22,670 nt of DNA from positions 1 to 22,670 of the forward strand of contig PRDI01000088.1 in assembly GCA_003345595.1 (NCBI GenBank), given 5' to 3'. The notes beneath the pieces are model-generated. The model made no database searches and was not told the origin of the DNA. It saw nothing but the letters and a program-made list of their open reading frames with translations. The position numbers were made by a program, and so were the translations under genes. Positions 1 through 22,670 of this stretch are shown here, piece by piece; within the stretch, counting starts at the first letter, position 1; every line of letters starts with the position of its first letter. Origin of the DNA: Candidatus Thorarchaeota archaeon. GTDB lineage: Archaea > Asgardarchaeota > Thorarchaeia > Thorarchaeales > Thorarchaeaceae.

Positions 1-2
1 GC

Positions 3-296
3 TTCTCAAATCTTGATGCACAGACTAGGAATTACCTCCAGGAGGAGTTCCTTAGAATATGGCAGGAAACTGGGTCCACAGTCATCTTCGTGTCACATAA
101 CGTCGATGAAGCTGTCTTCATGTCAGATAGGATATTCATGCTGAGCAATGCGCCTGCGCGAATAATAGAAGAGTATGTCATCGACCTCCCAAGGCCCCGA
201 GACCGGACCTCGCCTACGTGCTCCTCATATCGAGCCAGGATACTTGAACTTCTCAAAGTGGAACAGGAGAAGGCAATGAGGGCAAGGTATGGCTAA
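3..296 (+). CDS. ABC transporter ATP-binding subunit, NitT/TauT (SsuB/TauB/NrtD) family; 5'-truncated C-terminal part
   Basis: Frame +3 is open from the window edge: FSNLDAQTRNYLQEEFLRIWQETGSTVIFVSHNVDEAVFMSDRIFML...IDLPRPRDRT. This contains the D-loop (SNLD), the H-loop (FVSHNVDEA) and the LPRPR tail typical of the family. Confidence 0.93.
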   Translation, partial: FSNLDAQTRNYLQEEFLRIWQETGSTVIFVSHNVDEAVFMSDRIFMLSNAPARIIEEYVIDLPRPRDRTSPTCSSYRARILELLKVEQEKAMRARYG

Positions 297-1141
297 ACTG
301 CCACTTCTCTGCGCCACCTGAGCAGTCTCTTCTCAGCTCGTAGAAACACGTAGCTGATCAGGAAGCCTATGAAACCAATCACAATCATGGCTGATATCGT
401 TTCACCTGTCTTGCCCGTCTGCTGCGTAATCGTGACCAAGTATCCTAGGCCTATTGCACTGCCAAACATTTCTGCGGCCACCAAGCACATCCAGCCGATC
501 CCAAAACCGATGCGAAGACCTGCGAATGTTTCGGGAGCGGCTGAAGGGAGGACGATCTTCGACAGAATCTGGCGCTCAGACGTACCGAATGTGCTCGCCA
601 CATCAAGATGGACAGTACTTGTTCTCTTGACACCAGCTGTCGTGTTGATGAGTATTGGAAAGAATGCGCCCAGCCAGATGATGAAAACCTGAGCTCCAAT
701 CAAGTTCGAGCGGAAAAGCAGAATCGACAATGGAATCCAAGCTATTGGGGGCAAGGGGCGAAAGGCCTCAACGACAGGCCCAAGCACCATACTCACTAGC
801 CGGTATCTGCCAACTGCAATGCCGAGAGGAATCGCAGTGGCCGCAGCCAATGCAAAGCCGAGAGTCACACGCACCATGCTCATGGCTGTATGTTGGCCGA
901 GGGTGGTCCCGTCAGCGTCACCCTTGATAACGAGCTTTACAAATGAGTTCGCGATGTCAAGTAGGCCTAGTCCCTGCGCGAAGTATGCTATGAATTGCCA
1001 TATCATGAGTAGAATGGCCAGAGGGATGACCGCCGTCAGAAGAATATCGACAGGCCTGGTTCCTTGCCGCTTCGCTTTCCTCTGGCGAGGCGGGGAGTCG
1101 CCTTTCATCTCCGCATGCTCTTCTGTCGCGCCTGACATCAT
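293..1141 (-). CDS. ABC transporter permease, NitT/TauT (SsuC/TauC/NrtB) family
   Basis: Motifs SMVRVTLGFALA, FRPLPPIAWIPL, FFPILINT, an EAA-like loop (DVASTFGTS), VLPSAAPETFAGLRIG and WMCLVAAEM. About 6 hydrophobic segments. Confidence 0.95.
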   Translation of the reverse strand: MMSGATEEHAEMKGDSPPRQRKAKRQGTRPVDILLTAVIPLAILLMIWQFIAYFAQGLGLLDIANSFVKLVIKGDADGTTLGQHTAMSMVRVTLGFALAAATAIPLGIAVGRYRLVSMVLGPVVEAFRPLPPIAWIPLSILLFRSNLIGAQVFIIWLGAFFPILINTTAGVKRTSTVHLDVASTFGTSERQILSKIVLPSAAPETFAGLRIGFGIGWMCLVAAEMFGSAIGLGYLVTITQQTGKTGETISAMIVIGFIGFLISYVFLRAEKRLLRWRREVAV

Positions 1142-1198
1142 GTTCCTGCAGACGTTCTACTGACTGCCTTTTGTTTCTGCCGTTACCATACCCCGCAA

Positions 1199-2182
1199 TC
1201 ACGGTGAGCTCTCTATGAATGTGGCATTGATGAAATCATCTAGATACGGCCCGATCTCACTCGGATACATCGTGACTTGCTCCTGGTCGATAAGGAACGT
1301 CAGGAACACTTCGATAGCCGTGCGATTCAGGTTGAAGTCATAGACAATGCGGTTGAAGGCGGTCTCCACCGGTGTGGCATTCACTCCCAACCACTGGGTG
1401 GCAATGCCGATTGCTTCAGCCGGGTTTGCCACAATCCACTCCTCTGCCCTCTTGTGAATGTCGACGACCTTCTGCACGACATCTGGTTTTCTGTTTATGA
1501 AATCATCAGACGACGCCAGCACGCAGCAAGGGTGACGGGGCCAGATGTCATGGGACAGCAATATGGGGACTGCAAGGTTTTCATATTCTGCCAAGGCAGG
1601 AAACGGTTCCCAAGCAATGAAAGCAGGAGCATCCGGGGTCAGTGATATTGCCATGTTCTGTGGTACTGCCGCTATAGCCGTTATATCGGAATACGAAAGC
1701 CCAGACTGGCTGAGAGCAAGCCGAAGTAGGAAATTCTGAACGCTCGATGGACCTGGATGGAAGACTGTCTTGTTGACAAGACCCGTGAGATTGAGGATTC
1801 GGCCCGCGTCATACTCTCCTTTGTGCACCATTATTGCTGATCCTTCAAGATTGGCAGTTGCGAGCACAGTCACAGACACGTTTTGGTTGATGCTCTTGGT
1901 GAGAGCAGGAGCTACACCTAGATAGCCCATGTCTATCTGTCCTGCCAAGAAACCATCCATCTCATAGGCCCCGTTCTGGTACTGTAGCAGCTCTACCGTG
2001 AGTCCTGCTTCTCCGAACCAGCCCTTCACGTACGCGACTCTCAGAGCTAGCTGATGAAGGTCTTGGGCCAAATATCCGATTCTCACATCTGGCGTTGTAG
2101 GAGCGAACCACACTGCAACAGCGACCACAGAAACGACTACGACGACTGAAAGCGCTACGGCAACGACCTTCTTACTTTCCAT
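1199..2182 (-). CDS. ABC transporter substrate-binding protein, NitT/TauT (NrtA/CmpA/SsuA-like), N-terminal membrane anchor
   Basis: N-terminal KK plus a Val-rich TM helix. Motifs VRIGYL, GQIDMGYLG, AFIAWEPF and IWPRHPCCVL. Lies upstream of the cognate permease. Confidence 0.92.
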   Translation of the reverse strand: MESKKVVAVALSVVVVVSVVAVAVWFAPTTPDVRIGYLAQDLHQLALRVAYVKGWFGEAGLTVELLQYQNGAYEMDGFLAGQIDMGYLGVAPALTKSINQNVSVTVLATANLEGSAIMVHKGEYDAGRILNLTGLVNKTVFHPGPSSVQNFLLRLALSQSGLSYSDITAIAAVPQNMAISLTPDAPAFIAWEPFPALAEYENLAVPILLSHDIWPRHPCCVLASSDDFINRKPDVVQKVVDIHKRAEEWIVANPAEAIGIATQWLGVNATPVETAFNRIVYDFNLNRTAIEVFLTFLIDQEQVTMYPSEIGPYLDDFINATFIESSP

Positions 2183-2327
2183 GTATTCTTCCTTCCAGAT
2201 GCAGTCGCCAGATTGCAGCCCATTTGGCTGCTACTGGTTCTGGCATGGCGAAGCCAGATATTAAGGATGACTCAATGACGACTCACAACAGTAGGGATAT
2301 TAGACAGACCTCTGCATCATATCAGTC

Positions 2328-2699
2328 ATGTCGCTTCAGGACAGAGTACCCAAACAGCTCAGGCTTGGCGACTCAGTCATCTCAGTTACGATGGAGGACG
2401 ACGTGGCGGTCTTTCCTACCAGCGAGTATGTATTAGTGGAGATCTCTTCGAAAGCCGGAAAGATAAACGTACCCAAGATCTCCTCCACCATACGCAATCT
2501 TGTGAGGAATGACAAACGAATCGTTGCCATCAGAGGATATGGCTTCAAGGGTATAGGGCTGGCTGTCCGCATCGCTCATGAGCTCAAGTTGATGGAACAA
2601 CGATTCAGGTACGAGATGACCTTCGATACGTTCGACGCGACAGACTCAGACAACAAGACAATCACAAGTGTTCAGATTGTCATCGTGCCCCCTGCGTGA
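2328..2699 (+). CDS. Divergent Alba/SpoVS-fold nucleic-acid-binding protein with N-terminal extension
   Basis: The C-terminal ~90 aa follow the Alba/SpoVS beta-alpha-beta-alpha-beta-beta pattern. IVAIRGYGFKGIGLAVRIAHEL resembles Alba VIKARGRAISKAVDVAE, and KTITSVQIVI resembles NVSTIEIVL. Recognised by eye. Confidence 0.65.
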   Translation: MSLQDRVPKQLRLGDSVISVTMEDDVAVFPTSEYVLVEISSKAGKINVPKISSTIRNLVRNDKRIVAIRGYGFKGIGLAVRIAHELKLMEQRFRYEMTFDTFDATDSDNKTITSVQIVIVPPA

Positions 2700-2744
2700 A
2701 CAGATATGCTCATTCGTGTGTTGGGGTTCTGAGCTGTGCCAATC

Positions 2745-3386
2745 ATGACACTGAAACCTACAAAGAGCAGGGAGAAGCCCCAGCCGCTGCTGGTGAGAGC
2801 AAAGATCACAAAGGTGAAGTTCCCCGAGAGATGTCCGGTGTGTCTGGGCGAACCTGAGGATCTCGTGTCCATCACCGTCATGGAGAGCTCGCATTTCGAT
2901 CCTTCCGATGACAGCTCGATCAGTAGTTGGGGTGATGGCAAAGACAAGGTGGAGACGACGCTCGCCGCAGCGCAGGGTGCGGCCACGTTCTGGGTGCCAA
3001 CGTGCGGCATTCACGGCAGCCGAAGCCTTAGGTCAGCTCCGAAGAGGTTCGTGGCCTGGGCGGCATTCTTTGTCCTGTTCTATCCCGGCCTATACTTCGC
3101 CCTAGGAATAGTGAACGCACTTCACAACCCTAGACCCCTCCTCGAGCCTCTCTTGGGCTTGGTCGTGACTGCTTCCCTATTGATTGTCCTTGCTTTCTGG
3201 GGCTACTTCCCCAGGGCAATAGAACGGACTCTCAGGATTGTCAGAATAGACAGACATGAAGATGCTGTATACATGGATATCAGGAATAAGGAATACGGAA
3301 AGCTGTTCTTGGAGTTGAATGCCGCACAAGCAGACATTGTCGATAAGAAAGGCCAGCCCAAACCGGCGGACAAGGTGCAGCGATGA
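2745..3386 (+). CDS. Hypothetical membrane protein with N-terminal Zn-finger-like motif (CPxC...CxxH) and two TM helices
   Basis: FPERCPVCLG...WVPTCGIH is followed by two hydrophobic helices (FVAWAAFFVLFYPGLYFALGIV; LLGLVVTASLLIVLAFWGYF) and a soluble tail. ATG 2745 chosen over GTG 2736. Confidence 0.8.
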   Translation: MTLKPTKSREKPQPLLVRAKITKVKFPERCPVCLGEPEDLVSITVMESSHFDPSDDSSISSWGDGKDKVETTLAAAQGAATFWVPTCGIHGSRSLRSAPKRFVAWAAFFVLFYPGLYFALGIVNALHNPRPLLEPLLGLVVTASLLIVLAFWGYFPRAIERTLRIVRIDRHEDAVYMDIRNKEYGKLFLELNAAQADIVDKKGQPKPADKVQR

Positions 3387-3463
3387 TTGACCTGTACGTA
3401 CTTTTTCAGATAAGCATAAACGCGGATGACGCAATACAAACTGCAGCAGCGGAGGGATGTAGG

Positions 3464-4669
3464 ATTCGTCACAATTACCTTTTCCTGTTTTGGGTTGCAC
3501 TGCTGCTCGTGGCCCCACTCTGTTCTACCATCGTTGCACAAAGCGAGTCGCTAATGATGAATGGGCTCGAAGAGCCCGGGTTGAGTTTCCAGACAGGCCC
3601 CTACATTAGACATGATCCGATCTACATCTCGGATAATGACGGTTTCGTTTCATGGCCGGGCACAGGGAGCAAGCAGGACCCTTATGTGATAGAAGGCCTG
3701 AACATCACAAGCTCAGGCCAATGCATCTATGTGTCTGACACGACGGCACACTTCCTGATTCGTGAATGCATGCTGAGGTGCACTGGCATAGGATGGTCAG
3801 TACTCACTCTTCATAATGTTTCGAACGGTGTGGTCAGGAGCTGTGCCTTTCTTTACGGCGGTCATGGAGTTGATATTCTCTCCTCGGTGAACTGCACAGT
3901 TGACAACTGTATCATCATGCGAAACGGCTACGGCATCTGGATGTCGGAGGCTGACAACTGCACGCTAACCGGAAACACGGCGTACCTGAACTTCGAGGGG
4001 CTTGAAATGGTCAACACTACAGATACCCTAGTTATGAACAACACTTGCTTCCGGAACGCGGTGACTGGAATCAGAGTGTCATACGACTGTCGTCGGAATA
4101 CACTCTTCATGAACAGTCTGGGGTGGAATCCGTATGAGGGAAGACCATTTGTCAATGCGATGGACGAGGGCCTGCTGAATCTATGGGACGACAATGTCAG
4201 CAGGGGTAACTTCTGGAACGACTACACAGGAACAGGCACCTATTCAGTCAGAGGTACAGCAGCTTCCAATGATCGCTTCCCATCGATACTCATAGACAAC
4301 GTTGCTCCTCAGCTCGACCACCCAGACGACATCAGATTCGAACTGGGAGATGAAGTACCATCCGTTACTTGGCATGCTCGTGACAGGTTTCCAGATAGAT
4401 ATGTGCTCCTCTGGGACGGAGAACCAATGCCATTGGAGTTGTGGAGTGGGGACGACATAACAGTCTCACTTGCAGCGCTTTTCGTGGGAACCCACAACTG
4501 CACGCTTTTCGTATCCGACATTGCAGGAAACGCCGCTGTGGACACAGTCATGGTTGCGGTGACTGTCAGCATTCTAGGCGGCATAGGTACATACCTAGTT
4601 GTTGCTGCATCCGCACTCAGTGTTGTTCTTGTTATCGCCGGTATTCTTGTTGTCAAGGCGATGCGGTAG
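3464..4669 (+). CDS. Cell-surface protein with right-handed parallel beta-helix (NosD/CASH repeats), Ig-like domain and C-terminal TM anchor
   Basis: Motifs HDPIYI, WPGTGSKQDPYVIEGLNI, repeated GIxLxxSxNCTxxxN units and GNFWNDY. Also an Ig-like segment (PQLDHPDDI...GTHNCTLFVSDIAGNAAVDTVMV) and a C-terminal TM followed by KAMR. The ORF track starts at ATG 3383, but the signal peptide and RBS point to ATT 3464 (see findings). Confidence 0.88.
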   Translation: MRHNYLFLFWVALLLVAPLCSTIVAQSESLMMNGLEEPGLSFQTGPYIRHDPIYISDNDGFVSWPGTGSKQDPYVIEGLNITSSGQCIYVSDTTAHFLIRECMLRCTGIGWSVLTLHNVSNGVVRSCAFLYGGHGVDILSSVNCTVDNCIIMRNGYGIWMSEADNCTLTGNTAYLNFEGLEMVNTTDTLVMNNTCFRNAVTGIRVSYDCRRNTLFMNSLGWNPYEGRPFVNAMDEGLLNLWDDNVSRGNFWNDYTGTGTYSVRGTAASNDRFPSILIDNVAPQLDHPDDIRFELGDEVPSVTWHARDRFPDRYVLLWDGEPMPLELWSGDDITVSLAALFVGTHNCTLFVSDIAGNAAVDTVMVAVTVSILGGIGTYLVVAASALSVVLVIAGILVVKAMR

Positions 4670-4837
4670 ATTGGTCCCATCTCCCGTGACCTGTGAAGCA
4701 GACCAGACTCGTGTGTACGACCAATGAAGAGAGGAACGATTCTGGGTGACCTCCAAGCTCATGGACAAAATCGGCAGGAAGGAGAAGACTTACCGATAGG
4801 CAACGGGTCTGAGAGCACCGAATCGCAGAGGCAAATA

Positions 4838-4851
4838 CGAAGATACATAAG
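4838..4851 (+). promoter_or_regulatory. Putative archaeal BRE/TATA promoter of the por operon
   Basis: CGAAGA-TACATAAG: a purine-rich element followed by a TATA-like box, about 45-55 nt upstream of the porC start. Confidence 0.4.
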
Positions 4852-4896
4852 CATCACAAAGTGAGCCGAGGCCAGATGCTTCCCCAGTAGGTAGTG

Positions 4897-5481
4897 ATGA
4901 CAGCAATGGCCCTTGACTTTTCGAAAGGCATCATCGAAGTGACCTGGCACGGACGCGGCGGCCAAGGTGTGGTCACCAGCAATCAGATGCTGGGCAAGGC
5001 CGCACTCTCTGAAGGCAACTACATTCAAGCCTTCCCTGAGTTTGGCCCAGAGCGAACCGGCGCACCTGTTCGAGCCTTCCTGAGAATCAGTAAGAAACCC
5101 ATTCAACTCTACTCTCAGGTCTACCAGCCAGACATAGTGGTCTGCATTGACCCGACTCTTCTCAGTGTGGTCAATCCTAGTGAGGGACTGAAGAAAGATG
5201 GCACACTCGTTCTCAACACTACACTGACCCCCGCGCAGATTAGGAGCAAGTATGGCTTGAAGAGCGGAAAAGTCGTCACGGTCGATGCAAGTACGATAGC
5301 AATGCAGATACTTGGACGACCTTTCTACAATATGCCGACCCTCGCAGCGGCAGTCAAGGCAACGGGCGCAGTGAAAATGGAAACCGTGGTTGCCGAGGTG
5401 CTGAGCCGGTACCCGGGCAAAGTTGGAGAACTGAACAAGAAAGCAATGGAGCGAGCAGCCTCAGAGGTGAACATAGAATGA
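4897..5481 (+). CDS. porC: Pyruvate:ferredoxin oxidoreductase gamma subunit
   Basis: Motifs WHGRGGQGVVT, QAFPEFGPERTGAPVRAF and PDIVVCIDPTL. First gene of the gamma-delta-alpha-beta cluster. The start could be 4894, 4897 or 4906. Confidence 0.95.
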   Translation: MTAMALDFSKGIIEVTWHGRGGQGVVTSNQMLGKAALSEGNYIQAFPEFGPERTGAPVRAFLRISKKPIQLYSQVYQPDIVVCIDPTLLSVVNPSEGLKKDGTLVLNTTLTPAQIRSKYGLKSGKVVTVDASTIAMQILGRPFYNMPTLAAAVKATGAVKMETVVAEVLSRYPGKVGELNKKAMERAASEVNIE

Positions 5482-5774
5482 GCAAGAAATCCAGCGAGAT
5501 CCCAATGGCTGGTAATATTCTGGAGCCAGGCAATGCGAGAGAATACAAGACGGGTGGGTGGCGAGCTGAGCGTCCCAAGCACAATCCGGAGGATTGCCTC
5601 TGGATAAAGAATGGTACCTGTGCACTGTGTTGTATCTTCTGTCCTGATAATGCGATTAAGTTGAGTGAGAAGGATGGCAAGTTTCTCTATGCCTATGATT
5701 ATGATTACTGTAAGGGCTGCGGGATTTGCGCCAACGAGTGCCCGAAATCGTGTATCACTATGGAGGCTGAGTGA
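5478..5774 (+). CDS. porD: Pyruvate:ferredoxin oxidoreductase delta subunit (2x[4Fe-4S])
   Basis: Motifs YKTGGWR, C-x7-CxxCxxxCP and DYDYCKGCGICANECP. ATGA overlap with the porC stop. Confidence 0.95.
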   Translation: MSKKSSEIPMAGNILEPGNAREYKTGGWRAERPKHNPEDCLWIKNGTCALCCIFCPDNAIKLSEKDGKFLYAYDYDYCKGCGICANECPKSCITMEAE

Positions 5775-5777
5775 AAG

Positions 5778-6983
5778 ATGGCAGCTACTGTAAAGATGAC
5801 CAAACCCAAAGGGTCAATCGAGGGGCTGACTGGCGATGCTGCCATTGCATACGCTCTCAAGCAGTGTGACATCGACGTGCTGTCTGCTTATCCAATAACC
5901 CCTCAAACAATCATTGTGGAGGACTATCAACGTTTCTTCGCAGAAGGCCAAGTCAAAACGAAGGTCATCCCTGTGGAGTCCGAACACAGCGCAATGTCGG
6001 CCTGTATCGGAGCCTCTGCAGCAGGGGCGAGGGTGGCCACAGCGTCAGCATCGGCCGGGCTGGCACTCATGTGGGAGGTGCTTTATTGCGCAAGTGGAAT
6101 GCGGCAGCCGATCGTATTGGCTGTTGCGAACCGTGCCCTGTCAGCCCCTATCAACATCCACAACGACTGGAGCGACTCATATGGGGCACGGGACAGCGGC
6201 TTCATTCAGATGTATTGCCAGAGCTGTCAAGAGGCATACGACACGACGATCATGTCATTCAGGATAGCGGAGAATCACAACGTACTCCTTCCTGCCATGG
6301 TCTGCATCGATGGCTTCATCCTGAGTCACAATGTGGAACGTGTAGAACTCCTTCCAGATGAGGTTGTGCGTGACTTCGTCGGTGTGAGGGTGCCGGTACA
6401 GCCACTTGACACGGACAAACCGATTACAATGGGGCCCTTGTGTCTGACTGACTACTACTTCGAGTTCAAGGAGCAGGAGGACAAGGCGATGAGGGAGGTG
6501 TTCAAGGTCTACAAGGATGTTGAGGCTGAGTTCCAGAAAGTGACTGGTCGCTCATATGGTATGTATGAAACATACAAGACAAAGGACGCTGACATCATCA
6601 TGCTCACGCACAGTTCTCCAGCAGGTACCGCTAAGGCAGTCGTTGATGCTCTCCGAGAACAGGGCGAGAAGGTTGGAGTCCTCAGAATGAAGCTGTTCAG
6701 GCCGTTCCCTGCTGCCGAGCTGGCGAAAGAACTCTCCAGTGCCAAGGCTGTGGCTGTCTTTGAGAAATGCCTATCCTTTGGAGCACCAACCAATCCCCTC
6801 GCACTCGAAGTGAGGACTGCCCTATACGACCTGCCCAAGAAACCAATGGTCACGGACTTCGTGGTCGGGCTTGGAGGCCGTGACGTGCCGCCCGCGACGA
6901 TTGTTGAGGGATACAACAAGACCAAGCAATACTTAGAGAAGGGGAAGGCTCCCCTATACGAAACTCTGGGGGTGCGAAAGTAG
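5778..6983 (+). CDS. porA: Pyruvate:ferredoxin oxidoreductase alpha subunit
   Basis: Motifs AYPITPQT, VESEHSAMSACIGA, VANRALSAPINIH, DGFILSH, FRPFP and GLGGRD. Confidence 0.96.
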   Translation: MAATVKMTKPKGSIEGLTGDAAIAYALKQCDIDVLSAYPITPQTIIVEDYQRFFAEGQVKTKVIPVESEHSAMSACIGASAAGARVATASASAGLALMWEVLYCASGMRQPIVLAVANRALSAPINIHNDWSDSYGARDSGFIQMYCQSCQEAYDTTIMSFRIAENHNVLLPAMVCIDGFILSHNVERVELLPDEVVRDFVGVRVPVQPLDTDKPITMGPLCLTDYYFEFKEQEDKAMREVFKVYKDVEAEFQKVTGRSYGMYETYKTKDADIIMLTHSSPAGTAKAVVDALREQGEKVGVLRMKLFRPFPAAELAKELSSAKAVAVFEKCLSFGAPTNPLALEVRTALYDLPKKPMVTDFVVGLGGRDVPPATIVEGYNKTKQYLEKGKAPLYETLGVRK

Positions 6984-7925
6984 ATGTCGATGAAACTAAA
7001 GGACCTGCTGCAGGCTCCAGAGGTGTTGGGATCGGGCCACCGAATGTGCGCAGGTTGCGGTGCACCCACTGTGATGAAGTTGATGGGCATGTCCTTGCGT
7101 GGACCTACGATTGTATGCAATGCGACAGGCTGCCTAGAGGTCGCGACTACAATCTATCCCTACACTGCATGGAAGGTCCCGTGGATACATGTTGCATTCG
7201 AGAACGTCGCAGCTGTCGCATCAGGCATAGTCGAGGGCATAAACGCAATGCAAGAGAAAGGCCGATACAAACAGGAACACGTCGACGTGATTGCACTGGG
7301 AGGAGATGGCGGCACATTCGACATAGGCTTTGGGGCTCTTAGTGGAGCGCTTGAGCGTGGACACGACTTCGTCTATATGGTATATGACAATGGTGCCTAT
7401 CAGAACACGGGGATCCAGAGATCAGGGGCTACACTTCCAGGCCAAGAAACGACGACCTCATGGGCCGGCAAGGCTGAGCCTGGCAAGAGGCAGAGGAAGA
7501 AACCGATTGCCGAGATCGTGGCCGCGCACAGGATACCATACGTTGCTACCGTAGACCCGTTCCATTATCGCGACTTTATCACGAAATTCCGCAAGGCGCT
7601 CGAGGTGGAGGGCCCTGCATTCATCCACGCATTCTCGCCTTGCCCGAGAGGCTGGCGATCGGAGTCGTCAAAGACCATCGAGCTGGCCAGACTCGCAGTT
7701 GAAACGGGGATTCACCCACTCTATGAAATCATTGACGGTGAACAGTATATCATGTCGGGTCCGAGCAAGAGCCTCAAGGAATTGAAACCGGTGGACGAGT
7801 TCATGAAGCTGCAGGGTCAGTTCAAGCACCTTTTCACTCCCCAGTGGGAGGACTTCAGAAAGCAGGTCCAGCAGCAGATCACTGCAGACTGGGAACTGCT
7901 AAAGAAGAAATGCGGCGTCGAGTAG
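6984..7925 (+). CDS. porB: Pyruvate:ferredoxin oxidoreductase beta subunit (TPP-binding)
   Basis: Motifs GHRMCAGCG, NATGCLEV, FENVAAVASG, the TPP motif GGDGGTFDIG...YDNGAYQNTG, and PCPRGW. Confidence 0.96.
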   Translation: MSMKLKDLLQAPEVLGSGHRMCAGCGAPTVMKLMGMSLRGPTIVCNATGCLEVATTIYPYTAWKVPWIHVAFENVAAVASGIVEGINAMQEKGRYKQEHVDVIALGGDGGTFDIGFGALSGALERGHDFVYMVYDNGAYQNTGIQRSGATLPGQETTTSWAGKAEPGKRQRKKPIAEIVAAHRIPYVATVDPFHYRDFITKFRKALEVEGPAFIHAFSPCPRGWRSESSKTIELARLAVETGIHPLYEIIDGEQYIMSGPSKSLKELKPVDEFMKLQGQFKHLFTPQWEDFRKQVQQQITADWELLKKKCGVE

Positions 7926-7946
7926 ACTCATTCTGCGCATAGGAGG

Positions 7947-7967
7947 ACAGCTGCCTGTGGCAGCTGT
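7947..7967 (+). terminator. Hairpin downstream of the por operon (possible terminator or mRNA 3'-stability element)
   Basis: Perfect 9-bp inverted repeat ACAGCTGCC-tgt-GGCAGCTGT, 21 nt after the porB stop, followed by T-rich sequence. Confidence 0.5.
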
Positions 7968-8145
7968 GCTTCATGTTTCAGTGTGGATTTCATGTGATAG
8001 GCGTATGATTTCGCTAGGTTGTGAGCGAACGGTAATGGACAGAATATGTTAATATGTGCCCAAAGGGACACCCTGTTTAATTCCGAATCATGCTAGTCCC
8101 GATCGCAATGGGACCTTACCAACACAGAAATCGGAGAATGAATCG

Positions 8146-8277
8146 ATGACCTGTATCGAATACAATGCTGCAGATGAGAAGTGCAAGGTGGACGGCTTCA
8201 AGTTTTACAAGGGTATGCAGAAACCCTGTGAGTATGTAGGTAAGCGTGACAAGTGCCCCAGACTTGTCATGAAGTAG
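8146..8277 (+). CDS. Small four-cysteine protein (43 aa), putative metal-binding microprotein
   Basis: GGAG lies 9 nt before ATG 8146. Sequence MTCIEYNAADEKCKVDGFKFYKGMQKPCEYVGKRDKCPRLVMK is protein-like, Lys-rich and has 4 Cys. Confidence 0.6.
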   Translation: MTCIEYNAADEKCKVDGFKFYKGMQKPCEYVGKRDKCPRLVMK

Positions 8278-8611
8278 TGGCGTCTGCTTCTGAGTATCTA
8301 TTAGTACTGGACTGAGCCGTACATCGGACAACGTACCGAAGAACTGACTCCAGTCCATTCATCTTCTTTGGCCAGATGACAGACTGGGCGACCCCCGTCC
8401 GTGCGAGTGCCAGCCTACAGGCCAGCTGATCCGGGGTTTCGCATCCGCTCATGACATTGGAACGAAAGAAACGGACTGAGCCTACAGCGCAAGTTTCTGA
8501 AATCCCAGAAGGCTGTATCATCAACTGCGACCATGTGCATAGCCCAGATGCTTGGAGGAAGAGTTATCTGGCACATAATGGCCCTAGCAGGCTGCTAGCG
8601 GTGATGCTGGG

Positions 8612-8875
8612 ATGAAAGCCTACGTCCTGATCAAAACTGCCGGAGGCAAGGAGGACGAAGTCCTGCGAAGACTCCTAAGCCTGTCCACTGTAGAAGAGGC
8701 TCACAAGGTGTTCGGGCAGTATGACATTGTAGCAGAGGTCCGTGGCAGGGACATGGAAACTATTGTAGAGATAGTCACTGCTCGAATCAGGAAGATTGAC
8801 GGGTTGCTGGACACACATACCTTGCTTGTTGTCGACCCCGAGATAGACATGGCCTCTTCAAGCCTAGCCTCTTGA
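8612..8875 (+). CDS. Stand-alone Lrp/AsnC ligand-binding (RAM) domain protein, no HTH
   Basis: MKAYVLIKT...VEEAHKVFGQYDIVAEV...IRKIDGLLDTHTL is the classical demi-FFRP pattern. GGTGA RBS upstream. Confidence 0.92.
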   Translation: MKAYVLIKTAGGKEDEVLRRLLSLSTVEEAHKVFGQYDIVAEVRGRDMETIVEIVTARIRKIDGLLDTHTLLVVDPEIDMASSSLAS

Positions 8876-8978
8876 GCATACTTGGCTCACTGCCCGTGCT
8901 GAGTCCGTTCGAGAATTCGTTAAAAGGGATGGGACCAGCATAAGGTCCATCGGGACCAAACCACAGGAGGCAATCGGT

Positions 8979-9824
8979 ATTCCCGCTAAGACCCTTTCAA
9001 GAAAGCCCTTCGCACTTATGCTGCTGGATGAATCTGGAGAACTGAAATCAGTCAGGCTGGATTCCAGTTACGTGACAAGCGATAACGCTGTCATTGTGCT
9101 TGATGAGTATCATGACACATGTTGGGTGTGGATCGGCAAGAATGTCAGCATGCCGACGAGGATGCACGCCCTACGAATGGGAAAGAGCGTGCAGAAGGCA
9201 GGCCACAAGGTTGGCACCACAACAATTGGCATGGCATCGTCACGGATTGTTGAGATGAACGAGAAGAATGAAACCGACCCTGAGGTCGCTTCCAACATAT
9301 CCTCATTCAGAGAGGCCCTCAGGGCAAAGTGGAAGTTTGAGGACGAGATACTGGCGTTCGATGAGAGCCGAGTAACAGGTGGCGCACCTCTCGCGGCAAG
9401 AAGAATGGAAGCTCGTGCCCCAGTGACGCCGCCGACTCTGACCGCAACAACCGTTGCGCTGTCCTCTAGGCCCCCGCCTCCCCCTCCAAGGCAAGTACCG
9501 TTCACACCTTCTCGAGAACCAAAGACCAGTGCCGCTCCAATGCCGCCCAGGACGAAACCTGCAGCGCCAGAGAAGGTCGAAACAACAGTCGACCAAAAGC
9601 TGGCATATCTGCTTCTCTCAACCATCAAGAACTCAGATCTTGTCTACACAGAGAGGTTTGAGAGGAATGGTAAGATCGGATTCAAGATTGAAGCACCCGG
9701 GATTGTCGTTGTAGAGGCGATTCTGGATGGCAACACATTGAGGATTGAACCGCCAAGCTTTGGCGACTCTGAGGGTGCATCACGCATCAGGTCGGAGTAC
9801 GAGTCTTGGATGAGCAAGACCTAG
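8979..9824 (+). CDS. Gelsolin-domain protein with Pro/Thr/Ala-rich polyproline linker and C-terminal domain of unknown function
   Basis: VRLDSSYVTSDNAVIVLDEYHDTCWVWIGKNVSMPTRMHALRMGKSV...RIVEMNE...FREAL matches the gelsolin repeat consensus (V.L..SSL.S.DVFILD....IYVWxG..AS..E...A...A...I..V.E....F...L). PPPPPP at 9471-9488. The first ATG is 9018; the RBS suggests ATT 8979. Confidence 0.82.
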   Translation: MPAKTLSRKPFALMLLDESGELKSVRLDSSYVTSDNAVIVLDEYHDTCWVWIGKNVSMPTRMHALRMGKSVQKAGHKVGTTTIGMASSRIVEMNEKNETDPEVASNISSFREALRAKWKFEDEILAFDESRVTGGAPLAARRMEARAPVTPPTLTATTVALSSRPPPPPPRQVPFTPSREPKTSAAPMPPRTKPAAPEKVETTVDQKLAYLLLSTIKNSDLVYTERFERNGKIGFKIEAPGIVVVEAILDGNTLRIEPPSFGDSEGASRIRSEYESWMSKT

Positions 9825-9904
9825 TTGCTGGAGACAACAGACAGTAGAGGACACGCAACCGGCGCTGTACTCACGCCGGGAATCCTGTGTTGGGTGCGTC
9901 AGCT

Positions 9905-10660
9905 CTACTGTCCATGGACTCGACACCAATACGTATAGAGAGTCCTCAAACCCATCTTCTTATAGAGGGCAAGAGCAGGTGTGTTCTTTTCCTCGACTTG
10001 GAGATATACCCTGGTCGCTCCCTTTTCCATCGCCCAACTCACCAACGACTGGCACAGAGATGTGGCGACGCCACGCCGCCTGTACTGGTCCAACGTTTCG
10101 ACGCCAAATAGCCCAAGCCAGCCTTGCTCGACAACTCCAAAGCCCACTCCCGCAGTCTGTCCATCCACCGTTGAAAGAGCAAATACATGGTCCGGCTGAA
10201 TCCGCTCAAGTATACCCTTGCGGGCTTGAAGCACCATACCCTCATACCCGCCAGCAGCGGCATAGGTTGTCAGCCAATCCTTTGTGAGGACAGGGCTCAG
10301 ATGAACCACCCATGGCCGTTCCGCAGCCACCAGCCGCCTTATGGTGGCCACCTGCGCATGAACACGCAATTCCACGGCGTATCCAAGACGCGCAAGTCTG
10401 TCGTCAAGCTCTTCTGGTAGGCTCGCCTCCGTCATCTGGAACTTCGCCTCAAGCCCATGACGTTCATAGAAGAACTCCACGTAGTCTATAGCTTCATCGA
10501 GGTCAATCCCGGGGTCGCCAAGTGGGAGTACGCTATTGGCCCGTCTCGTGACTCCATCATTTGCCCTGAGCTTCCAGTTTCCTAGCTGTTCCATGTCACG
10601 GGCAGGCCATGCATTGGAAGCGATTTCCTCTATTTGGCGTATTAGTTCAGGTGCTGTCAA
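9905..10660 (-). CDS. GNAT family N-acetyltransferase (two-lobed, with N-terminal 'NAWPA...GxTxRANS' domain)
   Basis: Motifs NAWPA and WKLRANDGVTRRANSV, acetyl-CoA motif A (YRRRGVAT), and YLQVEEKNTPALALYKKMG. TTG start with GGAG RBS. Confidence 0.92.
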   Translation of the reverse strand: MTAPELIRQIEEIASNAWPARDMEQLGNWKLRANDGVTRRANSVLPLGDPGIDLDEAIDYVEFFYERHGLEAKFQMTEASLPEELDDRLARLGYAVELRVHAQVATIRRLVAAERPWVVHLSPVLTKDWLTTYAAAGGYEGMVLQARKGILERIQPDHVFALSTVDGQTAGVGFGVVEQGWLGLFGVETLDQYRRRGVATSLCQSLVSWAMEKGATRVYLQVEEKNTPALALYKKMGLRTLYTYWCRVHGQ

Positions 10661-10775
10661 GGCTCGGTTCTCCAGAGTAGACTGAGCGTCTACTACCTTT
10701 ATACCAGTCGACAGGTGCGGCGCTGCGTCATCTTAATCAGCCTGCTGTCTTCATCAGCGGCCCGAGGATCACGCA

Positions 10776-11717
10776 ATGAGCCAAGTCCGCTGGAACTCGA
10801 TGTTGGGTGAATGGGTAATAGTCACGCCAAAACGAGCCGGAAGACCCTTTCAGGAGAAGGACCGGGAATGCCCCTTCTGCCCGGGCCGTCCGGAAACGAG
10901 AGGGCCGTGGAGAGTCCTGACACTCGACAACAGGTTCTCTGCATTGAGTCCCGACGGAGGGCCGGTGGGCCTTCAGGAGGGCGTTGTGGTCGGAGCACCA
11001 GCTTATGGCTTCTGCAAGATCATCCTTCTGTCACGTGACCACAAGCAACAGATCGAAACGATGGATGATACGCAGTTAGCACTCGTCTTCTCGGAGTATC
11101 TTCGCGTGTATTCCGAGCTGAGCAGCCAACCTGGTATCAAGTATGTAATGGAGTTCGAGAACAGAGGCAAGGCAATCGGAGTGAGCCTTGACCACCCTCA
11201 TGCTCAGGTTTACGCACTGCCTTTCGTACCTCCCAGAATACTCAAGGAGGCGGAGCAATCAAAGATGCTCTGGGATTCTGAAGGCTCTTGCCCCATCTGC
11301 CAGACGATTGAGAAGGAGGTCAAGTCGGAAGATAGAATCATCAAGCAGACAGAGAACTTCATTTCGCTTGTGCCCTATGCTGCCCGACTGCCATATGAAA
11401 CTCACATCTATCCGAAGACTCATGTTTCAAGTCTAGTCGAGCTGAAGGCGCATCTCCTTGAACTTGGACAAGTCATCAGGGATGTAGTCCAAAGATATGC
11501 CGCGGTCTTTGAAGAAGTCGCCTACGTGATGGTGTTTCACACCCGACCGGGTGTGGGCGACAATCCATATTGGCACTTTCATGTAGAACTCTATCCGCCG
11601 TGGCGCGACAGGAGCCGACTCAAGTACCTAGCGGGCATAGAAACTGGTGCTTGGACCTATACAAACGATTCCACACCCGAGGAAAAGGCAAGGGAGCTCA
11701 GGAGCGCGCTCTCATGA
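10776..11717 (+). CDS. galT: Galactose-1-phosphate uridylyltransferase (class I, HIT-like)
   Basis: Motifs RWNSMLGEWVIV..RAGRP, CPFCPG, NRFSAL, FENRGKAIGVSLDHPHAQ (catalytic HxHxQ), CPIC, WHFHVE and KYLAGIE. Confidence 0.95.
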   Translation: MSQVRWNSMLGEWVIVTPKRAGRPFQEKDRECPFCPGRPETRGPWRVLTLDNRFSALSPDGGPVGLQEGVVVGAPAYGFCKIILLSRDHKQQIETMDDTQLALVFSEYLRVYSELSSQPGIKYVMEFENRGKAIGVSLDHPHAQVYALPFVPPRILKEAEQSKMLWDSEGSCPICQTIEKEVKSEDRIIKQTENFISLVPYAARLPYETHIYPKTHVSSLVELKAHLLELGQVIRDVVQRYAAVFEEVAYVMVFHTRPGVGDNPYWHFHVELYPPWRDRSRLKYLAGIETGAWTYTNDSTPEEKARELRSALS

Positions 11718-12877
11718 TCCATGTCCCCGAGGGTATGCTTGATCGGCTTCGAGATATGGTTGGGGGCATCGCCACACGACCCCTGCTGTCTCGCGCACCC
11801 GGCAGGGTCGAAGTCTTGGGGAACCATACGGATTACAATGGGGGAATCGTCCTAGCCGCTACTATTGACCGGTTTGTCTGGTCGCTTGGAATCCCCGCAG
11901 CGGATCCAACCATATGCTCGGCAGACTACCAAGACTTGGTTTCTTTCTCTACAGAGAGTCTCAGTCCCACGGGGATGCACAGGTGGTATGACTACGCAAA
12001 GGGAGTGTACTGGGCGCTTCTCAGACGAAAGCAACAGCCCAAGGGAGTCGCGGCTGTGATACACGGCAACGTTCCGATTGGTGCAGGACTCAGTTCCTCT
12101 GCCGCGTTCGAAGTTTCATTGACAAATCTTGTGGCGGAAATCAGTCAACTCGACCTGAAACCCAAGGACAGCGCGATGGCCGCGTTCGAAGCTGAGCGCC
12201 TATACTGTGGTGTGGCATGTGGCGTGATGGACCAGTTCACATCACAGTTAGGGAAACCGCATTCCTCACTGGCGATATTCTGCTCAACGCTTGAAACCCG
12301 GGATATTCCTCTCAGCAGCGATGTGAGCCTCGTCATAACTGACTCCATGATCTCCAGATCTGCCGGTGATGCACTGAACCAGCGAATGATCGAGTGCCAG
12401 ACAGCCCTCAAGACACTCAGGCAGGCAGGATGGCAGATATCAAGTCTGAGCGACGTTACAAGTGATCGCCTGAAACTTGTGGACAGTATGCTTGATGACA
12501 AACTGGCGAAACGCGTACGTCACGTGGTAACTGAGAACGAGCGCGTCCTCCTTGGCATCAAAGCACTTCAAGAGGGAAGGGTCAGAGACTTTGGCATGAT
12601 AATGTATGAGTCTCACAATAGCTCTCGGAACCTGTATGATGTGTCTCATCCCCGACTAGATCTCTTGGTGGACATAGCCAAAAGGCAGGACGGGGTCATA
12701 GGCAGCAGAATGACGGGGGCAGGATTGGGTGGCGCAGTACTCAGCTTGGTTGAGAGCAAGCAGGTTTCTCAGTTCGTCAAGCATGTGACTGCCGAGTATG
12801 CTAGGGAAACAGGTCAGGTACCCAATGCAATGGCATGCAAGGTCCCCGGCGGAGTAACAGTCGACCCTGTGCCATAG
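11714..12877 (+). CDS. galK: Galactokinase-family (GHMP) sugar kinase
   Basis: Motifs APGRVEVLGNHTDYNGG, P-loop VPIGAGLSSSAA, CGVMDQ, RVRHVVTENERV and GSRMTGAGLGG. The true start is ATG 11714, overlapping the galT stop (ATGA), not 11570. Confidence 0.92.
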   Translation: MIHVPEGMLDRLRDMVGGIATRPLLSRAPGRVEVLGNHTDYNGGIVLAATIDRFVWSLGIPAADPTICSADYQDLVSFSTESLSPTGMHRWYDYAKGVYWALLRRKQQPKGVAAVIHGNVPIGAGLSSSAAFEVSLTNLVAEISQLDLKPKDSAMAAFEAERLYCGVACGVMDQFTSQLGKPHSSLAIFCSTLETRDIPLSSDVSLVITDSMISRSAGDALNQRMIECQTALKTLRQAGWQISSLSDVTSDRLKLVDSMLDDKLAKRVRHVVTENERVLLGIKALQEGRVRDFGMIMYESHNSSRNLYDVSHPRLDLLVDIAKRQDGVIGSRMTGAGLGGAVLSLVESKQVSQFVKHVTAEYARETGQVPNAMACKVPGGVTVDPVP

Positions 12878-12933
12878 CTTCATGAGGGGCATGTTTCATA
12901 TCGACCTTTCGAATTCGGACCGACGACAACAAC

Positions 12934-15882
12934 ATGACTGGGGCCACACCTTTGAAGCCGGATGGAACAGAAGCGATAGTGATCAGTGAAACACACTGGG
13001 ATAGGGCTTGGTATCTGCCTTTCCAGCAGTTCAGACTGAAGCTTGTGAGGATGGTTGACAACCTGTTTCGGATACTCGAGAAGGACCCTCAGTTCACGCA
13101 TTTCACATTTGATGGGCAGACTGTGGTGTTAGAGGACTACCTCGAAGTCAGACCGCAAGAGCGTAGCAGACTGGAAGGTCTCGTTCATGGCGGCAGGATT
13201 GCTGTCGGCCCCTGGTATGTTCTCCCAGACGTGTTTCTAGTTTCTGGCGAGGCACTGATTAGGAATCTCATGGTGGGTCGAGAGATAGCCCAGCAATTCG
13301 GAAAGGTGATGGACGTAGGATACATCCCTGACCCGTTCGGCCAGATCAGCCAACTTCCCCAGGTCCTGCTACAGTTCGGCTACGACTCGGTCATTTTCGA
13401 ACGAGGAACGGGGGACGAAATGGATGGGCTTGGCGCCGAGTTCATTTGGGAGTCCACTGATGGAAGCGAAATACTGGCACACTGGCTTCCTGAGGGGTAT
13501 GGCAACATAGCGAACCTGCCCGAAGAAGTGGACGACGCAGTCACAGTGATAGAACAGGTCATGGACAAGCTCCGTCCGTGGTCACGAATTGGTCTCTGCC
13601 TACTGATGAATGGGTCAGATCACCTCGAGGCTCAGCCACACCTTCCGAAAGTCATCCGCACATACAACCAGAAGCATGACCGCAAGATAGTTCTCAGTAC
13701 GTTGCCGGCGTTTGTCGAATGCATGCGCCAGCATAGACAGGAACTCAAGAGGTTCAGAGGAGAGTTCAGACGCTCCAAGTATCAAAATCTCTTGTCAGGT
13801 GTCTATTCAGCTAGGACCTATCTGAAGCAGGCAAATGACAGAACTCAAAGGCTACTTGAGAGGTGGGTTGAACCTTGGTGTGCGGCAGCCCAGGTATTCG
13901 GCATGACATACCCTCTTGATGAGATTGGGCTGGCCTGGAAATACCTCTTGAAGAACCACCCACACGATGACATCTGTGGCTGCAGCATTGACGCAGTCCA
14001 TGAAGACATGATGCAGAGATTCAGATGGACGACAGAAATCGGTGAGGCGCTGCTCGAACGAGCCTTCGAAACCATTACTCATAGGTGCCGGAGCAGAACT
14101 CGGGGCGTGGTGGTTTTCAACCCATTGCCGTACATGAGATCCGGTGTAGCTGTTCTGGAAACCGCCGTTTCAGACATCCGCTTTTCGAAGCTGGCAAGGG
14201 TTCAGATCTTCAATCCGTCGCTCAAGCCGAAAGATGCATTGGAGGCTGCCAAGAACGAGCTTCACATATCCTTCGTCAGGAGCCAAGGATACGATCCCAC
14301 ACCCGACGCCACGAGAGAAGTAAAGACTGCAGCCGGGACCTTCACTGAATTCGAGTTCAACTTTACGGGCATGATGACATTGTATCCCCAAGTCAAGGAC
14401 ATGCTGCGACATTTGTCCACGGTCTATAGGATAAGAGTGAACTCCAGAAATGAGGTGGTTGAAGTGTGGGCCCACAAGTTCGATGCTGAAGACTCCATGA
14501 GCGGCGTCGTGTCACTCAAGGATGAACACGGAAGGCCGGTCCTTGTTCAGGAGCTTGGCTCGGAGGTGCGCAAAGATGACAAGGCCCATCTGGTCGCAGA
14601 CTACGAGGAGTTCGCAAGGGTCGCAATATGGGCAGAGAACGTTCAGGGACTGGGAGCGAAGCGGTATGACCTCTCATTGGCAGAAAAGGGAACTAGTGCA
14701 AAACCGATTGGGGCGGTTCGTTGCAGCAGAAACACGATAGAGAACGATTTCGTGCGGGTAAGCCTACTCAATAACGGGACAATGGCCATCTTTGACAAAC
14801 GCACTGGAGAGGAATACCGAGGGCTGCTCGAGTTCGAAGACAGTGAGGACGTTGGAGACGAGTACGACTATTGCCCTGCGTACGTTCACAAAAGCATCAA
14901 GTCTGGCTTATCTCAGTTCAACGTTGAGTCCGTTCTCAAAGGCCCGCTCTTAGGAAGTCTACGTGTCAAAGGTCAGCTCAGACTACCCGTATCTGCTACA
15001 GCTGACTTAACAGCACGATCAGAGGAAACTGTCGACTGTGACTTCACAACTGAATTGACACTGGAAATCGGCAGTCCAACAGTCCACGTCGTCACAGAAT
15101 TCAACAACATGGCAAGGGACCATAGACTTCGCCTACTCTTCCCGACAGGGACCGACTCCAAGACCTGTCAGGCAGACAGTACGTTTGATGTCATCGAGAG
15201 GCCAATTAGGCCGAAACCATCAGCAGGTTGGCATCAGCCTGTCGCACCCACATACCCACTGAGGAACTTCGTGACCATGTCATCAGATAGGAGAGGGTTG
15301 ACTGTCACGACAACAGGGACGATGGAGTTTGAGATTCTTGAGGAGCAAGCATCGACAATAGCGGTCACACTCTTGAGATGTGTCGGTTGGCTCTCAACAG
15401 TGAATATGCAGACAAGACCTGAGTCTGCAGGACCGATTCTGGAAACGCTTGGAGGACAGTGTCTCGGAAAGCATCGATTCACTTACGCAGTCACTCCTCA
15501 CGAGGGCGATTGGTTGTCCTGTATGTCCCATCACGACTCCGAATCGTTTCTCCTACCCTTCACCGCTAGGCTCCTGCCAGCAGCAGATGATACAGAAGGC
15601 GTCTATGAACAGGGGTTCGTGAGCATCGAGCCTAAGACAATCAAGCTGTCAGCGTTCAAAGGCTCAGAAGACCGGAATCACTTAGTGCTGCGTGTTTGGA
15701 ACATCGCTGACAAGCCCGAGAAATGTCGAGTCTGCTTGGGATTTCCAGTCAAGACAGCAGTCGGAGCTCGTGCGGATGAGAGTCCAGACGAAGCACTGAC
15801 AGTGCGGACCAACGATTCGCGCATGCTGCAGTTCACTGTTCAACCAAAGAGGATAGCTACGATTCTGTTGGACCGCGAGTGA
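12934..15882 (+). CDS. Glycoside hydrolase family 38 (alpha-mannosidase / MngB-like mannosylglycerate hydrolase)
   Basis: Zn motif THWDRAWY, FDGQT, GPWYVLPD..LVSGEALIRN, nucleophile PDPFG, NGSDH and HPHDDICGCSID. C-terminal motifs DVGDEYDY, DHRLR and VTLLRCVG. Confidence 0.95.
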   Translation: MTGATPLKPDGTEAIVISETHWDRAWYLPFQQFRLKLVRMVDNLFRILEKDPQFTHFTFDGQTVVLEDYLEVRPQERSRLEGLVHGGRIAVGPWYVLPDVFLVSGEALIRNLMVGREIAQQFGKVMDVGYIPDPFGQISQLPQVLLQFGYDSVIFERGTGDEMDGLGAEFIWESTDGSEILAHWLPEGYGNIANLPEEVDDAVTVIEQVMDKLRPWSRIGLCLLMNGSDHLEAQPHLPKVIRTYNQKHDRKIVLSTLPAFVECMRQHRQELKRFRGEFRRSKYQNLLSGVYSARTYLKQANDRTQRLLERWVEPWCAAAQVFGMTYPLDEIGLAWKYLLKNHPHDDICGCSIDAVHEDMMQRFRWTTEIGEALLERAFETITHRCRSRTRGVVVFNPLPYMRSGVAVLETAVSDIRFSKLARVQIFNPSLKPKDALEAAKNELHISFVRSQGYDPTPDATREVKTAAGTFTEFEFNFTGMMTLYPQVKDMLRHLSTVYRIRVNSRNEVVEVWAHKFDAEDSMSGVVSLKDEHGRPVLVQELGSEVRKDDKAHLVADYEEFARVAIWAENVQGLGAKRYDLSLAEKGTSAKPIGAVRCSRNTIENDFVRVSLLNNGTMAIFDKRTGEEYRGLLEFEDSEDVGDEYDYCPAYVHKSIKSGLSQFNVESVLKGPLLGSLRVKGQLRLPVSATADLTARSEETVDCDFTTELTLEIGSPTVHVVTEFNNMARDHRLRLLFPTGTDSKTCQADSTFDVIERPIRPKPSAGWHQPVAPTYPLRNFVTMSSDRRGLTVTTTGTMEFEILEEQASTIAVTLLRCVGWLSTVNMQTRPESAGPILETLGGQCLGKHRFTYAVTPHEGDWLSCMSHHDSESFLLPFTARLLPAADDTEGVYEQGFVSIEPKTIKLSAFKGSEDRNHLVLRVWNIADKPEKCRVCLGFPVKTAVGARADESPDEALTVRTNDSRMLQFTVQPKRIATILLDRE

Positions 15883-15922
15883 TTGGGGGCTGGCATATCT
15901 CATGGAGAGTCATAAGGAGTCG

Positions 15923-16585
15923 TCATGGTAGGTTCCTGAAGACCAGACAGTAGCTGTGATCGTAGCCGTATCCATATGTGCCGCACCCGTCGTCCTGTCC
16001 CTCCCAACCGACCACAACCTCACCTTCGAAGTAGAACACGCGTGAGATCTCTCGGGCGACGTCCCATGCGAAAGGTGTGACCTCTGCGCGTTTCAGGTTC
16101 GAGGCTTCTATCACTAGGCGCCCGTGCGGCTTGAGAATCTTCCTGACCTTTGTGCAGACTCGGCCAAGGTCCCTGAGATACGAAGCATAGTCCCCATCAG
16201 TCCTCGAGCAAGTAAGGGGGTTCATCCCATCATCCCTGTTCATGTAGGGCGGTGAAGTCATGACAAAGTCAATCCTTGGCAGTCCATACGAGTCTAGCCT
16301 GAGAGCATCACCTAGGATTACATTGGACTTGTGTTGCACTTCTGACTTGATGAACCCGAAACGACTCCCGTCGAGCTCTATGCCATAAGGGACCCGTCCC
16401 ATGTCTTCTGCGACCAACATAGTTGTGCCCAGTCCTGCGAACACGTCCAGGACAGTATCCCCGGGTTCTGTGTACTTGCCAAGGAAATACTCAACGAGTG
16501 CCTCGGGATATCGATTGTCCTGGGACTGGAACTCAGGCGGCAGTAATCGCTTCTGAATTCTCTTAAGTACGATGAAAGTTCTCAT
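15923..16585 (-). CDS. Small orphan SAM-dependent amino-methyltransferase (N6/N4 DNA-MTase or Trm11-like fold; SPPY)
   Basis: YPEALVEYFL..YTEPGDTVLDVFAGLGTT (motifs X and I), GIEL, GDA, IDFVMTSPPY (motif IV) and LKPHG. ATG 16585 is preceded by GGGAG. Confidence 0.85.
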   Translation of the reverse strand: MRTFIVLKRIQKRLLPPEFQSQDNRYPEALVEYFLGKYTEPGDTVLDVFAGLGTTMLVAEDMGRVPYGIELDGSRFGFIKSEVQHKSNVILGDALRLDSYGLPRIDFVMTSPPYMNRDDGMNPLTCSRTDGDYASYLRDLGRVCTKVRKILKPHGRLVIEASNLKRAEVTPFAWDVAREISRVFYFEGEVVVGWEGQDDGCGTYGYGYDHSYCLVFRNLP

Positions 16586-16617
16586 AGGCTCCCGACCGCT
16601 AGGTAGCACAACAACGA

Positions 16618-18204
16618 CTACTGAATCCTCGCATAGCCCTTCTTGATGATTGTATCTACTGCCTCATTCGACTGATTCGGATAGTCCTTGTTGAAGTGCG
16701 CTCCTCGACTCTCTCGCCGCATTCTCGCGCATCTTATTATAAGCTCGGCCACAGCCGCGATGTTACGAAGCTCGATGAGGTCAGGAGTGATTCTGAAGTC
16801 CCAGTAGAACTGTTCAATTTCCTTTGAGATAAATTCTATCCTGTTCCTAGCACGCGTGAGCCTTTTGTTGGAACGGACAATCCCAACATAGTTTTGCATG
16901 ACGCGCCTTACCTCGTCCCACATGTGTGTAATCACGACTAACTCATCAGGATCAGCGGCTTGTCCGGGATCCCAAGGCGGAATATCTGTGTCAAGACTCT
17001 GCTTGGCTACGAACTCTGATGCCGCTAGTGAGGCATTATGAGCCAGCACTGCACCCTCAAGCAATGAGTTCGAGGCCAACCTGTTGGCTCCATGGAAGCC
17101 TGTGCCAGCAGTCTCTCCGATTGCGAAAAGGCCATCGACATCTGAACGACCTTTCATGTCAACACGCACGCCCCCGCATAGGTAGTGTGCTGCAGGGACA
17201 ACCGGTATCGGCTCCTTGGTCATGTCGATGCCTGCCTTCAAGCAGGTTTCATATATTGCAGGAAAACGGTTCTTGATGAACTCGGCATCTTTGAAGGAGA
17301 TGTCAAGAAGTACAAACTCAGCACCTGTGCGCTTGAGCTCATTGTCTATTGCACGTGTGACCACGTCGCGCGGCGCCAGCTCGGCATCAGGATGATATCT
17401 CGGCATGAATCGCTTGCCGTCAAGGCCTAGGAGAACTGCACCCTCACCCCTGAGAGCCTCAGTGATGAGGAATGATCTGATCTTGGGATGGTACAGAAGC
17501 GTTGGATGAAACTGGATGAATTCCATATTCGTTATCGTAGCACCTGCTCTATACGCCATGGCCACGCCGTCCCCTGTGGCGGTGTCAGGGTTACTTGTAT
17601 ACAGAAACACCTTACCTGCTCCGCCAGTCGCCAAGACAGTAGCTTTGGCTGCAAACCTCCGAATGCGGCCAGACTTGACGTCCAACACGTACGCCCCTAT
17701 AACGCGGTCATTGCTGACCACCAAGTTCACGGCCATGTGCTGCTCGAATATAGTGATTCGCGAATCTTCACGCACTCTTCTTGCGAGAGCATCTTCAATG
17801 TCCTGTCCAGTGTGATCCTTCACGTGCAGAATTCTGCGGTTGCTGTGACCGCCTTCCAGAGCCAGCTCATATTCTGCCTTTTCTGAGTCCTTGTCGAACC
17901 GTACGCCCAGCTTGACAATCTCGGAGATTCTGGCAGGGCCTGCTTTGACAAAGGCTTCCACAACGTCGCGATGACAAATGCCAGCTCCCGCACGTAACGT
18001 GTCTTCAATGTGCTTCTCGAACAAGTCTTCAGATGATGTGACAGCCGCAATGCCACCTTGAGCAAGGAAGGTGGCCGAGTCAGTCAAAGAACGCTTCGTG
18101 ATCAGGTTCAAAGTACCATGCCTTGAGGCCTTCAACGAGAATAGCAGGCCCGAAATCCCACTGCCAATGACAAGAAAATCAGACGATTGCAGATCATTAT
18201 CCAA
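16618..18204 (-). CDS. nadB: L-aspartate oxidase
   Basis: Motifs VIGSGISG (FAD), AQGGIAA, LEGGHSNRRILH, LATGG, NMEFIQFHPT, LITEALRGEGA, ELAPRDVV, PAAHYLCGG, GFHGANRLASNSLLE and RRESRGAH. Probable TTG start at 18204, 9 nt after AGGAGG. Confidence 0.96.
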   Translation of the reverse strand: MDNDLQSSDFLVIGSGISGLLFSLKASRHGTLNLITKRSLTDSATFLAQGGIAAVTSSEDLFEKHIEDTLRAGAGICHRDVVEAFVKAGPARISEIVKLGVRFDKDSEKAEYELALEGGHSNRRILHVKDHTGQDIEDALARRVREDSRITIFEQHMAVNLVVSNDRVIGAYVLDVKSGRIRRFAAKATVLATGGAGKVFLYTSNPDTATGDGVAMAYRAGATITNMEFIQFHPTLLYHPKIRSFLITEALRGEGAVLLGLDGKRFMPRYHPDAELAPRDVVTRAIDNELKRTGAEFVLLDISFKDAEFIKNRFPAIYETCLKAGIDMTKEPIPVVPAAHYLCGGVRVDMKGRSDVDGLFAIGETAGTGFHGANRLASNSLLEGAVLAHNASLAASEFVAKQSLDTDIPPWDPGQAADPDELVVITHMWDEVRRVMQNYVGIVRSNKRLTRARNRIEFISKEIEQFYWDFRITPDLIELRNIAAVAELIIRCARMRRESRGAHFNKDYPNQSNEAVDTIIKKGYARIQ

Positions 18205-18282
18205 CTTTAGTACCCTCCTGAACCCTGAAGGTTTCTGCCACTCAGAGGCCTGTGGACGAATAGGACACAATCAAAGGTCCAC

Positions 18283-18624
18283 CGGCGCCTTCTAGGTTGA
18301 TCACGGTGGCACATAGCGACAGCTCTCAAATGGGAAGATGTGAAGAATGTAAGGATGTCGGTGCATCTGAACAGAGATATCCACACTGCATGCTTAGGCA
18401 TTTGATGTCTTAGATCCCTCTGCCGTTTCCGCCCGTTTACATGTGTTCGAAGCCGCGAAAAGCGCATATTCGCGCCGACCCAGTTTTGGGGTAAGACATC
18501 AGCCCTCTTGTGTCCCAGCTGTCGCCTCTTGGATACCTTGGGTCGTCGGACATTGCACCACACTGACGACGAACAGCAGACCCATCAAGGCAGATGTCTG
18601 TATCTAGGTATGGGTGAGGCGCCG
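18283..18624 (+). ncRNA. Candidate structured non-coding RNA (unclassified, ~340 nt)
   Basis: Mutually compatible nested helices: 18283-18290/18617-18624, 18292-18297/18602-18607, 18316-18324/18517-18525, 18403-18412/18492-18501, 18454-18459/18469-18474, 18542-18549/18563-18570 and 18576-18581/18596-18601. G-U pairs favour the + strand. Confidence 0.3.
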
Positions 18625-18650
18625 CAATTGGGGCAAACGGAACGAATTCG

Positions 18651-19163
18651 CTATACGGAAGGCAACCTCCGCAGATAATGAGGCGGAGTACTAGCGACGG
18701 AAGCCTCCTCGAACATCGACGCCACTCTCTTTCCGAGCACACCGTCGATGACTGCCATCAACAAGAACTGCACGACTGTATAGACAGCGTACACTTGCAG
18801 GCTACTGGAGCTGAAGAAGGTATTAATGAAACTCCACGGTATCTGCACGATGATCAGTCCAGTGAGAAGGAGCAATCCATGGCCAAGAAGGCTTGTCCAC
18901 GCTCCTTTGGCAGTGATACCCCAAATATACCCGGCAATAGTCTTGTTCGCCCACCCGACTCCCATGATGATTATTAGACCACCCAGGACAAGCCCAATGA
19001 TAGATCCAATCAGCACTAGGAATAGGAGAACAAAAGCCCAGACAATCACAAACCCGGTCATCAGCAATGAATACGTTGCTCCGTGTAGGAAGTACTTGCC
19101 CACCGTCTTGAGAGCCGAATCCTGTTGATTCTGAACCCCGGGAGAAGACACGTCAATTGCCAT
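18651..19163 (-). CDS. Hypothetical integral membrane protein (about 4 TM helices)
   Basis: ATG 19163 follows a GGAGAGGGAGAG purine tract. A TATA-like CTTAAG lies at about 19216-19221. Four long hydrophobic segments; no recognisable motif. Confidence 0.8.
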   Translation of the reverse strand: MAIDVSSPGVQNQQDSALKTVGKYFLHGATYSLLMTGFVIVWAFVLLFLVLIGSIIGLVLGGLIIIMGVGWANKTIAGYIWGITAKGAWTSLLGHGLLLLTGLIIVQIPWSFINTFFSSSSLQVYAVYTVVQFLLMAVIDGVLGKRVASMFEEASVASTPPHYLRRLPSV

Positions 19164-19503
19164 ACACTCTCCCTCTCCGCAACCACACAACCATGGATTC
19201 CGAAACCCGCAAGAGCTTAAGCACTTTCCGCTTCCTGTAAGGCCGCTCTGGCACTGAGGGTGCACATCGGCTTCTCTTCAGAAGGAATTGGTCGTTCCGG
19301 TGTCAAAGATAAGGGAGAGCGAAAGTCGAACTATGGACATTCTGCGTATTTACATGTGACGGGCTTACCTCTTCTCAGCAAATCTGCTGGACTGGTCGAG
19401 TATACTGAACCATGCATCGGGCCAACCAAGGCTTTGGCTCGCCCGCTGTCCACGGGACAATCGTCCGTCGACTTCTGCAAGGGCTTTCTAAACCGTTCAT
19501 TGT

Positions 19504-19659
19504 AAGTTGGACAGAGTTGGACACAGGAGTCTTTGCCCTCCCAGAAACGGCACTGGGGTCGTACTCCTTGGGGCTGGAATGTGTCGAGCCAGCCTCAAAG
19601 AGACGTCTGATTCGAGCTATTCAAGCCCCTACTCGAAAATGTCCAGGATTGTCCAACTT
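19504..19659 (+). other. Inverted-repeat-bounded structured element (candidate ncRNA or MITE-like element)
   Basis: 20-nt imperfect terminal inverted repeat: AAGTTGGACAGAGTTGGACA versus the reverse complement of TGTCCAGGATTGTCCAACTT (16/20). It encloses two internal hairpins, 19525-19568 and 19570-19629. Confidence 0.4.
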
Positions 19660-19884
19660 CTACGCAGCTGCTGCATACCCTTGAAACATATGTCGCTTGG
19701 AAACTCGGGGCGGCAAAAGCGGGCTTGAAACACTGCCCCCGGCCACATGTCCAACGTTAGAAGATCACCATCCAGAGTGCACCTTCCCAGTCACAAACCG
19801 GTCAGGACCTGTCGCTCCCTCTGACTAGAAAGACATAATCGGGGCCTCGCCTTCGGTTACTGGCAGTCGCCTTGAGCGACGGAT

Positions 19885-20604
19885 ATGGACGGGCATGCAG
19901 TGAAGACCTGCGTCGAATGTGAGGCTCTTGGCAGAACAAACCCACAGCAGACATTGTATCCTTGCGGGCTCTGTAGTCAGGCAAGGTGCGAGAGTCACAG
20001 CATATGGGTTGCTGCACACGAACTGGAGCAACCCAGTCAGACTTCTAGGTTGGCCCGGAGCCTTGTGACAGAGCACTCAGAACAGGACCCATGGTACACC
20101 TTCTGCGGACGCATGTCACACATCCCGGAGGGTGTTTCTATCAGATACGGGGAGGGAAGGATGGCTGGAAGAATAGTTGAGGAGGTTCCCGAGGACAGAC
20201 GCAAGCCCGGGCTCAATGCGTTTAGCAGATGGCAGGTCGGAATCATCGAAGGAGGCTACGAGAAACGCTGGGCCGTGCAGCACTTCGCACCAGCATGCGC
20301 TCTTGCACAACTCATGACGCTCGTAGCCGGCTTCAGTCAAGGTGAGAACCCGCCTCAGAAGCATTTGAGAAGACTCTATGACTCAGGTATTGGGCCGACC
20401 GCTGCAAAGAGGCCCATACTCTTCCAAACGACCTTCAAGGACTTCGAGGCACGAGCCGGCAAGACTGAGGACTGGTCGGAAACCATCAAGTACATCTGTT
20501 CGAGATGTGGTGTCGTGGTCTGCCTGAACCGACAGTCCCTCTTCTATGACACAGGCACGTTCGCGAAACTGGCGAAGAAGCCCGAAACGGTTCTGCGTAT
20601 GTGA
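19885..20604 (+). CDS. Hypothetical Cys/His-rich multi-zinc-finger protein
   Basis: N-terminal CVEC-x12-CGLC-x4-CESH, a further FCGRMSH, and a C-terminal CSRCGVVVC. 239-aa ORF with protein-like composition. Confidence 0.75.
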   Translation: MDGHAVKTCVECEALGRTNPQQTLYPCGLCSQARCESHSIWVAAHELEQPSQTSRLARSLVTEHSEQDPWYTFCGRMSHIPEGVSIRYGEGRMAGRIVEEVPEDRRKPGLNAFSRWQVGIIEGGYEKRWAVQHFAPACALAQLMTLVAGFSQGENPPQKHLRRLYDSGIGPTAAKRPILFQTTFKDFEARAGKTEDWSETIKYICSRCGVVVCLNRQSLFYDTGTFAKLAKKPETVLRM

Positions 20605-20691
20605 GAAGAGAATCATGACGGCCGAAGATGTCTGGCTCTGAATTCTCCTATGACTACGAACTCAATCGCGAAGTTAGACAGCTGGGCCGGT

Positions 20692-21360
20692 TCAGCCAAT
20701 CGAGGTCCCACAGTATGTGCAGGTTGCGAGCTTGCCCTTCCTGACCCGCTCCGCTTCTGCTGGTGGTAACTTGGCGGCGCACATTGGGCACAGCCAGATT
20801 TTCATGTCCTTGGTAGGCGGGCTGCTAGAATCGCCGCCTATGTCAGCCAATGCCTTTTCAGCCCATGAGGCGAAATTGGACTGATCGATGGCGTGAAAGT
20901 CGGAAGCAGCGGCTTTCAGAAGAGTCTGAGCATCTGCAATCCGTCCCGTACCCCTGTATGCCGTGGCGAGGCCAAGGGCGTTCCACGCTGTGTACCACTT
21001 GCTGGCCGCCTTCTTCCCTAGGTCTAGACCTGCTTGGAATGCACCTACAGCCAACGGATAGTCCATCTTCCGCAGTGCCATTTGGCCAAACCCCCACTGG
21101 GCTGCAGACTGGTACAACGGACTTGCGGTTCCCACAGCGTCCCTTCTCAGCTCCTCATAGAGCTTGCCAGCCCTCGAAAAGTCCCGGGCGTTCAGAGCAC
21201 AGTCAGCCATAACGCGTAGAGCCTCAATCGCTCTCTCATTCTGACCTCTCTTCAGGAAGAGTTTCCTTGCTTCCTCTGCCTTCTTGAGCCCTTTGTCGAA
21301 CTTTGAGGCACTGTGCATCTGCACCGCCTCCTGTAATAGTTGCTCTGGATCGGTTGGCAT
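20692..21360 (-). CDS. Tetratricopeptide-repeat protein with C-terminal zinc ribbon
   Basis: About 4 helical repeats of ~40 aa (ALRVMADCALNARDFSRAGKLY; AQWGFGQMALRKMDYPLAVGAF; NALGLATAYRGTGRIADAQTLL), then WLCPMC-x17-CTYCG. Confidence 0.85.
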   Translation of the reverse strand: MPTDPEQLLQEAVQMHSASKFDKGLKKAEEARKLFLKRGQNERAIEALRVMADCALNARDFSRAGKLYEELRRDAVGTASPLYQSAAQWGFGQMALRKMDYPLAVGAFQAGLDLGKKAASKWYTAWNALGLATAYRGTGRIADAQTLLKAAASDFHAIDQSNFASWAEKALADIGGDSSSPPTKDMKIWLCPMCAAKLPPAEAERVRKGKLATCTYCGTSIG

Positions 21361-21382
21361 GAGCAGTCACTTGGCCTACTCC

Positions 21383-21390
21383 GATATAAG
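21383..21390 (-). promoter_or_regulatory. Putative TATA box for the TPR gene (leaderless transcript geometry)
   Basis: CTTATATC on the minus strand, about 23-30 nt upstream of ATG 21360; no RBS evident. Confidence 0.4.
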
Positions 21391-21448
21391 CCAGTTGCCA
21401 TTAGGCCTCCGATAACGTGATCTCTCAAAAACGGTCACAATCTCGAAC

Positions 21449-22669
21449 TCATCGGTGGAAAGTGAGAACCACACTCTCCCAGAGCGGCACGATTCGGAGG
21501 TGCGGCTGTTCCATGCTGCCGAACCGGCTGACGATGCTGCCTCCATACACCTTTACCATTGACAACGCACGAGTAGTTGGCAGATACACCTCAAGCTCCC
21601 GAGGCAGAGCCTCGGTCCAAACCTCGATCTGATGCTGGTTGGTCGATGTGCCAAGCTCCACGCGGACTCTGCCACCCGCCACAGGCGCATTGGCCAAGGT
21701 GAGCTCGTTGCCTGAAGTGTACCAATCATCCGGAATCGCAGGCACAACAATGAGGTCTTCGCCATCCTCAATCACAATCATGTCTCTGAGCAGGAGAAGC
21801 AAGTCTGAGGCCGCAACAACGCTGAGGCCGCTCCCACGTGTGCCTTGGCCCGTCTTCAGATCAGCCCAGTCTGGTAGCCCGTAGTACTCAGACAATAGCT
21901 TCTGGGCCGCGTGAATCGCCGATTCGACTGCCGCGCGATTCCGACGCGTCACCTGATAGTGTGCTACCCGGAGAGCAAGATGACTTGAAAGCTCCTCAGG
22001 TCGTCCCGGGAGCCGCAGCGCTCCCTTCGTGAGATACCTATTCACGAATGTGCTGGCTACACGGTCCAGATAACTGGGGTCAATCTCGGACGTCTGAAGA
22101 AGTGCCACTGTACCAAGAAGAGAAACTGCATCCAGAATGTCCTGTTCTGCAGGTGCTTCCTTGGCCCGGGCATCGAACTCCGCTGACTGTTCCCTAGAGC
22201 AATCCATGATGAATGCTGCAAACTTGCGAGCGGTTTCGGCAATTGCCTGCACTTGTGAGTCCTCCCCGAGTCGGTGATATGCTACCATTGCAGACTGGAG
22301 GAAAGCAAGAGCCCAAGCAGCATCCACAAAGTCCGAAAATGATGCGAGCCTGAGTTGAGGAGCCTGCGGGGGAAGAACGTCCGACACGGGGCTTTCCGCC
22401 TTGCCTGCGTCACTGCCTACCACATCAGTGTTTGGCGGCGACGACTGTGGCGCTGTCTGGGTTTCGACTTGCTCACTCCCCTGCTCGGCAGTCCGGTAGG
22501 CTGCGGATACTTCTGCTACAGCGTTCAGCCGAAGGTATCTGTCGACACTCTTCATAGTGTCTAAGACTACCCTGTCGATCATGGGGCGAATCTCCGTCAG
22601 GAAAGCGCCATCGCGTGAGTACCGAGAAGCCTGTAGCATGCTCCATGTGACAGGAGCAACCTCAGACAG
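21449..22669 (-). CDS. C-terminal part of a six-hairpin-glycosidase-like protein (helical barrel plus C-terminal beta-domain); 5'-truncated
   Basis: The frame stays open to the window edge (LSEVAPVTWSMLQ...). A helical region is followed by LLLRDMIVIEDGEDLIVVPAIPDDW...LANAPVAGGRV, the LxLLPAxPxxW...PT.FG.V type junction seen after (alpha/alpha)6 barrels (GH65/GH95/GH78-like). Confidence 0.6.
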   Translation of the reverse strand: MSEVAPVTWSMLQASRYSRDGAFLTEIRPMIDRVVLDTMKSVDRYLRLNAVAEVSAAYRTAEQGSEQVETQTAPQSSPPNTDVVGSDAGKAESPVSDVLPPQAPQLRLASFSDFVDAAWALAFLQSAMVAYHRLGEDSQVQAIAETARKFAAFIMDCSREQSAEFDARAKEAPAEQDILDAVSLLGTVALLQTSEIDPSYLDRVASTFVNRYLTKGALRLPGRPEELSSHLALRVAHYQVTRRNRAAVESAIHAAQKLLSEYYGLPDWADLKTGQGTRGSGLSVVAASDLLLLLRDMIVIEDGEDLIVVPAIPDDWYTSGNELTLANAPVAGGRVRVELGTSTNQHQIEVWTEALPRELEVYLPTTRALSMVKVYGGSIVSRFGSMEQPHLRIVPLWESVVLTFHR

Positions 22670-22670
22670 T

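Follow-up and report, generated by a model that had tools for sequence, protein, structure and literature searches.

To our knowledge, Asgard archaea are the only prokaryotes that possess a eukaryote-like, regulated actin cytoskeleton, and we know of only a few actin regulators among them, namely profilins, ProGel, 1DGelX and 2DGel. ProGel is a bare domain of 88 residues. In 1DGelX a single gelsolin domain is joined through a Pro-rich linker to a C-terminal domain 'X'; the protein displays Ca-independent severing (PMC7444086), and its gelsolin-homology (GH) domain is 35-47% identical to ProGel (Akil et al. 2020, PMC7444086). Another GH protein, UYP48324.1 of Candidatus Lokiarchaeum ossiferum, is listed as B35_Gel2 in Table S3 of Radler et al. 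(bioRxiv 10.1101/2025.11.30.690169); it is expressed in Lokiarchaeum and belongs to a set of five GH proteins that showed significant enrichment with Lokiactin. In the anti-Lokiactin co-immunoprecipitation of the same study, B35_Gel2 was recovered with 19 peptides and 68% sequence coverage at a log2 ratio of 2.58 (p 6.4e-5, adjusted p 0.0028), next to ratios of 4.44 for actin, 2.28 for B35_GelX and 2.08 for B35_Gel1 (bioRxiv 10.1101/2025.11.30.690169), values that report association, either direct or via a partner, in a different class of Asgard archaea than the one analysed here.

The window considered here is a stretch of 22,670 nucleotides from a Candidatus Thorarchaeota archaeon (contig PRDI01000088.1, positions 1 to 22,670 of the forward strand), and one of its genes is the Thorarchaeal member of a pan-Asgard, B35_Gel2-type family and a likely regulator of actin. 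The family is already known as a preprint name and as an automatic UniRef label, and it is little studied. A search of 5.8 billion clusters returned 251 homologues of the window protein, nearly all of them annotated as 'hypothetical protein' and derived from Thorarchaeota MAGs, and of 400 genomes from the phylum, 260 contain a family match, as do 78 of the 85 in the window's own family, where there is almost always one copy. Distant representatives with 23-32% identity carry the labels Hod-, Odin-, Ran- and Lokiarchaeota, and the HMM of the N-terminal domain matches 66/70 of them. When a closed 6.0 Mb genome was searched with the family profile, there was one place of match, and the ORF found there is identical letter for letter to UYP48324.1.

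The gene appears in the window as an ORF at 9018..9824 of the forward strand, which encodes 268 residues from its ATG, and the frame is open upstream to position 8979. The proposed full coding sequence (8979..9824, +), which is based on the ORF list, the translation and a comparison of loci, has an ATT start and encodes 281 residues followed by the stop codon. A Shine-Dalgarno-like AGGAGG can be read at 8965..8970 (+), 8 nt 5' of the proposed ATT, while the ATG at 9018 is not preceded by a comparable site; the same layout of AGGAGG, 8 nt and then ATT is found in another orthologous locus (L006). The 13 codons that lie 5' of the ATG in the window specify I-P-A-K-T-L-S-R-K-P-F-A-L, and homologues together with codon wobble identify this segment (8979..9017, +) as a conserved N-terminal extension of the form I/M-P-A-K-T-L-S-R-K-P-F-A-L. 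Homologues whose ATG sits at the position equivalent to 8979 begin with M-P-x-K-T-L-S-R-[KR]-P-F, and the K-x-LSR-[KR]-P-[FY] extension is encoded in 29 of 29 orthologous loci. In 13 of these loci, including the window, ATG, GTG and TTG are all absent between the upstream stop codon and the extension peptide, and the third codon before the extension Lys is ATT in most of the 29 and ATG in five. Differences in the extension between the window, L006 and a further locus (L007) are mostly at third codon positions, which indicates coding constraint. Since the comparison of the 29 loci favours position 8979, we infer that the gene probably starts there with ATT as the initiator, and the start originally proposed at this position is probably right. 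An apparent ATT start also means that automatic annotation shortens many of these genes by 13 residues.

The surroundings of the gene are purely metabolic or housekeeping, as the original prediction had held, and comprise subunits of 2-oxoacid:ferredoxin oxidoreductase (POR), a small AsnC-type protein, a convergent GNAT acetyltransferase, GalT, GalK and a GH38 mannosidase. The order of POR subunits, (AsnC-type gene), window gene, convergent GNAT, GalT and GalK recurs in two other Thorarchaeal genomes, and no cytoskeletal partner genes lie beside the window gene or in the two Thorarchaeal genomes compared. The gene neighbourhood gives no functional clue. The genome as a whole encodes actin (contig C26), two tandem profilins (contig C129), and 2DGel, ProGel and 1DGelX-like genes. 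An Asgard setting had been envisaged originally, and the organism is indeed a member of Thorarchaeia that has an actin, two profilins and several gelsolins of its own. The Pfam profile PF00235 found no profilin in the genome because of its limited sensitivity; the profilin of a relative, used as the query, found both copies.

A three-part layout of N-terminal domain, linker and C-terminal domain had been described from the letters of the window, and every element is present where it was placed. All structural evidence on the window protein comes from predicted models. In the AF2 model, which was built with 35 homologues, the N-terminal domain (residues 1-~120) has a pLDDT of 80-91, a disordered region follows (~121-188, pLDDT 39-65), and the C-terminal domain (189-267) reaches a pLDDT of ~91.

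The N-terminal domain (residues 1-116 in ATG numbering, 9018..9365, +) is a divergent GH domain according to the AF2 model, structure matching and hhalign, and the single gelsolin-like repeat that had been noticed there models confidently as a gelsolin fold, in which a mixed beta-sheet at the centre has a long helix on one side and a short helix on the other. ProGel (PDB 7C2F) is its best structural match: VIA-align superimposes it on the Thor ProGel chain 7c2f_D with a Z of 11.8 and an rmsd of 1.9 A over 84/88 residues at 16% identity, and Foldseek gives a probability of 1.00 and a target-normalised TM of 0.72 to 7c2f_B. All 17 chains that reach Z>=8 are domains of gelsolin, villin, fragmin, adseverin or Asgard 2DGel. 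The gelsolin D...W-x-G ('DWG') signature of strands B and C is found as D29, W38 and G40 in L-D-E-x6-W-V-W-I-G; in the broad alignment G40 never varies, and conservation is 90% or higher at D29 and W38. Furthermore, the broad family profile aligns in hhalign with the gelsolin domain of the 1DGelX family (96.7%, E 3.2e-10), and W38 and G40 there pair with W and G of Y-L-W-K-G in 1DGelX. Because structure, Foldseek, the DWG signature and the profile-profile match agree, we treat the N-terminal domain as a true, divergent homologue of gelsolin and not as an analogue of its fold.

The same divergence accounts for the silence of the sequence databases, given that homology is significant at the level of profiles. 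PF00626, which the original prediction had named for a check, gives no match above its curated cut-off, and at E<=10 it has no hit to the window protein or to the N-terminal domain alone; there is no significant Pfam match for the whole protein or for either domain and no NCBIfam match for the protein. A genome-wide scan with PF00626 found four other gelsolin genes and missed the window ORF, and among distant relatives only 2/46 reach E 0.0012 with this profile. Similarly, neither the single protein nor the family profile retrieved a gelsolin chain from the PDB by sequence, and the searches returned only a non-significant villin (E 0.89).

The most conserved part of the N-terminal domain is the long helix M45-G62. 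In gelsolins the long helix is the element that contacts actin. The start of this helix (M-P-T-R-M-H) contains no acidic residue, which is a hint, read from the residues, against a Type II Ca2+ site. Sec23 and Sec24 also have a gelsolin fold, there without actin binding, and it is conceivable, if unlikely, that the fold has been re-used for a non-actin partner in the present family as well and that the Lokiarchaeum co-immunoprecipitation signal is indirect. The strong divergence of the domain, with its low identity to ProGel and its lack of a Pfam match, would fit such a change of partner, as would the lack of a cytoskeletal gene nearby and the similarity of the Sec23/24 gelsolin-like domains to it (Z 5.3-7.9, with Sec23 at 7.9; ADF-H domains reach ~5). 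However, Z is clearly higher for the actin-binding gelsolin domains (8.2-11.8) than for Sec23, conservation peaks in the very helix that contacts actin, and the Loki member is one of the GH proteins enriched with Lokiactin, all of which argues for actin as the partner.

The original prediction had suggested a comparison with the 1DGelX of Thorarchaeia, and this comparison separates the two families. The published 1DGelX (KXH72031.1) resembles the window protein in its GH domain, its Pro-rich linker, a C-terminal domain of unassigned function and its restriction to Asgard archaea, and on this shared layout (PMC7444086) the window protein might be taken for its orthologue. The orthologue lies elsewhere in the same genome: contig C103 encodes a protein of 314 residues in which a gelsolin domain and a Pro-rich linker precede a C-terminal region of a different kind. 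Its gelsolin domain shares 44% identity with the ProGel of this genome (E 8e-28), a value that fits the reported 35-47%. Moreover, the C103 family takes in a 304-residue protein of assembly SMTZ1-83, from which the published 1DGelX comes. BLAST shows no similarity between the window protein and either the C103 protein or the genome's ProGel, and hhalign against the 1DGelX family aligns only the N-terminal domains, leaving the C-terminal domains unaligned. At the C terminus, members of the 1DGelX family have an acidic stretch followed by a basic one and then an invariant KLVAK, whereas the window protein ends in W-M-S-K-T; the C103 gene adjoins a Roadblock/LC7 gene, and the window gene has no such neighbour. 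Together these differences refute the identification of the window protein as 1DGelX, the chance of which is practically nil. The two are coexisting, paralogous families with remotely homologous N-terminal domains, and domain X is unrelated to the C-terminal domain of the window protein at the profile level.

The C-terminal domain (residues 189-268, 9582..9821, +) is conserved and has an alpha-beta4-alpha topology, as judged from AF2, the alignment and hhalign. Folded alone from 61 sequences, it gives a pLDDT of 94.2 and a pTM of 0.84 with the same topology, and the mean column identity among 61 Thor sequences is 68%. The C-terminal region of the family is a folded domain, not disorder. It had been predicted to be a compact alpha/beta domain that could not be assigned to a family, and the confident fold is indeed accompanied by no convincing match in the PDB or the ESM Atlas. 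In a wide VIA search of the PDB the best hit was a designed minibinder (Z 6.2) and no family stood out; the PGM C-domain, the RNase H3 N-domain, KA1 and frataxin were considered and set aside as heterogeneous matches (Z 4.5-5.9). Foldseek against the PDB gave a best E of 0.086, the shape search of the ESM Atlas returned the domain's own Thor cluster at TM 0.89 and next an RnlA-type domain at TM 0.60, and a language-model search of named clusters returned Asgard gelsolin-like clusters only, with sub-threshold scores. A KA1-like binding of acidic lipids is unlikely since the domain is net acidic. An invariant E, K and E are located on the strands (in Y-T-E-R-F and K-I-E), and the conservation of these charged residues suggests a binding surface.

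Both folded domains also connect the Thorarchaeal proteins to B35_Gel2. The window protein matches it in BLASTP with 29% identity over the N-terminal domain (E 3e-15), and the Thor C-domain profile aligns in hhalign with the Loki/Odin/Hod-type C-domain profile, which includes B35_Gel2 (96.5%, E 9.2e-10, 77/83 columns); the same Thor profile is not significant against the single L. ossiferum sequence, whereas the profile-profile comparison is. On the strength of these two matches, both folded domains are homologous throughout the family. B35_Gel2 has the same order of GH domain, disordered linker and alpha-beta4-alpha domain in 240 residues (268/281 in the window protein). It differs in its linker, which is shorter, only moderately Pro-rich and free of poly-Pro runs, and the Thor proteins have in addition the KTLSRKPF extension, a conserved segment that in many of them follows an apparent ATT start.

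The linker of the window protein (residues 117-188, 9366..9581, +) comprises 72 disordered residues (pLDDT 39-65), is rich in Pro, Ala and Thr with 25% Pro, and carries a net charge of +7. The RPPPPPPR hexaproline tract at 9468..9491 (+), evident in sequence and codons and followed by PMPPR, had been located exactly, in a region that is predicted to be disordered (pLDDT <70). Its Pro codons are mixed (CCC CCG CCT CCC CCT CCA), and the tract is therefore not the product of recent slippage. Nor is it due to composition alone, because by our own arithmetic a linker of 73 residues with 25% Pro is expected to contain ~0.01 runs of at least six per sequence. Upstream of it, the motif T-L-T-A-T-T-V (9435..9455, +) belongs to a type, [TVIL][TVA]A[ETKD][TD][VIL], that is present in 60/121 close homologues, and [LIV]-[TV]-A-[ET]-T-[VI] occurs in about half of the 121.

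Across these 121 close homologues the linker varies from 41 to 104 residues, and its median Pro content is 25%, compared with 2.9% in the folded domains. The hexaproline is kept in a 93%-identical relative and is represented by PPPPP, PPPP or PPP in the next relatives; runs of at least three prolines are present in 52/121 and runs of at least five in 13/121. Long runs occur in at least five linker contexts within Thorarchaeia, at positions that differ by clade and often flanked by Arg or Lys. Other clades contain instead an E-P-I-A-G-A-P-type motif, once or in up to five tandem copies (60/121), 52/121 have neither poly-Pro nor this motif, and the linker of a Harpocratesius relative is Ser-rich. 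The conservation of the poly-Pro that the original prediction had looked to is thus not found: long runs are confined to 13/121, their positions shift between clades, and neither the Loki member (UYP48324.1) nor the Harpocratesius relative has the tract.

These observations bear on the proposal that the hexaproline brings profilin-actin to a capper or nucleator of the gelsolin type, which would make the protein, in the window's clade, a primitive factor for elongation or nucleation like formin or VASP. The tract is genuine, its Pro codons are mixed and the closest relatives retain it, Arg/Lys-flanked poly-Pro arose repeatedly within Thorarchaeia, and the genome encodes two profilins along with actin. 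Furthermore, a Thor profilin has a weak affinity for a polyproline peptide of VASP (KD 200-500 uM; PMC8410842), and it is for this reason that a clade-specific profilin add-on is possible. However, such an affinity is very low, polyproline binding was shown only for a minority of profilins, those with an N-terminal extension, and Loki and Odin profilins do not bind polyproline (PMC8410842). The scarcity of long runs and the many homologues with neither motif also speak against the proposal, as does the actin-co-purifying Loki orthologue, whose linker is devoid of poly-Pro. A comparable Pro-rich linker also occurs in the unrelated 1DGelX family, in keeping with a generic extended spacer. The likeness to formin FH1 and Ena/VASP is a disordered run of six prolines beside a presumed actin-binding module; unlike those proteins, the window protein has a single tract and no array, the tract is poorly kept in orthologues, and no FH2, EVH2 or WH2 module accompanies it. 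Altogether, a formin/VASP-like role in the window's clade is decidedly unlikely. Given the distribution of poly-Pro and the Loki member, profilin recruitment is no property of the family and at best a clade-specific extra; the hexaproline itself is a trait of the window's clade, and its meaning is uncertain. Of the actin/profilin regulator originally put forward, the actin part is plausible in view of the Loki co-immunoprecipitation, and the profilin part does not hold for the family as a whole.

For the reading of the window protein as a B35_Gel2-type actin regulator, this analysis contributes a predicted fold, homology in both domains, the distribution across lineages and the actin and profilins of the genome, and the preprint contributes the expression and co-immunoprecipitation of the Loki orthologue; direct actin binding as well as the roles of the linker and the C-terminal domain are what we infer. 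The GH domain would bind actin as other gelsolin domains do, with its conserved long helix inserted at the actin surface, and the tethered C-terminal domain may provide a second contact, through self-association, binding to the side of the actin filament or docking of a partner. By analogy with ProGel versus 1DGelX, such a second contact could allow a protein that binds weakly through one site to act in capping, severing or bundling. A bolder version, in which the C-terminal domain is a new actin module for side-binding or dimerisation and the Arg-flanked hexaproline of the window's clade recruits profilin-actin, is a long shot. If it were true, a lone gelsolin domain would gain from the C-terminal domain the ability to sever, cap or bundle, and a prokaryotic barbed-end binder would be joined to a profilin-actin feeder, which is the logic of formin and Ena/VASP elongation factors.

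To conclude, the Gel2-type family is found in nearly all Thorarchaeia, as a single copy, and also occurs widely in Loki-, Odin-, Hod- and Ranarchaeia. Pfam does not recognise it, its members are annotated as 'hypothetical', and the one member studied so far co-purifies with actin. The analysis shows that both folded domains are homologous across the family, that the C-terminal region is folded, and that the family is set apart from 1DGelX, and these three results offer handles for the biochemistry of how actin regulation diversified before eukaryogenesis.

Initiation of the window gene, which encodes a B35_Gel2-type gelsolin-fold protein, was addressed by comparing the apparent ATT start region (window 8965-8981) with orthologous loci (L006, L007 and L010-L037). 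Of 29 loci, 13 lack a canonical start codon ahead of the conserved KTLSRKPF peptide, and a single codon position is occupied by either ATT or ATG across the orthologues. An ATT initiation codon is apparently conserved for this gene in many Thorarchaeia, so gene callers cut 13 residues off the protein. As read from the sequence, a TTAAAAGG element lies at window 8920-8927, approximately 52 nt 5' of the ATT. This element may serve the window gene as its archaeal TATA box, in which case the leader would be short and would hold the Shine-Dalgarno motif. Elsewhere in the window, a small ORF of 73 aa that may be a gene (8056-8277, plus strand) encodes four cysteines in a C-x9-C ... C-x9-C pattern, is flanked by POR genes on one side and an AsnC-type gene on the other, and has no Pfam matches.

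The same genome also carries a tandem pair of profilin paralogues on contig C129 (L045, L046), which are 66% and 42% identical to the profilin of a relative; Pfam PF00235 detects neither of them at E<=1. On contig C103 (L005), the gene for the 1DGelX orthologue (314 aa, 719-1663, minus strand) has a Roadblock/LC7 gene of the same orientation downstream of it (183-572; PF03259, E 1e-10). At the C-terminus, members of the 1DGelX family have an acidic stretch, then a basic stretch and finally an invariant K-L-V-A-K; the family's 'domain X', predicted in 2020 to form a coiled coil, looks in the alignment like an alpha/beta domain instead.

Among distant relatives of the window protein, a subgroup (P0154, P0163, P0168, P0172, P0181-P0183 and P0192 as representatives) retains the cryptic GH domain, but its C-terminal region resembles a coiled coil and takes the place of the alpha-beta4-alpha domain. 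In some Thor orthologues (P0048, P0068, P0081, P0100, P0109, P0118 and P0120), the linker bears a K-P-K-P-x-Y-D-E-P-I-A-G-A-P-type repeat, present in one to five tandem copies; this repeat is a candidate for a repeated short linear binding motif.
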